From: Escherichia phage Seurat
Direction: 5' to 3' (one strand)
Sequence record: NC_027378.1
Length of the DNA stretch: 56,776 nucleotides
Shown here in pieces: positions 1 to 56,776 of the stretch. Made by a program: the position numbers and the translations under genes. Position 1 is the first letter of the stretch; the number at the start of each line of letters is the position of its first letter. The notes beneath the pieces were generated by a model. The model had not been told where the DNA came from. It ran no database searches and was given only the letters and a program-made list of their open reading frames with translations.

Positions 1-1
1 T

Positions 2-163
2 AAATATCCTTTGGTTTATACAAGGGACATTATCCAACGTTTGCAGGATACAGAAACAGCTCTGACTGAATGTAAACTGAGGGTTAAGGAAATCATACGC
101 TATGAAGCTGAAAATGTTTCGCTTGATTTTGTAGGATCAAGCAATTATATTCAGCCTAAATAG
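2..163 (+). CDS. 5'-truncated ORF entering from the window start; candidate C-terminal part of the o-spanin if the genome is circular/permuted
   Basis: Open frame 2-160 with TAG at 161-163; frame is continuous with the ORF starting at 56634 across the junction 56776->1. Confidence 0.3.
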   Translation, partial: KYPLVYTRDIIQRLQDTETALTECKLRVKEIIRYEAENVSLDFVGSSNYIQPK

Positions 164-183
164 CAATAAGAAAGGGGGCTTCC

Positions 184-741
184 ATGAACGGGGCAAGTCA
201 AGAGCAATATGATCGTGACTGGACGAATTACATCCAGTATGCAAATAGCTTGTCCGCTGAAGAGATGGCAATACGTGACAAAGTTGTTGCTGAGTACATG
301 TTCGACTACAATTGGACTAACGCTTGCATGAGATGCGGGTTCAATGCTATGTTTGCACAGGAGCTTGGCCAACGCTTTGCCACGGACTGTTATGTTCGAT
401 GGAAGCTCAAGGAGATTGAAAGATCCCGTGTTCAACGTACTTCTGAGCAAGCTAACATTGAAGCAGACCTTGAGCGTCAGCATATCATTGAAGCATTAAA
501 ACGTGAAGCTCATTATACAGGACCGGGATCTTCTCAAGCTGCTAGAGTCGCCGCATTGGGCAAGCTTGCACAAATTTATGATTTGGATGCTCCCAAGAAG
601 GCTAAGATTGATGTTACTAACAGAGGTGGCGTAATGATAGTCCCTGCTGTAGCAAATATTGACGAATGGGAAAAAACTGCATCCGAGTCTCAACAACGAC
701 TAGTTAAAGAGACTGAAGATGGAGCTAAACCGACAACCTGA
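184..741 (+). CDS. terminase small subunit (putative)
   Basis: 185-aa ORF immediately upstream of and overlapping the large terminase; RBS AAGGGGG before the ATG; call is positional. Confidence 0.45.
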   Translation: MNGASQEQYDRDWTNYIQYANSLSAEEMAIRDKVVAEYMFDYNWTNACMRCGFNAMFAQELGQRFATDCYVRWKLKEIERSRVQRTSEQANIEADLERQHIIEALKREAHYTGPGSSQAARVAALGKLAQIYDLDAPKKAKIDVTNRGGVMIVPAVANIDEWEKTASESQQRLVKETEDGAKPTT

Positions 742-2278
742 TAACATGCCGCGAGTCGTCTGGAAACCACATCCAGGTTCACAGACACTCGCTCTATCCT
801 GCCCCGCTGATATTATCCTATACCACGGAACTCGCGGTCCTGGAAAAACGGACTGCCAGCTTATGCGTTTCCGTAAGAATGTTGGTGTAGGGTACGGTAA
901 ATTTTGGAAGGGTATTATATTCGACCGTGAATATAAAAACCTTGATGACCTTGTAACTAAATCCCAGCGTTGGTTTCCTGAATTTAAAGACGGGGCTAAA
1001 TTCCTTAGTTCTAAGTCTGATTATAAATGGGTTTGGCCTACTGGTGAAGAGCTACTGTTCCGCGTTGCTTGTAAAGAAAAGGATTACTGGTCTTATCACG
1101 GTCACGAATACCCATTTATCGGATGGAACGAATTGACAAAATATCCGGACGGGCGTTTGTTTGAAGCTATGATGTCCTGTAACCGTTCATCTTTCCTACC
1201 AGAAGATAACCCAATTATCAATCCAGATGGTACGGTTACATATTTACCGGATATCCCTCTTGAAGTGTTTGCTACCAGTAACCCGTTCGGTGCGGGGCAT
1301 AACTGGGTTAAGAAACGCTTCATTGACGCTGCACCGATGGGTAAAATACTCAGGAAGACTACGCGAGTGTTTAACCCGAGGACGCAGAAAGACGAAGATG
1401 TGGTTACGACGCAATGCCATATCTTTGGTTCGTACCGTGAAAACAAAAACCTAAGTCCAAAATATATTGCAGAACTTATGTCTATCACAGACCCGAACAA
1501 GCGTGCTGCATGGTTGGGCGGGAGCTGGGATATTACATCCGGTGGTATGTTCGATGATCTGTGGCGTAGCACTGTTCACAAAGTACGACCATTCCCGATT
1601 CCAGCGAGTTGGAAGATTACACGTTCTTTCGACTGGGGTTCTTCAAAACCGTTCTCTGTCGGTTGGTGGGCTATTAGTGATGGTTCGGATGTTGTGCGTG
1701 AAGATGGCACTACATTCTCCACGGTCCGCGGTGACCTGTTTAGGATTAACGAATGGTATGGGACCAACGGTAAAACAAACGAAGGTCTACATTTGCTGGA
1801 CTCAGAAATTGCAAGCGGTATACTGGAGCGGGAATTGGCCTGGGGTATACACGATCGTGTAGTTCCTGGTCCTGCGGATAACTCCATTTGGGATCTGGAG
1901 AACAATAACTCCACCGCTGCAACAATGGCGAAGAAAATTCGTCTTAACGGGAAGTTATACAACGGTATACATTGGAAGCGCAGTGATAAGTCTGCTGGGT
2001 CACGTAAACGAGGCTGGCAGAAAATGCGTGAGTTCCTTAAAGCTGCACTGCGGGAAGATGCGAACGGTAAACCTTTGCCCGGTCCGCGCGAGAATCCGGC
2101 AATGTACATTTTTGATAACTGCAACTATTTCTTTGAGCTGGTTCCAAGTCTACCTCGCGATGAAGTAGATCAGGACGACGTTGATACGGAATGTGAAGAC
2201 CATATGGGTGATGAAGTTCGTTATATGGTTCTGGATCAAGCTGTTTATACAGGTGTTGGCAAAACTATCGGTATTTAA
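719..2278 (+). CDS. terminase large subunit
   Basis: 519 aa; Walker A-like HGTRGPGKTD near the N-terminus; acidic nuclease-like C-terminal half; followed by the portal gene. Confidence 0.8.
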   Translation: MELNRQPDNMPRVVWKPHPGSQTLALSCPADIILYHGTRGPGKTDCQLMRFRKNVGVGYGKFWKGIIFDREYKNLDDLVTKSQRWFPEFKDGAKFLSSKSDYKWVWPTGEELLFRVACKEKDYWSYHGHEYPFIGWNELTKYPDGRLFEAMMSCNRSSFLPEDNPIINPDGTVTYLPDIPLEVFATSNPFGAGHNWVKKRFIDAAPMGKILRKTTRVFNPRTQKDEDVVTTQCHIFGSYRENKNLSPKYIAELMSITDPNKRAAWLGGSWDITSGGMFDDLWRSTVHKVRPFPIPASWKITRSFDWGSSKPFSVGWWAISDGSDVVREDGTTFSTVRGDLFRINEWYGTNGKTNEGLHLLDSEIASGILERELAWGIHDRVVPGPADNSIWDLENNNSTAATMAKKIRLNGKLYNGIHWKRSDKSAGSRKRGWQKMREFLKAALREDANGKPLPGPRENPAMYIFDNCNYFFELVPSLPRDEVDQDDVDTECEDHMGDEVRYMVLDQAVYTGVGKTIGI

Positions 2279-2289
2279 CTGGAGGGTAT

Positions 2290-3786
2290 ATGGGTATTGA
2301 TGCAACTCACCCGCTATACGACAAGTGGAAGAATGCATGGATTAAGTGCAACGACTGCTATGAGGGTGAAGATAAAATTAAGGAAGAAGGTGTTAAATAT
2401 CTACCGCCTTTAGCTTCCATGATTATTGATGGGATGAATAATCCTAATGATTTGGGCTTTCAACGTTGGCTCGCTTATCGTCTGCGTGCTAACTTCCCTG
2501 ACGATTATTCAAGTGCTGTTACAAACAATTTAGGTCTGCTGCACCAGAAGCCGCCTACAATCCAGCTTCCTCCTGAAATGGAGTACATGCGGGATCTGTG
2601 TACTGCGGACGGTGAAGACATTATTGCTCTGCTACGTCGCATCAACGAAATGCAGTTAAAAAATGGGCGTCTGGGCCTGCTACTGGACTTGCCTAAAGGT
2701 GAGGATGTAAATAACAGACCTTATATTAGCGTTTATGACGCTTTATCCATTATCAACTGGGATGATGGTAAAGATGAATTGGGCAATATCAACTTGAACA
2801 TGGTTGTTCTGGATGAAAGTGGTCCTGTACGTGTCAATCAGTTTGACTGGAAAGAAGAGAAGCGTTACCGCGTTCTACAATTAGGTCCAATGGACACAGA
2901 TGAAGTTGCAGGTGGGGCGATCTACTCCCAACATCTGTTTATTAACAATACCAATTATGATGAAGGGCAAATGATTGCTCCTTATTATAAAGGTAACACG
3001 CTGGACGAAATACCTTTCCAGTTTGTCAATACAACAGATATTACCCCAGCACCGGAAGCGCCGCCATTGTTGGGTCTTGCTAACATTTGTCTAAGCATGT
3101 ACCGAAGTGACGCGGATTACCGCCAAAGCTTGCATATGCAGGGTCAGGACACTTTAGTCGTTGTTGGTGGTACTGGGGAGAATGGGGATAAAGCCCCTCA
3201 ACGCATCGGCCCTGGCGCTGTCATTAACGTTGCTATTGGTGGTGACGCTAAATATGTAGGTGTTAGCGGTGACGGTTTGTCCGAGCAACGTCTCGCACTG
3301 GCAGCGGATAAGCAGGAAGCCCAAATTAAAGCCGGGCAAATGGTAAACAATACCAAGAGTACGCAGGAATCGGGCGAAGCCATGAAAACGCGTATTGCTG
3401 CGCGTACAGCTAGTCTGATTCGAATTGCGTATACTGGTGCGGCTGGTCTGGAAAACTTGCTGAAGGTTTGCGCTAAGTGGATGGGCGCTGATCCCGAGAA
3501 AGTTGTGGTTAAGCCTAATCTTGAATTCACCAAGAGCATGTTTAACGGTCAGGACTTTGTTCAAATTATTACTGCACGCAACCTTAAGGCTCCGATTAGC
3601 TTGCAGTCTATTCATGGTTGGCTTGTTGATCAGGGCTTAACCACACTAAGCTTTGAAGAAGAAATGGCAATTCTTGAAGAAGAGCTTAAGAAGTGGCCTT
3701 TGCCCGATGATGCTAAAGCTGATTTAAACGCAGAGCAGCAAGTAAGCAAAGATCCTAAGGAAGACGACGCTTCCGATAAAGAATAG
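2290..3786 (+). CDS. portal protein (putative)
   Basis: 498 aa directly after terminase; RBS GGAGGG; acidic C-terminus; size and position typical of portal. Confidence 0.65.
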   Translation: MGIDATHPLYDKWKNAWIKCNDCYEGEDKIKEEGVKYLPPLASMIIDGMNNPNDLGFQRWLAYRLRANFPDDYSSAVTNNLGLLHQKPPTIQLPPEMEYMRDLCTADGEDIIALLRRINEMQLKNGRLGLLLDLPKGEDVNNRPYISVYDALSIINWDDGKDELGNINLNMVVLDESGPVRVNQFDWKEEKRYRVLQLGPMDTDEVAGGAIYSQHLFINNTNYDEGQMIAPYYKGNTLDEIPFQFVNTTDITPAPEAPPLLGLANICLSMYRSDADYRQSLHMQGQDTLVVVGGTGENGDKAPQRIGPGAVINVAIGGDAKYVGVSGDGLSEQRLALAADKQEAQIKAGQMVNNTKSTQESGEAMKTRIAARTASLIRIAYTGAAGLENLLKVCAKWMGADPEKVVVKPNLEFTKSMFNGQDFVQIITARNLKAPISLQSIHGWLVDQGLTTLSFEEEMAILEEELKKWPLPDDAKADLNAEQQVSKDPKEDDASDKE

Positions 3787-3881
3787 TTGCAACTTCCAAG
3801 TTGATTGGTTTATATTAACGAACACGGGGCTGGGACGGCTCAGCCCCAAAAACGTCACACGGGTGACAACGGAGATAAGAA

Positions 3882-4754
3882 ATGAAAAAGAGTTCTGTAG
3901 CTATTAGTGTTGGTATGGCTTTAATTAATCCACGCGCTCGCGGTGAAGGTGATGTGGAACTGGAATACGAATATGCATCTGCGGAAGAGATCCCGGCAGA
4001 GTTTGCAACTCTTTACGCAGAGCAGGGCGGTAAATACGTTCTTGCAAAAGTTAAAGGTGTAGCCCCTGCTGATAGCGTTCGTCGTCTGGAAAGTGCATTG
4101 GCAAAAGAACGTAACGACCATCGTCAGGTGAAGCAACAGATTAGCGCACTTGGGCGTCCGGTTGAAGAAGTCCTTGCGGACCTTGATCGTATCCCTCAAC
4201 TAGAAGCTGCCGCTAACGGTAAAGGTACTCCAGAAGACATCGAAAAGATGGTTAAAGCCCGTCTTGCTCCGCTTGAGCGTCAATTGCAAACTGTAGCAGC
4301 TGAACGCGATTCCGTTAAGCAGGAAATTGAAGGCTACCGCACTCGCGAAACTAAAGCGAAGATTAAAGACGCAGTTATTGCTGCTGCATCCGGCGCTAAG
4401 CTGCGTCCGTCTGCTATCGAAGATGCGGTGACTTATGCACAGTTGCAAATGACCGTCGACGAGAACGGCAATGTGGTTACGAAAGATGGGGCGGGTGTAA
4501 CTCCATACCTAACCCCGGCGGATTGGCTTAACGAGATTCTCCCGAAACGTCCTCACTGGGTTGAGGGTTCTGCTGGTGGCGGTGCATCTGGTCCGGGCGC
4601 TGGCGGTCATCACGGTGAAGACCCATACAGTCACGACGGTTGGAACATCTCTAAGCAGATGAATCTCTGGAAAACTAATCAATCTTTAGCTAAACGCTTA
4701 GCTGAAAAGAATGGCGTAGATCCGCTGAAGCCTGTACGTCCTGCTAAGAAATAA
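3882..4754 (+). CDS. scaffolding protein (putative)
   Basis: 290 aa, charged helical coiled-coil-like sequence between portal and capsid genes. Confidence 0.5.
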   Translation: MKKSSVAISVGMALINPRARGEGDVELEYEYASAEEIPAEFATLYAEQGGKYVLAKVKGVAPADSVRRLESALAKERNDHRQVKQQISALGRPVEEVLADLDRIPQLEAAANGKGTPEDIEKMVKARLAPLERQLQTVAAERDSVKQEIEGYRTRETKAKIKDAVIAAASGAKLRPSAIEDAVTYAQLQMTVDENGNVVTKDGAGVTPYLTPADWLNEILPKRPHWVEGSAGGGASGPGAGGHHGEDPYSHDGWNISKQMNLWKTNQSLAKRLAEKNGVDPLKPVRPAKK

Positions 4755-4876
4755 GTTGACATCCCGACGTCCCTGATGTTAAGTTTCAACACATCAGGGA
4801 CACGGGTTCCTAAACAGCCTTCCACGGGGAAAGGCTACCAACAGTAAACAAATCAATCCTTTTCCTGGAGACAAGT

Positions 4877-5938
4877 ATGTCTAAATCTAAAATTATTCTG
4901 CCATTTGGTCGTGGTGAAACTGACCTGACTCGTTTGACGGATGTCATTGTCCCTGAGATCTTCACTGGTTATGTGCAGACGCAGACCGCTGAACTTTCTG
5001 CCCTGATCCAATCCGGTGCGGTTGTGATGGACGAGCGTTTATCAGCTAACCTTGCTGGTGCAGGTCTGACTTTTAACGAGCCGTTCTATAACGACCTGAA
5101 AGATGAAGACGAAGATATCGCGGTTGATAAAGGTAATCCGTCAAAACCGTCTAATATCACTACCGGATCTGAAGTTCAGGTTCGTATGAGTCGTTCAAAA
5201 TCCTGGGGTTCTGCGGATCTGGTATCAGCTTTGATCGGTAACGACCCAATGACCGCTATCGGTAATCGCGTGTCTGCGTGGTGGGTTCGCCGTCTGCAAG
5301 CTGCATACATCGCAACCTGGAAAGGTGTATTTGCTAATGCGAAGAAATCTCATAACGACGATTTGACTTTCGACATTTCTGGCGAGTCCTTTACGAATAA
5401 CCAGACCAACTTTACCGCGTCTAACTTCATCAACGCAACTGCAACGATGGGTGATGCTGCTCGCGGTCTGACCATGATTATGGTACACTCTACCGTTCGT
5501 AACCGTATGCGTCAGTTGAACCTGATCGACTTCATTCCGGATGCTCGCGGTGAAACTCAGTTTGAGTATTATCAGGGTCTGCGTATTATTGAAGACGACT
5601 CCATGCCGCACGATCCGTCTACTGGTGTGTTTGAAAGCTGGCTGTTCGGCCCGGGCGCGACTGCAATGGGTGCTGGATCACCGAAAGTTCCGACCGCTGT
5701 GGTGCGTGACGAAGCCGCTAACCAAGGCGCTGGTGAAGAAGTTCTTCACAACCGTGTTGAATGGATTCTGCATCCGGTTGGCCATGCTTGGGCTGCTGCT
5801 CAAACTGCTAAAGGTGGTCCGTCTAACGCTGCTACCACTAACAACCTGGCCCATGAAGATTCCTGGCGTCGTGCGTTCCCTGAGCGCAAGCAGCTTAAAG
5901 TTGCACGCCTGATTACTCGTGAGTATCAGGGTTCCTAA
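4877..5938 (+). CDS. major capsid protein (putative)
   Basis: 353 aa, position after scaffold, followed by a strong intrinsic terminator. Confidence 0.65.
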   Translation: MSKSKIILPFGRGETDLTRLTDVIVPEIFTGYVQTQTAELSALIQSGAVVMDERLSANLAGAGLTFNEPFYNDLKDEDEDIAVDKGNPSKPSNITTGSEVQVRMSRSKSWGSADLVSALIGNDPMTAIGNRVSAWWVRRLQAAYIATWKGVFANAKKSHNDDLTFDISGESFTNNQTNFTASNFINATATMGDAARGLTMIMVHSTVRNRMRQLNLIDFIPDARGETQFEYYQGLRIIEDDSMPHDPSTGVFESWLFGPGATAMGAGSPKVPTAVVRDEAANQGAGEEVLHNRVEWILHPVGHAWAAAQTAKGGPSNAATTNNLAHEDSWRRAFPERKQLKVARLITREYQGS

Positions 5939-5969
5939 GGCTTCACTCAACGCCGCGCTGTAGTATTTT

Positions 5970-5996
5970 GGGGACATCTTATGTCCCCTCTTTTTT
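5970..5996 (+). terminator. rho-independent terminator after the capsid gene
   Basis: GGGGACAT-ctt-ATGTCCCC hairpin followed by TCTTTTTT. Confidence 0.7.
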
Positions 5997-6008
5997 AGGA
6001 GAACAACC

Positions 6009-6332
6009 ATGCGTTATCAACGTTATGAGCGACATGACTTGATGGAAAAATCGTTGCAGGTGGAGCCAATTTCGATTACTCTCGATCCTGCTACGATTGA
6101 CACCACAACTTCAGAAGTAAAAACGGTTACTGTTAAAATAAACTTTGTCCCAGGCGGAACTACAAACAAAGCGTATAGCGCGTCAGTTGACGGTTCCTCT
6201 GCTACAATTAAAGACAACGGGGACGGTACAATTACTGTGACCACAACCGAAAGCAGTGGTACTTCAAACTTGACAGTAACGTCCAAGGCAAAGGATAGTG
6301 TTACTGGTACATGTGTTATTAATGTGACCTAA
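6009..6332 (+). CDS. Ig-like (Big_2-type) domain protein, candidate head decoration protein
   Basis: Thr/Ser/Val-rich beta-strand pattern (TVTVKINF...TITVTTTE...LTVTSKAKD...TCVINVT); RBS AGGAGAA. Confidence 0.55.
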   Translation: MRYQRYERHDLMEKSLQVEPISITLDPATIDTTTSEVKTVTVKINFVPGGTTNKAYSASVDGSSATIKDNGDGTITVTTTESSGTSNLTVTSKAKDSVTGTCVINVT

Positions 6333-6348
6333 AAATAAGGATTAAACA

Positions 6349-7002
6349 ATGAAGACATTAATTGAAGCATTGTTAGAACTTGATCCGGATAACCCGAATC
6401 ATTGGACTAGCGACGGTCTACCTAAAGTTGACGCTCTGCGTTTCGCTACCGCTAACCCGTCTTTAACTCGCGACGATATTACAACTGCTGCTCCGCTGTT
6501 TACCCGCGATAACCGCGTGCTGGAAGAGCCCGAGTCAGTGGAACCTGTTAAATCTGCTGACCCAGTTTTACATGAAGCAGTTAAACAGGAGAAAGCTCAT
6601 GAAGAACAAAAGAAAGTCGCGGTTGCAACGATGCAAATCGAAGTTAAGATTAGCGAAGCACTGCGTGCTCTTCTGGAGCCGGAAAAAATCGGTGACACTT
6701 CCAGCCTAAGCGATGAAGAGCTGAAAGCGAAGAGCGAAAAGCTTAGCAATGTGGTCAAAGAGATTGCTGACACTAAGCACGCGCTGGAGCTTGCTATTGC
6801 CGACGTTCAAGCGGATCTGGATAAGATTATCGTTGAGCAGGAAAGTCGTCGTCCTAAGTCCGGTCTTACTGCAACTCAGATGTATCTTGAGGCGCAGAAA
6901 AAACGTAAACCGGAAGACATGCTTTCTGACCATCGCTTCCAGAACCCTATTGACGATCCGGTCGCCCGTATGGTTGCACGTAATATGATGCGTCGAGGTT
7001 AA
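6349..7002 (+). CDS. hypothetical protein in the head/neck module
   Basis: 217 aa, charged helical; positional only. Confidence 0.4.
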   Translation: MKTLIEALLELDPDNPNHWTSDGLPKVDALRFATANPSLTRDDITTAAPLFTRDNRVLEEPESVEPVKSADPVLHEAVKQEKAHEEQKKVAVATMQIEVKISEALRALLEPEKIGDTSSLSDEELKAKSEKLSNVVKEIADTKHALELAIADVQADLDKIIVEQESRRPKSGLTATQMYLEAQKKRKPEDMLSDHRFQNPIDDPVARMVARNMMRRG

Positions 7003-7056
7003 TTATGGAAATGAGCCATAGACAATATGTGTTGTGGCTCCTCCGACGTAATAGAA

Positions 7057-7085
7057 AACGGCGTCAAGAAGACGCCGTTTCTGTT
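7057..7085 (+). terminator. hairpin, terminator-like
   Basis: AACGGCGTC-aagaa-GACGCCGTT followed by a T-containing tract. Confidence 0.35.
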
Positions 7086-7140
7086 CCTGAAGAAGAGCTC
7101 CAGCCACTTATCCCTACAACCATCGCAATGAGGAAGAAAG

Positions 7141-7647
7141 ATGGAGATTCCACTAATAGTTGAAGATGGTACTGGTGTACCGGATGCCAATAGCTATATT
7201 ACAATTGAACAAGCTCGAACGTATGCAGCAATGCGAGGTATTGTTCTTCCAAGTGATGATGAAGATTTAAAGACAAAGATCTTCGACGCTATGGATTTTG
7301 TGGAAGGATACGGTCAACGGTTTAAGGGTTACAAAATGGACCCACAGCAACCGCTAAATTGGCCACGCTACGGGGTGTTTGTGGATGGGTTCGAGCTACC
7401 CCAAAGCCCTTTGCCAAAGGCGCTTATAAACGCGGTTTGCCAGCTTACAGCGGACTCTGCATCTGGCGGTCCTCTTAACGGTAAAACTACAGCATATGCA
7501 GTCAAAAGAACTAAAGTGGAAGGGCTTGAGATTGAATATGCAACTGGTAGTACCGCGCAATCCGGACCAGCAAAGACTTACGATAAAGCAATGACGTTTT
7601 TATCACCTTTGCTGGGTTATCAAATGGGTAACAGATTAATACGGTGA
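7141..7647 (+). CDS. head-tail connector/adaptor protein (putative)
   Basis: 168 aa; position between head and tail genes. Confidence 0.4.
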   Translation: MEIPLIVEDGTGVPDANSYITIEQARTYAAMRGIVLPSDDEDLKTKIFDAMDFVEGYGQRFKGYKMDPQQPLNWPRYGVFVDGFELPQSPLPKALINAVCQLTADSASGGPLNGKTTAYAVKRTKVEGLEIEYATGSTAQSGPAKTYDKAMTFLSPLLGYQMGNRLIR

Positions 7648-7650
7648 TTT

Positions 7651-8031
7651 ATGAGCTTTCCTTATGAGCAGTTAGTTGAAGCTGCAAAGCAAATGATCAA
7701 CGACGCTGGCGTGAACTGTACCCTTGTGGTTATGGAAAAAGGAGAAGGTCAAGATGAGTGGGACGATCCTAGTGTTGAAAAACGCTACCCATTTATCGGA
7801 GCTTTTCTTTCTCCGAAGGAAAAAATGATCGGTGGGAGCCTTGTTGCTACTGGCGAATTGAAAGTCTTAACCTATCCAATGACACCTCCGTTGACTCGCG
7901 ATAAGGCAATGACTGCACGCATTGAGCGCATGTCTCCGGATGGTGAGTTGGAAGTATGGACAATTAACGAGTTCGTCGATACAAGACCTGCTAATGTTTC
8001 TGTTCTTTATACTTTCAAGGTGACGCGATAA
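7651..8031 (+). CDS. head closure/neck protein (putative)
   Basis: 126 aa; tightly packed with neighbours (stop and next start overlap). Confidence 0.4.
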   Translation: MSFPYEQLVEAAKQMINDAGVNCTLVVMEKGEGQDEWDDPSVEKRYPFIGAFLSPKEKMIGGSLVATGELKVLTYPMTPPLTRDKAMTARIERMSPDGELEVWTINEFVDTRPANVSVLYTFKVTR

Positions 8032-8438
8032 TGGGATTCGGGGCGGATATACGGCGTGCAAGTCAAAAGGTACTTGTTCAGACAAGCGAGCAGGCCAAAA
8101 AAGTCGTTGTCAAGTTCACAGAGAACGTGATACAGGATACTCCTGTTAAGACCGGACGCACAAAAGGTGGTTGGCGGTCATCCATTGGTGCGCCGTATGC
8201 AACGGAAACTATCCGCCTCGATCCTACTGGAGAGATGGCTAAAGCTGAAGCCCGAGTTGTTGCACGCCAACTACCTAATGATAAAGACTGGACTTTCTAT
8301 TTTAGCAACCTGACACCATATGCTGGCAAACTGGAGTTCTTAGGTTGGTCACAGCAAGCCCCGAACGGTATGGTTCGTATTAACGTAGCGAAGCTTCCAA
8401 TGTTGATACGTCAAGCTATAGCAGAAGGAAAACTATAA
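8031..8438 (+). CDS. neck/tail completion protein (putative)
   Basis: 135 aa; ATG overlaps the preceding stop (TAATG). Confidence 0.4.
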   Translation: MGFGADIRRASQKVLVQTSEQAKKVVVKFTENVIQDTPVKTGRTKGGWRSSIGAPYATETIRLDPTGEMAKAEARVVARQLPNDKDWTFYFSNLTPYAGKLEFLGWSQQAPNGMVRINVAKLPMLIRQAIAEGKL

Positions 8439-8887
8439 TGCTTGGATACGATTTCATTAATGATGCATTTAATAAGATGCTACGCGAAGCAGTTGGACCG
8501 GATATTGGTATAGCGTGGAAGAATAAGAAGTTTACACCTAAAGCTAACCAGATGTGGTTAAAGGCAATCAATGCTCCCGCTTCCACTTACGCTGCAACGC
8601 TAGGTGATAACGGTCTGAATGAAATCCCAGGCTTCTACCAAATCACAGTATATAGTCCTTTAAACACTGGAACGTCTAAGCAGAATCAAATCTTGGATTC
8701 TATTCGGAAAAAGTTTAAACTGGGCTTGCGTATCCCGTGCCCGGATGACCACACGTTACGGATTGTCAGTTTAGACTTTTCGCAAGGTGGACAAACTTCG
8801 CTGAACGATTTTACCAAAGGCGGGGTTGAAGATAACTGGGACGTTAACTTTATCACAATCTATTGGTCGGCTCGTGAGCCGAGGTAA
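8438..8887 (+). CDS. tail terminator/completion protein (putative)
   Basis: 149 aa; precedes the major tail protein. Confidence 0.4.
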   Translation: MLGYDFINDAFNKMLREAVGPDIGIAWKNKKFTPKANQMWLKAINAPASTYAATLGDNGLNEIPGFYQITVYSPLNTGTSKQNQILDSIRKKFKLGLRIPCPDDHTLRIVSLDFSQGGQTSLNDFTKGGVEDNWDVNFITIYWSAREPR

Positions 8888-8901
8888 GAGAGGATCTAAA
8901 T

Positions 8902-9825
8902 ATGGCTACAGGTTCACGTTATTCGTGTTACTACGTCAAAGAAGATGTAAGCAACACAACTCCAGCGAACGCAAAGTTTACCCCGTTTCGTGTAACGAGT
9001 TCCGGTCTGGATATTAACATCGCGACGCTGGAGTCTGAAGAGCTGCGCGATGACGCAGAAACCGCAGACTTCCGTCTTGGCGCTCGAAGCGTTGAAGGTA
9101 CGGTAACAGGCGAAATGTCCTTCGGTACATTTGACGACCTCATTGCGGCAGCACTGCGCGGTGAATGGCAAGACAACGTCCTTAAAGGCGGTATTGTCCG
9201 TCAGTCATTTACTTTTGTAGACTATAACGCAGATCTGCCGTCAGGTAAATATACAATCTATCGTGGTTGTGAAGTTAATAGCATGACTTTCTCATTGTCT
9301 GCTGAAAACATGACAACAGTAGAGTTCGGTATTGTTGGTCGCTCGATGGAAATTGCGGAATCGCTCCCATCTGGTGCAACTATCAACGCGCGTACAACTA
9401 CTTCTCCGATGGACGGCTTCTCTGGTCGCTTGCTGGAAAACGACGAAGAGATCAGCGTTATTACGGAAATCGGTCTTACCGTTGAAAACGATATCGCTCC
9501 GCGCTTCGTTGTTGGCTCAAAGTTCTCCATTGAACCGTCTGCTGGTCGCCGTGCTGTAACTGGTACAGCTAACGTTTACTTCCTGGATAACAAGCTGCGT
9601 ATGAAGTATCTGGATGAAGTGGAAACTTCAATCAAGTTTGATCTGATTGACCCAAGCAATCCGGAACAAAAATACACTGTGGAAATCCCTCGCGTGAAAT
9701 TCACTGAAGCTCCACGTCCTATTGACGGTGAAGGGGATATCATGCTTAATATGGGCTACCGCGGATTGCTGGACCCAACAACCGCAAGTTCCATCAAAAT
9801 TACCCGCGTTTTAGCGGCAGAATAA
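8902..9825 (+). CDS. major tail (tube) protein (putative)
   Basis: 307 aa; immediately upstream of the G/GT chaperone and tape measure genes. Confidence 0.6.
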   Translation: MATGSRYSCYYVKEDVSNTTPANAKFTPFRVTSSGLDINIATLESEELRDDAETADFRLGARSVEGTVTGEMSFGTFDDLIAAALRGEWQDNVLKGGIVRQSFTFVDYNADLPSGKYTIYRGCEVNSMTFSLSAENMTTVEFGIVGRSMEIAESLPSGATINARTTTSPMDGFSGRLLENDEEISVITEIGLTVENDIAPRFVVGSKFSIEPSAGRRAVTGTANVYFLDNKLRMKYLDEVETSIKFDLIDPSNPEQKYTVEIPRVKFTEAPRPIDGEGDIMLNMGYRGLLDPTTASSIKITRVLAAE

Positions 9826-9834
9826 GGATAAGAG

Positions 9835-10242
9835 ATGACCGACACCAAAAAAGCCAAAGTTGCAGTAGCTAAAAGCTTTCGTGATTTTAAAACTGTGAGC
9901 CGGGCAAACGACCCGGCAAACACTAAGCCTATGAATGTGGTTATTCCTGGTGTAGGCGACACTGGCGAAAAACTCTACATTCGTAGCCGCTACTGCACTG
10001 AGTACCGTGAAGCTGAACTGAAAGCACAACGTCAATTGTTGGCACTTATGCAGGGTAAAGACGGGGAAGTAACGGATGCTATGAAGGAAGACATCCTTAC
10101 CCGTTCACTGTGTAACCTTGTAGCAGGTTGGACCTTTGATGAGCCGCCGACAGTTGACAACGTGTTTGAGTTCTTAACGGAGAACCCAACTGTTCGAGAA
10201 GACCTTAACGTATTTGCCGCTAAAGATAGTAATTTTTTCTAA
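9835..10242 (+). CDS. tail assembly chaperone G
   Basis: 135 aa between major tail and tape measure; ends ...AAT TTT TTC TAA with a slippery heptamer. Confidence 0.65.
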   Translation: MTDTKKAKVAVAKSFRDFKTVSRANDPANTKPMNVVIPGVGDTGEKLYIRSRYCTEYREAELKAQRQLLALMQGKDGEVTDAMKEDILTRSLCNLVAGWTFDEPPTVDNVFEFLTENPTVREDLNVFAAKDSNFF

Positions 10243-10640
10243 AAGCGCGCAGACAGTTAATTGATAAGAAGATCCTCCAATGGGAACTAAATAGTAAAGT
10301 CCCCGGCGGGGGATCTTCTTTATTATCGCAACTGCAAAAGGTTGAGGAACAGTCTGGTAAGACGCCACCTAAGCTTAAGGAATATCGGGAAAAGGAAATA
10401 CCGCTTTGCTTCGAATATCTATCTACTTTATTTGATGATATCTACACTGGAGGGGATTTTAGTTATACAGAATTGCACAGCTATCAAGTGACAATGGGCT
10501 TACATCTTCAACCGTACGAATGCGAAATACTGCGGCAGCTATGGCTTGAAAAGCGCGTGTCAGAAGCTGAACAAAATGCTAAACTCATGGAAAGTCAAAT
10601 GCAAAATCAAAATAAAGGTAGAAGAAAAAGGAGAAGATAA
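9835..10640 (+). CDS. tail assembly chaperone GT (frameshift fusion product)
   Basis: -1 frame after 10239 encodes LKARRQLIDKK...KGRRKRRR with no stop until the TAA that overlaps the tape measure ATG. Confidence 0.55.
10233..10239 (+). other. programmed -1 ribosomal frameshift site (slippery heptamer T_TTT_TTC)
   Basis: X_XXY_YYZ heptamer in the zero frame at the end of G; the -1 frame stays open for 133 codons to the TAA at 10638-10640. Confidence 0.6.
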
Positions 10641-13600
10641 TGGCCGAAACCGCTTCGCTAGTAATCAGAGTTGACGCGAGAGGGATTAGTACCGCGGACT
10701 CTATGTTGCGGAACTTAGCGCGTACAGGTGACACAGCGGAGCGCTCTGCTCAACGTGTTACCTCCAGCTATAAAACATTGTCTAACACATCTAACGAACT
10801 TGCAACTGTCACAAGTCGTTTGGATGCTGCAATTGTAGGAATGATTAGCGTTGACACTATTAGCCGTGTTATATCGCTGTCTGACTCCTGGACCATCCTT
10901 ACCAACAAACTTGAACTAGCTCGTATGGGTAATGAAACCGTTGCGGATTCCCAGCAACGTGTATTTGATATTGCTCAGCGGTCACGTACAAGCTTGGAAG
11001 CAACTGCAACTCTATATTCCCGTCTCCAGCGTGCAATGAAGAATACTGGTATGACGGGTATGGAGCTTGGACGTATCACGGAAACAATCAACAAAGCGAT
11101 GATTGTTTCCGGTGCAACGTCACATGAAGCAAGCGCTGCCCTTATTCAGTTTTCGCAAGCAATGGCGTCCGGTGTTCTGCGCGGGGACGAATTCCGATCT
11201 GTTGCAGAACAAGCACCACGCTTAACCCAAATCATGTCCGATGCGTTAGGTGTTACCATTGGACAATTGCGTGAAATGGCTTACAGCGGCAAGTTGAGCG
11301 CCGATGTGGTTATCAAATCGTTGTCTGGTGCTGCGGATACAATTGATAAAGAATTTAGCCGCACTATGCCAACGTTTAACCAGCAATGGACGGTTGCAAC
11401 AAACAACTTGACTAAGTTCATGGGCGAATCCCAAAAGACTCAAGGTGCGGTTGCTGCATTGGGACAGACGTTTGTTGCGTTATCCGAAAACTTAGGAACG
11501 GTTGTAACAGTTGGTTCAGCTTTAGCCACAGTAATTACCGCCCGTATCATTACGGCAATGCTTGCTAAGACTAAAGCGTCTATAGCTGCTGCAAAAGCAT
11601 CACAAATGGAAGCTGCACAAACTGCGGCAACTACGGCGGTGATGCAAAGCTCTATTGGCGTTACCGCACAGAAAGCGGCTGCGGATCGTGCTGCTTCGCT
11701 TGCCGCGTTACAGGTTGCTCGCGGGTCATTAGCGGTTGCTAAGGGTACGGCAGCGGAAGCGGGCGCACGTCTTGCCCTTATTAACGCTACCCGTGCGCAT
11801 TCTGCGGCAATTATGGCGGACGTACAAGCGCGGCAAGCGCTCAATGCTGCTCTTAATGCAACTGTACCAGCCGCAAGCCGGGCGGCTACAGCAATGAGCG
11901 TGCTGCGCGGTGCTATGGGGTTAATTGGTGGTCCTGTTGGTGTAGCAATGCTGGCAGCGGGTGCAATTTACTCCTATAAAGCGTCGCTGGAAGCAGGTCG
12001 TGCGGAAAACAATCAGTTTGCGGATAGTGTTGACAGTGTACGCGATAAATTGATGCAAATGACGGAAGCTCAGCTGGCAGCTAACGCGGTCAAAGCTAGA
12101 GCAATCCTTCCGGAACTTGAAGAGCAACTGAAGCGGGAGCAGAACGCTCTAAAATCTGCAACAGAAACACAGAAGTTCTATGAAGCACAATTAAAACGCC
12201 GTGCCGCGTCCGGTCGTGATACAGCTAGTGCTGAGAAGAACTTACAAATTGCAACGGATAACGTCAAGCTTGCTGCCGAGCGTGCTGAAGAAGCTCAACG
12301 CCGTTACAACAATGTCTTAGAAATGACAAGCCCTGCTATCGAGAAGATAATTCCGTTAGCTCGTCAGCTTGCAGCTGATATGAAAGCAGTGCTTAATATC
12401 AAATCCGGTCCGCTTATTGACGAGAAAGTGCTTGATCGTTTTAAAGGTCAGTTAGGTGATGTCAACCGTGAGATTGATGTTAACACGGTTAAGGGTGCTG
12501 GCAATGCTCGCCAAGCTGCAATCCTTAGTGGACTGTATCAGACGCTGGGCAAGGATGCGGATACATACGGAAGTCTTATTCGCAAAGTAGCTATGGGTCA
12601 GGACGTTAGCTCAGAGGCAACAAGCGAATCCGCTAAAGAGCTTGTTAAATATGCTCAAGATTTAGCGCAAGCTCTTGGCAAAAACTACGATCTTGAAGAA
12701 GCAGAGAGAAACCGGACTAAAGCTACAAAAGACGGTATTAAAGCAGAACAACAGAACGCCAAAGTTATTGACGATTTACGCAACAAGCTTAACGAAGTAA
12801 CCACAGGAGTTAAGGAAAACGCCAAAGCAAAAGCTCAAGCTGTGGCTTTAAACAAGCTCAATACGTCTGCAACTGCCGCGGAAAAAGCAGAAGTTATGAG
12901 TCTTGCTGCTGCGATTTATGAAGCGGAAGAAGCTCAAAAGAAACTGGACGAGCGTAAAAAGAATCGTAAAGTTGCTCAAGGTCTGTTAGATGAAGGTATG
13001 ACGGACTATGAAAAAATCGCGTATGAGCAAAATACTAAGATTGCGGATCTTAATGCAAAACAACGGGCGGATGATCTAGCTCACTATCAGCTTTACGAAG
13101 ACGCTAAGACGCAAGTCCTGAAGAAAGCGAGCATGGAAAGGGAAAATCTGGATAAAGTTCTTATGAACCGAATGATATCCTTTTCTCAGGAATCCTTAGG
13201 TATTATAATGGATGGGCTGTCACAGGCTGTAAGCCAGCAGAACTTCTTTTATAAAGCTATGTTTGCAGCACAGAAAGCAATGCAAATCCCATCAATCCTT
13301 GCCAACACGGAAACGGCAGCATCTGCGGCGCTTGCATGGGGTACACAGCAAGGAGGTGCTACGATGGGTGCAACAATGGCAGCTATAGTGAAAACTATGG
13401 GTTATGCGTCCGCTGCTACTGTGGGTGGCTTAGCGATCGCTGGTATGGCTCACGACGGTATTGATAACGTTCCGCGTGAAGGTACATGGCTGCTGGATAA
13501 GGGTGAACGTGTACTTAATGCTCCGTCTAATGACAAGTTAAATCGCTTCCTGGATAGCCAAGCTTCACAACAAGGTGGCGTGAATATGTCCGGTGGTGTT

Positions 13601-13756
13601 AGCATTGTTCAGTATATCACGGTGCAAGGAAATGGCGATGCAGCACTCACACAAGCCATGCAAAAAGCGGCCCGTGATGGCGCTGAGCAGGGATATAATA
13701 AAGTTCTTAATGACTTTGCATCCCGAGGAACAATTCGTAGAACTGCAATGGGGTAA
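10640..13756 (+). CDS. tail tape measure protein
   Basis: 1038 aa, Ala/Gln-rich coiled-coil sequence, follows G/GT. Confidence 0.9.
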   Translation: MAETASLVIRVDARGISTADSMLRNLARTGDTAERSAQRVTSSYKTLSNTSNELATVTSRLDAAIVGMISVDTISRVISLSDSWTILTNKLELARMGNETVADSQQRVFDIAQRSRTSLEATATLYSRLQRAMKNTGMTGMELGRITETINKAMIVSGATSHEASAALIQFSQAMASGVLRGDEFRSVAEQAPRLTQIMSDALGVTIGQLREMAYSGKLSADVVIKSLSGAADTIDKEFSRTMPTFNQQWTVATNNLTKFMGESQKTQGAVAALGQTFVALSENLGTVVTVGSALATVITARIITAMLAKTKASIAAAKASQMEAAQTAATTAVMQSSIGVTAQKAAADRAASLAALQVARGSLAVAKGTAAEAGARLALINATRAHSAAIMADVQARQALNAALNATVPAASRAATAMSVLRGAMGLIGGPVGVAMLAAGAIYSYKASLEAGRAENNQFADSVDSVRDKLMQMTEAQLAANAVKARAILPELEEQLKREQNALKSATETQKFYEAQLKRRAASGRDTASAEKNLQIATDNVKLAAERAEEAQRRYNNVLEMTSPAIEKIIPLARQLAADMKAVLNIKSGPLIDEKVLDRFKGQLGDVNREIDVNTVKGAGNARQAAILSGLYQTLGKDADTYGSLIRKVAMGQDVSSEATSESAKELVKYAQDLAQALGKNYDLEEAERNRTKATKDGIKAEQQNAKVIDDLRNKLNEVTTGVKENAKAKAQAVALNKLNTSATAAEKAEVMSLAAAIYEAEEAQKKLDERKKNRKVAQGLLDEGMTDYEKIAYEQNTKIADLNAKQRADDLAHYQLYEDAKTQVLKKASMERENLDKVLMNRMISFSQESLGIIMDGLSQAVSQQNFFYKAMFAAQKAMQIPSILANTETAASAALAWGTQQGGATMGATMAAIVKTMGYASAATVGGLAIAGMAHDGIDNVPREGTWLLDKGERVLNAPSNDKLNRFLDSQASQQGGVNMSGGVSIVQYITVQGNGDAALTQAMQKAARDGAEQGYNKVLNDFASRGTIRRTAMG

Positions 13757-13759
13757 TAT

Positions 13760-14344
13760 ATGCTCACTTGGCCCGAAGAAATTAGACCGTCTGAGATGGA
13801 ATGGTATCTAGTTTCAAACTCTGTAGAATTTACAAGCCCCTTCAATGGGGCTTCCCAAACTGTGTCCTATCCTGGATCACGATGGGAAGCAACGTTGACA
13901 TTTAGTAATTTAAATGACTGGCAATCCAGAAAGCTCGAATCGACATTAGCTAAGCTTGATGGTAAAGCTGGTCGAATTATGCTTCAAGATTTTGGTCGTT
14001 GGGGACGCGCACCGATTGGATCACCTGTGGTTAACGGTGCAAACAATACAGGGACAACTTTATCAACTAAAGGTTGGACACCTAATAGAAAGGTTTTATG
14101 GGAAGGGGATTACATCGCAGTAAACAATGAATTAAAATTAATAACCGAGGATGCTTGGAGCGATTCTTCTGGCAACGTGATATTAAATATCGCCCCGATG
14201 CTAAGGACTATTCCACCGAATGGGGCTAAAATCGAAACTCAAAAGCCACAAGGGGCTTTCCGGTTAGCGGAAAATACTAACGGGGTTAAGCGTCAGCCAG
14301 CTTTTAATAATTCATTCACTCTAAAATTCTCGGAGGCGTTCTAA
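13760..14344 (+). CDS. minor tail protein (lambda gpM-like position)
   Basis: 194 aa directly after the tape measure. Confidence 0.5.
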   Translation: MLTWPEEIRPSEMEWYLVSNSVEFTSPFNGASQTVSYPGSRWEATLTFSNLNDWQSRKLESTLAKLDGKAGRIMLQDFGRWGRAPIGSPVVNGANNTGTTLSTKGWTPNRKVLWEGDYIAVNNELKLITEDAWSDSSGNVILNIAPMLRTIPPNGAKIETQKPQGAFRLAENTNGVKRQPAFNNSFTLKFSEAF

Positions 14345-14928
14345 TGCTATTCAGTCCTTTCAGCGATACGCTTCTCAACGCAATGGAGCAGCCGAACGTT
14401 AGTCTGGTGCTTGCTGCGGAAATTGACTTTCCTTCTGGTGTAACGCGTGTGCATACTGGGACAGGGGTTGTTGTTATTAATGGTCAGACTTTCCTTGGCG
14501 TTGGTACTCTTGGGGACGTTGGGTCCGTGACTGAGGAAAACAGCACTAGCTCCAGCACAATGTCCATGGCGCTTAGCGGTCTGGACATGAGTCTTGTTGG
14601 GGAGACATTAAACGAAGAAGTTATCGGGCGTAATGTTGTTTGCTATATTGCAGTGATGAACGATCAAGGTAATGTCATTGCTGCTAATATTTTATTTGAA
14701 GGTTTTATTACAGACACCGCATTACAAGCAGGTCAACAGAATGCCTTGAGTTATGTTATTTCCAACGTGTTTGAGCGTTGGTCACAAGGTTTACCGGATC
14801 GCTATACAGATGAAAGTCAACAGCGTTTATATCCAGGCGACCGTTTCTTTAGATACATTGCACAAATGGCTGAACGTTCAATCTTTTGGGGGAGTAAGAA
14901 AGATGCGCCAGGGTTTTCCTATGAGTAA
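14344..14928 (+). CDS. minor tail protein (lambda gpL-like position)
   Basis: 194 aa; start overlaps the previous stop. Confidence 0.5.
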   Translation: MLFSPFSDTLLNAMEQPNVSLVLAAEIDFPSGVTRVHTGTGVVVINGQTFLGVGTLGDVGSVTEENSTSSSTMSMALSGLDMSLVGETLNEEVIGRNVVCYIAVMNDQGNVIAANILFEGFITDTALQAGQQNALSYVISNVFERWSQGLPDRYTDESQQRLYPGDRFFRYIAQMAERSIFWGSKKDAPGFSYE

Positions 14929-15337
14929 GTTGCCGGGCTGGCAGACACGTTTATTAACCACAGTAAAGGAGTTGTCATCGACTCCTTTTTCTTGGGGTGA
15001 AAATGATTGCTGCACCTTCGCGGCTAAATGTGTTGATGCGCAATACGGCACAAATATCTACGAACAAGTTGCTGGAAAATATAGTACCGAGCTTGGAAGT
15101 AAAAAGTTCACTATTGAAAGAGTTGGAACCGCTTACCTTCCATTGTTATTGGATACTTACCTCAGCGAACGAGTTGACAAGAACTATGCGCAAAGAGGCG
15201 ATGTGGTTACATTTGAGGGAGCATTGGGCTTAACTGCTGGCATATTATGGACTGGATATGTATGGGCTATGGGTCCGAACGGTGTGGAAACATTCCCGCT
15301 TAATAAGATCAAAATTACGGATATTTGGAGGGTCTAA
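14903..15337 (+). CDS. tail assembly protein, gpK-like (possible NlpC/P60-type Cys peptidase)
   Basis: Reset to the ATG at 14903 with RBS GGGGGAG; WGENDCCTFAAKC Cys motif. Confidence 0.45.
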   Translation: MRQGFPMSKLPGWQTRLLTTVKELSSTPFSWGENDCCTFAAKCVDAQYGTNIYEQVAGKYSTELGSKKFTIERVGTAYLPLLLDTYLSERVDKNYAQRGDVVTFEGALGLTAGILWTGYVWAMGPNGVETFPLNKIKITDIWRV

Positions 15338-18300
15338 TGCCACCAGCAATAATTGGAGCAGCGATAGCTTTAGGTGCGTCAGCTGCTGCCGCGGCTAGTA
15401 TTATTTCGGCTACTACCGCTCTCGTTATCGGTATTGCTGCAACCGCGGCAGGTGCTCTTTTAACTAAGACACCAAATATGAACTTTGATGCTTACAAGGG
15501 GCAGCAAGAGCGTAAACAGGTTCTGCGTGCAGCTACAGCGTCACGTTCTGTTGTATATGGCACGACTGTAGCGTCCGGACTATTAGCATTTGCGGAGGAA
15601 GAAGCTGGAGATCAAGATGAAGGTGAATGGATGCATCTTGTTGTCGTTCTTGCCAGTCATAAATTGGAAGGTATTGAAACGATTTGGTTGGGTGATGACG
15701 GAATTGATTGGTTTGGTGAAAACGCTACTTGGGAGTTTCATAACGACCGTCAGACTGTTGACCCATTCATGTTAAAACATTGTCCTTCCTGGAAGGAGGA
15801 TATGATTGGCAAGGGTATTGCATGGCTACGTTTAAGCTTAAAGTTTGATGCTGAAAAATTCCCATCCGGTTTGCCAAACGTCAAGGTGTTGAAAAAGGGA
15901 CGTAGAATTTATGACCCACGTTCCGGTCAAACTGTCTTTAGCGATAACGCCGCTCTTGTTATTCTTGATTATTTCCGCACGTATTTAAAGCGCAAGGACG
16001 AGAATATTAACTGGGACCAATTCAAGGAAGCTGCTAACATCTGCGATGAGTTTGTTACTAACGCAGATAACACTACGGAAAGACGCTATCGCATTAACGG
16101 TGAGTTTGAAGTGGATGAAGCACCTGCCAAAATCCTTGATGCTATGCTTGAAGCTTGCGGCGGGGAGCTTACCTATATTGGCGGCAAGCATGGTCTGTTA
16201 GTTGGTGCTTATTACGGCCCAGCTACCATGACTTTGGATGAAAGCTGCATTGCTGGGGATATTAAAATAATCCCTGAGACGTCTTATAAAGAGCGTACCA
16301 ATACCATTACAGGTACATTCGTCGACCCGAAGCAAACATACGCTGAAGCAGATTTCCCTCCAGTTGTGGTTAAGGAATGGGTGGAAAAAGATGGCGGTGA
16401 AATAACGCAAGACATGGATTTCCGCTTTGTTACAAGTGAATATCAAGCTCAACGTCTTGCTAATATTATTTTACGTCGTAAGCGTGTTGGTCGAACAATT
16501 GAAGTTCCGTGTAACATGAAGGGGTATAAATTCCGCCCAGGCATGTATGTCAACGTAACCATTTCAAACATCGAAATGAAAAACGTTGAGATGCGCGTTA
16601 CTAAATGGTCATTCGATCTTAAAGGTGGGATTAATCTTGTCCTTCGTCAAGACTTCCTGGAAATGTGGGACGACGCTATTGGTAAACCAATGGAGCGCCC
16701 GGATCTGGTAGACCTTCCGTCTGGTGCTATTGCTCAACCGCAAAACCTTCAGTATCAGGTATTGCAGATTAGCGATGTTGTGCAGGGTGTTTTAACGTGG
16801 AGCAATATTGGGCAGGTAGCATATAACCGCGTAGCCGTGCGACAGGGAGGTACAACGGTTTGGACCGCACAAGTCCCTGGCCAAAACGTTCGCGTTACTG
16901 GGTTGCTGCGGGGCGCGTATACAGCGCATGTTCAAGCGGTAGCTTATAGCGGGGCAATATCGCCTGAAGCATATCTGGAATTTAATATTCAGGCTCCGCC
17001 GCCACCAACATCTATTGAAGTACAACAGGGTTACTTTGCTATAAGCCTAATCCCTAAATCTGCGGACCTTGCAAACGTTAGCACGCAGTATGATTTCTGG
17101 ACTTCCGGTGAAACAAGATTGTCATCTGTGTCTACAGACGTTGTTGAGCGTGAAGCAACTCGTAAAGGTATAGGCACAACCTGGACTTCGGAAGGTTTGA
17201 AGAATGACCACACTTATTACTGGTATGTCCGCACCATTAACGCTTTCGGATCATCTGCATTTGTAGAAGTAGCTGCATTGTGCTTTACAACAGCTACAGA
17301 TTTGATGCCACAAATTGATTCTGAATTCAAGAAGACGGAGACTTACAAAGAGCTTACTACTGAGATCACAGGTGTTAAAGACGGTGTTACTCAGCTTAGC
17401 CAAACTGTAGTGGAAACTGAACAGCGTTTAAGTCAAAGCGTTAGCAATGTTCAACAAAGCGTTATTACTTTGGACGGTGTTGTTCAGGATCAGGGCGTTA
17501 CCATTAACGAACAAGGACAGCTTATCGACGCACAGGGTAAGTTGATTGACACTCAAGGTAAGACTATTGAAACGGTTAGCGCGACCGTGCAGGAGACAAG
17601 TAAAGCAGTTGTAGATCTGGAAGGTAATGTTAACGCTCAATGGGGCGCTAAGGTACAGGTTGATAGTAAAGGACAAAAATACGTCGCTGGTATCCAGCTA
17701 GGTATGGAGGGTTCCGGTGGCGCTGTTCAGTCTTACTTTATGGTAAGTGCTAACAACTTTGCTATCTATAACCCGACAAACAGCGCCGCTGAATTAGCAT
17801 TTGCCGTTAAAAACGGTCAAGTGTTTATGAAGGCTACATTTATTGAAAATGGTACTATCGACAGTGCTAAGATAGCAAACCAAATTCAGTCAACAAACTA
17901 CGCTAACAATAGCGCGGGTTGGATGATTAACAAGAATGGTAGCGCTCAGTTTAACAACGTAACGATAAGAGGTACTGTATACGCTAACAACGGATCTTTC
18001 ACAGGCACAGTGAACGCAACAAGCGGTAAATTCAAGGGTACTGTGGAAGCTACCAGTTTTGTGGGTGATGTTGCGAATATGTGTGTCATTGCTGAGTCTG
18101 CAATACCAAACACACAAACTACAAGTTCAAGAACCTGGACAAAAACTTTCAAAGACTCATCTGGTTCAACATTATCTAAAGACTTTGTGTTGCTATTAAG
18201 TTATAGTTTAACTGCATATACATCAAAACAGGCGAGTCGTATAATTGTGACTGCTAACATAGGGGGGACATCAATTACAAGGAGGATTGAGCGAGCTGCT

Positions 18301-18459
18301 AATGGACCTGCGATGGATGTAACCATACCTTTAGCAGTGAAAGGAAAGACAGCGTCGCGCGTAACAATAAGCGTTAAGGAGGAGTATACGAACGTCTATG
18401 GGAGCTACTTGCGCCCGTCTGTAATATTAATGACTCGCGGAACTGGTAGTTGGTCGTAA
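15337..18459 (+). CDS. tail tip/host specificity protein, lambda gpJ-like
   Basis: Clear similarity to lambda J (YYWYVRTINAFGSSAFVEV vs lambda YYFYIRSVNTVGKSAFVEA; KYVAGIQLGMEG vs HYVAGIGLSMED); track start is TTG at 15325, reset to the ATG at 15337 with RBS GGAGGG. Confidence 0.85.
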   Translation: MPPAIIGAAIALGASAAAAASIISATTALVIGIAATAAGALLTKTPNMNFDAYKGQQERKQVLRAATASRSVVYGTTVASGLLAFAEEEAGDQDEGEWMHLVVVLASHKLEGIETIWLGDDGIDWFGENATWEFHNDRQTVDPFMLKHCPSWKEDMIGKGIAWLRLSLKFDAEKFPSGLPNVKVLKKGRRIYDPRSGQTVFSDNAALVILDYFRTYLKRKDENINWDQFKEAANICDEFVTNADNTTERRYRINGEFEVDEAPAKILDAMLEACGGELTYIGGKHGLLVGAYYGPATMTLDESCIAGDIKIIPETSYKERTNTITGTFVDPKQTYAEADFPPVVVKEWVEKDGGEITQDMDFRFVTSEYQAQRLANIILRRKRVGRTIEVPCNMKGYKFRPGMYVNVTISNIEMKNVEMRVTKWSFDLKGGINLVLRQDFLEMWDDAIGKPMERPDLVDLPSGAIAQPQNLQYQVLQISDVVQGVLTWSNIGQVAYNRVAVRQGGTTVWTAQVPGQNVRVTGLLRGAYTAHVQAVAYSGAISPEAYLEFNIQAPPPPTSIEVQQGYFAISLIPKSADLANVSTQYDFWTSGETRLSSVSTDVVEREATRKGIGTTWTSEGLKNDHTYYWYVRTINAFGSSAFVEVAALCFTTATDLMPQIDSEFKKTETYKELTTEITGVKDGVTQLSQTVVETEQRLSQSVSNVQQSVITLDGVVQDQGVTINEQGQLIDAQGKLIDTQGKTIETVSATVQETSKAVVDLEGNVNAQWGAKVQVDSKGQKYVAGIQLGMEGSGGAVQSYFMVSANNFAIYNPTNSAAELAFAVKNGQVFMKATFIENGTIDSAKIANQIQSTNYANNSAGWMINKNGSAQFNNVTIRGTVYANNGSFTGTVNATSGKFKGTVEATSFVGDVANMCVIAESAIPNTQTTSSRTWTKTFKDSSGSTLSKDFVLLLSYSLTAYTSKQASRIIVTANIGGTSITRRIERAANGPAMDVTIPLAVKGKTASRVTISVKEEYTNVYGSYLRPSVILMTRGTGSWS

Positions 18460-18466
18460 TAAATAA

Positions 18467-18494
18467 TTAACCCCTCAAACGAGGGGTTAATTTT
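18467..18494. terminator. bidirectional intrinsic terminator between J and the convergent lipoprotein gene
   Basis: TTAACCCCTC-aaac-GAGGGGTTAA perfect 10-bp stem with T-rich flanks on both strands. Confidence 0.6.
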
Positions 18495-18727
18495 CAATAA
18501 TCAATCACACAGTTTGAAGGTGAGCCAATTCGTCGGTATTCGTGATCAATTTCATGGCACCATTGCCCAGTCATTGGAAGCTTTTCGGTATTATAAATTA
18601 AAGAACCGTTACCATCGCGATCCAAAGGTTTTGGAATAACGCCGGAATTTGGTTTACCAGTATTTAAACCATTACCACATGCAGTGAGGGACAAACATAA
18701 TGCCAGCATAATTAGAGCGTGTTTCAT
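18494..18727 (-). CDS. small outer-membrane lipoprotein, candidate receptor-blocking superinfection exclusion protein (Cor/Llp-like)
   Basis: 77 aa; signal peptide MKHALIMLALCLSLTAC with lipobox LTAC; opposite strand between J and the side fibre; RBS AAAGGAG. Confidence 0.6.
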   Translation of the reverse strand: MKHALIMLALCLSLTACGNGLNTGKPNSGVIPKPLDRDGNGSLIYNTEKLPMTGQWCHEIDHEYRRIGSPSNCVIDY

Positions 18728-18763
18728 CGGGACTCCTTTGTGTTGTTGTCAAGGTTCAATTTT

Positions 18764-18791
18764 AATATACTTGTTGTGTTGAGTAAGTCAA
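18764..18791 (-). promoter_or_regulatory. sigma70-like promoter for the lipoprotein gene
   Basis: TTGACT-N16-TATATT on the minus strand about 40 nt upstream of the lipoprotein ATG. Confidence 0.45.
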
Positions 18792-18809
18792 ATAAATGTG
18801 GGAGATATT

Positions 18810-20618
18810 ATGGCAACTCGTTTACGTGGTACTTTAGTTGATGGTTTGAACAAGCCTATTATCAACGCTACAGTTGCGCTTTTAGCTAAAGGAAACAGTC
18901 TTACCGTATTATCCGGCAGCGAAGCTATCTTTAAAACAAGTGCAACCGGAACTTATGATATTACAGTCCAGACAGGTTATTACAAGGTTATTATCGGTCC
19001 ACAGGGCGTAGAGCCATATAAAGCTGGTGAAATTGCTATTTACGCGGATAGTAAAGAAGGTACGCTGAATAACTATTTAACTACATGGGCACCGGAAGAA
19101 TTAACTCCGGAAGTTATTGCTCAGGTAAAAGATTTGGTTGCACAAGCAGAGACGGCTAAGAATGCTTCAGCTTCGTCTGCTACTAAATCCGAGCAAGAAC
19201 GCGTTAAAGCAGAAGCTGCTGCTAGAAAGGCAGAAGACACTGCTAATGGTATGAAGGCGTCTATTGGTCTTAGCAATGTTCCAAGACATGTAGCAGATAT
19301 TAGTGGAAACCCTTCTGAGTTCTTAGGGTTTATACGCATATTAAGGACAACTACTGTCGGTTATCCTTCAATTGCTTCTGGTGAAACAGTATTAGCTGGT
19401 TTTGTGTCACCGATGGATGGAACTCCAGGATATACTGGTGTATTTGTTGGAGATGTGACTGGGACTTTATATACTTACCGTTGGACTTCAGTTACTGGCG
19501 CTATATGGTGGAAACATGTAAAATCAGAAACAATAGACAGATATACACAATTATCCGATTCCACTACTATTTATAATGCGTCAAAGAGCGCTACCCTTGT
19601 CATAAAAGATACTAAAACTTGGGGAGCTTGGGACAATCAAAGCTCCAAATACATACCTCTGGCAATAGCACAGGGTGGCACTGGAGGGGTTACTGACGCG
19701 GACGCTCGTACAAACTTAAAGCTTGGCGCTAACGATACCCCGCAATTCAGAAACCTTAATCTTGTTACCGTAGCGGACACGGCGCAAGCCCCTTCCGGTA
19801 TTGTAAGCGGTTATTTAAATAATAGCTCTGGAGTTCAAAGATGCCGCTACCGCATATATTCTGAAATACGCGGTGACAATAAAGCGTGGTTAACCTTACA
19901 CCTTCAATCAGACACAGCAACAAATAAATATGCTGGTCTAAGCGTTGATGGTAATTTTCAAATCAATGGAAGTTTTATCGGTAACGCTTTAAGTCTTAGT
20001 GATGTCCCTACTTCTAAAGTAAATCTTCAAATTAATAGATTTGTTCAGAACACTGGTGAAACTGATGTGGTTAACCATGCAGGGACAGCTCAAATTTTTA
20101 TCACTGATAATAAAAATTGGGGAGCTTACGATAAAGAATCAAAGCGCCATATTCCTTTGCCCATTTCACAAGGAGGTACTGGAGCGGTTACTATTGCTGA
20201 TGCTAAAACCAATCTTCAAATTCCATCTGTAGGTGGGGGTGATTGGTTAACTTATAACGCCCCTCCTGGCGTGGAAGCTGGAAAGTATTATCCCGTTATT
20301 ATTGATATGGCGTATAGTTCTTTATATGCTTCCGGCGCTTTTATAGATATAAAAACAAAATCCGCCTCTGGCGATGATCCAATGAACTGCTGCACTTTTA
20401 ACGGTTTTATCCGATGTGGTGGTTGGAGCGATCGTAAAGACTTCGCAGGGGATTTTATTAGTAAGTTTCTTGGTATGCAACCAGAGCAGCCTGTAGAAGC
20501 ACGCGAGCATATTAGCCCGTGGCCACCCATGATTGATCAGGAAGTGCTGCAACCAAAGACCGCTCAAACGGTCCCTCAGAAACCGGAGCAGAAGGTGAAA
20601 CCAAATGACGAAGAATGA
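18810..20618 (+). CDS. side tail fibre / receptor-binding protein
   Basis: Track start is GTG at 18798, reset to the ATG at 18810 (RBS GGGAGA); two internal repeats (KTWGAWDNQSSKYIPLAIAQGGTGGVT... and NKNWGAYDKESKRHIPLPISQGGTGAVT...). Confidence 0.7.
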   Translation: MATRLRGTLVDGLNKPIINATVALLAKGNSLTVLSGSEAIFKTSATGTYDITVQTGYYKVIIGPQGVEPYKAGEIAIYADSKEGTLNNYLTTWAPEELTPEVIAQVKDLVAQAETAKNASASSATKSEQERVKAEAAARKAEDTANGMKASIGLSNVPRHVADISGNPSEFLGFIRILRTTTVGYPSIASGETVLAGFVSPMDGTPGYTGVFVGDVTGTLYTYRWTSVTGAIWWKHVKSETIDRYTQLSDSTTIYNASKSATLVIKDTKTWGAWDNQSSKYIPLAIAQGGTGGVTDADARTNLKLGANDTPQFRNLNLVTVADTAQAPSGIVSGYLNNSSGVQRCRYRIYSEIRGDNKAWLTLHLQSDTATNKYAGLSVDGNFQINGSFIGNALSLSDVPTSKVNLQINRFVQNTGETDVVNHAGTAQIFITDNKNWGAYDKESKRHIPLPISQGGTGAVTIADAKTNLQIPSVGGGDWLTYNAPPGVEAGKYYPVIIDMAYSSLYASGAFIDIKTKSASGDDPMNCCTFNGFIRCGGWSDRKDFAGDFISKFLGMQPEQPVEAREHISPWPPMIDQEVLQPKTAQTVPQKPEQKVKPNDEE

Positions 20619-20889
20619 AGGTATTGATAAAGTCGTTGAAGGGCTTTCTATTCGTGCTCATGTTATAGCAGACGAAGGTCATGATCAACTCACAATTATG
20701 AAATCTGCATTTAGTGATTTTAAGTCTCTTGGAAACTTAAGCGGGTTAATGACTGTGGTGTCGACCGGAAAATTAACCCAGCAGCAAATCAGTCTGGCTC
20801 AGCGTATTGCTGTTAAAGTTATTGCGGTACTTGGGATGATTGAAGCTGAAAAGCCCAGTTCCAAGCAGGATAACGAAAGCGACCTTTAA
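20605..20889 (+). CDS. hypothetical protein (possible fibre assembly factor)
   Basis: 94 aa; overlaps the fibre gene end. Confidence 0.35.
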   Translation: MTKNEGIDKVVEGLSIRAHVIADEGHDQLTIMKSAFSDFKSLGNLSGLMTVVSTGKLTQQQISLAQRIAVKVIAVLGMIEAEKPSSKQDNESDL

Positions 20890-20900
20890 GGAGGTCTACT

Positions 20901-21104
20901 ATGTGTGGTAATACTAACCGTTGCTGTCTAGGCAGTCCTGCAACACAAGCAGGTATACTTCAGGGGCAATTAGCTCAAGCGGCGTGTAATTGCAAAACTT
21001 TTCAACCAGTAGCTCCAACTCCTGTGTTTGTGAATGCTTTTGCACCGCCTGTTTTCAATACTTTTGGCGTATACCCATACGGTGCTTTCTTTCGTATATT
21101 CTAA
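20901..21104 (+). CDS. small Cys-rich protein of unknown function
   Basis: 67 aa; strong RBS AAGGAGG; MCGNTNRCCLGSP...CNCK then hydrophobic C-terminus; followed by a terminator. Confidence 0.45.
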   Translation: MCGNTNRCCLGSPATQAGILQGQLAQAACNCKTFQPVAPTPVFVNAFAPPVFNTFGVYPYGAFFRIF

Positions 21105-21111
21105 GAAGAGA

Positions 21112-21136
21112 AAAGGGGCAAACGCCCCTTTCTTTA
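21112..21136. terminator. bidirectional intrinsic terminator between convergent blocks
   Basis: AAAGGGGC-aaac-GCCCCTTT hairpin with T-rich flanks on both strands. Confidence 0.65.
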
Positions 21137-21415
21137 ACGCTTATGAAAAGCTGACAGGATTGCAAGTGTTACAGCACCCAATCCGACGACGGTAGCATAA
21201 GTGAGTTGGTGTTGAACTTTAACAAAGCCATAATAGGTGCTAGGGATGTCTACAATCCCAAACGCCATAGCAAAGCTGGTCCCAAGCAGTGCTACAGCAA
21301 GGGCGCGTAATAACGCCCTGCTCATTGCTGTAAAGCCCTTCTCATTACTATCTCCGGTCATTATAACAACAATGATTAGAAATAGCGAAACGACAACTAA
21401 TAGATATTCCATCAT
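21134..21415 (-). CDS. small membrane protein
   Basis: 93 aa with about three hydrophobic segments. Confidence 0.45.
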   Translation of the reverse strand: MMEYLLVVVSLFLIIVVIMTGDSNEKGFTAMSRALLRALAVALLGTSFAMAFGIVDIPSTYYGFVKVQHQLTYATVVGLGAVTLAILSAFHKR

Positions 21416-21618
21416 TTGCGTCTCCTGTACATGTATTGATCATACGCAGTCGCAATAATAGTGACTGGCCAGCAAACAAGTATACATAGAAGACTCACAA
21501 TCTTCTCCCAACGTTTCTTATGAGCTAATGCATAATCATAATTATTCCAACAAAAGAAATAAGTCATTGCCGCAATGATTGCACCAATTACAAAATACAT
21601 AACCACATATTCATTCAT
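21412..21618 (-). CDS. small membrane protein (2 TM)
   Basis: 68 aa, two hydrophobic helices, basic C-terminus RRRK. Confidence 0.45.
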   Translation of the reverse strand: MNEYVVMYFVIGAIIAAMTYFFCWNNYDYALAHKKRWEKIVSLLCILVCWPVTIIATAYDQYMYRRRK

Positions 21619-21806
21619 TTAGCAAACTCCCAAATTAGATTATAATTATTGCCCGCGGGTACATAGCGCCCTGGACGTGAGTTGAAGCTTTTCACTGAAA
21701 ATTCCAGCGTTCCAGCGCTATATAGTTGTACTTTTTGCCCGTCCCACGGTCCACCAATTAGCTTAAAAGTCTGTCTGTAACCTTTTGCTGCTCTAGCCAT
21801 ATTCAC
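21615..21806 (-). CDS. hypothetical protein
   Basis: 63 aa; overlapping start/stop with neighbours. Confidence 0.4.
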   Translation of the reverse strand: MNMARAAKGYRQTFKLIGGPWDGQKVQLYSAGTLEFSVKSFNSRPGRYVPAGNNYNLIWEFAK

Positions 21807-21842
21807 TCCTTAAAATACCCGCGCGAACGCGGGTATTATTTA

Positions 21843-22049
21843 TTACGCTTCCGGTGATTCCGGAGTTGGCTCATCTGGAACAACAATAACGTCAGCTAAA
21901 ACCTTCAACGCTTCTTGCTGCTCAGCGGTCATATTATTCCAGTAATAGACGTGAATGTAAACTACTGGTTTGTCACCATGTTGCCACGGTTCGCGACTTA
22001 CTGCATCCACACCTAAATCGCTTGCTACGCTCTTTTCTTTACCAGCCAT
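21843..22049 (-). CDS. hypothetical protein
   Basis: 68 aa, acidic C-terminus. Confidence 0.4.
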   Translation of the reverse strand: MAGKEKSVASDLGVDAVSREPWQHGDKPVVYIHVYYWNNMTAEQQEALKVLADVIVVPDEPTPESPEA

Positions 22050-22081
22050 GCTAATATACCCCTTTAAGGTTTTACACGCGG

Positions 22082-22375
22082 CTAGCCCCCAAAAGTACCC
22101 CTATGATCAAGGGTTCTAATGCGCTGCTCCAGCCAACGTGCGTTCTTTTCAAAATGTTTATTGGTACGCGCTGCTTTGCACGCATCAATAATACCTAACT
22201 CACATCCAAGCTGCGTTTGTCCCATCACGTAAGAATGAGTTAACATGCTGGATACAAGGTCTTCACATTGTAACTTAATAGGATGGTCTTGGCATAGTTT
22301 CTTTGCTGCATCTTTTAAATCCACAGCTTGGACACCAGGCGCTATCAGCAAAGTTACGAGTAATAAACGTTTCAT
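22082..22375 (-). CDS. secreted (periplasmic) Cys-containing protein
   Basis: 97 aa; signal peptide MKRLLLVTLLIAPGVQA with AxA cleavage motif; four Cys in the mature part. Confidence 0.5.
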   Translation of the reverse strand: MKRLLLVTLLIAPGVQAVDLKDAAKKLCQDHPIKLQCEDLVSSMLTHSYVMGQTQLGCELGIIDACKAARTNKHFEKNARWLEQRIRTLDHRGTFGG

Positions 22376-22659
22376 TATGCTTTCCCTTTACGACATAAGG
22401 CTTGAAGTTCAAGAAGCGCATCAATGTCTTCCTGTGGAGTTACACCAACGTGAATTGGATATTTAGCGCGACATTCGTAGCCAACTTCAACAGTGTGGTT
22501 AATGTAGCCGTAAACACATCCACCAATAACAGTGAAGATAAGCGCAACAATCATTGCAAGGTACTTACCTTGTTTGCGTTCTTCATTTTGTTTATTAAGC
22601 TGACGGTTAAGTTCCACCGCGTCGATTTTACCTTTATTGTAATCGTCTACTAAGCTCAT
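22375..22659 (-). CDS. single-pass membrane protein
   Basis: Reset to the ATG at 22659 (RBS GAGGAG); central TM helix YLAMIVALIFTVIGGCVYGYI. Confidence 0.45.
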   Translation of the reverse strand: MSLVDDYNKGKIDAVELNRQLNKQNEERKQGKYLAMIVALIFTVIGGCVYGYINHTVEVGYECRAKYPIHVGVTPQEDIDALLELQALCRKGKA

Positions 22660-22684
22660 TTTGTATCTCCTCTTGTTGTATGCA

Positions 22685-22713
22685 TATATTAAAACAGACC
22701 CGCGAAGGGTCTG
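22685..22713 (-). terminator. intrinsic terminator after the DNA polymerase gene
   Basis: CAGACCC-ttcgc-GGGTCTG followed by TTTTAATAT on the minus strand. Confidence 0.55.
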
Positions 22714-22723
22714 CAAGTAGAAT

Positions 22724-24709
22724 TTAGGCGTATCCCATGTCTTCGAGATACTTCTCTGCTTTAGCTATATAAGCATCATAATCTATGTCGTCCGGCACTT
22801 TATCCGGTAGCGTCATGATCGGAACACCTCCCGCGCTACCAGCTACACGGTTGCCCGTGTTAGCATAGATTATTTCAGGTGTTTCTTCATTAGTGCTTAA
22901 GTACCAGCGTACAACCTTACCCAAAAATTCGCCATTCCATACCGCGCCGCCTTTTACCGCACGTAGGATAATGAATTTTCTAATATCGTTGCAATTGCGT
23001 ATAGTACGAGAAACAGGCGTACCGTGGGCCAAACATTCACATACAGCTTCCATAATGATCTCACCAGTACAGTTCTTTTGAAGACCTGTCTTTGCGAACC
23101 ACCCTTTACGTTTAATTTCAACATTTCCTTCCTCGTCAGGTTCTTTTACTGCAACATAGTTATTGACGTTAGCGCTGTACAGCTTGTCATAGTAGTTGGA
23201 CTCCATTTCAAAGCCTGTCACGGATTCCCACCACTTGATCATATTATCAACGAAGTCCTGCATATGGTCCGGATACTTAACCACAATACCATCCGTGTTC
23301 GCTGAAATTACTTTAACACCATTTAACTCAAATGCTTCAATAAGCATCAACAGTGATAGCTGCCCTGTTAATGTAACTTGTATCAATAATTGCGGCGCGT
23401 AAAGGACAGACCACATAGACCCCAGCTTACCAAACGATCCGTTAATAACGATCTTCAGCGTGTTGGCTGTGTTCTTGTCTCCGCTGTGCTTAGCTGCAAT
23501 ACGGCGGTCTACAATACTTTTATAAACACGAAGGAACGCTGGTCCCAACTGTTCTGGATATAAGCCCTGATTAAGAATGATTGAAGGATAATAAGACGTT
23601 ACGTCAATGTCCCGCTTTTTGATACCAGGCTCTTTACCGTGGCCAGCACACTCTTCGGAGCTATGTAAACCACCAATACCCATACGGTAGACACCGTCTG
23701 CAATCTTGATCTCAAGACCTGTTAATGCTGGAGGTAAGCTGACACCACCGTTATCGCTAACAATAAAGCGACAGTCCCGAACAATATCAAGAACACTATT
23801 CATCAAAGGTGTTTGAAAACGAATAAAGTCCGGTATGTTGTATGCATACTTTGTTCCAGGATAAACTTGCGGACGCTGTGGGCGCACGCCCGTTAACGCT
23901 TGGATTTCGTGCTTAATTACGTCTTCTGCAATCTGTGCATCGGAGCGTGAACGTAGATCCACACCGTATTCTTGCGACATAATTTCACGCAAGTGAATAG
24001 GCTCTTGCAATGCAATAAAACATTCTTCTGTTTGTACAAGGTCGTTAATACAGTACCAGCGTACAATTAACATCTGGTCCTGCGTTAACATGGTATTGGG
24101 TTTGAACGGTAAATCCTGCATACGTCGAGTATGTACACGTCCGCCGTATTGTTTCAAACCGCCGGACCCAGGCAGCACTTCCATGATATCAATGTGGTTA
24201 ACGTTCTGCATACGCTTGAGACGGTAACTTTTCAATACATCCGAAGGACGCCAGTCTTCAACGATTATCTTATCGGTCGCGTCTTTAAGCTGCGCATTAG
24301 AACAGCCGTTAAGCGCAAGCGTAGCAATGGGCATATCGTACCCGTTACCGTTAAAGCTTACGATAAGGAAGTTTGTCATTACCCAGTTAAGTAATAAGCA
24401 ATTCAAACTACAACCGTGATACATCTCGAAGTAGACAACTTTCTTAGTTCGCACTCCGCGAAATGCAATTAAAAAATAATTTGGATAACATTCTATATCA
24501 TATACAAGCGGTTCGCGGTTAATCCATGCTTGAATAAGTTCGTCCTGTGTGTACAGGTTGTATTGGAAGTTCCGCGCTTCCTCAAGATTAGGCAAATAAT
24601 CCGGGCGCTCCCAAGTGCGCTCCGGCGGTAAACGTTTAACCTTTTCTTTTTTTGCTTTTGGCTCAGGCGGTAAGTCCTGCCAAAAGAAACCAATAGCATC
24701 TGTCCGCAT
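22724..24709 (-). CDS. family B DNA polymerase with 3'-5' exonuclease domain
   Basis: Exo motifs YDIECYPNYF, FNGNGYDMP, WYCINDL; polymerase motifs DVTSYYPSII, KIVINGSFGKLG, SANTDGIV; track start is TTG at 24763, reset to the ATG at 24709. Confidence 0.8.
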   Translation of the reverse strand: MRTDAIGFFWQDLPPEPKAKKEKVKRLPPERTWERPDYLPNLEEARNFQYNLYTQDELIQAWINREPLVYDIECYPNYFLIAFRGVRTKKVVYFEMYHGCSLNCLLLNWVMTNFLIVSFNGNGYDMPIATLALNGCSNAQLKDATDKIIVEDWRPSDVLKSYRLKRMQNVNHIDIMEVLPGSGGLKQYGGRVHTRRMQDLPFKPNTMLTQDQMLIVRWYCINDLVQTEECFIALQEPIHLREIMSQEYGVDLRSRSDAQIAEDVIKHEIQALTGVRPQRPQVYPGTKYAYNIPDFIRFQTPLMNSVLDIVRDCRFIVSDNGGVSLPPALTGLEIKIADGVYRMGIGGLHSSEECAGHGKEPGIKKRDIDVTSYYPSIILNQGLYPEQLGPAFLRVYKSIVDRRIAAKHSGDKNTANTLKIVINGSFGKLGSMWSVLYAPQLLIQVTLTGQLSLLMLIEAFELNGVKVISANTDGIVVKYPDHMQDFVDNMIKWWESVTGFEMESNYYDKLYSANVNNYVAVKEPDEEGNVEIKRKGWFAKTGLQKNCTGEIIMEAVCECLAHGTPVSRTIRNCNDIRKFIILRAVKGGAVWNGEFLGKVVRWYLSTNEETPEIIYANTGNRVAGSAGGVPIMTLPDKVPDDIDYDAYIAKAEKYLEDMGYA

Positions 24710-25449
24710 TAGACACGTTCTCCAATTAATACACCGCGAAGATTTTCCCCAAAGAATGCGCAAGGTTGCGGATATAAACTAAAGTCCGCAGTCTTAACCA
24801 CATTTTCGAGTAATAACAGGATGTCGATATTGTAAACTCCCGTTATTGATCTGTCCTGCAATACGAAGCTTGCACCTTCTGCATCATCATAATGAGTACG
24901 CGCTAGACCGTTTTCAATATATACGCGAGGACGATCTTCCGCAAAAGGTTTGATTTTATGCAAGCCCTCAAAAAGACCTGGATCAACAGGATGTGCATTG
25001 CATTGAACATTTAAAATACGACGTATATCAGGCCACTCCGCATCAATAAGCTGTGTTCGCAACCAGCGACCTTCCGGATAATGAAACGTCACATTGTTCT
25101 TGCTGACCTGAATATGTGTCGGGTTAGCTTTAATGCGCAGTATTTCTTTAATAGCAACAGACGGTATTATGCAGTCAATAGGGAATTGATTACCGAACCA
25201 ATATTCCGCAATGGTGACGTTATTTGTAGCAAACAGGCTACCGTTATTGATCAGAATACCGCAAGCCCACGGGCGGGATGCATCTGAGCCTACGAACGGA
25301 GCAACGGACTTCACACCGTGTACGAAGCGAGCACCGTCTATTTCGTATAAATTGCCTTCAGGGAATACGTGAGGTGTTTCCTTGTCAATACAGCGTATAG
25401 CAACACGAAACGGTCCGGACTTGATATTAAGTTTACCGTTAGCCATCAT
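24709..25449 (-). CDS. hypothetical protein between DpdA and the DNA polymerase
   Basis: About 247 aa; start set at ATGATG preceded by AAGGAAAA; stop overlaps the polymerase ATG (TAATG). Confidence 0.45.
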   Translation of the reverse strand: MMANGKLNIKSGPFRVAIRCIDKETPHVFPEGNLYEIDGARFVHGVKSVAPFVGSDASRPWACGILINNGSLFATNNVTIAEYWFGNQFPIDCIIPSVAIKEILRIKANPTHIQVSKNNVTFHYPEGRWLRTQLIDAEWPDIRRILNVQCNAHPVDPGLFEGLHKIKPFAEDRPRVYIENGLARTHYDDAEGASFVLQDRSITGVYNIDILLLLENVVKTADFSLYPQPCAFFGENLRGVLIGERV

Positions 25450-25609
25450 TGTTTTGTTTTCCTTGTGCATTAAACCATGTACCTGACGGATCCTGCCATT
25501 GCTTAGGTGTCTTGTGGAGAAATACTACTCTGTTTTCACCGTAATAATTAATTCTTACGCCTGTGTGAGTATATTTACGTTTACCTTTTGGTCTTCTTAA
25601 GTTAGCCAT
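25439..25609 (-). CDS. small basic protein (56 aa), not in the ORF track
   Basis: ATG overlaps the DpdA stop (TGATG); MANLRRPKGKRKYTHTG...; no internal stops. Confidence 0.3.
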   Translation of the reverse strand: MANLRRPKGKRKYTHTGVRINYYGENRVVFLHKTPKQWQDPSGTWFNAQGKQNNDG

Positions 25610-26529
25610 CAGAACAACTCCATTACACGATCACGGAATGTGCCGTCATGGGTGGCGTTAATGTTTGCAGCAATTACACCATACGCCCATAAGTTGAAGG
25701 CAGCACGTGATTCATAGATTGTTGATAAACGTTCGTAAGTGAAACCGTTTTGCTCAAGGTATTTAAGGACAGCGTCTTGTTCAATTTCAGTTAATGTTGA
25801 AACATGCTTACCAAAATGATGGCGGTCCGGTGACTTATCTGAAACGCGCATTGGTCCCCACGGAGGGGTAACCACACTTCCAAACGCTGCCGCTTGTATC
25901 CAGGAGGATGAGTCGCAGCTATACCACGGGTAACGTTCCATAATGGTTGTGGACGTAATACCAAACGCATGAAGTTTAATCTTAGCACGTCCGCTACCGT
26001 CGCAAATGTATTTGTCCCACATGCGGTCAAGCCAAGTCTTAAGCGTGTCCGTGGAACGCCCTACCATGCCCCCGATGGTGATATATTCGTAGTTCTTCAT
26101 GTAGTATTCAAGATAGCGGAAGTCCTCCCCAAAGTGAAAGCAAGGTAACGGTTTAGCACCGCGTGCTTCCATTTCAAGCTGGTTACGGTAGGTTTGTAGC
26201 GGATCACCGATACCATCGAGCACCGATGCCATCACCGCACCATCTTCTACGCGAAGGATGTCTTTGTTACGCTTAATGTATTCGCAGTATTCAACAATAT
26301 CAATGTGAGCACCCAAAGAGTGCGCGGAGAATGCACCGGAGTCGAGAAACACTTTAGCCCCGTCCGCACGCATCTGATCAACATACTTTTGACGTCCAAC
26401 GTAGTGGTATGATTCCAAAATATGGGGCAGATTGCGCGTGATATTTTTCTCATGCTCCGACAGCTTTTCATAACGCTGCTGCCCGGGCATATATCCGTTT
26501 GTGTAAACTGCTGCCATAAAAACGTTCAT
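25609..26529 (-). CDS. dpdA: DpdA-like DNA-guanine transglycosylase (TGT family)
   Basis: FLDSGAFS motif matching the catalytic DSGGFQ region of tRNA-guanine transglycosylases; sits in the preQ0 gene cluster. Confidence 0.7.
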   Translation of the reverse strand: MNVFMAAVYTNGYMPGQQRYEKLSEHEKNITRNLPHILESYHYVGRQKYVDQMRADGAKVFLDSGAFSAHSLGAHIDIVEYCEYIKRNKDILRVEDGAVMASVLDGIGDPLQTYRNQLEMEARGAKPLPCFHFGEDFRYLEYYMKNYEYITIGGMVGRSTDTLKTWLDRMWDKYICDGSGRAKIKLHAFGITSTTIMERYPWYSCDSSSWIQAAAFGSVVTPPWGPMRVSDKSPDRHHFGKHVSTLTEIEQDAVLKYLEQNGFTYERLSTIYESRAAFNLWAYGVIAANINATHDGTFRDRVMELF

Positions 26530-26732
26530 TTTTGGAATGGTCCTCCAAACTGATCAATTAGTTCTAAGGTACGCCATGCATTATTAAATGCTTCGTCCGC
26601 TTGATGTTTAGCGTCAATAAGCTGCTGCTTTAAGACATTTGTAGGAGCATCATTCTGTATTGCAGAGCAAGCATCCGCAGTACCTGCTTTAAGCTTGTAG
26701 AATGCAGCTTCTAAAATTAATTGTCTTGACAT
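26526..26732 (-). CDS. hypothetical protein
   Basis: Start reset to MSRQLILEAAF... with RBS GGGGGA. Confidence 0.35.
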   Translation of the reverse strand: MSRQLILEAAFYKLKAGTADACSAIQNDAPTNVLKQQLIDAKHQADEAFNNAWRTLELIDQFGGPFQK

Positions 26733-26803
26733 ATTTCCCCCAATGACTAAAAAGCCCATACCAGTATTATGACCGATATGGGCTTGATCTGTAAAGCTAT
26801 CTA

Positions 26804-27412
26804 TTATTTACAAGCTTCAAGGAACTCCCGGCGCCATTCTTTACCAATATCGCTACCATGCTCCAGTTCTGTAGCGCCCCGGAACGCTTTGGTAATAGTA
26901 GAGCTTCCGCATACCTGCTTGACGCCACGACTTTCCATGCACATATGCTTGGCGTCAATATAAACACATACCGCTTTCGGATTCAGGTGTTCCTGGATAG
27001 CGTCAGCAATCTGGTTAGTTAGTCTTTCCTGAACTTGTAAGCGGCGTGCAAAAGCGTCAACCACACGAGACAGTTTGCTAAGCCCCACAATGCGACCGTT
27101 CGGGACATACCCCACAACAGCACGACCAATAATGGGAGCCATATGGTGCTCGCAATGACTGTAAACAGGAATATCCCGTACAATAACCATTTCATTAGTA
27201 TTTTCCGCCCCATCCTCAAAGGTCTTAAACAGCCCAGCAATATCTACATCGTAACCGCTAAACCATGTAGCATAGGCTTTAGCGACACGATCTGGAGTCT
27301 CTGCTAATCCTGGACGTAACTTAATGCAATCTTCAATCTGAGTTAGTAAAGTATGCACCGCGCGAGCAATACGGAATTGAGTACCTTCGTTATCAATAGT
27401 AAATTTTGGCAT
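26804..27412 (-). CDS. folE: GTP cyclohydrolase I
   Basis: 202 aa with the FolE signature YSHCEHHMAPIIG. Confidence 0.9.
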   Translation of the reverse strand: MPKFTIDNEGTQFRIARAVHTLLTQIEDCIKLRPGLAETPDRVAKAYATWFSGYDVDIAGLFKTFEDGAENTNEMVIVRDIPVYSHCEHHMAPIIGRAVVGYVPNGRIVGLSKLSRVVDAFARRLQVQERLTNQIADAIQEHLNPKAVCVYIDAKHMCMESRGVKQVCGSSTITKAFRGATELEHGSDIGKEWRREFLEACK

Positions 27413-27448
27413 GGTTTGCAGTTTCCTTGTTTGTTAATGTGGTCATAC

Positions 27449-27982
27449 TTACAGACTATAGTTTACGTGACATTTCGAAGTTTCTTCGATGGTGCATTCT
27501 ACAAGTTGAACACCATGTTCGTCAAGCAGTTGCGACCCAATTACTTCAACCATGTACGCAGCCAGGTTTTCTGCGGTCGGGTTGAAAGGCAGCGCTACCA
27601 GCGAGTCAAAGAAATGGTATCCGTCCTCTTGCTCTACCACGTCATACCCTATAGCAGCGTCGTGACGTAAAAGAGCATCGAGCCCTTTAATGAGAGGATC
27701 ATTTTCCCAATGCAGGAATTTATGATCCCAGTTATCTTCCAGCCATTGGCAGAGCGTAGTTTTGACCACACTAAAATCAATAACGCGCCCAACATCGTCC
27801 AGTTTACCTTCAACGGAGAAACCTTTCGCACCCGGGATGTAGTTTTCGCTTTCTACGCGCTTCGGCGCAACCTTAAAATGAAACTTATAGTTATGACCGT
27901 GAAGGTGGCGACACTTGCTTTCATGTCCTACAACACGATGTCCAGCACAAATTTCATGTGAACGAATTACTGTATAGCTCAT
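27449..27982 (-). CDS. queD: 6-carboxy-5,6,7,8-tetrahydropterin synthase
   Basis: CAGHRVVGHESKCRHLHGHNYKF zinc/catalytic motif. Confidence 0.85.
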   Translation of the reverse strand: MSYTVIRSHEICAGHRVVGHESKCRHLHGHNYKFHFKVAPKRVESENYIPGAKGFSVEGKLDDVGRVIDFSVVKTTLCQWLEDNWDHKFLHWENDPLIKGLDALLRHDAAIGYDVVEQEDGYHFFDSLVALPFNPTAENLAAYMVEVIGSQLLDEHGVQLVECTIEETSKCHVNYSL

Positions 27983-28524
27983 TTTAATACCTCTTTAGAT
28001 TGTTCGATTTCTAACGCACGCTGTGCAGACGCAATAATGTCTTTCAAATCTTCTACCAGACCTTTATGACCGCGTTCGCCCGGCTGTAATGCCTTTTTAA
28101 TTAAATGCTGTAAAGCTGGGTTAGTTGTTTTCCAAGCTTCCAAGACATCATACACGTCCACGATGCATTTTACAACATTGCCGTTTTGATCTTTACCATA
28201 AATAACTTTCTGATATTTATTCATGGGAATTTTAGACGGTTCGTATTTCGTAAAAATTGCGGTTTTATCAGTTCTCCAATAGGGTAGATTTGCTTCAATA
28301 GATTGTTTGACGTAATCCTCCGCAACGATATACCGCCAGGCTACTACATCCGACATCTTGAGTGGTAATGGTTTGGGATTGTCTGTATACCAATCCCAAC
28401 CAGTTCTATAATTCTTAACAATATTACCGCTAGCTAATTGAACTTCAAACTGCTCGTTTTGTAGAAAGATAGGCATCCCTTTGCCATCATGCTTGTGCCA
28501 AATTTTATTCAAATTATCTTTCAT
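27979..28524 (-). CDS. hypothetical protein embedded in the 7-deazaguanine cluster
   Basis: About 181 aa from MKDNLNKIWHKH...; no recognisable motif. Confidence 0.45.
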   Translation of the reverse strand: MKDNLNKIWHKHDGKGMPIFLQNEQFEVQLASGNIVKNYRTGWDWYTDNPKPLPLKMSDVVAWRYIVAEDYVKQSIEANLPYWRTDKTAIFTKYEPSKIPMNKYQKVIYGKDQNGNVVKCIVDVYDVLEAWKTTNPALQHLIKKALQPGERGHKGLVEDLKDIIASAQRALEIEQSKEVLK

Positions 28525-28526
28525 TT

Positions 28527-29006
28527 TTACGCTCTCGCTGTACGTGAATGAACTTCGTAAACAACCCAAAGGATAGCGGATGCTGTGAACTTACTTAAGC
28601 TCATTGCTACCATTGATCCCGGATTAACAATACCTATAATACTTAAGAACACAATGGAGTCAATTGGTACAGCTACCAAAGAGCTGATAAATACGCGTTG
28701 ATGGAAAGGCTTCTTCGTAATCGTGTATACCGCATAGTCCGCGAACTCACTGAGGGCAAAAGACGCAACTGATGCAACTACAACAGCAGGATCCCCAAAT
28801 ACCCAGCTAAGGATGCAACCGACAATCATTGCAGGGATAACACCTTTGCCTGCGTTACGCTGTGCATAGTCGCGCAACACAAAGATAATACCTACAAAGA
28901 AAGCCATCATCGGGACTACGCCAAGCGGCGTGTTAAGCATTGGAAGGTAGGAAAAGCCCAGGTTTACGAATGTAATTGCAGCCAAATAAGCGACGATAAA
29001 TTTCAT
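28527..29006 (-). CDS. integral membrane protein, candidate queuosine-precursor transporter (YhhQ/DUF165-like)
   Basis: About 159 aa, several TM helices; loose resemblance to YhhQ (SEFADYAVY, FGD); RBS TGGAGAA. Confidence 0.45.
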   Translation of the reverse strand: MKFIVAYLAAITFVNLGFSYLPMLNTPLGVVPMMAFFVGIIFVLRDYAQRNAGKGVIPAMIVGCILSWVFGDPAVVVASVASFALSEFADYAVYTITKKPFHQRVFISSLVAVPIDSIVFLSIIGIVNPGSMVAMSLSKFTASAILWVVYEVHSRTARA

Positions 29007-29126
29007 ACTTTTGTTCTCCAGTTTTAACAGCGGTATTCGCTGGTTGTTGGGTTTAAAAGCTTTAGTAGTATAGTTGGGTTCCCGCACCCTAAACAATGCG
29101 CTAGCGGTGCGGTTTTCGCGGTAAGA

Positions 29127-29834
29127 TCAAGCTTTGCTAATAAATTCGCTGTACCCTTTAGCACGAAGTTTGCACGCAGGACATTCACCGCAGCCATATC
29201 CCCAGTCATGCAGAGTGCGACGGACGCCGTTATAACACGTATGGGACTGCTCAATTACTGTGGTTAAGAAGCCAACCTTATCCGCCAGCTCAAACGTTTC
29301 TGCTTTATTTAAACGCATAAGCGGGGTAACGAAATGAATATCTGTTTCATATCCAACGTTTAACGTAGCTTCAAGCAAATCTACAAACTGCTGACGGCAA
29401 TCCGGATAACCGCTATAGTCCGTTTCGCAAACGCCCGTAACCACATATCGGGCGCCAACTTTCTGCGCGTAGGCGTGCGCGGTAGTCAGAAAAAGAGCAT
29501 TACGGTTTGGCACAAAGCTAGCCGGAAGGTTGTTGTGCTGTTCGTGATGTTCGTTAACATCACCTTCGTTCCCGATTAAAGCGCTATTGCCAATCTGTTT
29601 CAAAGCAGGTAATTCAAAGACAACAAATTGGACATCGTGCTCTTTACAAATCTGATTAGCACAAGCCAGCTCAATGTTATGACGTTGACCGTATGCAAAA
29701 CCAATAGCGTAAACCTTATCATAGTTATTAAGTGCAAGACCTAAACAGGTCACGCTGTCCTGGCCGCCAGACAGGACGACAACGGCGGAGTTATGATTTT
29801 TTACAGGGAATACCAGTTTATCTAATTTATTCAT
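29127..29834 (-). CDS. queC: 7-cyano-7-deazaguanine synthase
   Basis: PP-loop VVLSGGQDSVTC; C-terminal Cys cluster CYNG...GYGCGECPACKLR; stand-alone, no amidotransferase domain. Confidence 0.85.
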   Translation of the reverse strand: MNKLDKLVFPVKNHNSAVVVLSGGQDSVTCLGLALNNYDKVYAIGFAYGQRHNIELACANQICKEHDVQFVVFELPALKQIGNSALIGNEGDVNEHHEQHNNLPASFVPNRNALFLTTAHAYAQKVGARYVVTGVCETDYSGYPDCRQQFVDLLEATLNVGYETDIHFVTPLMRLNKAETFELADKVGFLTTVIEQSHTCYNGVRRTLHDWGYGCGECPACKLRAKGYSEFISKA

Positions 29835-29835
29835 C

Positions 29836-30024
29836 TTAGAACCCTTTAAGGCTAATATTAAGATTAACGACCACTTGTTCAACTACATCATCAGATGTCA
29901 TCTGACGCTTATGAATTTCAAGCTCCGAATGTATGTTCTTGGATGCAGCACGACAGATAGCGTCATTCAGCTCGTCTTGTAAACGTTGCATCTTCTGCAT
30001 AAGAATCACAGTCTCTTCATTCAT
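29836..30024 (-). CDS. hypothetical small protein
   Basis: 62 aa, helical, charged. Confidence 0.4.
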   Translation of the reverse strand: MNEETVILMQKMQRLQDELNDAICRAASKNIHSELEIHKRQMTSDDVVEQVVVNLNISLKGF

Positions 30025-30229
30025 CTTCTACACCTTTAATATCACAAGGATTGATTGTTACATTTGACATCACAATTGGATGATTGCGTGCTCCGATTGT
30101 ACTAACGTGATTAATATCTAATTCTACATGCACGCCCTGCATAGTAGCGTGAGCAATTGAAGAATTAAGTTTTTCTACCAGCTCAGTGATCATTTCCTGA
30201 TGCTGTTTCGCTTCTTCCAAAGTGATCAT
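30017..30229 (-). CDS. hypothetical small protein
   Basis: 70 aa. Confidence 0.4.
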   Translation of the reverse strand: MITLEEAKQHQEMITELVEKLNSSIAHATMQGVHVELDINHVSTIGARNHPIVMSNVTINPCDIKGVEDE

Positions 30230-30484
30230 TTAAACCTCCGTTAATGTTTGAGTCCAGTCTAAGCCTTCAAGGTCTACATCAGCTATTTCATCGTACTCGT
30301 AAGCTCCCGGATCTGCTGGCAGCCATCTATCAAATCGATGGCTGAGTTCTGGAGGAATTGCTTCATACCCCCAAACCTTCCCATCCTTGTCGGCTGCCAG
30401 ATAATCAACTCGACTTGGAACGGTTAAAGCGACACCACAAAAATTAACATCTTTAGTATGCACAACCTGACTTAATACACGCAT
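30230..30484 (-). CDS. small acidic protein, member of a three-copy paralogous family
   Basis: VPSRVDYLAADKDGKVWGYEAIPP...GLDWTQTLTEV shares motifs with the 51099 and 51682 proteins. Confidence 0.5.
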   Translation of the reverse strand: MRVLSQVVHTKDVNFCGVALTVPSRVDYLAADKDGKVWGYEAIPPELSHRFDRWLPADPGAYEYDEIADVDLEGLDWTQTLTEV

Positions 30485-31191
30485 TATTCCACCCCGATAT
30501 ATTTGTGGACCTGAAGCTGCAACGTGTACCCGTGTTTCATACAGCTTTGGACAACCGCTTGGATATTACTGTGGTTAAGGTCTTCATCCTGCTCGTCCAT
30601 TGGCTGTAAATATATCTTACCCTTGAAACCCTTCGGAGGTCTAGCGATAAATGGCGTAGCTTGATGATCTAATGCCTGAAGCGGCAAACCATCTTCCACG
30701 TTTACACAGCACGCTTTAAGTACATATTTAAATGCATTAGCGCGGCGCAGCACAGAAGGATGAATCTTTGAGGTCTTGGGACTACATACAATTACAGGTA
30801 ACTGGGAAAAGTTCTTAGGTAAAGGCATAGACCCATTAGTTTCAATTTGCACCAAATAGCCGCGCGATAACAGTTGTTCAATAAACGGGTTAATTTGCTG
30901 ACGGAACGGTTCACCCCCAGTGATAACCACAAGTGAGGTGCTATTACCTGATTCCAGCTTACGGCTTTCGATTAAACGCATAATATCAACAATATGATAA
31001 AGACTACGACCAACAGTATAATCGGTATCACAGCCAGGGCATTGCAGATTACACCCAGCAAGACGCACAAATACAGCAGGTTGGCCGCAGAATGGACCTT
31101 CACCCTGAATGGTAGAGAATACCGAATGCACGTCTAAATACATATCGTTTTCTTTAGAACGGGACTCGGGAGCTTGTTGATTAATATTCAT
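30484..31191 (-). CDS. queE: 7-carboxy-7-deazaguanine synthase (radical SAM)
   Basis: CNLQCPGCDTDY cluster-binding motif near the N-terminus; 235 aa. Confidence 0.85.
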   Translation of the reverse strand: MNINQQAPESRSKENDMYLDVHSVFSTIQGEGPFCGQPAVFVRLAGCNLQCPGCDTDYTVGRSLYHIVDIMRLIESRKLESGNSTSLVVITGGEPFRQQINPFIEQLLSRGYLVQIETNGSMPLPKNFSQLPVIVCSPKTSKIHPSVLRRANAFKYVLKACCVNVEDGLPLQALDHQATPFIARPPKGFKGKIYLQPMDEQDEDLNHSNIQAVVQSCMKHGYTLQLQVHKYIGVE

Positions 31192-31202
31192 CTTAAATCC
31201 TC

Positions 31203-31235
31203 TAGTGAAAAAGAAAGCGCCTCATTGGGCGCTTT
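31203..31235 (-). terminator. intrinsic terminator
   Basis: AAAGCGCC-caatga-GGCGCTTT followed by CTTTTTC on the minus strand. Confidence 0.55.
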
Positions 31236-31260
31236 CATTATAACGTGATATGTTTTGATA

Positions 31261-32073
31261 TTACAAGCCGTTCAGGGCTTCCGGTACTGGCATAGGTACG
31301 CGACCAGTTACACCATTAAACTTCTTCCAACGTGCATACTGAGTTTTAACGGTATCTTCGTTCAGACCGTGGCGACCTGCCAGATTCAGAACATAAGAGA
31401 TCGGAGCAGGCTGACCCAGCGTAGCGCTAATCTGATCCATCAGAGCCCAGGCACGACCGCAGGAAGTTTCAGGTTGCGGACGACGAACACCATTCTGTTC
31501 GGGCATACGGTTCGCTTCTTTCGCTTTTTCACGTTCAGCTTTTTCGCGGGCTTTTTCAGCAGCCTTTTCAGCCTGTTTAGCAGCGCGGATCTTGTCTTTG
31601 AAGCCTTTGATAGACGAATCCAGTTCGTCAACCATGCTCTGAGCAGCAGTTACTGCACCGGACAGATCTTCACCTTTGGATTTTTTAACAACTGCTTTCA
31701 GATCTTTCAGAGCATTCTTTAAATGCTTCAGCTGTTCGGAACCCTTAGATTCTGCTTCCGTAATCTGTTCAACAGTGCTTTCATCGGTAATACCGGATAA
31801 AGCAAGCTTCACGGTTTCAACTGCCTGGGAAAGAGTGGTAAATTTATTTTCCGCTTCAGTACGAATTTCAGCTTGTTTCTTTTCAGCGGCAGCTTTTTTC
31901 TCTGCTTCTTTTTTCTCTTTTGCTACGCGTGCAGCTTCAGCAGCAGCGGCTTTTTTAGCTTCTGCGTCGTTAGCAGTAGCTTCTTTCTTTGCAGGCTTAG
32001 CAGATTTTGCAGCGGCAGCAGCGGCTGCGGCAGCAGCGGCTTTCTTATCTTCAATATTACTCATTTTCTTCAC
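31261..32073 (-). CDS. Lys/Ala-rich histone H1-like protein with a C-terminal globular, possibly DNA-binding, domain
   Basis: N-terminal KKAAAAAAAAAAAKSAKPAKKE... low-complexity tract; C-terminal WALMDQISATLGQPAPISYVLNLAGRHGL. Confidence 0.5.
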   Translation of the reverse strand: MKKMSNIEDKKAAAAAAAAAAAKSAKPAKKEATANDAEAKKAAAAEAARVAKEKKEAEKKAAAEKKQAEIRTEAENKFTTLSQAVETVKLALSGITDESTVEQITEAESKGSEQLKHLKNALKDLKAVVKKSKGEDLSGAVTAAQSMVDELDSSIKGFKDKIRAAKQAEKAAEKAREKAEREKAKEANRMPEQNGVRRPQPETSCGRAWALMDQISATLGQPAPISYVLNLAGRHGLNEDTVKTQYARWKKFNGVTGRVPMPVPEALNGL

Positions 32074-32192
32074 TCCGAATTATTATGGGTTCGTTTGTTA
32101 CCAACGGGGTTAAATGTACCAAAGGATTTTGTGACACGCAACCCCTTACATAAACATTTTTTAAAAATATTTTTGATCAGGGTTAGAACTTA

Positions 32193-32687
32193 TTAGCTCT
32201 TCGCACCTCTGCCCGGTGTCCATGCGGCTTGCAATGCGGGTCGCTCACAAATGACCCTGGCACCGGAAATAATACCACCCTCCCGTTCAGCATCGTATTT
32301 GACACGGGCAGGTTTCCAAAGTCCTTCATCCATTGACGGTACGTATTGTCCAAGTTGAGGCGAGCAAAAGCCCTGGATATCATATTCCACACAGAATTCG
32401 GCTTGTGCGCTAATTTGGGCGTGATCCAGGATTGTTTCTGGAAGTTGCGTAAAGTAATCAGACAAAATGCGCTCAACGATTTCCCGTTCATATGGTGCAG
32501 CTCCTAAGTTTTCTGTCAGGTTAATATAAAGCATTTGAAGATCAACATCTTCAAGATCTTTTAAATCGTTTACCGGTGTTACCAGTGTTGACTCTGGACA
32601 ACAGATAATTCCAAGTTGGTGTAGTGTCAACCAATTGGGATGTTTTGCCAAGAGTTCAAATTTATCTGTATCAATTAGGACGTACAT
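32193..32687 (-). CDS. hypothetical protein
   Basis: 164 aa. Confidence 0.4.
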   Translation of the reverse strand: MYVLIDTDKFELLAKHPNWLTLHQLGIICCPESTLVTPVNDLKDLEDVDLQMLYINLTENLGAAPYEREIVERILSDYFTQLPETILDHAQISAQAEFCVEYDIQGFCSPQLGQYVPSMDEGLWKPARVKYDAEREGGIISGARVICERPALQAAWTPGRGAKS

Positions 32688-32696
32688 TGCAATCCC

Positions 32697-32731
32697 CTAT
32701 AAATAAGTAATGCCCCAATAGTAGGGGCATT
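32697..32731 (-). terminator. hairpin, terminator-like, after the helicase gene
   Basis: AATGCCCC-tactatt-GGGGCATT followed by ACTTATTTATA on the minus strand. Confidence 0.4.
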
Positions 32732-32746
32732 AGATGTTGAAGTCAA

Positions 32747-34723
32747 TTAGAACGGAACGTAATCCGGATCATCTGCTTGCACAGGATTAACCACATTGTT
32801 CACTGTTATACCTTGCGTATTCTGCGAAACAATATCGTCCCAGCTTACATCATCGTTATAGCTCGGACCTTCGGTTGTTCCATCCTGCCCGTATACTTTA
32901 ACCTGAATAGCTTGGTCGTCCTGCGGAGCTTCAAACTTACCGAAACACGTACCATCATAATCATAGTTCAATATCTCAGGCCATTTCTTATTGGTATGAA
33001 CTTTGATGTATTTTGGTGTTTTAAGCATTGCAGCAACATCAAGAGCTTCTTCAATAGTTTGTGGTAAAGGTAAATGTGTCCTTTTCTTCCACCATGCGAC
33101 AGCTTTACGACCTGCCCAGTCCCCATGAAGCAGAGCTACCCATTCACTGAATATTTTACTACCGCAATAATAAGTCACCTTCATTGTTGGAGGTTTAGAG
33201 CTGTCATTGCGTTTAGTATGCTTTGCATAAGTAACATGCGTAACTTTGAAGTCTTCAACTACTGGAATATCCTGCTTGATCAGGGCTTCCGTACTTGCAG
33301 CTTTCTTGAGTTTGGTCTGGAACTTAAACTCATGACCGCAAAAGCCTTCTTTAACGTAATCCGTCCCGCGTAGCCTAAATCCTTTCAGATATAATTGTTG
33401 AACTTGTTCCTGTGTGACGCTGTCCATTGGGATTGGTGCGAAGCCACCGCAATAGCGAGCAGATGCATGATTATACGACCCACATACATCGCATTCTTTA
33501 ACCGGAGCAGTACCAGCACCTTTTTCGCCAGGTCGCTTGGGTTTAACAGGGTCGTTAATAGGGCCCAAACGGCGCGTATTACCGCTGAAATCCAGTACAA
33601 GGCAGTTCTGCTTGGGGCTTGCTGCAATAGCTTGTAAGCGCCCCTCCTGCGTGGAAAGATCAAACCCCTCCGCGTACACCGGACGCGTACCGCGACCCAG
33701 CATCTGGACCCATAGCACCGCCGATGCAGTGGGGCGGAGCATGATAATTAAGTCCAGCATTGGATGATCAAAACCTGTGGTTAAGACGTTATTGTTAGTT
33801 AATGCTCGAAATTCACCGCGCTTAAACTTCTCAATAATCTCGTCACGTTCTTTTGCATCAAGCTTAGAGTGAATACATCCACAGCTAATACCCATATCGT
33901 TCAGCATATCACACGCGTCTTTAGCGTGTTCAATACCAGAACAAAATATAAGCCAGCTTTGACGGTCTTCACCACATTCAATCGCTTCCTCAAGTGCGCG
34001 GAGTGTTGCGTCATCGCGGTTTACCGCACTTTGCAGCTCACTCTGGATAAACTCACCGCCGCGTTTACCTACCCCGTTGAGGTCCAGCTCCATCTTAGTA
34101 CGCTTTGGCACAACCGGAAGAAGATAACCTTGCTCCAGGAACCAGTTGAAGGCTTCCGGAGTAGTTGCATCAAACGTCACCTTATCAAATAACGCATCAT
34201 CGTCTTCGTTTTCCTTAACAATTGAACCATACCCCAGTCGATAAGGTGTAGCAGTAAGGCCGATGATTTTTAAGTAAGGGTTAACTTCACGCAAAGCTGC
34301 AAAGAACTTCTTATACATTGTTGCATCACGTGGACTAATAAGATGCGCTTCGTCCACAAAAATAAGATCAACTTTGCCGAACTTTTTCGGATGCTTAGCA
34401 ACGGACGCAACTCCTGCAAAGGTAATAAGATTGTAGACTTCTTTACGCTTCAAACCCGCGCTGTAAATACCTGCTGGCGCTTCGGGCCAGACTTTCATTA
34501 ATTTATCATAGTTTTGTGCAATTAACTCTTTGACGTGAGTTAACATCATTACGCGCTGGTTTGGATACCATTTGTAAAGCAGATCGAGGAACCCCGCGAT
34601 AACGAGCGATTTTCCTGTCCCTGTTGGTAACAGGATCAAAGGGTTCCCCGCGTTACCCTTTTCAGCATCAAAATAGCGGAATACGCTATAAACTGCTTCC
34701 TGTTGATAATCGCGGAGTTGCAT
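32747..34723 (-). CDS. SF2 DEAD/DEAH-box DNA helicase with C-terminal zinc-ribbon region
   Basis: LRDYQ; Walker A LLPTGTGKSLV; DEAH box IFVDEAHLIS; motif VI GRGTRP; CDVCGSYNHASARYCGG. Confidence 0.8.
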   Translation of the reverse strand: MQLRDYQQEAVYSVFRYFDAEKGNAGNPLILLPTGTGKSLVIAGFLDLLYKWYPNQRVMMLTHVKELIAQNYDKLMKVWPEAPAGIYSAGLKRKEVYNLITFAGVASVAKHPKKFGKVDLIFVDEAHLISPRDATMYKKFFAALREVNPYLKIIGLTATPYRLGYGSIVKENEDDDALFDKVTFDATTPEAFNWFLEQGYLLPVVPKRTKMELDLNGVGKRGGEFIQSELQSAVNRDDATLRALEEAIECGEDRQSWLIFCSGIEHAKDACDMLNDMGISCGCIHSKLDAKERDEIIEKFKRGEFRALTNNNVLTTGFDHPMLDLIIMLRPTASAVLWVQMLGRGTRPVYAEGFDLSTQEGRLQAIAASPKQNCLVLDFSGNTRRLGPINDPVKPKRPGEKGAGTAPVKECDVCGSYNHASARYCGGFAPIPMDSVTQEQVQQLYLKGFRLRGTDYVKEGFCGHEFKFQTKLKKAASTEALIKQDIPVVEDFKVTHVTYAKHTKRNDSSKPPTMKVTYYCGSKIFSEWVALLHGDWAGRKAVAWWKKRTHLPLPQTIEEALDVAAMLKTPKYIKVHTNKKWPEILNYDYDGTCFGKFEAPQDDQAIQVKVYGQDGTTEGPSYNDDVSWDDIVSQNTQGITVNNVVNPVQADDPDYVPF

Positions 34724-34724
34724 A

Positions 34725-35633
34725 TCAATCTTTCCCGTAATAATTAGCTACTTGATAGTTTTGACAACCAACTTTCTGTCCTTGCGTATCCACTGAGGCG
34801 GAATGGAAATTGCAATACCATGTTCCATCTTCTTTTGGCTCAAGGAATTGACATGTGCGGCAGTTTACTTCCGGCATAGTTTTACGCCAGCATAGTGAGG
34901 AGTGATCGCACCATTTACATTCGAAGAAAGTGGAATCTTTAAATGCGCGGTCCGGAATATCTGTAGCAATAGCAATCTGCACACCACGATCAATATACAT
35001 GTCCGCGGTAACAGGATCAAACGGAATAATTTCTGCGTAAACTTCATCGTCATTCTTGTTTACTGCAAGATATAACGCTGCGCCAAGACCTAGTTTTCGC
35101 ATGTACACGTTCATCTGTACATAGTGCTCAGGTTTAGCTTCTTTGACACCTTTAGCTTTCAGCTTTTTAAAAGACTTATCGTTATGCGTCTTCATTTCGG
35201 TAAGCACAGGCATCCCAGGCTGCACGTCCGGACAACCTATAACCACACCATCACAGGAACCGCCAAAGTGTCCGCCAGCTTCGCTGATACGGAACTGGTG
35301 TCCATTTTCGTCCTGCTGATAGACCTGCATACCTGCCGCAAGAAGCATAGCAATGAAACGCGCTTCTTCCAGATGTCCACGGTTAAACAGTCGAAGCTGG
35401 CGTCCGTCAAACTCTTTGCGTGTAGCCCAGCGATATCCATAGAAAAGCTTGCGTGCGCACTGTTGCCCAATAAGGGAAGCGCCTAAGTGACTGCGGTTAC
35501 CGCTTTCAGGGCGATAAGCGTCTTCAATTGTGGGAATGACTACGCCAAGATACTTACGGTAAGTCCCACCCTGATCTTTTTGCACACCGTCATTGATCGC
35601 TTGAAGTGTTTTTTCTGCAATATAAATAGCCAT
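34725..35633 (-). CDS. PD-(D/E)xK nuclease (Cas4/RecB-like exonuclease) with C-terminal Cys cluster
   Basis: D...EMK signature (SCDGVVIG...LTEMKTH); C-terminal CKWCDHSSLCW...CRTC...C. Confidence 0.55.
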   Translation of the reverse strand: MAIYIAEKTLQAINDGVQKDQGGTYRKYLGVVIPTIEDAYRPESGNRSHLGASLIGQQCARKLFYGYRWATRKEFDGRQLRLFNRGHLEEARFIAMLLAAGMQVYQQDENGHQFRISEAGGHFGGSCDGVVIGCPDVQPGMPVLTEMKTHNDKSFKKLKAKGVKEAKPEHYVQMNVYMRKLGLGAALYLAVNKNDDEVYAEIIPFDPVTADMYIDRGVQIAIATDIPDRAFKDSTFFECKWCDHSSLCWRKTMPEVNCRTCQFLEPKEDGTWYCNFHSASVDTQGQKVGCQNYQVANYYGKD

Positions 35634-35641
35634 TGGAATAC

Positions 35642-35672
35642 CTTAGAAAAATAAGCCGTCTTTCGACGGCTT
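35642..35672 (-). terminator. intrinsic terminator
   Basis: AAGCCGTC-gaaa-GACGGCTT followed by ATTTTTCT on the minus strand. Confidence 0.55.
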
Positions 35673-35698
35673 ATGGACACTACAGAGGGAGGGTTATC

Positions 35699-36580
35699 TT
35701 ACTGCTGCCACGGCGGGACTGCTGCTTGTGCTGGATGCGGTTCAGCTTGCTGCTGCGGCTGAGCTTGCTGCTGAGGCGCTGCTGCCTGACCCGGCTGTGC
35801 TACCTGCTGCGCCCACGGCTGCTGAGCTGCTTCCGGTGCTACTGGCTGTTGTACCGGAGCTTGCTGCACTGGCTGCTGTGGTGCTGCGTTTTGAGCAGGA
35901 TTATCCCACGGCTGCGGTGCTGCGTTCTGCCACGGTTGAGCTGCTGCGCCCTGCTGCGGTGCTGGTTGCTGCACAGGTTGCTGAACAGGCTGCTGTTGCT
36001 GTACCGGAGCTTGCTGCTGTACAGGTGCTTGCTGTTGCTGAGCAAACGGGTTAGCTGCTGGCTGCTGTGGCGCTGCGCCCGGGAAAGTTGGCTGCTGTGC
36101 TGGCGCACCTGCACCAAACGGGTTAGCTACTGCTGGAGCACCCATTGATGGAGCCTCTGCTGCTTTTTCTGCATATTTAACCGGATCGTTGATGTTAGCG
36201 TAACCGTTAGGCTCGTTGCTGTCTTCATAACCTTCCTGAGAACGAACTTTCAGACGCAGGTTCAGCGGAATGTTATGCAGCTGAGCAGGGGTATCCCAGC
36301 GAATTACACCAACCGCATGGGACAGAGCACCCAGTTGCTCGTAAGCGATGCGTACAGTATCTTCGTTGTCGTTAATGACGTTATAACGAGCAAAGATTTT
36401 ACGCCCTTTAGCAAAACCGTCAATGATGCTAAACGTTACCTGGATCGCCATACCGCCATTTTTGGTCGGTTTAAATTCAGATGCTTCAATTACTGCTTTA
36501 TACCAACCTTTCGGCAATGCGCCGTAAGAAGGTGCTTGATAGCTGCTCGCGTCAAAGTGGAAATTAGTTGGCATAGTCAT
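35699..36580 (-). CDS. putative ssDNA-binding protein with a Gln/Pro/Ala-rich disordered C-terminal tail
   Basis: Globular N-terminal about 150 aa, then about 140 aa of QQPVQQ/APQQ repeats; adjacent to the Sak4-like ATPase. Confidence 0.45.
   Translation of the reverse strand: MTMPTNFHFDASSYQAPSYGALPKGWYKAVIEASEFKPTKNGGMAIQVTFSIIDGFAKGRKIFARYNVINDNEDTVRIAYEQLGALSHAVGVIRWDTPAQLHNIPLNLRLKVRSQEGYEDSNEPNGYANINDPVKYAEKAAEAPSMGAPAVANPFGAGAPAQQPTFPGAAPQQPAANPFAQQQQAPVQQQAPVQQQQPVQQPVQQPAPQQGAAAQPWQNAAPQPWDNPAQNAAPQQPVQQAPVQQPVAPEAAQQPWAQQVAQPGQAAAPQQQAQPQQQAEPHPAQAAVPPWQQ
35700..36130. repeat. CAG/CTG-rich low-complexity coding repeat tract
   Basis: Repeated GCTGCTG/CTGCTGC units encoding the Q/P/A-rich tail; generates spurious ORFs in several frames. 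Confidence 0.7.
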
Positions 36581-37308
36581 TAGTTGATACCTTTCATTTT
36601 GTTGATAACAGAACCTAAGTGTGGGACTTCAACCGCATCTAAACGTCCCGAACGATCCTTAGCGATTGTATTAAAGTCCGGTTGAGTTTGCAAGTAACGA
36701 TATGAGTTACCTTGCTGATCTTTATTTACATTCAGACGAAATACCTCGTCGAAGAAATAAGGGAGCATTTGTCCCAATTTGGACCCAGGCATAGATGGAG
36801 CATACGCGGTAACACCGGAGACTTCATCTTTGTCTTTGCCCATTTTAGCAGACATATAAACATGTTTGCCAGGAATATCGCGAAATTTACGGATCAGATC
36901 TTGCATCTTTTCAAGCAAAGTACCATAAGCTTGACGAGGATCTTTTGTTCCTTTTTTCGCATTGTTTAAACATTGTTCAGCAATTTCGCTCAAGCTGTCA
37001 AGCGCAATAGAATCGAAATACTGCTGGTTAGCTGGAGTTACACACCACTGATAAGCAGCTTCAACGTCCTCCAGACATTTAACTTCGATAACAGGAATGT
37101 CATAAACGATCGGCAATCCCATGTTACCATAAACACGATTAAGGTTTTCCGCTGCAATAGATAACAGACCGGACTCTGCGCTGATCAAAATTGGTTTAGG
37201 TAGTGTGGCTACAAGGCTGGTTTTACCCATACCCGCTTCACCGTAAACCAGAATTTTAACGCCTGTGTCTTGCACTACTTGTGAAGACATTTTAATTTCA
37301 ATGGCCAT
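36580..37308 (-). CDS. RecA-like core ATPase (Sak4-like recombination protein)
   Basis: Walker A VYGEAGMGKTSL; about 240 aa; adjacent to SSB-like and nuclease genes. Confidence 0.6.
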   Translation of the reverse strand: MAIEIKMSSQVVQDTGVKILVYGEAGMGKTSLVATLPKPILISAESGLLSIAAENLNRVYGNMGLPIVYDIPVIEVKCLEDVEAAYQWCVTPANQQYFDSIALDSLSEIAEQCLNNAKKGTKDPRQAYGTLLEKMQDLIRKFRDIPGKHVYMSAKMGKDKDEVSGVTAYAPSMPGSKLGQMLPYFFDEVFRLNVNKDQQGNSYRYLQTQPDFNTIAKDRSGRLDAVEVPHLGSVINKMKGIN

Positions 37309-37373
37309 TTAACGCCTCTCTTTTAAGTTCGTGCTCATTGTAACGTAATATACTTTGAACCCTCAATTACTTT

Positions 37374-38294
37374 TTAATCTAAAGCCTGATCAGTTTCATC
37401 GCGGAAATGCATAAAGTTAGCAAAACGCGGTTTATCTTTAACGCCATGAGGAAAGTGTTTATATGAAATAGTCCGACCTTTAATCTTGTCAGGGTTATTC
37501 CAATAATAAATCTTATCCTCTTGCGTTAATTTACCAGGACTAACGTTGATTGTATTGCCCGTCTTAACGTCTTTACAAACAAGCGTCCCGATCATACCGT
37601 TAGGAACTTTATTTTCCTGATGTGAAGATCGTGTAGTCCTTCCCAGCTCGTTAACAGTAGCTTCATTAAGATTAGTTTCACCCTCAATAATATCGAGGAC
37701 AATAGCGTCTTCCTGAATAAAGCGTTTAATACGAAGATATCCACCTTCTCGAACTGTACCGCGCCCATGCTTGTAAGGCTTGTTTGGATCACGGATAATA
37801 ATACCTTCATAACCCATATCAAGCCAGATGTTTTCCCAGTAGAGCAACTCTTCTAAAGACTTAACCACATACATCGGCACAACTTGCAGGTCGAGCAGTT
37901 CGCCTTTCGCGTGCTGTGTGGTTATAAAATCTTTCATCATGTTGTAGCGTGCTTCATAGCCCAGCTCTGCAACACTTTCCGCGCACAGATCAAAGATGTG
38001 CCATTTCAGGAACGGTTCGCCTTCAATTGTGTTTACCGCACTGGTTGTTTTACGGCACAGATCCGGGTCCGTTTCAACTCCTGCCGCAAGCTCACCATCA
38101 TAGCCCATGTACTGGGGACCGCTGAAAATTGCGCTTGTATGGCGGTTTTTAAACAGCTTTAAGCTGCGCCCTACTATTTGCCCATCCGGATTTAAACCGC
38201 GTACACCGTCGATTTTAGGCAGTATGCAGCACGGAAACTTAATCTTTTCTTCAACCGCGTCAGTTGCTAAATGTGGTTTAAATGCCATTTGCAC
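37374..38294 (-). CDS. ATP-dependent DNA ligase (minimal type)
   Basis: Nucleotidyltransferase motif I LPKIDGVRG, motif IV EGIIIR; 306 aa. Confidence 0.75.
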   Translation of the reverse strand: MQMAFKPHLATDAVEEKIKFPCCILPKIDGVRGLNPDGQIVGRSLKLFKNRHTSAIFSGPQYMGYDGELAAGVETDPDLCRKTTSAVNTIEGEPFLKWHIFDLCAESVAELGYEARYNMMKDFITTQHAKGELLDLQVVPMYVVKSLEELLYWENIWLDMGYEGIIIRDPNKPYKHGRGTVREGGYLRIKRFIQEDAIVLDIIEGETNLNEATVNELGRTTRSSHQENKVPNGMIGTLVCKDVKTGNTINVSPGKLTQEDKIYYWNNPDKIKGRTISYKHFPHGVKDKPRFANFMHFRDETDQALD

Positions 38295-38940
38295 CTCTAT
38301 TCATAAAAGAATGTACGAATTTTAATTTACGAATACGCTCATCGCGTTCTGCAACAGCTTTATCGTCTTCTGAACGAGCAGCCGAACAAACTTTCTCTTT
38401 CATACGAATATTACGACGTAAATGTCCGCTACCCTTTTTAGGTCTGTTTTCCTTTTTCTTTGCTTCGGAAATAAGCTCTTTGCATTCCTGCAAACGGATC
38501 TTGCTTCTTTCCAATCGCATAGCAGAACGCGCACGTTCATCACAAAATCTTTGAGCTTTGCTACGCTGGTCCTGATTACTTGTATGACCTTTAACGTGGC
38601 GAAACTCAATAGTAAGGTTATATTTACGAAGTTGATCGTTCAACCATTTGAAAGCTGTACCTTCCTGTTCGCTTTTCCAGCTTGCCTCTTTATAAACTTT
38701 AATAGCAGTTGAACAATCTGTTTGGACGATTAGATGATCACCCGATTGAATTAAATTAGCTTTTAACCCTTCCCAAATAACATTACAAATCGCCATTGTT
38801 TCGGCGGCATTGTTATCCGGAGCACCGCGTAATGGACCACCGTTAGCATTATTTCCACGGTTACAAACTACCCATCCGCCATAGCCTGCGGCTTTTGTAT
38901 TTGGGCAAAAACTTGCATCAGAAATAATTGTTACTCTCAT
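38278..38940 (-). CDS. rnhA: ribonuclease H (RNase HI-like) with a basic C-terminal extension
   Basis: VTIISDASF...GYGGWVV; NNAAETMAI; LIVQTDCS; RHVKGHTSNQDQRSKAQRFCDERARSA; colinear with E. coli RNase HI motifs. Confidence 0.8.
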   Translation of the reverse strand: MRVTIISDASFCPNTKAAGYGGWVVCNRGNNANGGPLRGAPDNNAAETMAICNVIWEGLKANLIQSGDHLIVQTDCSTAIKVYKEASWKSEQEGTAFKWLNDQLRKYNLTIEFRHVKGHTSNQDQRSKAQRFCDERARSAMRLERSKIRLQECKELISEAKKKENRPKKGSGHLRRNIRMKEKVCSAARSEDDKAVAERDERIRKLKFVHSFMNRGANGI

Positions 38941-38945
38941 TGTTT

Positions 38946-38978
38946 TTCCTTAATAAAAAGGGGTCGAAAGACCCCCTT
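38946..38978 (-). terminator. intrinsic terminator
   Basis: GGGGGTC-tttc-GACCCC followed by TTTTTATTAAGG on the minus strand. Confidence 0.5.
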
Positions 38979-38983
38979 GTAAG

Positions 38984-39214
38984 TTATGCAGGAATAGATT
39001 CTTCCGGTTCTTCAGGGATCACGATTTCAATCTCTTCTTCATTTTGGAAGGTTAGACGGAAACCATCTCCCGGGCGCCCAAAAGCAAAGGTAAGGGCTAT
39101 CGTATTATCCTGCTCGTAATGACAGATACTTTCTACTTTCATTTCGTTACCGTAAAAGTCACGGTAAATCATTCCAGGAAGCGCATCGGTCGCTTTGATC
39201 TTTCTTACAGCCAT
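38984..39214 (-). CDS. hypothetical small acidic protein
   Basis: 76 aa. Confidence 0.4.
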   Translation of the reverse strand: MAVRKIKATDALPGMIYRDFYGNEMKVESICHYEQDNTIALTFAFGRPGDGFRLTFQNEEEIEIVIPEEPEESIPA

Positions 39215-39225
39215 TATTCCCCCGT

Positions 39226-40017
39226 TTACAGTTTGTCTTTGAACTCTTCGATATATTGCTCGATCGGATACTGCTTACGCTTGAAACGATCAAACAAGAT
39301 TTTAGCAGATTCTACGTCTTCGTCGCTCTCTTTACTTGCGCCCGGTGCCATAAAATCACGCCATGTAAAACCGTTCAGATTATGCATCTTAGCGATGTGC
39401 TTGTTGTAACGGCTTTCCCAGTCCACACGCGGACCTTCCATCGTGCGTAAACCGCGCCCAAGCACCTGTACATATAGATCTTTCTGACGTTGTACAGCTT
39501 CACCATTATAAGGTCCGGTTTTAAACTCAACAACACTACCGTTAAGATCTGCACCATCCGCAAAGTTGTGTAGCATAGTTTCAATAACGTCATTCAATGT
39601 TGGAACCGTCACTTTTCCCTGGGCAATACCTGCCAAATAACCGACGTTTTCTTCACCGTACAACTCGATCAGTTCTTTCTTGGTCGCTTCTGCTTCTTTG
39701 TTTGCGGACAAAGCCAACATCTGTTGTTCGAACATGTGTTCCTGTTCCAGGAAGTGAGCATAGCGCTCTTCGTCTACTTTGCACACAATCCATTTATATT
39801 CAACATCCTTGCTGAAGTCCGGATACTGATCTACTTCTACTACTTCCGTAGTAAAGAACTTGCCGTTATATTGAATAACAACTGTATCGCCCGGCTGCAA
39901 TTCGTCACTTTCCAGAGCACGGTATGTATAAAGACGACCACCCGCTTCAAACTTAACTTTGACAGTTACAACGCCTTTTAACAGAGCATGATAAGCTTTC
40001 TGAAATTCTTTACGCAT
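39226..40017 (-). CDS. hypothetical protein
   Basis: 263 aa. Confidence 0.45.
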   Translation of the reverse strand: MRKEFQKAYHALLKGVVTVKVKFEAGGRLYTYRALESDELQPGDTVVIQYNGKFFTTEVVEVDQYPDFSKDVEYKWIVCKVDEERYAHFLEQEHMFEQQMLALSANKEAEATKKELIELYGEENVGYLAGIAQGKVTVPTLNDVIETMLHNFADGADLNGSVVEFKTGPYNGEAVQRQKDLYVQVLGRGLRTMEGPRVDWESRYNKHIAKMHNLNGFTWRDFMAPGASKESDEDVESAKILFDRFKRKQYPIEQYIEEFKDKL

Positions 40018-40058
40018 TTTAGTTTCCTCTTGGGCGGATTGACCGCCCGTTAATGTGG

Positions 40059-40469
40059 TTAGGCTTTATTCGGCACAATTTCCAGAGACGCGGAACCAAC
40101 TTTCGATTCAACGCACTGGTTAAAGACTGCGGCTTGCTCCGCTGTAAGTTTACGCCAAGCCGCAACTTTCAACACAGGTTTATTTTCCACAAGCTGATCA
40201 ACGTTAACACCAACTTTAATCAGATCGCCCAGGATTCCGTTAAGGCTTGGAAGATCAATCTTGCGATCAATCTTGTGTGTCATTTTCATAACCCCGCCAG
40301 TAATTTCAACTTTATTAGTCCCTTCTGATGGAGCAGGGAAATAGGACTTAATAATCTTTTCGCGTAGTGCTCGCTCGCGAGCTTGAAGCTTTTGTAATTC
40401 TGCTTTGGTTTTATACCACTCAATGACATCTGCTTCGGTTGCTTGTACTGCTTTATCTGCGTCGAACAT
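40059..40469 (-). CDS. hypothetical protein
   Basis: Start reset to MFDADKAV... with RBS AGAGGA; about 136 aa. Confidence 0.45.
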   Translation of the reverse strand: MFDADKAVQATEADVIEWYKTKAELQKLQARERALREKIIKSYFPAPSEGTNKVEITGGVMKMTHKIDRKIDLPSLNGILGDLIKVGVNVDQLVENKPVLKVAAWRKLTAEQAAVFNQCVESKVGSASLEIVPNKA

Positions 40470-40493
40470 TTTTCTATCCTCTGTTGTGTTTCG

Positions 40494-40530
40494 ATGTATG
40501 TATAATAGCACATCCATGTGACAGGGCAAG
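40494..40530 (-). promoter_or_regulatory. sigma70-like promoter
   Basis: TTGCCC-N16-TATTAT on the minus strand about 30 nt upstream of the 40469 start. Confidence 0.35.
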
Positions 40531-40710
40531 ACTCAATCTGTATCAATTAATCTTTTTAAACGGATTAGTAATCTAGCAACCTTCCTCCATTCAGCATCCT
40601 CCATTAATGGTGAAGGCTTATATGCTTCAGGTATCGGACAAGGTATATATGGCTCCATGTCAGATATTACTTGCTTTGATAACTTTTTCTTCCGTTTACC
40701 CATAAATAGC

Positions 40711-41298
40711 CTATTTCAAATAGCGGGAAGTCATAATTGGCTGCAAAGACACTTCTTCCTCAGATGTAACCACATTAGCAGACGATCCAGTGGACCCGAA
40801 GCCGTTAGCACCGCGCTCAGTGGTCTTAAGCTCGTCCACTTCTACCAGTTGCACGCTGGGCAGCTTAATAAGCATAGCTTGCGCAATGCGATCACCATGA
40901 TTGACAGTAAAACTACCATCGTTATCAATAGTAATCTTAACCTTAACTTCTCCAGTGTAGTCGCTATCAATGACGCCCACGCAGTTTGCTAGACGCACGT
41001 CGTTTTTGAATCCGTGTCCGCTACGGGAATAGACCATAAGCGCGTAACCTTCAGGAATATCAAACGCTAACCCTGTGCGGAATATGTGCTCGTAAGAGAA
41101 AATAATTTGTTCACATCCATCTTCACTCTTAAGGTCCGCGTGCAGGTCAAAGCAAGCTGCCCCAGCACTGGCAAACGATGGCAGGATTGCGGTGTCTGTT
41201 AAGCGTTTTACCCCGAGAAGAGTTGGCGCAAAGGATGCAGCAGTTACGCTAGAATTAGTTATAGAAATAGTGTGCATATTATTTAATACGTCCGTCAT
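40711..41298 (-). CDS. dut: dUTP diphosphatase
   Basis: Motifs AGAACFDLHA, YSRSGHG, GVIDSDYTGE, GDRIAQ, RGANGFGSTG. Confidence 0.85.
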   Translation of the reverse strand: MTDVLNNMHTISITNSSVTAASFAPTLLGVKRLTDTAILPSFASAGAACFDLHADLKSEDGCEQIIFSYEHIFRTGLAFDIPEGYALMVYSRSGHGFKNDVRLANCVGVIDSDYTGEVKVKITIDNDGSFTVNHGDRIAQAMLIKLPSVQLVEVDELKTTERGANGFGSTGSSANVVTSEEEVSLQPIMTSRYLK

Positions 41299-41307
41299 AA
41301 TTTCACC

Positions 41308-41805
41308 TTATTGGATTGAACCGCGATCAATTAGCCATTGTTTCGCGTGCGCTTTAAAAATAATGCGGTAGTCATCAAGACTAATTTCCGCGCGGATGGA
41401 ATCTTTAACTTCATACCACTGCCATTCACCATTACTGAAGACAACCGGATTAAGTGGTAGAACAACCTTCCATCCTTTACGTTCTATTTTATACATCAGA
41501 ACTGGATATCTGCCAAGCTCTTTAGCAGATTGAACAGTCTGCTTCCACCATGTGTTTACTTGTGGTGTAGCATGGTTTTTTACTTCAACTGCATGGTGAC
41601 ATGTATTGCTAATGTCGCAACCACCGACCGCACTTTGATTCTGGTTACGCTGAGCAATAGGTTTTTCCGGTAACTGCATCCCCAGCTCTGCGTAGATTTC
41701 GGCATAAATTGCATTAAAGAAATCACATACTTCCCGCTCACCGCGTTGACCTTTAGCGCGAATATTTACTGCCATGTTTGTCTCCATAACTTTAATGTAA
41801 AACAC
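41308..41805 (-). CDS. PD-(D/E)xK endonuclease, Hjc-like Holliday junction resolvase (putative)
   Basis: KGQRGEREV...GGCDISN...HAVEVKN pattern. Confidence 0.5.
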   Translation of the reverse strand: MFYIKVMETNMAVNIRAKGQRGEREVCDFFNAIYAEIYAELGMQLPEKPIAQRNQNQSAVGGCDISNTCHHAVEVKNHATPQVNTWWKQTVQSAKELGRYPVLMYKIERKGWKVVLPLNPVVFSNGEWQWYEVKDSIRAEISLDDYRIIFKAHAKQWLIDRGSIQ

Positions 41806-41847
41806 TTCATAAAGAATTTTATATTGAAGTTATGTTGATCGCAAGGA

Positions 41848-41880
41848 ACAAAAAAGCCCAGGCATAAGGATTCCTGGGCT
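41848..41880 (-). terminator. intrinsic terminator
   Basis: AGCCCAGG-aatccttatg-CCTGGGCT followed by TTTTTT on the minus strand. Confidence 0.6.
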
Positions 41881-42192
41881 CTCTTGATTGTCGGATAGCT
41901 TACTTTGACTGCCGTCTTCGTCTACCCTGGCCTACTTGTACAGCCTCGCCAAAGGCTGGTGACGGTTTGGTACATCTGGCGCCGTCTCGTTAAACATCGT
42001 TTACATCGTTCAGTAAGTTGCGGGTTTACCCTGTCCGCTCCAGGAAGCCCAGCGAAAGTAGTTGCTGTAAGGAGGTACAGCTACCGCTTTCAAGGGCTTG
42101 AGTTAAGCATCGTTCACTAAGTTAATGTTGTTAAATTGTTAAACCTCGTTAACTGTGGTTATCTTAAAGGATGCAGTCTTGAATGGCAAGCT

Positions 42193-42510
42193 TCAATTTT
42201 GCGCGGTTCCCTTTGCCGCTTTTGGTGCTAAAGTACCGTCGTCTAACATCAACTCAAAACCTGTTACTTGATCGGTTGGAACAATAGGGTAATTCATAAT
42301 AGCCATGTGGATACGATTCCCTCCGTCACATTCATCGATGTATTCATTACCCCAATAGTATAAATGCCCATCTCTTCGAATATCCATTGCTGTTGGGAAA
42401 TCTACAAGAATTCTTTTGATTTCTTTTCGTCCTTCTTTATGTAGATTAGTTTCAATACGGATAAGCTCCGCATAAATTGCTTCACAGATAGTGTTTACAA
42501 TACTCATCAT
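42193..42510 (-). CDS. hypothetical protein
   Basis: 105 aa. Confidence 0.4.
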   Translation of the reverse strand: MMSIVNTICEAIYAELIRIETNLHKEGRKEIKRILVDFPTAMDIRRDGHLYYWGNEYIDECDGGNRIHMAIMNYPIVPTDQVTGFELMLDDGTLAPKAAKGTAQN

Positions 42511-42704
42511 TTACCCCTTAAGTTTTGAATCATTCTATCACAGGCAGCTTTTACAGAAGAGTTTTGCCAGTCTTCCTCAATTTGTGAAGGTTCTTCAGGT
42601 GAATAAGCAGCACTAATCAAGCACTGATTATAACCTTCAATATAAGCCTGTTTTGCGGTATCTACTATTGATTGTAAAGCGATATTGAATAATTGTTCAG
42701 ACAT
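42507..42704 (-). CDS. hypothetical small protein
   Basis: Start reset to MSEQLFNIALQ... with RBS GAGGTG; the upstream extension in the track is unlikely. Confidence 0.4.
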   Translation of the reverse strand: MSEQLFNIALQSIVDTAKQAYIEGYNQCLISAAYSPEEPSQIEEDWQNSSVKAACDRMIQNLRGK

Positions 42705-42712
42705 TTTACACC

Positions 42713-42787
42713 TCACAAAATATACATAAACCAGAAATAACCAGCTACGAAAATAGCACCCGCAAATAATTTTAAAATCTCGAACAT
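42713..42787 (-). CDS. hydrophobic micro-protein (24 aa), not in the ORF track
   Basis: MFEILKLFAGAIFVAGYFWFMYIL preceded by RBS GGAGGG at 6 nt spacing. Confidence 0.4.
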   Translation of the reverse strand: MFEILKLFAGAIFVAGYFWFMYIL

Positions 42788-42945
42788 TGTTCCCTCCGTT
42801 AACTTTATGCTGTAAGTATAGCAGGACTTGCGATGTATACAACAACTTTAGACTTGAAATACATCTATAAAATAGCACGATTTGCCTTTACCTCTGATCC
42901 GTCTAGCTGTACTATTAACCCATAAACAGAGCGGAGGATTACAAA

Positions 42946-43170
42946 ATGGTCATGCTGAATAAAGTATATAGCACAATGAGCGCGGATTATAAAGTTGTAC
43001 GTCACCCGCGTACTGGTAAATTTGAAGCATATATCCGTCCAATGGGTGAAGGTTGGATGTATTACGGTACTTATGACGACGCTGAGCAAGCTTATGAAGA
43101 AGCGGAAAGTGCGGCGGAAGCATCCGAAATTATGGCAAGGTACGACATCGATGATTACTATCTTAACTAA
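42946..43170 (+). CDS. small acidic protein on the opposite strand within the leftward block
   Basis: 74 aa; RBS GGAGG; own terminator downstream. Confidence 0.5.
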   Translation: MVMLNKVYSTMSADYKVVRHPRTGKFEAYIRPMGEGWMYYGTYDDAEQAYEEAESAAEASEIMARYDIDDYYLN

Positions 43171-43174
43171 TAAT

Positions 43175-43199
43175 AAAGGGCCGAAAGGCCCTTTATTTA
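43175..43199. terminator. bidirectional intrinsic terminator
   Basis: AAAGGGCC-gaaa-GGCCCTTT followed by TTTATTTAT on plus, T-rich on minus. Confidence 0.6.
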
Positions 43200-45539
43200 T
43201 TCCTCTTCACCTAAGTTTGCCATAATTCCTTCAACATCTTGCGTAATGCGCCAAGCTGCCCCAGTAAATCCCAGTTTAATAGTCTCCTCCCGTGTTACCG
43301 GAACAAGTGCACCCATAGCAACCATTTCCTTGATTGTAGACTCGATTGCAGCGGACAATCCGTGATGATAGTTTTTAAACGCGGACTTACTTGCAAGACG
43401 CGTAGTAATATCACCCCGCGTGATAATACCTTCTTTGCGCAAATCTACACGTTTAACTTTGACCCAGTCTTTAGTTAGATAATTCACACAGACCTGACAC
43501 ATAGTACGGATACGAGCTTCATCGTTAGTCCCGATACCGCCGCTATGCCATTCCTTCATAATAATGTCCTGTCCATGTCGCACAAAGTCCAAAGCCCATT
43601 GCACATGATATGTCTGTACCACCGGATTGATCCAGTTTTCCCCAACTGCTAACAGGGCGGATAGACGTAACACCTTCAGGTGAGCACGGTTCCAGGGCTG
43701 ACGGATTGCTTCGTCTTTGGTTGCGTTAATATTACGGTCACATTCGTCGTTAAACTGATCACATAATGCTTCCGCTTCTGGACTAAACTGCACTTCAATA
43801 CTTTGATGCTTTGCCATTGCGACTAAGGTGTGGTTAACAAGATGGCACACCATATCACGCAAATGCTGATCCATTGTAGTCTGCTGGTTCTTGTTTAAAG
43901 GTGGTCGATCACCTTCATAGCGGACAACATGGAAACGGGATAAGAATCCATCCTCCATCATTTCACGGGTTAACGCTTCAAAAAACGTGTCCGGTGTTGT
44001 TTCGCCCATGATGCTATAGGCCACACCTTGTTGAGCTTCCGTATTATTAGCCTTATCAGAATAAGACATACCACCAACAATAGACATCTGACCGGACTTT
44101 TGATAAACATCGGTAAGATCATTCTTGAAGCTTTGCATCGGTGAACCTGCTGGCGCCGTAGCCATTGCTTTAATAATCTTACCAAACTCACCGTTCAAGT
44201 TGATAAAAGATTGTTTGTCTGCAAAAGATTTACGCAGTGCGGAGCCGGAAGCGCATCGGTCAAATGATACAAAGCTATGAATCTGCGGAAACGGTTCCTG
44301 AAGCTGGCTAACTATATTAGATAGACCACTGTTCAACGTTTCTTTACCAACACCAGAACGAGCAATAAGGACAAAATATCCATTAAGACCGGATTGAGGA
44401 ATCTGCCAAACCTTCCCGCATACGCCAGCCATAAATCCTAGTGCTGTCACAATAGAAATTTCTTTCACTGGTCGGACGGATGCCTTGTAGATGTACTTCG
44501 CAAGCTCCCCAGCAAGTCCCGGCGGCCAGTCAATGGCGGTTGCATCAATAGACGTACTTTCTGCAACTACGGTCTGCCCCTGTGTTGTTTCAACAGTTAC
44601 GGGCATTTCCGCTACCTGTTGCATTGCACTGTGTGCCGCTTGCATACGGGCAGCATAATCCCGCGCCAGCGCCGCTACGTTTTCCTGGGCAATGCGCTCA
44701 CGCTCCATGCGACCGCGACACATACGCAAGCAACGGTCAATATGAACATTGTTCTTATTAGCCTTCTCACGTTTGCCCAGTGCGCTATAACGGAACAGAC
44801 GACGACATTGCTCATTACTTTCCGTGTAAAATGCATACATAGAAATAAGGGCAAGGTCTGCTTCAGACTGGGAAGGGAATCCCATTTCAACCCATTCACC
44901 ATTGAATAGGCGTGCATACTTATCTCCGTTGTCCGCTTCAAGTGCACGCTGGTGAATAGTTGCATCGTCTTCTACCGGATCTTTTTCTACCAGTTCAATT
45001 TCATATGTCTTGCGCTGAAGATCAATTTCATTCACAAGCATAGTAAGATAATGATCGCGTTCGGCAACTGGTTTGTTATAGACAGGATTACCCGTGCAGA
45101 TAATAAAACGCTCCTGACTATAAACTTCGACACCATCACGTCGGCGACCTTTACCGATGTTTCCTCTTAACCACAGGTGAACGCCCAAGCCTGAGCGACT
45201 TACTTCGGTGTAAGTGTCGAACGCAGTCATGATCTGTTCGAAGCGACGCAATTGCTCCGGCGTAGTGTGCTTCTTGGGGTCCGGTTCATTGGTTGCGTTC
45301 TTCACATCCAGGTCGATGCAGGTGAACGGGTCTTGTGCAGTAAGCACGAAGCCAATATAAGGTTTATTGAAATGAGCGGCGCAACCTTTGGCAGCTTCAA
45401 ACGTCATAAGCATATCCGGATCGGTAACGTCCGCCGCCATCAAACGTCCAATATCGTTATCCCATACGAGCGGCTTTTTGTCCGTATCGGCGACAGCCCA
45501 TTGTGGGAAAGCTTTAATTTCAGCGGGAAACAGTTCCAT
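43197..45539 (-). CDS. DNA primase-polymerase (AEP-type) fused to a C-terminal helicase/NTPase
   Basis: N-terminal FTCIDLDV and SGLGVHLW primase motifs; PriCT-like SEADLALISMYAFYTE; Walker A LIARSGVGKET. Confidence 0.75.
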   Translation of the reverse strand: MELFPAEIKAFPQWAVADTDKKPLVWDNDIGRLMAADVTDPDMLMTFEAAKGCAAHFNKPYIGFVLTAQDPFTCIDLDVKNATNEPDPKKHTTPEQLRRFEQIMTAFDTYTEVSRSGLGVHLWLRGNIGKGRRRDGVEVYSQERFIICTGNPVYNKPVAERDHYLTMLVNEIDLQRKTYEIELVEKDPVEDDATIHQRALEADNGDKYARLFNGEWVEMGFPSQSEADLALISMYAFYTESNEQCRRLFRYSALGKREKANKNNVHIDRCLRMCRGRMERERIAQENVAALARDYAARMQAAHSAMQQVAEMPVTVETTQGQTVVAESTSIDATAIDWPPGLAGELAKYIYKASVRPVKEISIVTALGFMAGVCGKVWQIPQSGLNGYFVLIARSGVGKETLNSGLSNIVSQLQEPFPQIHSFVSFDRCASGSALRKSFADKQSFINLNGEFGKIIKAMATAPAGSPMQSFKNDLTDVYQKSGQMSIVGGMSYSDKANNTEAQQGVAYSIMGETTPDTFFEALTREMMEDGFLSRFHVVRYEGDRPPLNKNQQTTMDQHLRDMVCHLVNHTLVAMAKHQSIEVQFSPEAEALCDQFNDECDRNINATKDEAIRQPWNRAHLKVLRLSALLAVGENWINPVVQTYHVQWALDFVRHGQDIIMKEWHSGGIGTNDEARIRTMCQVCVNYLTKDWVKVKRVDLRKEGIITRGDITTRLASKSAFKNYHHGLSAAIESTIKEMVAMGALVPVTREETIKLGFTGAAWRITQDVEGIMANLGEEE

Positions 45540-45545
45540 ATTAAA

Positions 45546-45749
45546 TTAAGACCTCCGACGCTTATCGCCTTGCATTGCTATAAGTGCTGGCTCAGCAATT
45601 TCGCGCACGTATACAAATACGTTAGCGATACGAACAGCTCCAGGAAGTATATCTCGATTGCGGCACAACTTATAACGACTAACCCCGAAACGGGCTTCAA
45701 TCTCTGATGTGGTTATATATTTAGCATCAAACTCGTCTTGTGCAGTCAT
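45546..45749 (-). CDS. small helix-turn-helix DNA-binding protein (excisionase/AlpA-like)
   Basis: YITTSEIEARFGVSRYKLCRNRD HTH pattern; RBS AGGAGGAG. Confidence 0.55.
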   Translation of the reverse strand: MTAQDEFDAKYITTSEIEARFGVSRYKLCRNRDILPGAVRIANVFVYVREIAEPALIAMQGDKRRRS

Positions 45750-45810
45750 AGCTCCTCCTTTGTCCGCACACTATACACAGATAAGAGGAGCCATTGCAAC
45801 CAAATTTGCA

Positions 45811-46593
45811 TTATTGGGCAGCAAAGTTTGCGTACTCCATAACGCATTCATATACCTCTTCAGGAGTGCGACCTTCCCGTAGATTTATCATCCATTCGTC
45901 CAATTGTCCAAGGCGTTGCTGAGCCTTCGTGATGTCATGAAATGCTTGCCATGGAAAAAAGTTTCCCCCAGCTAGTGCAACCTCTATGCCCGTAGCGGCG
46001 TTGCCATATGCCTTGAGCTTGCAAACAGGCCAACGTCCACGATTATCCCAAATTGCTGGTTCCACATTTTTATCCGGCCGCGAATACCATCTATTTTTAA
46101 GAGATGTGATTTCTTTTTCCGTTAACTGCTCACCCTTCGCACGCTCATTCTTGGCAAGCCAAACTTTAAACGCAGACTCATTATTTTTATCCTTTGTTTG
46201 GCAAACCTTAAAAGCATTCTCATATGGTGCTTCCGGTCCAAACCGTTTGTAGTAGTCAAACTTGCCGCGGAACTTTGCAACTTCTTTAGTTGTAAGTTCA
46301 CGGTTTTCTTTTTCCTTTATTTGTTCGCGCACCCATACCATAAACTTATCACGCTCAGGGTTTTCTTTTTTTGCAGCAGCTTTTCCGTGTTTAACTTTAG
46401 ACTTCACATCTTGTGCGCTATCAAAATAATCCTCAACCATCTTAAGAGCCTGCTCTTTAGTTACCTTTCCGCGGATACGGGAACACGCTTGCACGACCCA
46501 GGCTGCGAAGCACAAATCCTTAACCACATTGGGGTGAGTGCTGGTCGGCTGTTCCTCCACCACCGCGTTATTGTTAGTCAGCTCTGTATTCAT
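45811..46593 (-). CDS. hypothetical protein adjacent to the iteron region
   Basis: Track start is TTG at 46653; reset to the ATG at 46593 (RBS GGAGG); Lys-rich middle region. Confidence 0.5.
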   Translation of the reverse strand: MNTELTNNNAVVEEQPTSTHPNVVKDLCFAAWVVQACSRIRGKVTKEQALKMVEDYFDSAQDVKSKVKHGKAAAKKENPERDKFMVWVREQIKEKENRELTTKEVAKFRGKFDYYKRFGPEAPYENAFKVCQTKDKNNESAFKVWLAKNERAKGEQLTEKEITSLKNRWYSRPDKNVEPAIWDNRGRWPVCKLKAYGNAATGIEVALAGGNFFPWQAFHDITKAQQRLGQLDEWMINLREGRTPEEVYECVMEYANFAAQ

Positions 46594-46603
46594 ATAGCCT
46601 CCG

Positions 46604-46885
46604 ATAGGGTATTGCCTTAACCCTATGGTAAGACCCTCCCTATTAAATTGCAAGAGTTATTGTAAAACAATAGGTATAGGGTGCAATACAGGGTTCATAT
46701 AGGGTAACCCTATAAACACCCTATAAAATACCCTCCCTATGCAGCTTTCTAAATTTATAGTTTTAGTTTACCCCTTGCGCCCCCGCAGAAAAACTAAAGA
46801 TAGGGGTACTAGGGTAAACATTGGCAAATACCCTATACCCTACTCCCTATACTATGATTCTAAAAAATTTGGAGTATACCCCTAT
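46604..46885. repeat. iteron-like array of CCCTAT/ATAGGG hexamers (at least 12 copies, both orientations)
   Basis: Includes the palindrome TATAGGGTAACCCTATA near 46698-46714; about 0.14 copies expected by chance in 280 bp. Confidence 0.7.
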
Positions 46886-47060
46886 AAACTTATAAACTTT
46901 CAGTCAACTAACTAAAATAAAACTAATTAAACTAATATTAATAATAACTATAAATATATATAAAATAAGGATTTATTATTAATGTATATAGTACCTATTG
47001 GTATTATTTGACGAGTTTATGGTCATTATATAAACTCTATAAATTTTCATAAACCTGAAC
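46886..47060. other. AT-rich tract (candidate DNA unwinding element)
   Basis: About 175 bp almost devoid of G/C immediately after the iteron array; no ORF. Confidence 0.55.
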
Positions 47061-47224
47061 GGATGCAGATCAAAAACGAGAAGTCAAGTGCTTTTGAGAG
47101 AAATTTATTGAACTATTGTGATCGGAAGGTATATCAAGCTATAATGCGCTTAATCGCGGGATATTGGAGGAGGACTTTATTGCGCGGTTAACCGGACCAG
47201 TAGGAGGGCTGGCCCGGAAGTAGT

Positions 47225-47551
47225 TTAGAGCTGTACAGGTGTGAAGTGGGCTAGCGTATCGTCGGACATAATACCCGACAGTTTTTCGTTTACCCAGTCG
47301 GACCAAATGCTATCCGGTTCCTGGCGGTGTACGAACCAGATCTCGGATGTGCCTTCTTTGCGCATTGGTTGCACTTCTGCAAGGAACTTGTCCTGCATAA
47401 GGCGGGTGAAGCATACGCTGGTCATTGGAACCGGCTTTTCGTCTTTATTGTAATAAGGGACCAATATTTTATTTCCGAAGTCGGCAACTTCATAAACTGT
47501 TCCTTTGCGTAGACCCCGGATGTCAGTGTAAGAGCGAATGAACGTTTTCAT
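47225..47551 (-). CDS. hypothetical protein
   Basis: 108 aa. Confidence 0.45.
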   Translation of the reverse strand: MKTFIRSYTDIRGLRKGTVYEVADFGNKILVPYYNKDEKPVPMTSVCFTRLMQDKFLAEVQPMRKEGTSEIWFVHRQEPDSIWSDWVNEKLSGIMSDDTLAHFTPVQL

Positions 47552-47553
47552 AT

Positions 47554-47730
47554 TTATTTCCTTACGAACACAGAGCCGACGAATAATGTTGATTGAGTAG
47601 CAGCTTGCTCGATTAATTCGCCAACAAGCTGGGACTGCGTCAGAGGCTTAAGGCCTACTTTGGCGCGAGCTTCATTTACACGACGTTGAAGGTCTTTTAG
47701 GTATTGAGTTGCGAAACTATCTAATTGCAT
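47554..47730 (-). CDS. small protein (58 aa), not in the ORF track
   Basis: MQLDSFATQYLKDLQRRVNEARAKVGL...; stop abuts the next start. Confidence 0.4.
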   Translation of the reverse strand: MQLDSFATQYLKDLQRRVNEARAKVGLKPLTQSQLVGELIEQAATQSTLFVGSVFVRK

Positions 47731-47785
47731 CTTCTTATCCTTAGGGCTCCCGCAGAAGCCCGTCAGTGAACAGTGTGGTTATAGA

Positions 47786-47899
47786 TTATGCCAGTGAGTA
47801 CCTTGCTTTTAATTTTTGGTTTGCTGCGATAATTTTACATACAGGTATAACAACCAGAAGATCATTATAGTCCAGCCAGAATTGAATGAGCGCCTGCAT
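47786..47899 (-). CDS. micro-protein (37 aa), not in the ORF track
   Basis: ATG preceded by GGAGGG; start overlaps the stop of the 47904 gene. Confidence 0.3.
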   Translation of the reverse strand: MQALIQFWLDYNDLLVVIPVCKIIAANQKLKARYSLA

Positions 47900-47903
47900 T
47901 TAA

Positions 47904-48518
47904 TTAACCCTCCAAGCCGTTATATTTGCGCCAGGCGTAGAACTGAATGGCTACCGTCGTCCCGTTGTAAGAAGGCATTGCAGCTTTCATTTCTTTCAGC
48001 TCCGGCGTGCGGCCCAGTTCCTTCAGAAGCTTGTCGCCCATTGCCCACACTTCGGCAGTTTTTCCTTTCAGGGGCTTGCGAGCGCCATTTTTGAAATCAC
48101 AGCGAGCAGCTTTTACATCCTGTTTTGGCGCGGCAGCTTTTGGCTCTTCAATTTTGATTTCAGAAACCTGCGTGGCAGCTTTTGCGTGTTTCATATCTTT
48201 CTCTTCCTCCTGCTCCAGAGCTTCGAGGCAGCTTTTGACGATTTCCGGATTTACCATCGGGCGCAGTACCGAGACGCTGGCAGCTGGCGCGGCGGTCGGT
48301 GCCGGGACTTTCTGCTCCGGCTGTTGCGCTTTTTCGTGATCGCGAAGCACCTGAAGCACTTCCTTTTCGACAATGTAAAAACCGATGTCGTCCTGATGAA
48401 TTAACTGTTCGTGTGCGTCGCGTGCAACCTGACCCCAACGGTTCTTCAGGGCGCGGCGTGCATTCGTTTTCATGGTGTAACGCATTTTGTCCTGTTCGCG
48501 GTGAGTTACTTTAGACAT
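47904..48518 (-). CDS. hypothetical early protein
   Basis: 204 aa. Confidence 0.45.
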   Translation of the reverse strand: MSKVTHREQDKMRYTMKTNARRALKNRWGQVARDAHEQLIHQDDIGFYIVEKEVLQVLRDHEKAQQPEQKVPAPTAAPAASVSVLRPMVNPEIVKSCLEALEQEEEKDMKHAKAATQVSEIKIEEPKAAAPKQDVKAARCDFKNGARKPLKGKTAEVWAMGDKLLKELGRTPELKEMKAAMPSYNGTTVAIQFYAWRKYNGLEG

Positions 48519-48604
48519 GGTATATTCCTTCTGTTAGATTGTTTAGTAGTCTTGCTAAGTTGTACTTATTATTGCCCACTAAGTTGAAGTAGGCAAGATA
48601 TAAA

Positions 48605-49108
48605 TCAGCTATTTCTGATATTCTTTAGAGCTTGTGTACAAAAGAAAACATCCAGCAAAACAAGTTTTCCGTCTTTTACCGCCACATTGCGGGGACTGAT
48701 TTCAAACCACATTTGCGGACCAATATTAGCGCAAGCATCCAAAGCTTCCAGGAGCACATCTTTAATGTCTTGAGCCAGGTCGCTATTACTGAAAGCATCA
48801 TATAGATAGCTATAGTTGTCATATGTGTTACGCGGCATCTCTAACCCTGCGCACAAGCTGCGGAGTTGTTTATAGAGTGCGTATTGCTCAGGTTGTAAAG
48901 AGCTTTTTAAGCTGCGGACACGAGGGTAATAATCCATTTCGTAGACACCTGTGTCTATCATTGTGACATGGGGAAATAATTCATGCTCAGGAAACCATCC
49001 CCACGCCATGCATTCTTTAATAGGGTCGCAAGATTTTAGAAGTACGCGACCTGAGTCTAGAAGGTATGCCTTGGTGAAAGCGCCCTTGCCAATTAGTTTA
49101 GTAGCCAT
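48605..49108 (-). CDS. small protein kinase-like protein (atypical)
   Basis: Start reset to MATKL... with RBS AAGGAG; Gly-rich loop IGKGAFTKAY, VLLK, EISPRNV catalytic-loop-like, LLDVF DFG-like. Confidence 0.4.
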   Translation of the reverse strand: MATKLIGKGAFTKAYLLDSGRVLLKSCDPIKECMAWGWFPEHELFPHVTMIDTGVYEMDYYPRVRSLKSSLQPEQYALYKQLRSLCAGLEMPRNTYDNYSYLYDAFSNSDLAQDIKDVLLEALDACANIGPQMWFEISPRNVAVKDGKLVLLDVFFCTQALKNIRNS

Positions 49109-49441
49109 GTTGTGCTCCTTAATGTGGTTAAGTAGTATTGCTTTGTTGAAGTAATAATAGCCTTGCATCGTGATATTGAATAGGCCAAAAGTGCTATTTT
49201 AGATCACTATTACATCTACAGCTTTGCAGTAACGCTACGCTAAAAATGCAAAGTCTTACGTTTGCTAAACATGTAGATTTTGTGCACATCACTCTTAGTA
49301 CGTATAACGTCTATTATGTTAAATAGCTAACCTATTGATTTATGGTATGCCCTACGTGCGGTTGGATGAATGTCGTGTCTAAGTCTTTGTTTTAAAAGGT
49401 GCTAAAAATTTGATGGTGGAAAACTGTAAAAGTACATGTCA

Positions 49442-49471
49442 TTAACTGACATAAAATGTTGTCAGTATAAA
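49442..49471 (+). promoter_or_regulatory. candidate rightward promoter with a palindromic operator in the spacer
   Basis: TTAACT-N18-TATAAA; spacer holds CTGACAT-aaa-ATGTTGTCAG. Confidence 0.3.
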
Positions 49472-49556
49472 TGCCACGTTTGGCCTAGACATAGATCAAG
49501 TCATGTCGTACTATATAGTCAAAGGAAAGATAAAGCCGAAAGGCGGAGGAAATAAA

Positions 49557-49706
49557 ATGAGAAAGTTTAAAGTCATGTGCTATGGTAACTACATTGGAGA
49601 CGTTAAAGCGCCGAACCGTGCGGATGCAGAAGGTTTCGTCCGCGCAGAGATGCAACTTGGAATTGCTGATTTTGCAGCTATTATTGAACTGGTAGAGGTA
49701 TTTTAA
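49557..49706 (+). CDS. hypothetical small protein
   Basis: Start reset to the ATG at 49557 with RBS GGAGG. Confidence 0.4.
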   Translation: MRKFKVMCYGNYIGDVKAPNRADAEGFVRAEMQLGIADFAAIIELVEVF

Positions 49707-49707
49707 T

Positions 49708-49851
49708 ATGACACGCAAATACAGGCTTACACGTGCACAGCACGCGTTATTATTGCAGGTTATGCGCATGGAGTACGAAGAGACTACATGGGCGCAAGCT
49801 ATGCAGACAGGGCGCGAGTTCTACGCGCAACTAATAGCACAAAATGCCTAG
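49708..49851 (+). CDS. small protein (47 aa), not in the ORF track
   Basis: TAATATG arrangement with the previous gene; RBS GAGG. Confidence 0.35.
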   Translation: MTRKYRLTRAQHALLLQVMRMEYEETTWAQAMQTGREFYAQLIAQNA

Positions 49852-49908
49852 ACAACATGATCGGTCTGGTGGATACTACACACATCAACCAAATAGTGGA
49901 GGTACAAA

Positions 49909-50094
49909 ATGTTAATCTTAATCATGATGGTCGTTGCGGTAGTGGGCCCACTGGTGGCACTGATTGTAACCGAAGTATGTGATGCTAAATGGGATCGCAA
50001 ATACAACGAAGTAATGGAACAGCGGTATGCAGAGCGCCGCGTAAGGAAATGGGAACAGCGCTATAACGCACACAGCGACACGCTAGCGAGCTAA
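49909..50094 (+). CDS. small membrane protein
   Basis: 61 aa; N-terminal TM helix; RBS GGAGG. Confidence 0.45.
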   Translation: MLILIMMVVAVVGPLVALIVTEVCDAKWDRKYNEVMEQRYAERRVRKWEQRYNAHSDTLAS

Positions 50095-50135
50095 TGTACA
50101 TAGGTAATGGTAATGCATTAGCTTGGGCGAAACAG

Positions 50136-50175
50136 GCGCACAGCGTCGCGCACAGCTCGCACAGCGCACACAGAC
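50136..50175. repeat. short tandem GC-rich repeat (GCGCACAGC units)
   Basis: GCGCACAGCGTC / GCGCACAGCTC / GCACAGCGCACACAG in a roughly 400-bp non-coding stretch. Confidence 0.55.
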
Positions 50176-50492
50176 CCACGCAGGCCCAGCCGCGCAACCC
50201 GACCCATCCTTTTCCAGGTACTTGGAGCGCTGGGGCGTGCCCTGTCCATCCTGATAGTAAGTCCACGCCTAAATCTCACCAATCACTTTACTATCCACCT
50301 ACATCCATGACCCCACCTACCTTCTTTTTGAATATATTGCGCTCATCCTTTCTAAATATATGGATTTTGGTAGTAAATTCTGAGTCGTCAACGTATAATT
50401 CGTCTTGTAGCTGCTCCATAGCTACCATCTTTAAGCGGATGCAACCAATTTCTATCAATTCTTACCAGTTTTAGAGCATCAAGGAGGTATTT

Positions 50493-50750
50493 ATGTGCGA
50501 CTCCAGTGCAAGCGCTACACCCAGCACCTCCAGCAATGTGGTTACAGAGGTAAATGCAATGCGATTAGGTCCATATCGCGGCTATTATGGTCGGGCAGCA
50601 TGGAATGACGCTACTCAACGTTTTGAAGGCTGGATTATCTGCCCGGAACGTGTTAAATTTCACTCCGTAAAAGAGAAAAATATCGTTCTTAATTTTCAAA
50701 AATGTGTCACTAAATATGTAGAGGAGCAAGAAGAATGTCTTATCAATTAG
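50493..50750 (+). CDS. hypothetical protein
   Basis: 85 aa; RBS AAGGAGG. Confidence 0.5.
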   Translation: MCDSSASATPSTSSNVVTEVNAMRLGPYRGYYGRAAWNDATQRFEGWIICPERVKFHSVKEKNIVLNFQKCVTKYVEEQEECLIN

Positions 50751-51097
50751 CTTTAGAAGCTGCCGGATGCGAAGTATTAGATTATGTTGAATACGGCTGC
50801 TATCAAGGTGAGTGGCTTGCATTGATCCGCAAGGACGGCGCTTTGGGAGTTTGCGAAGGGTCTTATGGTTCCTGCTCAGTTTGCGATGCATTTGAGGCTG
50901 AATTTGGTTATTTAGATGATGAGGAAGCGGATTACCAGAAACGTCTTGCAGATTTTGGAGAAGGTTACTTACCCGCAAATACTTTTGAAGAGATGATTGC
51001 TAAGCTTCAGAAGGATGTTGAAAACTATTCATACGATGACGATTATAAGTCAATGTTGAATACAGTTATTAACTGGCAAAAGCAATACGGGGTTTAA
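50735..51097 (+). CDS. highly acidic protein
   Basis: 120 aa rich in D/E/Y; RBS GAGGAG. Confidence 0.5.
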   Translation: MSYQLALEAAGCEVLDYVEYGCYQGEWLALIRKDGALGVCEGSYGSCSVCDAFEAEFGYLDDEEADYQKRLADFGEGYLPANTFEEMIAKLQKDVENYSYDDDYKSMLNTVINWQKQYGV

Positions 51098-51098
51098 G

Positions 51099-51338
51099 AT
51101 GCGTTTAAAGTATAAGCAAAAGATTGTAGAATACTTCGGGATGCAACTTGTTGTCCCTGAATGGGTTAAATGGCTTGCTGTCGATGGTGATGGGGAGCTG
51201 TACGGTTACGAATGCGAGCCTGATAACTTAGTTGATGAACCGTGGGACGAATGGTACACAGAAGAAGGTAAATGTTACCGCATTACAGAAGTAGTTCTTG
51301 AAGAACATTGGTCTGAAACCTTAGTGGAGCTTTTCTAA
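51099..51338 (+). CDS. small acidic protein, paralogous family member
   Basis: VPEWVKWLAVDGDGELYGYECEPD...EEHWSETLVEL. Confidence 0.5.
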   Translation: MRLKYKQKIVEYFGMQLVVPEWVKWLAVDGDGELYGYECEPDNLVDEPWDEWYTEEGKCYRITEVVLEEHWSETLVELF

Positions 51339-51339
51339 A

Positions 51340-51630
51340 ATGCACATAGAAGAACTTGTTGAAGGCAAAGAGTATCGTTTACTGACCGATATTGGTGGTG
51401 TTGGGTATACTCCGGATGATGCGGCTTGTTTTAACGTCCTTCCGCAAGGTGCTATCGTGACAGTTAACAAGGTCGTTACCGATTTATACAGTGTTCATGA
51501 CGGCAGATGGCCATATGCAGTTATTGTCACCTTCGGTAAAGATGGTTATGTGGACCTTGATGGCGAAGACGATACTTACGAAGTTGCGTATACAGGTCTG
51601 GTAAGTCCCAATTTCCTGGAAGAAGTATAA
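51340..51630 (+). CDS. hypothetical acidic protein
   Basis: 96 aa. Confidence 0.45.
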   Translation: MHIEELVEGKEYRLLTDIGGVGYTPDDAACFNVLPQGAIVTVNKVVTDLYSVHDGRWPYAVIVTFGKDGYVDLDGEDDTYEVAYTGLVSPNFLEEV

Positions 51631-51681
51631 TTATCAATCTATAATGGGCTCTACGGAGCCCTTAATTATCTGGAGGTTGTT

Positions 51682-51978
51682 ATGCTGTATTTAGGAATGG
51701 ACGAAACTGGACACGCGATTCCTTCCGTTAACAAGGAGACGCAAGTATTTACCGACTATTACGGGTCTGCTGTCCCTGTTGAGCCCTGGGCTAACTTTAT
51801 CGCTGTAGACGCAGACGGTAAAGTACATTGTTATGACGCCAAACCTTCTTGCTATGAATCTGGTAAGCAATGGATGCTTGGCGTATACGGTTTGCATGTT
51901 CGCTACTGCGGCGAAGTTGACATTGAAGGTGTGGACTGGCGCGATACGTTGAAGGAGATTAAAGATGTCCGCGGCTGA
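51682..51978 (+). CDS. small acidic protein, paralogous family member
   Basis: VEPWANFIAVDADGKVHCYDAKPS...GVDWRDTLKEI; RBS GGAGG. Confidence 0.5.
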   Translation: MLYLGMDETGHAIPSVNKETQVFTDYYGSAVPVEPWANFIAVDADGKVHCYDAKPSCYESGKQWMLGVYGLHVRYCGEVDIEGVDWRDTLKEIKDVRG

Positions 51979-52051
51979 AGTTACGACATTTATAATAGCT
52001 TTTGCTGTTGCTTTATTCCTTATAGCTAAGTTAGATTTAATGATGGGATAG
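51965..52051 (+). CDS. hydrophobic micro-protein (28 aa), not in the ORF track
   Basis: MSAAEVTTFIIAFAVALFLIAKLDLMMG; RBS AGGAG; overlaps the stop of the previous gene. Confidence 0.4.
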   Translation: MSAAEVTTFIIAFAVALFLIAKLDLMMG

Positions 52052-52054
52052 TTT

Positions 52055-52279
52055 ATGCGCTTACTCATGGTGTTAGGCGTTATACTTGCCGCTTTCGTTG
52101 TATTTGCAATTGTAGACTCTAAAGAAATGGAGCGGCAAAACTGCCAACGTACTGGTAACAGCCGGGATGATATTATTTGGCAATATATTTACGATGCAAA
52201 AGGTAATGTTATGTCAATGTATCCTCAGGTTATTACTGAGTATGAATATAAATGCAATGACCGTAACAGGTGGAGATAA
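52055..52279 (+). CDS. small membrane protein
   Basis: 74 aa; N-terminal TM helix. Confidence 0.45.
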   Translation: MRLLMVLGVILAAFVVFAIVDSKEMERQNCQRTGNSRDDIIWQYIYDAKGNVMSMYPQVITEYEYKCNDRNRWR

Positions 52280-52281
52280 TA

Positions 52282-52821
52282 ATGAGCTGTCAAAAATGTA
52301 ACGGAACGGGAATGGTTGATAGTGGTGGAGTTCAACCGTGGGGTGATCCTATTCTGGTGGAGTGCGATTGTTTATATCGTGAGCGCGATGCTTGGGAGCT
52401 GGATCAAGCTGGAGGTTATTACTCCCGCCATGTTATGGCAATGACATCCGAAGGTTTGCACAGCAAAGGTGATATTGCTGCGGAGCTGGGCTATCGTGAC
52501 ATGCGCATTGACCAGATAGAAGCTGAATGGCGTGCTCAGGAAGAACGTGCAGAAAATGCTGAGACGGATCTTGTCGACATGCGTGCTGCTGAGCACGCTC
52601 TATCCGATTCTTATATTCGTTTGCGTCAAATTGTTGGTGCAATGAATCCGCCTGGTGTGAGCAGCGAAGAGGTGTGGGCGCATACCGAGAAGAAGGCTCA
52701 AGAGTTGCGTGATCGCTGCGAAGCTCTGGAAGCTGTAGCAAAGGACTTCCTGCGTCGTAACGCTAACGGTCCTTTGTTCTATCGTGATTTGTATAACCGT
52801 TTTAAGGAGATTGTGAAATGA
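52282..52821 (+). CDS. zinc-finger protein (DnaJ-like CxxCxGxG motif)
   Basis: Track start is GTG at 52270; reset to the ATG at 52282; CQKCNGTG...ECDC. Confidence 0.5.
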   Translation: MSCQKCNGTGMVDSGGVQPWGDPILVECDCLYRERDAWELDQAGGYYSRHVMAMTSEGLHSKGDIAAELGYRDMRIDQIEAEWRAQEERAENAETDLVDMRAAEHALSDSYIRLRQIVGAMNPPGVSSEEVWAHTEKKAQELRDRCEALEAVAKDFLRRNANGPLFYRDLYNRFKEIVK

Positions 52822-53087
52822 TTACTGCTCAAGAAGCTCGTGAATTAAGCGATAAGCTGGATATTAGCGAAGATATTGAATTTATCAGTGACAGCATTCG
52901 TGTAGCTGCTACAAAGGGATACAATAAAGTATCACTGGTGACCAAATACGGCGCTGTTGGCAATCCTGACACTCAAGACCCAACCACTATGAAGATCGCT
53001 AAATGGTTAGCCGATTCTGGTTTTACGGTGCTATATTATCCTTCCATGGACCAACGTGATAACGAGCGTACTGAGGTAGCATGGTGA
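52818..53087 (+). CDS. hypothetical protein
   Basis: 89 aa. Confidence 0.45.
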   Translation: MITAQEARELSDKLDISEDIEFISDSIRVAATKGYNKVSLVTKYGAVGNPDTQDPTTMKIAKWLADSGFTVLYYPSMDQRDNERTEVAW

Positions 53088-53155
53088 TTGAAGAAAATAT
53101 CAAATATTGGAAAGGCTTTATTGACGAAATGTTGAAACCATTGGAGAAGAAATAA
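53081..53155 (+). CDS. translationally coupled micro-ORF (24 aa), not in the ORF track
   Basis: ATG overlaps the upstream stop (ATGGTGA) and its TAA overlaps the downstream ATG (TAATG). Confidence 0.35.
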   Translation: MVIEENIKYWKGFIDEMLKPLEKK

Positions 53156-53547
53156 TGCTATTAGTCGTCACCGGAGGTCGAGATTTTAAGCATGTGGAGT
53201 ATATTTACGCTCAATTGGATAAGCTGCATATGCAAAGAAGGATAACCACACTTCGCCACGGTGACGCTGACGGTGTTGACCGGATTTGCGCACATTGGGC
53301 GGAGCGCAACGGTATTAAAACAGAAGCATTCCCTGCCCCGTGGGACAATCTTTCCTTACCAAATACCAAGATACGGTATAATGCCAAAGGTGCTTATAAT
53401 GCACAAGCAGGCGCTTACCGCAACCAATTAATGCTGGATACTGATCCTAAACCAGATCACGCTATTGTGTTTCCTGGCGGAGCTGGTACTATGGATATGT
53501 ACAGACGGATTAAAGCATCCGGTATTCCTTACACTTTAGCGGAGTAA
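53155..53547 (+). CDS. SLOG/LOG-like Rossmann-fold protein (DUF2493-like)
   Basis: VVTGGRDF, GDADGVDR and VFPGGAGTMDM glycine-rich motifs. Confidence 0.45.
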   Translation: MLLVVTGGRDFKHVEYIYAQLDKLHMQRRITTLRHGDADGVDRICAHWAERNGIKTEAFPAPWDNLSLPNTKIRYNAKGAYNAQAGAYRNQLMLDTDPKPDHAIVFPGGAGTMDMYRRIKASGIPYTLAE

Positions 53548-53550
53548 ATA

Positions 53551-54021
53551 ATGGCTGACGTTAAAACTATTGTTGATGCAATGGACGAGTCCAAAGACTG
53601 CCAACTGAAGAAGTCGTTTGAAGTAAAACAGGTTACAGAGACTCAGTTAGTCTGTAATTTTGCGCGTTATTGTGGACTGGGCCGTGGGAAAGACTGGAAC
53701 GGGCTTATTGTTATGCCCACATCACAGATCCTCGTTTACGTCCGCAATATTGTAGAAGATCTTTTGCGTCTTCAAATAGATATTGGTGACGTAGAAATTA
53801 ACATGACCGCGAGCTCTACCATTGTGGTTAAATGGCAGTCGGGCGAGACACTGCGTTTGGAAGCGTGCCATTGTGCTAAGAGCCTACACCACCTGCGCGG
53901 TTGTCATTACCAGTTCGTTGGGTTTGTACATCCGCAAGGGTTAAGCGAGCGTACGGCGCTGGTAGCGCGTTTGCTGCTGCGTCCTTATAATAACGAGCCG
54001 GAAGTTATATACGAGGCATAA
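53551..54021 (+). CDS. hypothetical Cys/His-containing protein
   Basis: 156 aa. Confidence 0.45.
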   Translation: MADVKTIVDAMDESKDCQLKKSFEVKQVTETQLVCNFARYCGLGRGKDWNGLIVMPTSQILVYVRNIVEDLLRLQIDIGDVEINMTASSTIVVKWQSGETLRLEACHCAKSLHHLRGCHYQFVGFVHPQGLSERTALVARLLLRPYNNEPEVIYEA

Positions 54022-54022
54022 A

Positions 54023-54448
54023 ATGTCAGTAAATTTTGTCAAACAGCCAACTTTAAATACATGCGTTTCTGCGTGTTTGGCAATGATCCTTAATAAACCT
54101 GTTGAGGATGTTATTGAGGAATTTCACAATCGATATTATAACAATTGGGAAATTACTATTAGTGAATATTTGACCAAGAATGGAGTTAAACATCACTGTT
54201 GTGAAGGTGGTGGGCGTGAAACTTTGCATATGGGAGGTTTGTTCCTGTGCACGGTGCCAAGTCTTAATATTCCTGGCGCATTGCACCAGATTGTGATTGA
54301 TATGACGGATCACAAGTTTATTGTGCATGATCCAATTAAAGGATGGGAAGGTAAAAAGTTCTATGTTGGTCCGGATCAAGATCCTGAAGAGCTTGGAGCT
54401 TTTATCATTCATACTTGGGTCAAAGACGTTGAAATCCTGCCTTATTAA
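54023..54448 (+). CDS. papain-like cysteine peptidase, C39-like
   Basis: QPTLNTCVSACLAMIL matches the Gln/Cys active-site region of C39 peptidases; downstream His and Asp (HQIVI, IVHDP). Confidence 0.55.
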   Translation: MSVNFVKQPTLNTCVSACLAMILNKPVEDVIEEFHNRYYNNWEITISEYLTKNGVKHHCCEGGGRETLHMGGLFLCTVPSLNIPGALHQIVIDMTDHKFIVHDPIKGWEGKKFYVGPDQDPEELGAFIIHTWVKDVEILPY

Positions 54449-54510
54449 TTTTCTTGCTATCACATAACCCTTCATTGTATTGTGTACCCATCGAATAAGA
54501 GGGGTACACA

Positions 54511-54696
54511 ATGACCAAACTATACGCCGGATTGTTTTTATTTGCGACGTTAATGTTCGCTGGGCTTTATACCTATACAGTAGTCGAACAACCTTCCACG
54601 GTTATCCGAATCTTTGCAAGTACAGGGCTTTGCATCTGTCTTATTCTATTTGTTTTATGCATTGTTATTATCCAAGACCAAAGGAAAGTTAAATGA
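54511..54696 (+). CDS. holin-like small membrane protein (2 TM)
   Basis: 61 aa, two TM helices, basic C-terminus QDQRKVK; RBS AAGAGGGG. Confidence 0.5.
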   Translation: MTKLYAGLFLFATLMFAGLYTYTVVEQPSTVIRIFASTGLCICLILFVLCIVIIQDQRKVK

Positions 54697-55157
54697 CCAC
54701 AATTGCGTTTGATGGAAAAGTATTAGCTGCGGACCGTGGCGTTATGCGCGGGGAAGCTGTGACTGCTTATAAGAAAGTTCATAGCGTGAATGGACATCGT
54801 GGACGGTTTTTACTGGGCTTGTGCGGTTTGACGGCATTTACCGATCAGGTGTTGCGTTATTTTAATAGCGCGGAACCTGTTAAGTTCCCTGATATTAAAC
54901 TTTACAGCAAAGATGATGATTACGGGCAAACTTGCGGTCTTGCTGTCACTCCGGAAGGTACTTGCCATTTTATTTATAATGATGGTACTTTGAGCGAGCC
55001 CATGCTGGATGGATGGGGATCTGAGGGTAGCGGTTGTGTGTTTGCTGCTGGCGCATTAGCTGCTGGTGCAAGTGCAAGCGAAGCTATTGAGCTGGCAATT
55101 AAACACACCACATGCGCATTCCTGGGAGTTGATACAATATCATTTGAGGGTTTTTAA
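54693..55157 (+). CDS. HslV/proteasome-like Ntn-hydrolase (putative Thr peptidase)
   Basis: N-terminal MTTIAFDGKVLAADRG (Thr after Met), YKKV, GSEGSGCVFAAGALAAG...SASEAIELAIK colinear with HslV. Confidence 0.55.
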   Translation: MTTIAFDGKVLAADRGVMRGEAVTAYKKVHSVNGHRGRFLLGLCGLTAFTDQVLRYFNSAEPVKFPDIKLYSKDDDYGQTCGLAVTPEGTCHFIYNDGTLSEPMLDGWGSEGSGCVFAAGALAAGASASEAIELAIKHTTCAFLGVDTISFEGF

Positions 55158-55418
55158 ATGACTACATTCAGTCACCTGATCCCACCTGCTTATCATAGTA
55201 AGGTAGTTGACCACGGGACGCATGTTGTAATTGGTGGCGAAATCTTTATCACAGATAACGAGGAAATCGCCATTGCAATTATTGACAGCACTCAGCATGA
55301 CTTTATGGTTATCCTGCAACACGAACCAGATAACTTCACTTTTTACTCCAGCTACGGGGTCGATAAAGGTGGAAAAAGCCTTGTTAGCTGGTACATTAGC
55401 GAGTGGTTTGACGGGTAA
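55158..55418 (+). CDS. hypothetical protein
   Basis: 86 aa; RBS GAGGG. Confidence 0.45.
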   Translation: MTTFSHLIPPAYHSKVVDHGTHVVIGGEIFITDNEEIAIAIIDSTQHDFMVILQHEPDNFTFYSSYGVDKGGKSLVSWYISEWFDG

Positions 55419-55500
55419 TCTCCTTAGATCAATTCTCCTTGCGCCGTATCAAGTTTCTCTGTTACCCTTGAGTGGTTCATGTCAAGCGGAGGAACTCGAT

Positions 55501-55938
55501 ATGGCACTTCAACCTCGTGGTATTCGTAATAACAATCCAGGCAATATTCGCTGGGGTGATAATTGGCAGGGCTTAGTTCCTGCTGATAAGCGAACCGATA
55601 AATCTTTTGCTCAATTCACGCAACCGATTTACGGCATTCGTGCGCTAGCGAAAATCCTGACAAACTACACCAAACGTGAAGGCTTACCCAATGTGGGTAA
55701 GAAAAACATCGACACTGTACGTGAAATTATCGCTCGCTGGGCACCGCCTAACGAAAACGATACGGAAGCGTATATTCGCTCTGTTGCCAAAGCAATTGGT
55801 GTTCAACCTAACGATCCAATTAATGTCTTCGACAAGGCAATTATGTCAGGATTGGTGAAAGCAATCATTCGTCATGAAAATGGCATGATGCCCTATACCG
55901 ACGACGTAATTAACCGCGCTATTGCAATGGTACTTTAA
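55501..55938 (+). CDS. hypothetical protein, positional candidate endolysin
   Basis: Start reset to the ATG at 55501 (RBS GGAGG); lies between holin-like and spanin genes; no catalytic motif recognised. Confidence 0.35.
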   Translation: MALQPRGIRNNNPGNIRWGDNWQGLVPADKRTDKSFAQFTQPIYGIRALAKILTNYTKREGLPNVGKKNIDTVREIIARWAPPNENDTEAYIRSVAKAIGVQPNDPINVFDKAIMSGLVKAIIRHENGMMPYTDDVINRAIAMVL

Positions 55939-55974
55939 CTGACGGGGCGTTAGCCCCTTTTATTTGGAGGGAAC

Positions 55975-56319
55975 ATGTTCAATTCACCCAACGAACATTG
56001 GGCAGTTCTAGCGGGGTTTGCGTTTATCTCCCTCATTGGGGGAGCTCTCGGTTATGTCATGCGTACAATAGACGCTGGTAAGAAAGTACGGGCAAGCATT
56101 GCATTTCTTGAAGGCTTATCCGCCGCTTTCTTTGGCGTTATAATGTATGCGATCTACAGGGAGTTTAACATCAGCCTTTGGTTCGCTTTTGGCCTTGCTG
56201 GCCTATTTGCTTGGGCAGGTTCACGTGCTACGCTAAAAGCCCTAACGTCGCTTATAGCTTCACGGACAGGGATCAAACTCGATTCAGGGGACTGCAAACA
56301 TGAAAACGATTCTAAATAA
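55975..56319 (+). CDS. membrane protein (3 TM), holin-like
   Basis: 114 aa; three hydrophobic helices; RBS GGAGGG; just upstream of the spanins. Confidence 0.45.
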   Translation: MFNSPNEHWAVLAGFAFISLIGGALGYVMRTIDAGKKVRASIAFLEGLSAAFFGVIMYAIYREFNISLWFAFGLAGLFAWAGSRATLKALTSLIASRTGIKLDSGDCKHENDSK

Positions 56320-56776
56320 CTTCTTCGGTTTTATAAAAACTAAACCGCGTCTGTTTATCGAGTATTTGATGATCGGCGCGGTTGTGTTTTTATGCGGGGT
56401 GGCTGCATACTTGTGGTCACAGAACGAGCTTAGCAAAACTAATTTAAATCATGCTGAGCAAAGACTAACTGTTGTAGAACAGGACAATGCAAAGCTGGGC
56501 GAAGCTGTTGTATTTCTTGCATCCCAACGGGAGAAGGATACTGAATCCTATCGAAAATTGGCTTCAGCAATTGAAAGTGAGCAACATAACCACAGGTTGC
56601 TTCAGGACAAATTAAAAGCACTGGAGAAAAGCAATGCCGACGTCAAAGCTTATCTTAATGAGCGTGTTCCTGATGATTTGCGCAGGCTGCTCGACGGAGA
56701 TACAACCTCCACCACCGCCGCAGATAGTGAAGATAAAACTTCCGGCTCATCTGTTGGTAGAATGTCGGGAAGTTGA
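56300..56776 (+). CDS. i-spanin (Rz-like)
   Basis: N-terminal TM helix then charged coiled-coil periplasmic domain; embedded +1 frame lipoprotein ORF. Confidence 0.65.
   Translation: MKTILNNFFGFIKTKPRLFIEYLMIGAVVFLCGVAAYLWSQNELSKTNLNHAEQRLTVVEQDNAKLGEAVVFLASQREKDTESYRKLASAIESEQHNHRLLQDKLKALEKSNADVKAYLNERVPDDLRRLLDGDTTSTTAADSEDKTSGSSVGRMSGS
56634..56776 (+). CDS. o-spanin (Rz1-like lipoprotein), 3'-truncated at the window end
   Basis: +1 frame inside the i-spanin gene; MPTSKLILMSVFLMICAGCST signal/lipobox-like start then PPPPPQ; no stop before the window end. Confidence 0.55.
   Translation, partial: MPTSKLILMSVFLMICAGCSTEIQPPPPPQIVKIKLPAHLLVECREV

Follow-up and report, generated by a model that had tools for sequence, protein, structure and literature searches.

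Bacterial small membrane proteins, of which YohP (27 aa), KdpF (29 aa), MgtS (31 aa), CydX (37 aa) and AcrZ (49 aa) are examples, have fewer than 50 residues, one hydrophobic helix and very short tails, and they are often overlooked by gene finders. Type I toxins, such as IbsC (19 aa), ShoB (26 aa), TisB (29 aa), Ldr (35 aa) and Hok (about 50 aa), are stand-alone and tightly repressed. The single-gene lysis proteins of ssRNA and ssDNA phages, including LysM (37 aa), MS2 L (75 aa) and phiX174 E (91 aa), are very small, single-helix proteins that bind a host membrane enzyme.

PetN (29 aa) and CioY (34 aa) are further bacterial small membrane proteins (PMC12648545). Proteins under about 45–50 aa are barred from co-translational SRP targeting, and small membrane proteins are inserted after their release, via SRP/YidC/SecYEG or spontaneously (PMC12648545). 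Type I toxins, e.g., IbsC (19 aa), consist of a single transmembrane helix with tails of a few residues (PMC12648545). A small membrane protein of phage T4, Ac, is thought to act on the AcrAB-TolC efflux pump of the host (PMC13250531).

Here, gp76, a 28-codon open reading frame (ORF) of Escherichia phage Seurat, is compared with these systems by computational analysis of the window, i.e., the whole 56,776-nt stretch of DNA (NC_027378.1). gp76 has the size, the single predicted helix and the short tails of bacterial small membrane proteins, and like them it escapes gene finders; unlike them, it is encoded by a phage, and searches of Pfam and NCBIfam gave no relationship to families of the YohP/KdpF/CydX/MgtS/AcrZ type. 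KdpF resembles gp76 in its "MSA" start and similar length, and neither KdpF nor any other named bacterial small-protein family gave a profile match in Pfam or NCBIfam. With type I toxins gp76 shares the size range, the single transmembrane helix and the short extensions; in contrast to them, it lies within a translationally coupled operon, no antisense RNA partner or SD-sequestering fold was detected, and it matches none of their families. T4 Ac is about twice as long as gp76. Both are small and non-essential, and T4 Ac is situated in the inner membrane, where it is assumed to contact a host membrane machine; however, the two have no sequence similarity and come from different phage families. 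The single-gene lysis proteins also lack sequence similarity to gp76, which, unlike them, is optional among relatives and belongs to a phage with a full endolysin/holin/spanin cassette elsewhere.

The gp76 gene, its neighbors and its annotation

gp76 (CPT_Seurat76) occupies 51965..52051 on the + strand and consists of 28 codons followed by TAG, with the product MSAAEVTTFIIAFAVALFLIAKLDLMMG. It is located about 2.5 kb inside a rightward block of small genes of unassigned function that begins near 49.5 kb. Its ATG is preceded, at a distance of 7 nt, by the Shine-Dalgarno (SD) sequence AAGGAG (51952-51957, +), which lies within the coding sequence of the upstream gene gp75 (51682..51978, +; 98 aa; PHROG 1972, E = 9e-28), an annotated gene in all relatives. 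The start of gp76 overlaps the 3' end of gp75 by 14 nt (51965..51978, +), a geometry of translational coupling, and gp76 is read in the +1 frame relative to gp75, whose stop codon TGA is at 51976-51978. The downstream gene, gp77 (CPT_Seurat77; 52055..52279, +; 74 aa; PHROG 8826, E = 5e-35), has its ATG 3 nt past the gp76 stop, and its N-terminus, MRLLMVLGVILAAFVVFAIV, carries a hydrophobic segment. An earlier sequence-only reading of this DNA had described the ATG, the ribosome binding site and the overlap with the gene starting at 51682, all correctly, and the small protein with an N-terminal transmembrane segment that it saw immediately after the ORF is this 74-aa gene.

From the gp75/gp76 overlap and the position of the gp76 stop just before the gp77 ATG, the three genes appear to form a coupled chain. 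Ribosomes ending gp75 at its TGA would be 11 nt past the gp76 ATG, for which AAGGAG is optimally spaced. SD-like bases for gp77 occur only in the last codons of gp76 (GGGATAG, GGGGTGA); these codons (GGG/GGA plus stop) may double as a weak SD for gp77, which is probably translated by coupling to gp76. A frameshift fusion of gp75 and gp76, which would give a tail-anchored gp75, was rejected by sequence inspection, the overlap ATGTCCGCGGCTGA containing neither a slippery heptamer nor a prfB-like CUU-UGA.

In the 51-nt gap 5' of gp75, a G+C-rich hairpin, GGGCTCTACGGAGCCC (51646..51661, +), directly follows a TATAAT-like hexamer and is itself followed by TTAATTATCT. The counterpart of this site in phage SA80RD is annotated as a promoter and a rho-independent terminator, and the hairpin may mark a transcription-unit boundary just upstream of gp75, gp76 and gp77. 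Downstream of gp77, the gene at 53155..53547 (+; 130 aa) encodes a YspA/SLOG-type domain (PF10686, E = 5e-18), and in relatives the protein is annotated inconsistently, as a GTP-binding domain, a DNA-binding protein or a phosphoribosyl transferase.

The ORF had been taken to be unannotated. In fact, the exact peptide is present in Seurat's own record (KM236243) as "hypothetical protein CPT_Seurat76" (AIW03939.1 / YP_009152020.1). According to its announcement, the Seurat genome has 56,776 bp, 88 CDSs (called by GeneMarkS and then curated) and a G+C content of 44.6%, the value also measured for the window. Orthologues are annotated in Cronobacter phages CSP1 (CSP1_042, ARW59074.1) and CSP1C (CSP1C_079, XFA12225.1), with 23 of 28 residues identical to Seurat gp76 and with equal position and geometry, and all three entries carry only the label "hypothetical protein." A gap of about 76 nt is left blank over the ORF in the records of slur01, SLUR25, SD04, SA80RD, SA126VB, KS_W4, RCIP0359, SeppeHuegi, WildeMaa, and ECP2304, and the match covers no annotated gene other than the two flanking ones in SLUR63, Skure, GottfriedDienst, KS_A3, KS_S4, and SHIN8. 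In at least 12 GenBank records of relatives the annotators passed over the ORF, and none of the automatic gene calls on public assemblies includes it, a concrete case of the systematic under-annotation of phage micro-genes. Because the existence of gp76 is already on record, this is not the discovery of a new ORF; what is added is comparative evidence that the 28 codons are under purifying selection and that the gene comes and goes independently, as an optional cassette, at a hotspot of recombination with five or more arrangements.

Conservation and coding strand

The gp75 junction was collected from GenBank phages, IMG/VR, a metagenome scan and public-assembly contigs located via the 74-aa neighbor; the metagenome scan was anchored in the upstream gene, so that the ORF was not presupposed. 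The region around gp76 is 88–98% identical to that of Seuratvirus phages (Queuovirinae). The ORF is present in 47 loci (11 nucleotide haplotypes, 8 peptides) and the junction lacks it in 40, some of the loci being the same phage taken from two sources. A frame interrupted in related phages had been named beforehand as the finding that would speak against the ORF, and neither an internal stop nor a frameshift occurs within the 28 codons in any of the 47 loci (11 haplotypes). The ATG and the GGAG core are kept in 47/47, the upstream contexts GAAGGAGAT, AGGGAGAT, ATGGAGAT and GAAGGAGATTAC all containing the core. The sole length change near the start is a 3-nt insertion just 5' of the ATG, which leaves both frames intact. 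The position of the stop is constant and its codon varies (TGA in six haplotypes, TAG in two and TAA in two). One haplotype, found in two ENA assemblies (ERZ16268159, locus L107, and ERZ17292902, locus L114), is one nucleotide shorter in the terminal GGG run; residues 1–28 are intact and 11 are added, giving 39 aa that overlap the gp77 start. This deletion may be genuine, or the two assemblies may share a homopolymer error.

The 28-codon ORFs at the 3' junction of gp75 belong to one Seuratvirus orthologue group, with the invariant pattern MS.AEVTTFIIAF..ALF..AKLDL across the 11 haplotypes. The selection tests rest on 17 variable sites from phylogenetically related sequences, which are distributed over codon positions 1, 2 and 3 as 6, 1 and 10 (chi-square p = 0.028). 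By parsimony, 9 changes are nonsynonymous and 11 are synonymous, whereas neutrality would give 3.3 nonsynonymous changes for each synonymous one; this corresponds to an omega of about 0.25 (binomial p = 0.002). The pooled pN/pS is 0.26, compared with 0.40 and 0.13 for the flanking genes in the same genomes. Synonymous divergence reaches 0.41, and SD04 and RCIP0359 are separated by 6 synonymous changes and no nonsynonymous one. All replacements exchange one hydrophobic residue for another (A/T, A/V, V/I, L/F, I/L, M/F, M/I, G/W). Overlapping constraints could account for some of this conservation, as the first 14 nt also encode the C-terminus of gp75 and the last codons may double as the weak SD of gp77.

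By itself, the open frame is unremarkable, because the probability that 28 codons stay open is about 0.20 at the base composition of the window and the window has many small ORFs. Among the 522 ORFs of 20–45 aa in the window, gp76 is within the top 2% by hydrophobicity, and it alone combines strong hydrophobicity, the strand of the gene block and a position in an inter-gene gap. An argument from gene packing was discarded as weak, because other gaps in the same block measure 51–67 nt and a non-coding gap of 76 nt would not be odd. A structured RNA in the gap was also rejected: the fold is no better than that of shuffled sequences (z = +0.64) and Rfam gave no match.

One antisense frame is also open across gp76, and its pN/pS is 0.26 as well. 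The two values are identical because this frame shares its third codon positions with gp76, and dN/dS was therefore rejected as proof of the coding strand, a caution for gene calls based on this measure. The codon-position pattern, the chemistry of the replacements, the conservation of the ORF ends and the boundaries of indels were used instead. The near-invariant second codon position has 1 variable site in the sense reading vs. 6 in the antisense reading. Sense replacements have a mean BLOSUM62 score of +0.5 and a mean hydropathy change of 1.36, whereas the corresponding values are −0.33 and 3.79 for the antisense ones, among them I/N and I/R. The antisense frame in Seurat is part of a 125-aa ORF (51691..52068, −) that spans gp75 and the micro-ORF. 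Since the stop-free stretch varies from 46 to 170 codons among relatives, with ends that are not conserved, it is a shadow ORF, and it underlies gp75, whose coding on the + strand is well supported. Where the micro-ORF is missing, the edges of the indel coincide with the boundaries of the sense ORF. These observations indicate that gp76 is very probably a real gene under selection.

An optional cassette at a recombination hotspot

The comparison shows that gp76 is an accessory, non-essential cassette at a hotspot of recombination and that gp77 is not its obligate partner. About half of the Seuratvirus loci lack it, and its absence takes the form of a clean indel. In the first arrangement, the micro-ORF is followed by gp77 (Seurat, slur01, and many others). 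In the second, the micro-ORF is absent and gp75 and gp77 are joined by an ATGA overlap (CAjan, OddieOddie, SLUR75, SLUR76, VogelGryff, KurtStettler, PLYYY01, and many assemblies). The micro-ORF is followed by a different gene in CSP1, CSP1C and SA80RD, and at one locus (L059) both the micro-ORF and gp77 are absent. Finally, phiG7 has an unrelated 90-aa gene (MNVTEAAKRMV...; 1166..1438 of locus L067) that starts in the same SD-ATG slot and likewise overlaps the gp75 homologue by 14 nt. Across the five or more arrangements in the genus, the SD-ATG slot (51952..51967) appears as a conserved docking site for different cassettes.

The micro-ORF and gp77 occur in all four combinations of presence and absence, so they are not obligate partners. 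On the other hand, an MRLL-type N-terminus of gp77 is always found with the micro-ORF and an MKIF-type always without it. This strict linkage indicates that the exchanged unit is the micro-ORF together with the first few gp77 codons; from the alignment and the junction sequences, the unit by which micro-ORF carriers differ from CAjan-type genomes extends approximately over 51966..52066 (+), i.e., the micro-ORF and the first ~4 codons of gp77.

Within the collections scanned, gp76 is confined to the genus Seuratvirus. A codon-aware pattern for the invariant block AEVTTFIIAF matched only slur01 in IMG/VR and gave 0 matches in 100,044 species genomes, and of the 35 matches to an invariant 17-mer in IMG/VR only slur01 was genuine. 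A host or prophage origin was rejected, as no match was found in 5,426 E. coli genomes or in the 100,044 species genomes. An origin from a duplicated transmembrane segment of gp77 was likewise rejected, the local alignment score being below the shuffle mean. SD04 and CSP1, labeled as phages of Aeromonas schubertii and Cronobacter sakazakii, respectively, are 93% identical here to the E. coli Seuratviruses and have the same micro-ORF haplotype; the locus of CSP1C, propagated on E. coli K-12, is the same as that of CSP1.

The sequence-only reading had placed gp76 in a set of small membrane peptides and had proposed that the phage encodes several transmembrane micro-proteins. The genome does encode further small membrane proteins, including a conserved ORF at 42713, but a functional set with gp77 is not borne out: the two genes occur in all four combinations, gp76 has no sequence relationship to gp77, and no paralogue of it was found in the window. 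The 24-aa hydrophobic ORF at 42713..42787 (−), MFEILKLFAGAIFVAGYFWFMYIL, has GGAGGG 6 nt upstream, and 8 nt separate its stop from the next leftward gene. The protein collection does not contain it, so that it is truly unannotated in Seurat. GottfriedDienst, KS_W4, ECP2304 and CSP1 all conserve it; most of the changes are synonymous, and I4L and A11I are the only amino-acid changes; in CSP1 it is annotated as CSP1_063 and is retained despite a different downstream gene, and in KS_W4 a 123-aa ORF is annotated across it instead. A stretch of about 159 nt around this ORF (42702..42860, −) is 95–96% identical to Salmonella phages SWJM-02 (84.7 kb) and vB_SalM_SPJ41 (89.6 kb), which suggests that either the assemblies are chimeric or DNA was exchanged between groups of phages. 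Among the genes of the rightward block, gp69 (49909..50094, +; 61 aa) has an N-terminal hydrophobic segment, and gp83 (54511..54696, +; 61 aa) has two hydrophobic segments and is labeled "multisubunit Na+/H+ antiporter MnhF subunit" by one source.

Possible roles of the gp76 peptide

From its composition, the product is predicted to form one membrane-spanning helix with the uncharged hydrophobic core VTTFIIAFAVALFLIA (codons 6–21; 51980..52027, +). The 16 uncharged residues (V6–A21) are situated between the invariant E5 and K22/D24, and the tails have about 5–7 residues. The maximal 17-aa Kyte-Doolittle mean is 2.42 (2.36–2.54 over 8/8 peptide variants) and the summed energy on the Hessa scale is about −3 kcal/mol. 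By these hydropathy calculations gp76 is a generic small single-pass membrane protein, with fewer than 50 aa and one hydrophobic segment, and its composition makes membrane insertion likely; a core of only 16 residues is short for a full span of the bilayer. As it has no cysteine, it cannot be a lipoprotein. With 28 residues it is below the size needed for SRP to target it co-translationally, and its insertion would therefore be post-translational, either via SRP/YidC/SecYEG or spontaneous. No match to gp76 was found in Pfam (E up to 1), NCBIfam (E up to 10), PHROGs, the PDB or the PADLOC defense models (E up to 10), and gp76 does not qualify as a defense component by the latter.

On balance, we favor the interpretation that gp76 is a real accessory gene for a translationally coupled, single-helix inner-membrane peptide that may modulate a membrane protein. 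The helix would pack against an inner-membrane protein of the host or the phage and alter the activity of that protein. By analogy with bacterial small membrane proteins and T4 Ac, candidate roles are host take-over, superinfection exclusion and counter-defense. Taken separately, a modulatory function, rather than that of a toxin or a cis-acting relay, is proposed tentatively, at somewhat less than even probability.

The micro-ORF might instead act in cis, its translation carrying ribosomes from gp75 to a next gene with a weak SD and its peptide being incidental. In every arrangement with the micro-ORF its stop lies 3 nt before the downstream ATG, even where that gene is a different one (CSP1, CSP1C, SA80RD), and the confinement of SD-like bases for gp77 to the last gp76 codons, the strict linkage to the MRLL-type start and the unrelated phiG7 gene in the same slot all fit such a relay. 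However, the positions of start and stop would suffice for this purpose and a conserved peptide would not be needed, which is at odds with the omega of about 0.25 (p = 0.002), the invariant core residues and the exclusively hydrophobic replacements. Moreover, CAjan-type genomes couple gp75 directly to gp77 by the ATGA overlap, so that a relay is not needed. We consider this explanation improbable.

The peptide could also damage the membrane, in the manner of a type I toxin or a holin, by oligomerizing and dissipating the proton-motive force for host shut-down or lysis timing. Its size and architecture fit type I toxins such as IbsC (PMC12648545), and its strong hydrophobicity points in the same direction, as does the presence of the lysis genes on the same strand, about 3.5 kb downstream with about ten genes between. 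On the other hand, gp76 belongs to none of the type I toxin families in Pfam and NCBIfam (Hok/Gef, Ldr, Ibs, ShoB, TisB, and others), to no holin family in PHROGs or Pfam and, as noted, to no defense family in PADLOC. Neither an antisense RNA antitoxin nor an mRNA fold hiding the SD was detected at gp76 (Rfam, z = +0.64). Promoter-like sites on the minus strand occur at chance frequency (29 found vs. 21.8 ± 4 expected), and the gene in which they fall, downstream of gp76, is a different one in CSP1 and SA80RD. The lysis genes occupy about 55.5–56.8 kb, with the holin at 55975..56319, and their homologues in SeppeHuegi are annotated as endolysin, holin, i-spanin and o-spanin. Membership of gp76 in this cassette or in a holin-antiholin pair was rejected, since the cassette is located elsewhere; gp76 is not adjacent to any of its genes, and about half of the relatives lack gp76 yet have the same lysis cassette. 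A membrane-damaging peptide has, in our estimate, a low probability.

That gp76 is no gene, and merely a chance frame in an AT-rich spacer or an other-strand shadow kept by linkage to constrained neighbors, would suit the chance of about 0.2, its omission from at least 12 GenBank records and every automatic gene call, the equal antisense pN/pS and the few variable sites, but it is very improbable in view of the start, SD and stop position conserved through changes of stop codon, the second codon position with 1 of 17 variable sites, replacements that are conservative in the sense frame only, indel boundaries coinciding with the ORF, an antisense ORF with unconserved ends under a well-supported + strand gene, and the independent annotation of the ORF by three groups.

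The BASEL collection contains both carriers (GottfriedDienst/Bas21, Bas23, Bas24) and non-carriers (Bas22, 25) of gp76, and these natural differences make a functional comparison easy to set up. A division of the BASEL Seuratviruses by phenotype according to carrier status was rejected, the published profiles being described as homogeneous.

Starting from the interpretation of gp76 as a coupled accessory membrane peptide, a more far-reaching and rather unlikely proposal is that it founds a genus-restricted orphan family of mobile single-helix peptides that occupy the conserved coupling slot and whose products bind to and re-tune a specific inner-membrane machine of the host; the targets would be, e.g., a transporter, a receptor-uptake component or a membrane-bound defense effector. 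If this is true, carriers would gain in superinfection exclusion or counter-defense, and the conserved 24-aa ORF at 42713 would represent another such case in this phage, independent of gp76. The significance of gp76 is modest, as it is an ordinary example among the many small membrane proteins of phages; if its target were found, it would provide one more example of phages manipulating host membranes with single-helix peptides.

Follow-up and report, generated by a model that had tools for sequence, protein, structure and literature searches.

A probable micro-protein gene, conserved and nearly always unannotated, between overlapping genes of Seuratvirus phages

Two described peptides are close in length to the product considered here: Stp of phage T4 (26 aa), which acts on a host restriction/anticodon-nuclease complex, and TnaC (24 aa), a leader or arrest peptide. 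The closest described gene arrangement is that of coupled pairs, in which co-directional genes overlap at their stop and start codons (ATGA / TGATG class; Huber et al. 2019, PMC6728339; PMC10666635; review PMC12548453). Termination-reinitiation in such pairs is associated with stop and start codons that share 4 or 1 nt, or with a very short gap (PMC6728339, PMC10666635). Small phage proteins encoded in overlapping operons are a well-known kind; what is new in the locus described here is a probable, conserved small phage gene that is nearly always left unannotated.

The DNA analyzed (the window) is a 56,776-nt stretch from Escherichia phage Seurat (NC_027378.1), a CAjan-like E. coli siphophage of the genus Seuratvirus (Queuovirinae), and the region of interest is 92 to 99.6% identical to CAjan, the SLUR phages, and BASEL phages, e.g., KurtStettler and GottfriedDienst. 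A sequence-only reading had drawn attention to a 24-codon, ATG-started ORF at 53081 to 53155 on the + strand, and this ORF was present along with each of the overlaps attributed to it. The ATG (53081 to 53083) lies inside the string ATGGTGA, in which an upstream 89-aa gene (52818 to 53087, +, phrog_5321) ends with GCA TGG TGA, and a GAGGT at 53073 to 53077 sits just 5' of it within the last codons of that gene. At the other end, the last A of the TAA (53153 to 53155) is the first base of the ATG of a 130-aa ORF (53155 to 53547, +), creating the sequence TAATG at 53153 to 53157. The 130-aa product is a SLOG-family protein, passing the gathering score of Pfam PF10686 YAcAr (E = 4.9e-18, 65.2 bits versus a cutoff of 28.2, residues 3 to 64) and also matching phrog_289 ("GTP-binding domain") in a PHROG scan. 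A 156-aa gene (53551 to 54021, +, phrog_25149) follows. In the record of phage CSP1C (PQ202980.1), homologs of 52818 to 54021 carry the names "ATPase," "ATP-binding protein," "threonine-tRNA ligase," and "DNA processing protein DprA"; those given to the 89-aa and 130-aa proteins are unsupported by Pfam or PHROG matches and are probably annotation errors.

Like described coupled pairs (PMC6728339), the three genes are co-directional and overlapping, with a 4-nt GTGA (53084 to 53087) at the 5' end of the micro-ORF, a 1-nt TAATG at its 3' end, and a Shine-Dalgarno sequence inside the preceding gene at both junctions. Unlike those pairs, the arrangement involves a very short ORF overlapped at both ends and begins with GTG rather than ATG. 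Relatives of the micro-ORF depart further from the pattern, since the 5' overlap is 8 nt (GTGATTGA) in some and Hafnia phage yong3 lacks the 3' overlap.

The spacing had been described as looking designed, but the geometry by itself lies within chance. When the 67-nt spacer was shuffled with its flanks fixed, an ORF bridging both genes appeared in 1,917 of 20,000 shuffles (9.6%), and tight junctions are usual in this genome: in a rough ORF set of the window, 32 of 70 same-strand junctions overlap or are at most 3 nt apart. The shuffle result speaks for a spacer that is non-coding and open by chance, with its conservation due to recent common ancestry or to a nucleic-acid element, and the case for the micro-ORF therefore rests on its relatives. 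A second micro-ORF bridging two genes was seen on the - strand (45811 to 45746, 21 aa, MQIWLQWLLLSVYSVRTKEEL), with TAATG at its start and ATGA at its stop. Its tblastn matches were confined to 14 related records, of which some show 2 amino acid changes and some align only from residue 2, and the evidence that it is coding is weaker than that for 53084 to 53155.

Comparison of relatives moved the start codon. The position of the ATG at 53081 is occupied by CTG in CSP1, SD04, PLYYY01, Skure, and one IMG/VR contig, by TTG in GottfriedDienst, VogelGryff, SA80RD, Dru_SM1, and phiG7, by TCG in a metagenome contig (L033), and by an in-frame TAG in ECP2304. In the upstream gene, the A-to-C change at 53081 is silent (GCA to GCC). 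The codon that follows, GTG (53084 to 53086), is invariant among relatives and forms the 4-nt GTGA overlap with the upstream stop (TGA, 53085 to 53087). Because the ATG varies and the GTG does not, the ATG originally proposed as the start is better viewed as an optional in-frame start, and the functional start is probably GTG 53084, giving a likely product of 23 aa (M-IEENIKYWKGFIDEMLKPLEKK) from 53084 to 53155 on the + strand. If the non-conserved ATG is also used in Seurat phage, the product there would have 24 residues.

A ribosome-binding site accompanies this start in every context. The GAGGT lies 6 nt before the GTG, a proper spacing, and 3 nt before the ATG, with a predicted duplex with the 3' end of 16S rRNA of -6.9 kcal/mol. 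Across all eight upstream contexts of the micro-ORF, duplexes of -5.2 to -12.8 kcal/mol were found 3 to 7 nt before the GTG. Nonagvirus phages served as a control without the micro-ORF: the corresponding junction has a duplex of only -1.1 kcal/mol. A micro-ORF was sought there after the homolog of the 89-aa gene and was rejected, as these phages keep ATGGTGATT but then reach a stop after 5 codons, leaving only the remnant MVIIG*. In SA126VB, a Nonagvirus-type upstream allele and the micro-ORF occur together, and this phage reads GTGGAGATT in place of GTAGAAATT, where two substitutions that leave the upstream protein unchanged produce a GGAG.

The frame was open and free of indels in all of about 45 sequences, comprising 34 GenBank phages, 3 IMG/VR contigs, and 8 metagenome contigs. 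The GenBank set consists of 31 close Seuratviruses plus STP-SP5, yong3, and ECP2304; tblastn with the peptide recovered all 31 close records and the STP-SP5 homolog, and a degenerate DNA pattern found the eight metagenome contigs, which carry further variants. When IMG/VR was queried with the products of the SLOG and 156-aa genes and with two degenerate DNA patterns, only the same three contigs came back. The micro-gene is confined to a clade within Seuratvirus. Five diverged alleles of 18 to 30 residues are represented, read from the GTG, by the window (MIEENIKYWKGFIDEMLKPLEKK), Skure (MIEQHMQHWKDFIEEMLKPLEKK), ECP2304 (MIEQELLHWKDFIKEMLGDK, 20 residues), STP-SP5 (MIDKEISYWSYFITEMLKTLHPKQENKDDG), and yong3 (MIDKEIDIWSDFIKEMLK, 18 residues). 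The Skure allele differs at 7 of 23 residues despite flanking genes that are about 98 to 99% identical, a divergence that could reflect relaxed constraint rather than allele exchange.

Only one of the 34 related GenBank records annotates the micro-protein, as a "hypothetical" 31-aa coding sequence of Salmonella phage STP-SP5 (WPJ68547.1). Common gene callers do not report ORFs shorter than about 30 codons, which explains the absence of the micro-gene from the other 33 records. The STP-SP5 protein is a true homolog, 58% identical over 24 residues, and shares the same ATGGTGA junction with a homolog of the 89-aa gene; it differs from the window peptide in having a longer tail and in overlapping a homolog of the 156-aa gene instead of the SLOG gene.

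Selection at the protein level speaks for coding. Eight residues are invariant across the five alleles; three of these have a single codon (the start GTG, W, and M), and the other five (I, F, I, E, and L) all vary in their synonymous codons. In the micro-ORF frame, pS ranged from 0.39 to 1.0 and pN from 0.12 to 0.33, with dN/dS of 0.15 to 0.24 where computable, while the two other frames contain stops and gave dN/dS of 0.16 to 2.2, at least 0.5 in all but one comparison. Within the close group, 8 of 13 distinct variants are synonymous and 5 non-synonymous, and 9 of the 13 fall at codon position 3 (binomial P of 0.0002 to 0.005), with no such signal in the other frames. Pairwise chi-square tests of codon position were each weak (P of 0.02 to 0.47), and all tests pointed in the same direction. 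The individual statistics are modest because the sequences are short.

The non-coding alternative is favored by the roughly 10% of shuffles with a bridging ORF, by the high identity of most relatives (92 to 99.6%), and by the lack of annotation in 33 of 34 records. Against it stand the three-base periodicity and synonymous excess confined to the micro-ORF frame and the open frame in the STP-SP5, yong3, and ECP2304 alleles, which are too diverged for a blastn search to reach. Signs of a nucleic-acid element were also sought: an Rfam search gave no match, a promoter and terminator scan found nothing in the spacer, and no significant RNA structure was detected. A chance-open spacer is consequently a distinctly improbable explanation. 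The "real micro-protein" half of the sequence-only reading was upheld by the frame open in all relatives, the purifying selection, the ribosome-binding site in every context, and the annotated STP-SP5 homolog.

Exchange of the neighboring genes provided a second line of evidence. Six close relatives carry another gene upstream, and homology starts exactly at 53081/82. Five of these six upstream genes share a C-terminal segment (...LFYRDLYNRFKEVIGD) that belongs to the gene family preceding the 89-aa gene in the window, and they stop at the second TGA of GTGATTGA. An initial count of four or more unrelated upstream genes in the six phages was rejected on finding this common C terminus in five, leaving three upstream contexts among close relatives. 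The octamer GTGATTGA (53084 to 53091) is conserved and carries the micro-ORF start together with TGA stops in both other frames. The first TGA ends the 89-aa gene, which is absent or replaced in some relatives; the second (53089 to 53091, +) ends the alternative upstream gene (...RFKEVIGD*) in relatives without the 89-aa gene. As upstream genes stop at either TGA, the conserved octamer supplies a stop in both other frames. The octamer thereby acts as a mosaic junction at which different upstream genes end and phage homology breaks, and around it the 89-aa gene is present, absent, or swapped for a Nonagvirus-type allele.

These junctions also bear on whether the micro-ORF frame might be reached by programmed -1 frameshifting, to yield a C-terminal extension of the 89-aa protein. 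The micro-ORF does start at the stop codon of the upstream gene and is in the -1 frame with respect to it. However, an X XXY YYZ slippery heptamer was not found in ACTGAGGTAGCATGGTGA (53070 to 53090), the alternative upstream gene, which stops at the second TGA, stands in another frame relative to the micro-ORF, and an independent Shine-Dalgarno sequence and GTG are conserved. We regard such an extension as extremely unlikely, and the fusion was rejected on these grounds.

The downstream side is equally variable. The SLOG gene is absent from STP-SP5, ECP2304, and yong3, and the peptide is conserved in all three. In STP-SP5 and ECP2304, the micro-ORF directly abuts and overlaps a homolog of the window's 156-aa gene, and in yong3, it ends without overlapping a downstream gene. 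Because the peptide is kept while neighbors on both sides are exchanged, the micro-ORF behaves as an independent module.

Several further observations concern the genes around it. The SLOG gene is flanked by similar junctions, TTGGAGAAGAAATAATG before (53140 to 53157) and GCGGAGTAAATAATG after (53535 to 53553), and in ECP2304, which lacks the SLOG gene, a single hybrid junction, GGAGACAAATAATG (1779 to 1805 of L043), joins the micro-ORF to the 156-aa gene. This pattern suggests that the SLOG cassette was gained or lost by recombination between ribosome-binding-site and start junctions. In yong3 (L022), 590 nt after the micro-ORF (1508 to 2097) have no annotated gene and contain ORFs of 75 and 104 aa, the 75-aa ORF with a good ribosome-binding site (ACGGAGGAATTATG). 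Small proteins sharing the motif P.W(A/V)(K/N)(W/F)(I/L)A(V/A)D(A/G)(D/N)G...Y are encoded at 51099 to 51338 and 51682 to 51978 of the window and at 1824 to 2138 and 2098 to 2352 of yong3, and look like a paralogous accessory family repeated within Seuratvirus genomes.

A key question raised by the sequence-only reading was whether the micro-ORF is instead a coupling device controlling the SLOG-like gene. In its strictest form, the ORF would only ferry ribosomes to the SLOG start, by termination-reinitiation or by unwinding a weak hairpin over the SLOG ribosome-binding site, and the peptide would be functionless. The overlap with neighbors at both ends fits this proposal, such overlaps are well known to couple translation (PMC6728339, PMC10666635), and TAATG is invariant in every SLOG-carrying relative. 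An imperfect hairpin (-9.7 kcal/mol in the window) also pairs the SLOG Shine-Dalgarno region with SLOG codons 6 to 8. Compared with shuffled sequences, the RNA fold around the SLOG start was not significant (z = -0.35), nor was that of the wider region (z = +0.71). The SLOG gene also has its own GGAG (53143 to 53146, +; duplex of -6.4 kcal/mol), 8 nt before its ATG in an A-rich stretch, inside micro-ORF codons L-E-K-K, and this site and the insignificant local fold point against a strict dependence of SLOG translation on the micro-ORF.

OddieOddie (L012) is the one exception in this respect. At the equivalent of 53145, an A-to-T change converts GAG to GTG, replacing E with V in the peptide and removing the SLOG GGAG; the SLOG Shine-Dalgarno duplex weakens from -6.4 to -2.8 kcal/mol, and the hairpin over the SLOG start strengthens from -9.7 to -14.9 kcal/mol (z = -2.2). 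It is the only variant in which SLOG translation might depend more on the micro-ORF, and it adds to the points in favor of a coupler.

Two SLOG homologs from Vibrio phages do without such an ORF. In Vibrio phage 1.022.O, no micro-ORF intervenes and the SLOG gene overlaps the gene preceding it, and in PS65A.1, no ORF homologous to the micro-ORF was found upstream of the SLOG gene. Together with the SLOG-less phages, the gene's own GGAG, and the insignificant fold, these homologs leave the proposed SLOG-control device unsupported. The selection on the amino acid sequence, and the retention of the peptide in three SLOG-less phages, including yong3 with no overlapping downstream gene, further argue against a functionless peptide, making a pure coupler unlikely. 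The co-directional genes joined by GTGA and TAATG have the geometry described for coupled pairs, and passive coupling at both junctions, ordinary for such overlaps, is plausible.

A related proposal is that the peptide acts in cis as a regulatory leader or arrest peptide of the TnaC/SecM/ErmCL type, in which conserved residues stall the ribosome and control downstream expression. Its length of about 24 codons and the conserved W and F-I-x-E-M-L recall sequence-specific nascent-chain effectors, and in most genomes, the micro-ORF stands directly before another gene; TnaC is similar in length, has a few strongly conserved residues including a Trp, and also lies directly upstream of another gene. 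The resemblance ends there, because the distance from the conserved EML core to the stop is 1, 3, 6, or 13 codons rather than fixed, and there are three downstream contexts (the SLOG gene, the 156-aa gene, and no overlapping gene) rather than a conserved target. No terminator, attenuator, or significant structure sequestering the ribosome-binding site was found (z of +0.71 and -0.35). These differences led us to reject this reading as well, and we consider it very unlikely.

Taken together, the comparisons make it likely that 53084 to 53155 is a real, conserved gene whose amphipathic, helical micro-protein is read from the GTG in a tightly coupled operon. The gene lies within a long polycistronic block of small + strand genes. 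In the inferred mechanism of translation, ribosomes would start at the invariant GTG, aided by the Shine-Dalgarno sequence in the last codons of the upstream gene, and those that finish the upstream gene at the overlapping TGA (GTGA) would probably reinitiate there too. Ribosomes released at the TAA (TAATG) could then pass on to the SLOG gene, as ordinary operon packing rather than a dedicated switch.

The predicted product consists of a conserved core, MI[DE]xx[ILM]xxWxxFIxEML, and a variable tail. AlphaFold2, run with a small alignment, predicted a single helix over residues 2 to 21 with a pLDDT of about 95, and the conserved I, W, F, I, M, and L occupy one face of this predicted helix. Hydrophobic moments of four alleles were 0.48 to 0.61, each exceeded by fewer than 0.4% of shuffles. 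Such a single amphipathic alpha-helix could act through its hydrophobic face, by which it would bind a partner from the phage or the host. Scans of the peptide against Pfam and PHROG gave no match, and when 1.84 billion representative proteins were searched with a profile, only one matched, the STP-SP5 31-mer, which was itself in the query alignment. Because that one match is the STP-SP5 homolog, the peptide is not recognizable as part of any larger known protein. Since these searches yielded no homolog of known function, the proposed mode of action is based on inference only. No single partner co-occurs with the peptide across all genomes. Tryptic peptides of the micro-protein include MIEENIK and GFIDEMLKPLEK.

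Of special interest for the function of the peptide is the set of genes that surround it. In Seuratvirus DruSM1, 105 ORFs were deleted by Ojima et al. (bioRxiv 10.1101/2024.04.14.589459), and in the primer table of that study, ORF83 ("GTP-binding domain") corresponds to the SLOG gene that immediately follows the micro-ORF. The ORF83 deletion primer begins with CCATTGGAGAAGAAATAATG, which places ORF83 as the homolog of the window's SLOG gene. Deletion of ORF83 sensitized DruSM1 to AVAST type III, deletion of ORF84 (the homolog of the 156-aa gene) sensitized it to AVAST III and QatABCD, and deletion of ORF85 sensitized it to QatABCD; the upstream ORF82 could be deleted, and the table lists no defense system for it (bioRxiv 10.1101/2024.04.14.589459). 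Because homologs of its genes are reported to counter AVAST type III and QatABCD in DruSM1, the accessory block of the window (53155 to 54021 and downstream) is probably an anti-defense cluster. Both flanking DruSM1 deletion designs leave the micro-ORF and its Shine-Dalgarno sequence intact.

This context invites comparison with T4 Stp. Both are peptides of about 20 to 30 residues from an accessory region of a lytic coliphage, and in DruSM1, the region adjoins the reported anti-defense genes; unlike Stp, the micro-peptide shares no sequence similarity with it, and any anti-defense role of the micro-peptide is conjecture. A host-directed effector, either an anti-defense factor or a trigger or modulator of defense, acting alone or with adjacent genes, is a speculative function to which we attach little probability. 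If it were true, the micro-ORF, left in place in every DruSM1 knockout, could have masked or contributed to the phenotypes. The locus shows how a tiny phage gene can be retained while both of its neighbors are swapped at short conserved junctions (GTGATTGA on one side and GGAG..AAATAATG on the other), and it adds to the Seuratvirus genome a conserved gene missed by annotation pipelines, inside a block that has been mapped for anti-defense in a sister phage.

Follow-up and report, generated by a model that had tools for sequence, protein, structure and literature searches.

The small plus-strand gene at 53155..53547 of Escherichia phage Seurat (NC_027378.1, analyzed over its full 56,776 nucleotides, here called the window) encodes a SLOG protein of the YAcAr (DUF2493) family and is the ortholog of ORF83 of phage Dru_SM1. 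The assignment of family, fold, and orthology is close to certain. It is also an ordinary identification, with a very large known family behind it and a near-identical ortholog of a catalogued antidefense gene. The gene is of an already known kind, since a near-identical copy is reported, in the available part of the source, to help a sister phage escape the Avs3 defense system. Few unexplained small proteins of phages are as common as YAcAr/DUF2493 proteins, and the tie to the sole family member with a genetic phenotype, one directed against Avs3, yields a correct name and a set of pocket residues for tests. As to function, the balance tips slightly toward a standalone single-domain YAcAr protein, encoded by a nonessential accessory gene that is needed for full infectivity on Avs3 hosts, with a phosphoribosyl-adenine-type compound as its candidate ligand. 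It is reasonably probable that the protein makes a genuine counterdefense contribution of its own.

The open reading frame runs from an ATG through 130 codons to a TAA stop. Read directly from the window sequence, the three motifs on which the original prediction was built are all present as stated: VVTGGRDF at residues 4–11, GDADGVDR at 36–43, and VFPGGAGTMDM at 105–115. A Shine–Dalgarno sequence (GGAG, 53143..53146, plus strand) was read 8 nt before the ATG. The gene is part of a block of small plus-strand genes, at the end of which stands the lysis cassette. A scan of the window for consensus promoters and terminators returned the level of the shuffled background only and thus gives no information on expression timing. 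The phage is a Seuratvirus (Queuovirinae), and the DNA of the SLOG region is 92–98% identical to that of CAjan, SHIN8, SLUR75, and about 30 others. At the protein level, GottfriedDienst bas21_0086 shows no difference at all, and the ortholog CAjan gp82 is 99% identical. Comparison with six Seuratvirus orthologs gave 76 synonymous and 8 nonsynonymous codon differences, indicative of strong purifying selection on the gene.

The original prediction also described a coupled micro-ORF next to the SLOG gene, and this has proved to be real. It occupies 53084..53155 on the plus strand and would encode 23 amino acids (VIEENIKYWKGFIDEMLKPLEKK). Its GTG start at 53084 overlaps the stop codon of the upstream gene (ATGGTGA), and its own TAA overlaps the SLOG start codon (TAATG), with the SLOG Shine–Dalgarno sequence falling inside it. 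Frame, start, and stop are intact in six of six aligned Seuratvirus sequences, and the differences found in KS_W4 are synonymous without exception. In GottfriedDienst, which carries a different upstream gene, a consensus AAGGAGG Shine–Dalgarno sequence precedes the same GTG by 7 nt. None of the public records inspected annotates the micro-ORF, which on these sequence features is probably a real small protein. Which gene stands upstream of the SLOG gene varies among the Seuratviruses; the 89-aa gene is absent from GottfriedDienst. Farther upstream, a 183-aa ORF (52270–52821, plus strand) matches PHROG 34533, and a CxxCxGxG-like motif at its N-terminus (MSCQKCNGTGMVDSGG...ECDC) hints at a zinc finger.

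The SLOG-family call was borne out by profile searches and by structure prediction. The protein matches Pfam PF10686 with E = 4.9e-18 and 65.2 bits (residues 3–64, model positions 3–64 of 66), far above the curated gathering cutoff of 28.2 bits. PF10686 is the YAcAr family ("YspA, cpYpsA-related SLOG family"), formerly DUF2493, in Pfam. All 18 of the 18 homologues retrieved through a word index contain the same domain, and a match to PHROG 289 spans residues 3–127. An exhaustive HMMER search at E <= 1e-3 recovered 5,846 representatives of clusters formed at 50% identity, the majority of them standalone proteins of 110–160 aa matched end to end. An AlphaFold2 model built with the family alignment as input has a mean pLDDT of 97.7 and adopts the three-layer alpha/beta Rossmannoid fold of the SLOG type. 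The structures that it matches best are YpsA, LOG enzymes, ShosA/DprA, and the SLOG domain of ThsA, and the top PDB matches include 1WEK, 5WQ3, and 3UQZ. NCBIfam and PADLOC model searches with the protein gave no match. Neither the protein nor the family profile gave a significant hit among PDB sequences, and no solved YAcAr structure turned up; the searchable literature yielded no biochemistry on any YAcAr protein. The profile check proposed with the original prediction, against DUF2493, LOG, and DprA, thus came out for the first and for neither of the others, with the Pfam search giving no match to PF03641 (LOG) at E <= 1.

Public product names for the orthologs and homologues conflict with one another: GTP-binding domain, phosphoribosyl transferase, DprA-like DNA processing chain A, putative DNA binding protein, and threonine-tRNA ligase. 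None of them, the last two included, has motif or profile support. The protein contains no Walker A motif by regular expression (GxxxxGK[ST]) and matches no GTPase family in Pfam or NCBIfam, which removes the P-loop GTPase label. The phosphoribosyltransferase label carried by SLUR and mycobacteriophage records finds no Pribosyltran or related match at E <= 1. In the case of DprA/Smf, there is no match to the Pfam DprA model (PF02481), and hhalign against E. coli Smf gave E = 0.41 with a probability of 0.14%. Judged by its sequence, the accurate name is "SLOG/YAcAr (DUF2493) family protein."

Conservation counted over an alignment of 124 diverse YAcAr sequences outlines a pocket. G7, R9, G36, D42, G86, R89, N90, and G111 are invariant in all 124, and G8, A38, G40, W48, A61, W63, A85, M93, F106, G108, T112 (123 of 124), and M115 are nearly so. 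The signature motifs of the family, namely GGR after strand 1, GxAxGxD, AGxxRN, and PGGxGT, are all found in the SLOG protein and are invariant or nearly invariant in the alignment. In the AlphaFold2 model, the conserved residues all sit at strand-to-helix junctions. Such junctions form the usual ligand crest of Rossmann folds. The model also shows a beta-hairpin insertion at residues 66–80 (window positions ~53350–53394), with strands at 73–76 and 79–82 and conserved G79 and Y81. It is missing in ~22% of YAcAr members and may be a lid or a specificity element above the ligand crest.

The likeness to the PGGxGT motif of LOG enzymes that had drawn attention to the gene holds for the loop and fails at the catalytic residue. 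When the YAcAr profile was aligned by hhalign with E. coli PpnN, DHAIVFPGGAGTMDM was paired with HGIIIFPGGVGTAEE, an alignment of only 15 columns with a probability of 32%. On the basis of this alignment, the PGGxGT loop of YAcAr proteins is regarded as homologous to that of LOG. PGGAGTMDM of the SLOG protein falls on PGGVGTAEE of PpnN, which puts Met115 at the position of the LOG glutamate and an acidic residue, Asp114, one position earlier. Position 115 is Met in 113 of the 124 sequences, Cys in 9, Ala in 2, and Glu in none, while position 114 is Asp in 106, Asn in 11, and His in 6. The EVADES study (10.1101/2025.06.06.658234) presents an AlphaFold3 model of ORF83 with AMP (ipTM 0.9) in which R89, N90, T112, and D114 contact the nucleotide, and it superposes these four residues on R115, K116, T175, and E178 of the LOG enzyme Cg1261. 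R89, which EVADES places on R115 of Cg1261, is one of the residues invariant across the family.

In the mechanism that these features outline, the ligand crest at the C-terminal ends of the beta strands would bind AMP, an ADP-ribose derivative, or a similar phosphoribosyl-adenine ligand. The crest would be composed of G7-G8-R9, G36-x-A38-x-G40-x-D42, A85-G86-x-x-R89-N90, and P107-G108-G109-x-G111-T112-x-D114. The bound ligand would then be either cleaved or sequestered. If there is catalysis, it would use a variant LOG site in which Arg89 and Asp114 replace the canonical Arg and Glu. A small nucleotide or ADPr-type ligand is mildly favored, and hydrolysis of that ligand, as opposed to mere binding, is doubtful. 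Several points weigh against the favored reading. The catalytic Glu of LOG is replaced by Met115, and D114 is Asn or His in 17 of the 124 members. Avs3 uses no known nucleotide signal, which leaves no obvious Avs3 target for a nucleotide-processing enzyme. In addition, the Avs3 phenotype comes from a single preprint that, in its available part, itself warns of polar effects, and the Shine–Dalgarno sequence of the next gene lies within the SLOG gene.

The link to Avs3 runs through Dru_SM1, and by sequence the window gene is the ortholog of ORF83. The SLOG protein is identical at 127 of 130 positions (98%), with equal length, to Dru_SM1 NGRRMQZB_95 (PP596835.1). Six-frame HMM searches found a single copy in the window and a single copy in Dru_SM1, and the two genomes share the order of micro-ORF, SLOG gene, and 156-aa gene. 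Counting ORFs alone leaves the mapping of ORF83 ambiguous (Druad1 has a length of 44 aa), so tag 95 was assigned by content, i.e., by the HHpred label, the residue numbers R89, N90, T112, and D114, and the PDB hits 5WQ3, 1WEK, and 3UQZ. By content, only NGRRMQZB_95 fits ORF83.

Ojima et al. (10.1101/2024.04.14.589459) plated single-ORF knockouts of Dru_SM1 on E. coli carrying the Gao library of defense systems, and the following results are taken from the available part of that preprint. Infectivity was reduced and plaques were small on AVAST type III hosts when ORF55 (DNA ligase), ORF72, ORF83, or ORF84 was knocked out, the strongest defect being that of ORF84, with an EOP of 1e-4. For ORF83, a lowered EOP and small plaques were reported and the gene was named an anti-AVAST III gene; the authors cautioned about polar effects. 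Since the ORF83 knockout is viable, the SLOG gene is taken to be nonessential. Avs1–3 recognize the large terminase, and Avs3 (AVAST type III) is a terminase-activated, nonspecific DNA endonuclease with a Cap4 nuclease. The identity of this effector is taken from the literature, since a Pfam search of the Avs3A fragment gave no Cap4 match. The suggestion in the original prediction that the protein might act in conflict or counter host signaling is upheld in part: the published genetics of the ortholog argue for an anti-AVAST III role, but Avs3 is a terminase-sensing nuclease that does not signal through nucleotides.

Across many unrelated lineages, 567 phage records contain homologues of the SLOG protein, among them phages of Klebsiella, Vibrio, Salmonella, Mycobacterium, and Rhodobacter. 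For many YAcAr members a replication protein is the neighbor or the fusion partner, an indication that DNA rather than a free nucleotide is the ligand. A first alternative, which we consider fairly unlikely, builds on this and has the SLOG protein bind single-stranded DNA, or a nucleotide within DNA, in the manner of DprA or ShosA and aid replication or recombinational repair, so that, in parallel with the action of the phage DNA ligase, the phage DNA better survives the nonspecific Cap4 nuclease. The fusions found are to an SF1B helicase (Pseudoalteromonas phage H101; HelB of ICP1), the CHC2 zinc ribbon of DnaG, and DciA; the neighbors are, in one prophage, SSB together with an SF2 helicase, and elsewhere a DnaB-like helicase (mycobacteriophage BTCU-1), and a primase (Vibrio phages). 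Avs3 kills through DNA degradation, and the other named Dru_SM1 anti-AVAST III gene, in the available part of the preprint, is the DNA ligase ORF55, the counterpart of which is present in the window at 37374–38294. Weighing against the idea are the missing DprA match and the insignificant Smf alignment given above, together with a bare 130-aa domain that lacks the flanking domains of DprA. EVADES (10.1101/2025.06.06.658234) likewise reports that ORF83 is without the DprA residues for dimerization and RecA binding and that its AlphaFold ipTM with RecA is 0.18. Moreover, no replication gene consistently adjoins the SLOG gene across 34 viral lineages. A BLAST comparison of 79 viral loci from these lineages found no conserved neighbor family at all, the most widely shared cluster spanning 3 lineages, and no Pfam family recurs more than twice among 126 immediate neighbors.

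The gene that follows bears on how the knockout of ORF83 should be read. It encodes a 156-aa protein (53551..54021, plus strand) that begins 3 nt after the SLOG stop codon and is identical at 154 of 156 positions to Dru_SM1 tag 96, inferred from gene order to be ORF84. Its Shine–Dalgarno sequence (GGAG, 53541..53544, plus strand) lies within SLOG codons 129–130, 6 nt before the ATG at 53551. The ORF84 family is confined to Seuratvirus-like phages. Its profile aligns by hhalign to residues 44–137 of the large terminase subunit of the window (TerL, 719..2278, plus strand), a member of the protein class sensed by Avs3, with E = 1.2e-5. The comparison took in all 108 window ORFs of at least 90 aa and gave E = 0.025 for the runner-up, leaving TerL as the only window protein significantly similar to the ORF84 family, and pairwise BLASTP between the ORF84 homolog and TerL gave E = 2e-4. 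The alignment starts at the last Walker A residue, with GTRGPGKT of TerL set against SFEVKQVT, and FIGWNE of TerL corresponds to FVGFVH. By these aligned positions, ORF84 retains neither the P-loop lysine nor the Walker B acids, and it looks like an ATPase-dead copy of the ATPase domain of the phage's own TerL.

Because Avs3 senses the large terminase and ORF84 resembles a dead TerL domain, ORF84 is a candidate decoy for Avs3. With a medium-confidence model, a modest sequence match, and genetics from the available part of one preprint behind it, ORF84 may act in this way. A tentative extension, which we put forward with some doubt, is that the SLOG gene and ORF84 form a translationally coupled two-gene module against Avs3, in which ORF84 is the decoy and the SLOG protein works together with it or has a knockout phenotype that stems in part from ORF84. 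If true, a dead terminase-domain decoy directed at a terminase-sensing, NLR-like receptor could be a new principle of evasion; no description of a receptor decoy copied from the protein that an immune receptor senses was found in the searchable literature.

The position of the ORF84 Shine–Dalgarno sequence inside the SLOG gene means that deletion of the latter is possibly polar, a caveat on the reported ORF83 phenotype. A second alternative takes this to its end: the deletion removes the ribosome-binding site and the coupling of ORF84, ORF84 is the real anti-Avs3 factor, and the SLOG protein has some other job. The spacing of the two genes, the similarity of ORF84 to the Avs3 ligand TerL, and, within the available text of Ojima et al., both the stronger ORF84 defect and the acknowledgment of polar effects all favor it, as does the presence of YAcAr genes in hundreds of phages that have no ORF84. 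Yet that text names ORF83, not ORF84, as the antidefense gene, and it does so in a section that follows complementation tests, which implies that ORF83 was complemented in trans. We regard a wholly indirect phenotype as unlikely.

A third alternative, which has rather little probability, is that the SLOG protein is a sponge or hydrolase of immune signals derived from ADP-ribose, an anti-Thoeris factor for example, with the Avs3 effect being secondary. Fusions of YAcAr to DUF4326 are recurrent (six cases), and NADAR appears as a partner once, in a weak match below the Pfam cutoff. Iyer et al. 2022 (Aravind lab) predicted that viral YpsA-like SLOG proteins act on ADPr derivatives, with DUF4326 and NADAR as ADPr-processing partners, and EVADES (10.1101/2025.06.06.658234) describes homologues of ORF83 with DUF4326 in giant viruses of amoebae. 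The window itself has no DUF4326 by an HMM built from the fused domains. Against this alternative, Thoeris is not among the systems reported for the Dru_SM1 screen in the available part of the preprint, neither Macro nor NADAR genes occur among the 126 immediate neighbors, and no PADLOC model matches.

The original prediction further tied the protein to 7-deazaguanine chemistry, and a role in processing a 7-deazaguanine nucleotide or base for phage DNA modification is very improbable, although the phage encodes FolE, QueD, QueC, and QueE, LOG-type enzymes cleave modified purine nucleotides, and a LOG-family gene, ppnN, adjoins queF in E. coli K-12. The specific link is rejected because the four are minus-strand genes of another block (26.8–31.2 kb), 22 kb or more away from the SLOG gene; because the family extends far beyond the Queuovirinae, its widespread homologues having no 7-deazaguanine neighbors (no Que genes among the 126); and because, in the available part of the preprint (10.1101/2024.04.14.589459), knockouts of the Dru_SM1 7-deazaguanine region (ORF41–48) affected BREX and restriction-like systems and not AVAST III, while that of ORF83 is listed under AVAST III only. 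In E. coli K-12 (NC_000913.3, 2925348–2927672), ppnN (ygdH) lies directly downstream of queF, the gene for 7-cyano-7-deazaguanine reductase. This is the only adjacency seen between the SLOG superfamily and 7-deazaguanine genes, and it is probably a coincidence.

Downstream of the ORF84 homolog, the gene content differs among relatives. In Dru_SM1, SHIN8, and Skure, a further small gene separates the ORF84 homolog from the gene after it (L098, 3440–3646; L009, 1424–1630; L011, 1425–1781). By gene order it is ORF85 of Dru_SM1, the knockout of which lowers the EOP 1e-4-fold on qatABCD hosts, as reported in the available part of the preprint. The window is without this gene (54021–54023), and a 141-aa gene directly follows (54023–54448, plus strand; PHROG 4049). 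Its product is putatively peptidase-like, with a weak N-terminal match to Peptidase_C39 (E = 0.034). Beyond it, a 154-aa gene (54693–55157, plus strand) is putatively HslV-family peptidase-like, with a PHROG 1040 match of E = 5e-32 and a weak match to the Pfam Proteasome model.

The favored reading, a standalone YAcAr protein with a candidate phosphoribosyl-adenine-type ligand, can be set against the known systems that share its fold. It agrees with the YAcAr or viral YpsA-like SLOG clade of Burroughs, Iyer, and Aravind both in its HMM match and in being a small standalone protein, as in most phages, and the closest solved fold is that of B. subtilis YpsA. The PF10686 model stops at residue 64, and the C-terminal half with AGxxRN and PGGxGTxDM is family specific, being caught by PHROG 289 and the 124-sequence alignment. 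LOG and PpnN (YgdH; PF03641) are longer, at ~180–450 aa, and have the catalytic Glu of PGGxGTxxE and a Lys beside the catalytic Arg, whereas the SLOG protein has Met115, with the acid shifted to D114, and Asn90. DprA/Smf and the Shosta antitoxin ShosA carry flanking SAM or winged-helix domains around theirs, unlike the bare single domain found here, and their sequence-profile match to it is not significant. The SLOG domain of ThsA, the 3'cADPR sensor of type I Thoeris, shares 11% identity with the window protein. In ThsA, a host defense protein, it serves as the sensing part joined to a SIR2 effector, whereas the phage protein is free. Dru_SM1 ORF83, catalogued in the EVADES database as the anti-AVAST type III gene of Ojima et al. 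2024, differs from the window protein by V14A, H47Q, and D95N, none at an invariant position; the two loci differ in their upstream neighbors and in the small gene after ORF84, which of the two only Dru_SM1 has.

Follow-up and report, generated by a model that had tools for sequence, protein, structure and literature searches.

A PPH-type proteasome homologue encoded just upstream of the lysis cassette of Escherichia phage Seurat

The window analysed here is the whole 56,776-nt sequence of Escherichia phage Seurat (NC_027378.1), in which one plus-strand open reading frame encodes a 154-residue protein (MTTIAFDG...SFEGF) that we refer to below as the PPH protein. Its gene sits within a tightly packed string of plus-strand genes, which runs in the order SLOG protein, a 156-aa ORF without assigned function, C39-like protein, 61-aa protein, PPH, 86-aa protein, endolysin, holin and spanin (Table 1). 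The ATG of the PPH gene overlaps the stop codon of the 61-aa ORF (ATGA) and has an AGGA motif upstream of it, and the TAA that ends the gene is followed on the very next base by the start of the 86-aa ORF. The window closes with the stop codon of the i-spanin gene; in complete Seuratvirus genomes terS, terL and portal come after the spanin gene.

Table 1. Genes and sequence elements around the PPH gene of phage Seurat, with positions in the 56,776-nt window.
Feature	Position	Strand	Matches and remarks
YpsA/SLOG-family protein, 130 aa	53155-53547	+	PF10686 YAcAr, E=4.9e-18
Putative C39/papain-like cysteine peptidase, 141 aa	54023-54448	+	phrog_4049; Gln8, Cys14, His88 and Asp103 invariant
Perfect palindrome (hairpin), ATTGTGTACCC-N11-GGGTACACAAT	54478-54513	+	Overlies the Shine-Dalgarno sequence of the 61-aa ORF and the start of its ATG
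Small protein, 61 aa, two predicted TM segments	54511-54696	+	phrog_22841 (PHROG of unknown function) only
PPH-type proteasome homologue, 154 aa	54693-55157	+	
86-aa ORF	55158-55418	+	phrog_23528 (PHROG of unknown function)
Endolysin, first gene of the lysis cassette	55501-55938	+	phrog_873, E=4.7e-63; annotation of CAjan gp88
Terminator-like GC-rich hairpin and T-run, GGGGCGTTAGCCCC TTTTATTT	55939-55957	+	In the 36-nt gap between endolysin and holin
Holin, LydA type	55975-56319	+	PF16083, E=4.8e-10, above gathering score; phrog_785, E=8e-25
Rz-like i-spanin	56300-56776	+	phrog_5975, E=3.4e-62; phrog_89 Rz-like spanin, E=1.4e-11

The 61-aa ORF is probably the gene that a sequence-only reading of this DNA had described as holin-like. 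That label did not survive the family searches, as the protein matched no holin family in Pfam or PHROG and the genuine, LydA-type holin lies next to the endolysin, three genes downstream of PPH. The 61-aa ORF is kept upstream of PPH in Seuratvirus relatives, and the overlap of its stop codon with the PPH start suggests that the two genes are translationally coupled. Two metagenomic Seuratvirus-like genomes (L088 and L089, positions 1286-1504 in each) carry an extra 72-aa ORF between the 61-aa gene and PPH, so this coupling is not universal. The palindrome that heads the 61-aa ORF has a predicted RNA folding energy of -20.1 kcal/mol (z=-3.1) and is unique within the window; its stem is identical in four diverged Seuratvirus-like phages whose PPH proteins are 63-70% identical, with a loop and flanks that vary. 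The palindrome is a candidate for regulating the unit formed by the 61-aa, PPH and 86-aa genes, at whose head it stands, and could be either an RNA element for translational control or a DNA operator, there being no covariation by which to tell the two apart. Scans for consensus promoters and terminators around the PPH gene gave background levels. The terminator-like element between endolysin and holin occupies an odd site, inside the lysis cassette, and the overall scan for such elements was again at background level.

Further upstream, the 141-aa protein showed a weak N-terminal match to Pfam Peptidase_C39 (E=0.034) and a spacing of its invariant residues like that of C39/papain-like cysteine peptidases; sequence searches gave no match to a solved structure. 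A homologue (26% identity, E=1.6e-8) is encoded in Providencia Craquatrovirus phages (L085, 3531-4004), where its gene immediately precedes PPH and runs into the PPH start, so that two putative peptidases adjoin in those phages. The SLOG gene upstream of the C39-like gene is also found in Craquatrovirus; records based on PHROG label the 130-aa SLOG protein 'GTP-binding domain'. On the other side of PPH, the 86-aa ORF is conserved in Seuratvirus, and a 41% identical homologue follows PPH in Hafnia phage yong3.

Both the gene with its annotation and the family it belongs to were known before the present analysis. The PPH region shares 97-98% identity with Escherichia phages KS_A8 and CAjan and with several BASEL isolates, all of the genus Seuratvirus, subfamily Queuovirinae. 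More than 20 deposited phage genomes encode the 154-aa protein without a single difference (100% identity); the exact sequence is public for Seurat (AIW03947.1) and CAjan (AJT60571.1) and is present on 128 contigs. Its names in the records range from 'peptidase HslV family' (RefSeq, CAjan gp86 and the KS_ phages) and 'putative protease' (GenBank, CAjan) to 'proteasome subunit alpha type-2' (ECP2304), and the homologue in yong3 is called 'ATP-dependent protease HslV'. In the record of CSP1C (PQ202980.1, L002) product names are shifted by one CDS, so that the 86-aa ORF is called 'HslV', the holin 'endolysin' and the spanin 'holin', and in the yong3 record (L084) the endolysin is mislabelled 'capsid protein'. 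Comparison of codons in the PPH gene gave 13 synonymous and no non-synonymous changes against KS_W4 and SD04, and 42 synonymous and six non-synonymous changes against ECP2304, a pattern indicating that the gene is under strong purifying selection within Seuratvirus. In Enterobacteria phage 9g, of the sister genus Nonagvirus, only an 83-aa protein (BFVD X2KU94) aligns with the PPH model, over 61 columns and with 34% identity, and it may be the remnant of a truncated PPH gene.

The kinship of the protein with HslV and the proteasome is visible only by profile and structure methods. As a single sequence it scored 15.4 bits (E=0.015) against the Pfam Proteasome model PF00227, below the gathering score of 22.4, found no match to an HslV model in NCBIfam and returned only noise in a phmmer search of the PDB, and even at E<=0.01 the curated HslV/proteasome models recognised only 54 of 100 relatives. 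PADLOC likewise gave no relevant match, and the NCBIfam and PADLOC results together provide no link to known defence systems. PHROG 1040 ('peptidase HslV family') matched the protein over its full length (E=5.4e-32), and profiles built from 21 and 100 homologues matched solved HslV chains at E=2.7e-9 and E=9.9e-10, respectively, followed by the Betaproteobacteria proteasome homologue (BPH) and by archaeal and eukaryotic proteasome beta subunits. An AlphaFold2 model calculated from the 21-sequence alignment (pLDDT 94.8, pTM 0.89) was compared with the PDB by Foldseek, and the top matches were only HslV, proteasome beta subunits and BPH, at a probability of 1.00. The predicted structure is an alpha-beta-beta-alpha Ntn fold with an N-terminal nucleophile, closest to the proteasome-type members (T1). 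The sequence-only reading had proposed a proteasome/HslV-like Ntn-hydrolase and had suggested profile searches and structure prediction as checks; the one returned a significant family match and the other a proteasome-type Ntn fold, and both bear the proposal out.

At E<=1e-3 an exhaustive profile search recovered 11,471 cluster representatives (50%-identity clusters), of which 7,918 passed E<=1e-10. The best 150 of these representatives were nearly all 140-156 aa long and aligned from residue 1, and the median length of 166 relatives was 149 aa. The same earlier reading had placed the nucleophilic threonine directly after the initiator methionine, and the family agrees: beside MTTIAFDG in the Seurat protein, 163 of the 166 relatives start with [M/V][T/S], and the remaining three have an internal MTT or LTT and look like proteins with miscalled starts. 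By comparison with proteasome residues Thr1, Asp17, Lys33, Gly47 and Ser129, the active site of the 154-aa precursor would comprise Thr2, Asp14, Lys28, the oxyanion Gly45 and Gly112-Ser113-Gly114. In an alignment of 167 sequences with about 25-35% identity to the query, Thr or Ser at position 2, Lys28, Gly45, Gly112 and Gly114 were present in every sequence, Asp14 in 166 and Ser113 in 143. Position 3, which may be T, V or C, is not conserved, which points to residue 2 as the nucleophile. Threonine is a permitted P1' residue for methionine aminopeptidase, so removal of Met1 should suffice to expose it. Judged by these conserved positions, the protein is probably a proteasome-type threonine peptidase and catalytically competent.

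Fuchs et al. (2021; PMC8665760) described PPH as the first truly viral proteasome homologue, a compact family of about 140 residues without insertions that belongs to a group I radiating from BPH next to HslV, has no propeptide, lacks helix H2 and the C-terminal S12/H5, and occurs in tailed phages and prophages. The Seurat protein agrees with this description in size, architecture and origin. It is compact, at 154 aa against 140-156 aa end to end for most relatives, and Thr2 directly follows the initiator methionine, leaving no room for a propeptide. In the AlphaFold2 model H1 (residues 47-58) is followed by an acidic loop (59-79) that contains merely a three-residue turn and stands in place of H2, and alignments of the profiles to HslV have a gap at the position of HslV H2. 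H3 (115-123) and H4 (128-138) are present in the model, and the chain ends with a last strand (146-149) and five further residues, without a C-terminal helix. The catalytic triad and oxyanion glycine are conserved in the 167-sequence alignment, and the origin is viral, both in Seuratvirus and in 140 confirmed relatives on IMG/VR viral contigs. On these published defining features the 154-aa protein is filed as PPH. The HslV-like identity put forward from the sequence alone therefore stands as regards the fold and active site, which are of the proteasome/HslV type, but not as regards HslV proper, since the protein is compact and has neither H2, S12/H5 nor a propeptide.

Gene order around PPH was compared across phages. 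In yong3 (PPH 63% identical) it is the same as in Seurat, and in the Providencia Craquatrovirus phages (PPH 39% identical) a SLOG-like gene, the C39-like gene, PPH, holin and spanin are followed by the terminase. We also clustered all ORFs in 80 IMG/VR loci with PPH relatives at 26-38% identity, leaving out opposite-strand clusters that overlapped PPH as shadow ORFs. The recurrent same-strand neighbours were the small and large terminase subunits, portal, head-morphogenesis protein, scaffold, major head protein, head-tail adaptor Ad1, head-closure protein Hc1, Neck1 and tail terminator. Several arrangements were repeated (examples are L012, L015, L024, L068 and L073 among L006-L083): terS-terL-PPH-x-portal, MCP-Ad1-PPH-Hc1-Neck1, PPH-terS-terL, terS-PPH-terL and portal-PPH-head morphogenesis. 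A packaging, head or connector gene was directly adjacent to PPH in at least 13 of 48 non-redundant groups, within 3 kb in at least 23 and within 6 kb in at least 29; these counts are lower bounds because annotation covered 13 clusters only. Where PPH lies between terL and portal, it is always followed by a 146-aa phrog_10057 protein with the label 'DNA methyltransferase'. PPH is thus a co-oriented accessory gene at late-operon junctions, and its placement in Seuratvirus is the family norm: the position beside lysis genes had been called unusual, yet yong3 and Craquatrovirus keep the PPH-lysis-terminase order and other relatives adjoin terminase, portal, head or connector genes. The co-orientation with late-operon genes suggests late expression, and PPH is probably expressed with the lysis and packaging genes, although it ends a long rightward block of small genes and could be an early or middle gene.

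The sequence-only reading had also raised the possibility that the phage protein pairs with host HslU, and here the evidence points the other way. In HslV the pore loop that follows H2 is very short and HslU remodels a basic cluster, whereas the loop of BPH is long and acidic; BPH has no unfoldase as partner, and HslU was not pulled down with it (PMC5777263; PMC8665760). In the PPH-like family the segment that replaces H2 is 10-22 residues long (median 17); past a conserved Pro, Asp and Glu make up 30% of it, compared with 12% of the whole protein, and in 79% of family members its net charge is negative. In the Seurat protein it reads ...KFPDIKLYSKDDDYGQ. An acidic loop thus stands where HslV has H2 with its basic cluster (Arg86/Arg89/Lys90), and by analogy it resembles that of the unfoldase-independent BPH. 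No AAA+ unfoldase is annotated in CAjan, and none was found among the 16 most recurrent neighbour clusters of the 80 viral loci. The missing AAA+ gene and the acidic loop argue against canonical docking of HslU, and pairing with the host protein is disfavoured on this sequence evidence.

Self-association was modelled with AlphaFold2 by fusing three copies of the protein through 25-residue Gly/Ser linkers, with the 21 homologues fused alike to keep the alignment paired. The best model reached a pTM of 0.69 and a pLDDT of 76.8 despite 50 disordered linker residues, in a run that had no control, and the other four of the five models had mean pLDDT values of 52-64; we regard the result as at most suggestive. 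Apart from the catalytic positions, the most conserved segment of the protein is a face of small residues on H3/H4 (A118, A121, G125, A128, A131 and A135). H3 and H4 mediate ring-ring contacts in the proteasome-like superfamily, and the loss of elements in PPH may give novel quaternary structures (Fuchs et al. 2021; PMC8665760). The conserved H3/H4 face is compatible with ring-ring contacts having been retained, and a self-compartmentalised peptidase, which the sequence-only reading had offered as the alternative to HslU pairing, is plausible.

From these observations a working mechanism can be proposed. Host methionine aminopeptidase would remove Met1 and expose Thr2 as the N-terminal nucleophile, after which PPH would work as threonine peptidases of the proteasome classically do. 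It would probably form a homo-oligomeric ring, as HslV and BPH do, since proteasome-type subunits in isolation are inactive. Neither HslU nor a phage-encoded unfoldase would probably be used; the acidic loop on the pore side may contribute to substrate selection, as has been proposed for BPH, and the enzyme would act late, on a restricted set of phage or host proteins. For the mechanism in full, with methionine removal, an unfoldase-free homo-oligomer, restricted substrates and activity late in infection, we see about an even chance. Our literature search for experimental work on phage proteasome homologues gave only the 2021 bioinformatic paper and passing remarks in genome announcements, and the PPH gene goes unmentioned in the Seuratvirus, BASEL and Vid5 papers.

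Several other roles are compatible with parts of the evidence. Placement among packaging, head and connector genes would be explained if PPH were a morphogenetic or virion-associated protease that processes scaffold, capsid or connector or is delivered into the next host, and in diverse loci the gene does lie between terL and portal, between portal and a head-morphogenesis gene, or between Ad1 and Hc1. CAjan, in addition, has a scaffold and a major head protein and no annotated prohead protease. Against this, many systems of scaffold and capsid do without a protease, PPH and the head genes are kept apart in this phage by the lysis cassette and terminase, and the position within the late module varies, with at least five arrangements, a pattern seen more in mobile accessory genes (morons) than in fixed morphogenetic components. 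Virion proteomics was not found in the Seuratvirus, BASEL and Vid5 literature. Because of the variable position between lineages a prohead-protease role is kept only as a rival of low probability, and we think the morphogenetic role as a whole improbable. A narrower function, as a highly specific processing enzyme or a connectase-like transpeptidase or ligase, monomeric or in small oligomers and with a single defined target protein of phage or host origin, would fit the inconsistent support for the fused trimer. Among the proteasome-like proteins is connectase, a ligase that is monomeric, and without H2 the formation of rings may be changed or lost altogether (PMC8665760); BPH showed no detectable general protease activity (PMC5777263). 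Connectase is structurally distant, however, and the connectase insertion is absent from PPH, so that we give a function of this kind little credence.

Still less probable is that PPH is a surrogate of HslV, forming an HslV-like dodecamer that docks onto host HslU and redirects ATP-dependent proteolysis; the H2 helix and basic cluster at which HslU acts are missing. The Pfam score of the single sequence, below threshold, might also suggest a remnant without catalytic activity, or a protein of structural function alone, in which the fold persists. This we consider exceedingly improbable, given strong purifying selection, 7,918 cluster representatives at E<=1e-10, and catalytic positions that are invariant or nearly so in 167 members at 25-35% identity, and a dead enzyme is rejected on the invariant catalytic residues.

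Taking the preferred mechanism further, PPH might be a late-expressed, self-assembling mini-proteasome that works independently of an unfoldase, is encoded by a mobile accessory gene of late operons, and destroys a specific host factor or processes a phage protein. We offer this extended reading as speculation and regard it, taken as a whole, as unlikely. If it were so, a possible host target would be a defence sensor that recognises terminase, portal, capsid or lysis proteins, and in Seuratvirus the peptidase might act together with the adjoining C39-like peptidase and small membrane protein. To our knowledge no role has so far been assigned to a viral proteasome homologue, and this would be the first. 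As a discovery the gene adds little; its value is that of a tractable model for an uncharacterised family, and a very large one, with about 7,900 clusters at 50% identity and E<=1e-10. Seuratvirus, including CAjan and several BASEL isolates, infects E. coli K-12 and so offers a convenient, genetically tractable system for a phage mini-proteasome. Experiments there could start from the family-wide association with late packaging and head modules, the invariant active site and the BPH-like acidic loop, or from the conserved hairpin that heads the operon and the C39-like neighbour.

Among known systems, the Seurat protein differs in no essential respect from PPH as defined by Fuchs et al. (2021): it likewise falls within about 140-155 residues, carries Thr after Met, the triad and the oxyanion Gly, and lies next to BPH and HslV in sequence. 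The Seuratvirus branch is at the long end (154 aa) because of small insertions at residues 33-35 and 71-73. From HslV (ClpQ, the peptidase of HslUV; MEROPS T1B) it is set apart by being some 20 residues shorter, at 17-21% identity, and by an acidic loop where HslV has H2 and the Arg86/Arg89/Lys90 pore cluster; the partner gene hslU is absent from the phage annotation and no NCBIfam HslV model was matched. Its active site would nevertheless work as those of HslV and BPH do. An HslV orthologue was ruled out as an identification, there being no match to a curated model, no H2 or basic cluster and no phage HslU. From proteasome beta subunits (PF00227; MEROPS T1A) the Seurat protein differs in scoring below the Pfam gathering score and in having no alpha subunits, propeptide, H2 or H5. 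BPH (PDB 5ovs, 5ovu), the nearest relative of solved structure that has no partner ATPase, keeps H1 and H2 and is about 185-200 residues long, whereas the Seurat PPH lacks H2 and has 154. BPH is, moreover, a cellular protein, constitutively expressed from stress-related operons, that forms tetradecamers; it was inactive on the model substrates tested and yet bound epoxomicin covalently (PMC5777263).

Follow-up and report, generated by a model that had tools for sequence, protein, structure and literature searches.

A stand-alone Enc34-type protein is the very probable endolysin in the lysis cassette of Escherichia phage Seurat

The closest described system is the endolysin ORF39 of Hafnia phage Enc34, the catalytic domain of which is PDB entry 7Q47 (Cernooka et al. 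2022, PMC8943055). This domain, listed in CDD as PHA02564 ('V virion protein'), was muralytic on outer-membrane-permeabilised E. coli, P. aeruginosa, and H. alvei (PMC8943055). The fold is all-helical and distantly similar to the alpha-lobe of lysozyme-fold enzymes of the GH73 and GH23 type (PMC8943055). Glu131 was proposed as the catalytic residue and Trp79 and Tyr95 were found to be conserved, with the roles of these residues assigned by structural superposition, and the authors argued for N-acetylglucosaminidase activity (PMC8943055). M4Lys of Salmonella phage BSPM4, which contains the PHA02564 'virion protein' domain, was able to degrade purified peptidoglycan, and M4Lys alone was able to lyse E. 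coli independently of holin and Sec via its C-terminal transmembrane domain (TMD) (Bai et al. 2020, PMC7143992). By LC-MS, the products of M4Lys appeared to be mixed, pointing to both glucosaminidase and endopeptidase activity. The muralytic constructs in the two studies were Enc34 ORF39deltaC and M4LysdeltaTMD, respectively (PMC8943055, PMC7143992). P5 of phage PM2 was re-annotated as an endolysin by superposition of an AlphaFold2 (AF2) model on 7Q47, with the Trp, Tyr, and Glu residues conserved (Yutin et al. 2022, PMC9502842). Similarity to Enc34 has also been noted for a T6SS effector domain. Pae87 of Pseudomonas phage JG004 belongs to PF11860 (PDB 7Q4S and 7Q4T) and is distinct from 7Q47.

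The window analysed here is the whole 56,776-nt sequence of Escherichia phage Seurat (NC_027378.1), a CAjan-like E. coli siphophage of the genus Seuratvirus with a genome about 98% identical to public phages. Megablast of positions 53000-56776 matched 32 phage genomes at a query coverage of at least 80% and 93-98% identity; 31 of the 32 were Escherichia phages, and CAjan and other BASEL isolates were among the matches. The relatives that were inspected, namely KS_A8, SeppeHuegi, and OddieOddie, are all classified as Seuratvirus (Queuovirinae). The 56.8-kb sequence is a whole, circularly closed phage genome, because joining its last and first bases restored a 101-aa o-spanin ORF identical to the CDS0103 product of KS_A8. 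The features of the lysis region are listed in Table 1.

Table 1. Coordinates of the genes and signals in and near the lysis cassette of phage Seurat
Feature	Position	Strand	Description
C39-like protein	54023-54448	+	141 aa, phrog_4049; Gln8-x5-Cys14 … His88 … Asp103-Pro
61-aa protein	54511-54696		Two hydrophobic segments; PHROG without function
HslV-like protein	54693-55157	+	phrog_1040, E 5e-32; N-terminus MTTIAF…
Shine-Dalgarno sequence GGAGGA	55488..55493	+	7 nt before the endolysin ATG; read from the sequence
Endolysin (very probable)	55501..55938	+	145 aa, single domain, soluble; Enc34/PHA02564 (phrog_873) family
Holin	55975..56319	+	114 aa, LydA/holin superfamily III; at least two strongly hydrophobic segments
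i-Spanin	56300..56776	+	158 aa; N-terminal TM segment at residues 18-36, charged periplasmic domain
o-Spanin, N-terminal part	56634..56776	+	47 of 101 codons; +1 frame, overlaps the i-spanin gene
o-Spanin, C-terminal part	1..163	+	Rest of the ORF across the circular junction

Several observations were made in the wider genome. At the locus extracted from SeppeHuegi (2194-2664), a putative homing endonuclease gene separated the 61-aa TM gene from the HslV-like gene, and it was absent at about position 54693 in Seurat. Several other relatives aligned to the 53000-56776 query in two pieces, and such insertions may be part of the differences in genome length within Seuratvirus. On the minus strand, a 77-aa ORF at 18494-18727, starting with MKHALIMLALCLSLTAC…, was flanked by the J-like tail tip gene and the tail fibre gene. 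Its N-terminus is typical of a lipoprotein signal and has an LTAC lipobox; given the neighbouring receptor-binding genes, it may encode a Cor/Llp-like lipoprotein for superinfection exclusion. On the plus strand, a YspA/cpYpsA-related SLOG domain (PF10686, E 5e-18) was found in the 130-aa product of positions 53155-53547, a protein that is labelled 'GTP-binding domain' in PHROGs and 'phosphoribosyl transferase' in some records.

A preliminary description of this locus had reported a lysis cassette without a recognisable endolysin, with a 145-aa protein in which no lysozyme, amidase, or peptidase signature could be seen. For Pfam and NCBIfam this was confirmed: scans of the protein against Pfam, NCBIfam, and PADLOC gave 0 matches, and a precomputed Pfam domain was absent from all 120 of the closest database homologues. 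The protein had not been placed because no Pfam or NCBIfam match exists. It did not hold for PHROGs and PDB, where the matches were clear. The protein matched phrog_873 'endolysin' over residues 3-144 (E 4.7e-63), and weaker matches of the same domain were to PHROGs named 'tail injection transglycosylase', tape measure protein, and head protein. A phmmer search against PDB found 7Q47 with an E-value of 7.1e-34 over query residues 5-130. The AF2 model, built from a 48-sequence alignment, had a pLDDT of 96.8 and a pTM of 0.90 and was helical, with no strand of three or more residues by DSSP. The sole significant Foldseek match of this model in PDB was 7q47 (TM 0.88, rmsd 2.2 Å, E 4e-15, 41-43% identity). 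Judging from the model, the 145-aa protein shares the all-helical 7Q47 fold, a permuted lysozyme alpha-lobe without the beta-lobe.

Glu131, Trp79, and Tyr95 of Enc34 aligned to Glu126, Trp80, and Tyr91 of the 145-aa protein, respectively, in the HMMER alignment. When 1.84 billion cluster representatives (50% identity) were searched exhaustively with HMMER, 10,193 relatives were identified at E <= 1e-3. Conservation was counted in a domain alignment of the best 150 of these 10,193 relatives, mostly about 50-60% identical to the query, and Glu126, Tyr91, and Trp80 were conserved in 100%, 99%, and 91% of them, respectively. The N-terminal signature R6-G-I-R-N-N-N-P-G-N15 was almost invariant in the same 150 representatives, with N12, P13, and N15 at 100%. 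The motif IRNNNPGNIRWG, which had been singled out in the preliminary description, is this N-terminal signature of the Enc34/PHA02564 family. An identical protein is carried by VogelGryff, where it is annotated 'putative endolysin' in GenBank, and the same protein is labelled 'endolysin' in several other near-identical Seuratvirus genomes.

Taken together, the 145-aa ORF very probably encodes the phage endolysin, a stand-alone peptidoglycan glycosidase domain of the Enc34 type (CDD PHA02564, PHROG 873, PM2 P5-like). The claim that no endolysin could be recognised is thus not supported, and of the two options offered at the time, the first, an endolysin of a family that could not then be placed, was borne out; the family is that of Enc34/PHA02564, PM2 P5, and phrog_873. 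Because the endolysin belongs to a family with a solved structure, the lysis cassette is complete and ordinary. The finding is explained and already known, because near-identical genomes carry the endolysin label and both a crystal structure and biochemical data are available for the family. By analogy with these relatives, the 145-aa protein would be muralytic, and its bond specificity would likewise be read from theirs. Literature searches on stand-alone or Seuratvirus members of the family found no experimental work.

The endolysin gene is followed by the holin gene and then by the spanin genes. The 114-aa holin matched PF16083 with 39.8 bits (cutoff 28.4, E 4.8e-10) and the holin family phrog_785 with an E-value of 8e-25. 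Two holin-like proteins had been proposed for this region; the LydA-type assignment of the 114-aa protein was confirmed, whereas the 61-aa protein is holin-like in topology only. The gap between the endolysin stop and the holin start is 36 nt long (55939-55974), so that the holin gene begins 37 nt after the stop codon. Within this gap, positions 55944-55957 form a hairpin, GGGGC-GTTA-GCCCC followed by TTTTATTT, which looks like a textbook intrinsic terminator. Its role may be to dampen transcriptional read-through towards the genes for holin and spanins, or to stabilise the 3' end of the endolysin mRNA.

The proposed pair of i-spanin and o-spanin was also confirmed. The i-spanin, with its TM segment, matched the Rz-like spanin family phrog_89 (E 1.4e-11) and, under the cutoff of that model, TIGR03495 LysB (E 4.9e-9); its SeppeHuegi homologue is annotated as i-spanin. 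The o-spanin ORF, which overlaps in the +1 frame, encodes a signal peptide, a lipobox-like ICAG|C, and then PPPPP. As the o-spanin gene crosses the end-to-start junction of the record, tools that drop ORFs at sequence ends miss it. In SeppeHuegi, the annotated start of the o-spanin gene (MZ501104.1, 59863-60048) lies 3' of the signal peptide and lipobox. The annotation is probably truncated at the N-terminus, because the ORF with signal peptide and lipobox, starting with MPTSKLILMSVFLMICAGC…, begins 120 nt before the annotated start.

The 145-aa protein showed no TM-like segment, with a maximum 19-residue Kyte-Doolittle value of 0.92, and it ends about 19 residues past the catalytic Glu. [quoted passage not shown] Most likely, the protein is soluble and depends for its release on the LydA-type holin encoded next to it, because it is without a C-terminal membrane domain, signal, or SAR sequence; the one indication of holin-dependent release is this missing export signal on the endolysin. 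In the mechanism that we propose, the folded enzyme would build up in the cytoplasm late in infection, and the LydA-type holin would then permeabilise the inner membrane and gate the release of the enzyme. Glycan strands would be cut with Glu126 as the single catalytic glutamate and with Trp80 and Tyr91 positioning the substrate, and the overlapping i-spanin and o-spanin would finally disrupt the outer membrane.

The genes 5' of the endolysin encode the HslV-like protein and an 86-aa protein (phrog_23528, E 6.5e-51), both as had been described. A sequence search of the HslV-like protein against PDB gave nothing significant. In Nonagvirus ESCO3, an HslV-like homologue is located in the same position and is annotated 'proteasome subunit alpha type-2'. 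Both genera, Seuratvirus and Nonagvirus, have the HslV-like Ntn-hydrolase gene close to their lysis cassette. A more elaborate reading of the cassette would be that the HslV-like Ntn-hydrolase forms a proteolytic layer that times or activates lysis, for instance through cleavage of the endolysin, the holin, or an antiholin; the 61-aa two-TM protein and the C39-like cysteine peptidase would possibly take part. Separately, the bond specificity of the stand-alone Enc34-type enzyme might be that of a glucosaminidase, that of a lytic transglycosylase, or mixed. We consider this reading very unlikely.

The family to which the 145-aa protein belongs is widespread. Many members form part of virion proteins, and a role in lysis from within does not follow from belonging to the family. 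By tblastn, the domain was found in 790 of about 50,700 phage records, including Chi-like phages ('lysis protein A'), Seuratvirus, Nonagvirus, and Pseudomonas Mu-like phages of the genus Casadabanvirus, where it forms a stand-alone 138-aa protein beside an Rz-like spanin. Further matches were found in Vibrio phages of about 10 kb, a size typical of tailless Autolykiviridae and corticoviruses, at the N-terminus of the internal virion protein gp16 of Kayfunavirus, and in the 'tail injection transglycosylase' of phage D6. The architectures among the 150 representatives were stand-alone, with a C-terminal TMD, with an N-terminal TM segment, with an N-terminal extension, and as part of large virion proteins. 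The same lysin domain was located at residues 3-128 of PDB 9VVP chain L (Gp29, 1295 aa; E 1e-22), presumably a large virion or ejection protein of a phage; a literature search found no paper describing this entry. The database labels of the family include 'structural protein P5', 'virion protein', 'capsid and scaffold protein', and 'DNA binding protein'. The labels are inconsistent because there is no Pfam or NCBIfam model for a family of more than 10,000 clusters at 50% identity, and for the same reason Pfam-type scans keep reporting 'lysis cassettes without endolysin'.

The presence of the domain inside large virion proteins (the gp16-like proteins, the D6 protein, tape-measure and head PHROGs, and Gp29), together with the many names of the 'structural protein P5' or 'virion protein' type, which are derived from corticovirus PM2 P5, would be compatible with a 145-aa protein that is packaged in the virion and opens the murein locally at DNA injection rather than at the end of the cycle. 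We regard this as very unlikely for Seurat, where the protein is a stand-alone domain without an attachment module and its gene adjoins the holin and spanin genes, with genes of regulatory or unknown function on its other side, at the other end of the plus-strand late region from the head and tail genes. The stand-alone homologues of Nonagvirus and of the Pseudomonas Mu-like phages also occupy the endolysin slot beside spanins or holins. Furthermore, no other endolysin candidate was found among the proteins scanned against Pfam or in the KS_A8 annotation, and the holin and spanins would lack a partner if the protein were a virion lysin. Lysozyme, transglycosylase, amidase, and peptidase domains were absent by Pfam from the tape measure, the J-like protein, the tail fibre, the tube, and other tail proteins, and in KS_A8, which is 98% identical and was annotated with PHROGs, this endolysin is the sole lysin listed. 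Among the ORFs tested by Pfam and through the KS_A8 annotation, none other matched a known endolysin family.

The ORF itself had been correctly called in the preliminary description. The 145-aa protein starts with MALQPRGIRNNNPGNIRWG, and a strong Shine-Dalgarno sequence lies ahead of its ATG. Within the ORF, 26 of the 30 substitutions relative to OddieOddie were synonymous, compared with just 4 of 25 when this frame was followed through the upstream stretch 55231-55500. The ORF is a real coding sequence under selection. The frame is open from 55231 in the Seuratvirus genomes, and a long form of 213-214 aa, which starts inside the 86-aa gene, is annotated in KS_A8 (58191-58832) and Dru_SM1; some GenBank long calls range from 213 to 235 aa, and about 145 aa is the length given for most homologues in the databases. 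Judging from the sequences, the 213-235-aa calls are over-extensions and the 145-aa product is right, because of the upstream substitution pattern and the in-frame stops in the Nonagvirus and MP48 homologues.

These long calls, with the frame open across Seuratvirus and N-terminal TM segments in 16 of the 150 family representatives, are what would speak for a SAR endolysin triggered by a pinholin, in which a longer product from TTG 55231 or ATG 55297 carries the extension as a SAR-like anchor. The proposed extension is rich in Gly, Ala, Ser, and Thr and is weakly hydrophobic (…ALLAGTLASGLTGNLLRSILLA…). Part of it (55231-55418) overlaps the 86-aa gene, which is read in another frame and has its own PHROG match. 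The homologues of Nonagvirus and Pseudomonas phage MP48 have in-frame stops just 5' of the ORF and share the same start, M-x-x-Q-P-R-G-I-R-N-N-N-P-G-N. Besides these, the length of most database homologues and the ribosome binding site already mentioned argue against the longer product. No SAR signal-anchor was found by hydropathy in the 145-aa product, and the upstream frame is without purifying selection. A SAR-type long isoform is rejected on the substitution pattern and the comparative stop codons, and such a trigger is accordingly given hardly any credence here.

The second option of the preliminary description, that the C39-like cysteine peptidase provides the murein degradation, fared worst, also in the form in which the peptidase assists and the 145-aa protein has another role. 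Some clan CA enzymes (CHAP, NlpC/P60) are peptidoglycan peptidases, and the C39-like protein showed a weak Pfam Peptidase_C39 match at residues 3-25 (E 0.034) and Q8, C14, H88, and D103 invariant in 12 homologues, with the Gln/Cys/His/Asp spacing of the papain clan. The option is the least probable of all, since the PF03412 match scored 14.4 bits against a gathering score of 22, the PDB sequence search gave chance matches, the AF2 model had a pLDDT of 64 and no Foldseek match in PDB below E 0.5, PHROG 4049 is a family without a functional label, about 1 kb and four genes separate the C39-like gene from that of the holin, and a strong and specific endolysin assignment is already held by the 145-aa protein. 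The Foldseek noise for the C39-like model contained a few papain-like folds (RavD, FMDV Lpro, CHAP-K). Only 15 homologues were found in 5.8 billion proteins, and the four named by source were from Escherichia and Salmonella phages. The C39-like protein may well be a small papain-clan peptidase, but none of these results links it to murein, and lysis can be explained without it.

The 145-aa protein is therefore best treated as the endolysin of Seurat. The discovery value is small, as the protein is one more ordinary representative of an endolysin family that has been described before; the lesson concerns annotation. The stand-alone form without a TMD would be a convenient soluble enzyme for settling the bond specificity of the family.

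Compared with Enc34 ORF39, the Seurat endolysin has a homologous catalytic domain of about 42% identity, the RGIRNNNPGNI signature, and the Trp/Tyr/Glu active site, and both proteins are encoded in a holin/spanin lysis cassette of an enterobacterial siphophage. However, Enc34 ORF39 carries a C-terminal transmembrane domain that the 145-aa protein is without. The translated homologue of the Chi-like phage ST-W139 is 237 aa long and also has a hydrophobic C-terminus. Since the TMD on which Enc34 ORF39 and M4Lys depend for lysis without holin is absent here, the export route is not transferable from those relatives, and holin-independent lysis of the M4Lys type is not expected. PM2 P5 and the lysins of Vinavirales and Autolykiviridae belong to the same family as the Seurat endolysin, but those lysins come from tailless, membrane-containing phages, with P5 as a virion component, whereas the Seurat protein is the very probably non-structural product of a stand-alone gene in the lysis cassette of a tailed phage. 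The stand-alone homologues of Nonagvirus (ESCO3, Kpn2-P2) and Casadabanvirus (MP48 ORF21, JBD30) are 138-145 aa long, have the same N-terminus (MALQPRGIRNNNPGNI… in MP48), show 45-64% protein identity to the Seurat endolysin, and adjoin holin and/or Rz-like spanin genes. The gene order in Nonagvirus, with the spanins before the endolysin and holin, differs from that in Seurat. Lambda R with S105 and T4 E with T differ from the Seurat endolysin in their catalytic fold, which is of the GH24/GH23 type and unrelated in sequence to the all-helical Enc34 type; the likeness to these systems lies in the presumed mode of action, namely a cytoplasmic enzyme, holin-gated release, and spanins.

Follow-up and report, generated by a model that had tools for sequence, protein, structure and literature searches.

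The closest described counterparts of the gene pair considered here are LysB and LysC of phage P2 (Pfam PF23793; the 'P2' family of SpaninDB, Kongari et al. 2018), in which the gene for the outer-membrane subunit, the o-spanin, has its start codon, in +1, within the gene for the inner-membrane subunit, the i-spanin, and ends past the stop codon of the latter. The Rz/Rz1 pair of phage lambda is of the same class, an inner-membrane subunit being combined with an outer-membrane lipoprotein that is read in the +1 frame at the end of the lysis cassette, and Rz1 is fully embedded in Rz. [quoted passage not shown] The pair described here lies at the two ends of the sequence record of Escherichia phage Seurat (NC_027378.1), which was analysed over its full length of 56,776 bp (44.58% GC) and is called the window below; all coordinates are those of the window, and all genes named lie on its + strand.

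Like its P2 counterparts, the Seurat o-spanin gene is overlapped, being read in +1 from a start within the i-spanin gene to a stop that lies beyond the i-spanin stop. Its product also shares with the P2 family a match to the LysC profile above the curated threshold, a lipobox of the form xCAG^C-(S/T)(S/T) with cysteine at -3 (^ marking the predicted cleavage site), a proline-containing linker before the first conserved cysteine and a second conserved cysteine in a C-terminal helix-like segment, while in the related phage CAjan a LysB domain was noted by the depositors in the i-spanin, as in P2. The differences are nevertheless appreciable. Identity to the P2-family member is only ~28%, the Seurat o-spanin has two periplasmic cysteines as against four in the P2-family example, and its 16-residue C-terminal tail (NVSLDFVGSSNYIQPK), missing in STP-SP5 and yong3, lies outside the LysC profile. 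Moreover, Seurat is a virulent siphovirus of the Queuovirinae, whereas P2-like phages are temperate myoviruses.

With lambda Rz1 the Seurat o-spanin has in common a penta-proline stretch, which in Rz1 is mutationally sensitive, but in lambda both subunits carry cysteines, whereas in Seurat the periplasmic ones are confined to the o-spanin, and no sequence-family match of the Seurat o-spanin to Rz1 was found. With two periplasmic cysteines in the o-spanin but none in its partner, Seurat rather resembles T4 PseT.3/PseT.2, although the T4 genes are separated where those of Seurat overlap and no sequence similarity was detected between the two systems.

The reading frame at the record ends

The window closes with a lysis cassette and opens with the terminase genes. 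The endolysin (146 aa, 55498..55938; PHROG 873 endolysin, 3e-63), called endolysin also in slur01, CAjan and the BASEL phages, is followed by a holin of 114 aa (55975..56319; Pfam PF16083 Phage_holin_3_3, 39.8 bits against a cut-off of 28.4; PHROG 785) with two hydrophobic segments by hydropathy, and by the i-spanin of 158 aa (56300..56776; PHROG 89 'Rz-like spanin', 1.4e-11; an exact match to AIW03951.1, CPT_Seurat88), for which hydropathy indicates a single N-terminal transmembrane segment at about residues 16-41 and whose TGA (56774-56776) forms the last three bases of the window. At the other end lie the genes for the small terminase subunit, terS (184..741; PHROG 5334, 1.2e-59; an exact match to AIW03864.1, CDS 1 of Seurat), and the large subunit, TerL (719..2278; an exact match to AIW03865.1). 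The order endolysin, holin, i-spanin, o-spanin and then terS is common to the relatives.

An ATG at 56634-56636, inside the i-spanin gene, opens the o-spanin frame, which begins with MPTSKLILMSVFLMICAGCSTEIQPPPPPQ and by direct reading and translation lies in +1 relative to the i-spanin frame (56634 - 56300 = 334 = 3 x 111 + 1); a Shine-Dalgarno-like GGAG (56623..56626) stands 7 nt 5' of it. The encoded N-terminus, MPTSKLILMSVFLMICAGC, contains Lys5, a hydrophobic core, Cys16 and Cys19, and further on codons 25-30 read PPPPPQ, the five prolines (residues 25-29) being encoded at 56706-56720. Within the window this frame meets no stop, its 5' part (56634..56776) comprising codons 1-47 and two bases of codon 48. 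It had been proposed in the initial annotation, from the letters of this stretch, that the two leftover bases together with base 1 preserve the frame, and both this proposal and the preceding description of a +1-frame ORF without a stop before the window end hold in the translated sequence: GA (56775-56776) and T (base 1) give GAT, Asp48, after which 53 codons (49-101) lead to a TAG at 161-163, leaving 20 nt before the terS ATG. The 3' part thus occupies 1..163, and the gene model is join(56634..56776,1..163), coding for 101 aa. The two spanin genes share 143 nt and the o-spanin gene extends 163 nt beyond the i-spanin TGA, an overlapped architecture of the P2 lysB/lysC type, in which the partner gene codes for a protein with an N-terminal transmembrane segment.

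In the remaining two + frames, which close at the junction, 0 and 26 codons are open. On the opposite strand an open frame of 85 codons also crosses the junction, its sole listed ORF being one of 31 aa at 56655-56750; this frame was set aside as the shadow that a coding frame usually casts on the antisense strand. As for signals around the genes, a terminator-like hairpin at 55944-55965 (GGGGCGTTAGCCCC then TTTTATTT) lies within the lysis cassette, in the gap that separates the stop of the endolysin gene from the start of the holin gene, and the equivalent site was detected in slur01 as well. In the contiguous slur01 region a promoter scan gave no promoter-like excess (2 found against 2.5 expected) and a terminator scan yielded just a weak hairpin within the 3' end of the o-spanin gene, so that nothing points to a regulatory boundary separating the o-spanin gene from terS.

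The circular map and its opening point

The reading that we favour, with a probability of roughly 0.93, is that the window is the Seurat genome with a circular map, opened upstream of terS after the i-spanin stop and thereby inside an uncalled, overlapping o-spanin gene. That the window is a complete, circularly permuted or circularised genome had been put forward initially, and the comparison with other records bears this out. When the last 600 and the first 600 nt are joined, the resulting 1200 nt align at 100% coverage and in one ungapped piece to 14 records, for example to slur01 21121-22320 at 99.6%. The nearest records to the window are those of Seuratvirus phages (Queuovirinae), up to 97% identical, and relative to slur01 the window is a pure rotation, 1-35331 corresponding to slur01 21721-61235 and 35205-56776 to slur01 1-21720, with differences limited to indels, among them HNH endonuclease genes and a portion of the tail-fibre region. 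[quoted passage not shown]

Two features of the slur01 comparison may be mentioned separately. The stretches of slur01 that are absent from the window, 19624-20422 and 60112-60620 (HNH endonuclease genes) together with ~3.1 kb of the tail-fibre region (42163-45290), explain much of the 4.5-kb difference in size. Furthermore, window 35205-35331 has a counterpart at each end of slur01 (NC_028831.1), in its last as well as in its first ~127 nt; this 127-nt duplication of the record ends is probably an assembler k-mer leftover of circularisation.

[quoted passage not shown] Since the relatives are opened elsewhere and the cut coincides with the stop of the last called gene, we take 56776/1 to be an editorial choice and not a physical end, in agreement with the Seurat genome paper, according to which the opening at terS is arbitrary and was chosen for annotation. 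It could be held instead that these are the true ends of the virion DNA, formed by cos or by defined terminal repeats, and that the gene is split in the virion and rejoined on circularisation or concatemer formation; in favour of this, the lysis cassette adjoins terS as it does in lambda, where cos sits between the lysis and the terminase genes. We consider this very improbable in view of the published PCR across the ends and the scattered opening points of the relatives, of a cut that matches an annotated stop codon to the base, and of the TerL comparison in the Seurat genome paper, which groups the protein with the pac-headful terminases. Likewise, the window has no terminal repeat of its own in the alignment with slur01, the relative OddieOddie is described as 'circularized upon assembly', and the record of yong3 is flagged circular.

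Under the favoured reading of an arbitrarily opened circular map, the TerL comparison of the genome paper and the circularising assemblies suggest pac-headful packaging of circularly permuted virion DNA, although assemblies would likewise circularise if the genome had a short direct terminal repeat at some other place. In our searches TerL gave a partial match to the T4-type Pfam family Terminase_6N at 26.6 bits and a match to PHROG 2, whereas a PDB sequence search with TerL returned no match; the comparative-genomics paper on Seuratvirus is silent on termini and lysis genes.

Family, selection and gene models in relatives

The joined product, which had initially been put at about 101 aa, matches the Pfam profile LysC (PF23793, 'Rz1-like lysis system protein') at 46.1 bits (E = 4.7e-12; gathering score 27 bits), in a single alignment that places residues 14-85 on profile positions 1-68 of 69 and passes across the junction. 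Taken alone, the halves before and after the junction remain sub-threshold, at 22.7 bits (E = 9e-5, LysC positions 1-29) and 17.8 bits (positions 39-68), and hit complementary parts of the profile. The protein also matches PHROG 456, 'Rz-like spanin' (3.5e-14), and in BLASTP a P2-family o-spanin of SpaninDB (E = 1e-5), the motif LM(I/L)CAGC and both downstream cysteines being aligned across the junction.

Alignment of the joined protein to its relatives, which had been suggested as a check, gave a consistent picture. By tblastn the uninterrupted 101-aa ORF is present and 100% identical in 12 other phage records, and 89-99% identical in ~19 more. An alignment of ten homologues, down to ~30% identity, includes proteins from phages of Hafnia, Aminobacter and Stenotrophomonas, three metagenomic proteins and one P2-family o-spanin; in it Cys19, Pro37, Cys44 (56763-56765) and Cys72 (71-73), that is, residues on both sides of the junction, are invariant, and Thr55, Asp57 and Val76, all encoded in the 3' part, almost so. 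Selection acts in the same sense: in the o-spanin frame pN/pS reaches 0.16-0.24 before the junction and 0.12 after it, against ~0.8-1.4, or stops, in other frames, the comparators being the ~10%-diverged CSP1C, phiG7, SD04 and SA126VB, which, as members of one clade, count as roughly a single independent comparison. Within the 143-nt overlap the i-spanin frame, which here specifies the C-terminal ~47 residues, has a pN/pS of about 1 (~0.8-1.1), so that this last portion of the i-spanin looks unconstrained, in agreement with the report of Kongari et al. that i-spanins diverge in their overlap-encoded tail.

Protein databases return few relatives. When representative proteins were searched exhaustively by HMMER with the o-spanin as query, 6 matches were obtained in total, presumably because overlapped o-spanin genes are rarely called, and a word-indexed protein search gave 4 near-identical ones. 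One of the HMMER matches (P0005) is to a 1526-aa protein of tandem ~57-residue repeats, in which o-spanin residues 14-71 are matched weakly 12 times (overall E = 1.7e-15); as a homologue it was rejected, the match being probably a spurious one on a translated repeat array.

The annotation of this gene in the relatives is uneven. In CAjan, Greed and the BASEL phages the deposited model has 61 aa and starts at the TTG at 56754 (codon 41), the BASEL models being labelled 'o-spanin'; in CSP1C (where it is named 'spanin'), phiG7 and OddieOddie it has 50 aa and starts at the TTG at 11; the KS_ phages have the full-length ORF under the name 'hypothetical protein'; and in slur01, SD04, SA126VB, yong3 and STP-SP5 the gene is without any annotation. 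The BASEL Seuratvirus 'o-spanin', for example that of GottfriedDienst (QXV79607.1, 61 aa), lies at the same locus and in the same frame and is 100% identical over the shared 60 residues, but its start at the internal TTG leaves it without signal peptide and lipobox, whereas the 101-aa model fits the function of a lipoprotein. The record of Skure (MK672798.1) also splits the o-spanin ORF, ending after codon 71, with its base 1 at window position 72.

Given that gene callers picked such short forms independently in several records, one of them, the 61-aa or the 50-aa form, might be taken for the true product and the signal-peptide-like part for a mere open frame. We give this little credence. 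Neither form has the signal peptide and lipobox that an outer-membrane lipoprotein needs. The upstream part is moreover under purifying selection in the o-spanin frame and is recognised on its own by the LysC profile, whose match starts at residue 14. In phages of Hafnia, Aminobacter and Stenotrophomonas both the signal peptide and Cys19 are kept. Similarly, the GGAG precedes the ATG at 56634 and no motif of this kind is found at either TTG, and the short models fit the bias of gene callers against overlapped o-spanin genes and their starts that is described by Kongari et al. With regard to the start of the full-length protein, Met9 is replaced by Thr in the CSP1C clade, and hence the conserved start is Met1 and not the second ATG.

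Finally, the frame might stay open by coincidence over two unrelated pieces, a 53-codon stop-free run having a chance of ~6.5% (P ~0.065 from the stop-trinucleotide frequency of the window) and being found at 20% of + strand positions, which makes the open frame by itself weak evidence, but this is refuted by the 14 ungapped records of the junction, the 12 identical ORFs, the single LysC alignment with its complementary halves and the same-frame selection on both sides, and we attach practically no weight to it.

In the Seurat record itself the gene appears to be unannotated, to judge from the span of its accessions, AIW03864 (terS, CDS 1) to AIW03951 (i-spanin, CDS 88) being exactly 88 consecutive numbers; an exact look-up of the 101-, 61- and 50-aa forms of the ORF found none under a Seurat accession, and neither Seurat nor CAjan is listed in the part of the SpaninDB supplements available to us. 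The o-spanin appears to have been missed because the opening point of the record cuts the gene and because gene callers overlook overlapped genes. Genes of this kind, their family and the topology of the genome were known before, and what is described here is an ordinary gene together with a record-keeping artefact. The value of the result is therefore mainly curatorial: the type phage of Seuratvirus is apparently without an o-spanin in public annotation, and in the relatives examined the models are truncated, even where the label 'o-spanin' or 'spanin' is used, or else unnamed or missing. Those who catalogue lysis cassettes, or would claim that a phage has no spanin, are misled by the present records, and linearisation 'after the last gene' can split uncalled overlapping genes. 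Knowledge of spanins and of phage packaging is unchanged, the only new content being the correction of the annotation.

Predicted maturation and function of the o-spanin

The N-terminus of the o-spanin has the make-up of a lipoprotein signal peptide (codons 1-18), with Lys5 and, by hydropathy, a hydrophobic core at residues 5-21, followed by the predicted acylated Cys19 (56688-56690), which is invariant in the ten homologues. The lipobox, ICAG^C, has cysteine at -3 and fails both the consensus [LVI][ASTVI][GAS]C and PROSITE PS51257 when these are applied as regular expressions. However, the general consensus is not strict: Kongari et al. list deviant o-spanin lipoboxes, one of which (AWAC) has been validated, and SpaninDB gives an 'LCAG' lipobox for P2-family o-spanins in 7 entries, such as ...CLMLCAG^CTSAPP; no experiment on the xCAG^C box was found. 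Since family homologues with more usual boxes (LSAC in P0009, LCAC in P0007) align their cysteine to the column of Cys19, this residue is the predicted site of acylation.

Cysteine at -3 creates a C16-x-x-C19 pair that straddles the predicted signal peptidase II site and recurs in the o-spanins of Seuratvirus, of the Aminobacter and Stenotrophomonas phages and of the P2 family. Such a pair could conceivably be a functional motif, for instance an alternative site of acylation or a redox checkpoint in the maturation of the o-spanin, as opposed to a tolerated variant of the lipobox, but on the aligned sequences we rate the former as very unlikely. The cysteine at -3 is missing from some family members (P0009), and an essential role is accordingly disfavoured.

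For the function of the pair we follow the homology to P2 LysB/LysC and lambda Rz/Rz1, on which lipidation, localisation, complex formation and fusion are all modelled. The pre-protein would be exported, Cys19 would be diacylglyceryl-modified and signal peptidase II would cleave after Gly18, releasing a mature lipoprotein of 82 residues with the N-terminus Cys-Ser-Thr. By the '+2 rule', established for Lol sorting in E. coli, Ser in place of Asp at +2 predicts that this lipoprotein goes to the inner leaflet of the outer membrane. There it would bind the long, helical periplasmic domain of the inner-membrane i-spanin, and once holin and endolysin have removed the peptidoglycan the spanin complex would fuse the inner and outer membranes, completing lysis.

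The invariant Cys44 and Cys72, the periplasmic cysteines of the o-spanin, probably form stabilising disulfides, which are assigned to this subunit because the i-spanin has no periplasmic cysteine, its lone one (Cys32) sitting in the transmembrane segment. In the survey of Kongari et al. this distribution, two periplasmic cysteines in one subunit and none in the i-spanin, occurs more often than any other, and disulfide-linked homodimers are argued there to be general for two-component spanins. As regards the linker, the PPPPP stretch is present in the Seurat o-spanin, but only Pro37 is invariant in the family.

The neighbouring endolysin has some peculiarities of its own. No Pfam match at E < 0.1 was found for the gene at 55498-55938, its match to PHROG 873 involves only an internal segment of that profile (351-487 of 1277 positions), and there are further matches to PHROGs that bear the names tail injection transglycosylase and tape measure protein; on these profile matches the endolysin looks like a stand-alone form of a lytic domain that otherwise occurs in large virion proteins. 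Product names in this region are also displaced in some records: in yong3 the endolysin homologue is labelled 'capsid protein', and in CSP1C the holin gene bears the name 'endolysin', the i-spanin gene the name 'holin' and the 50-aa o-spanin fragment the name 'spanin'.
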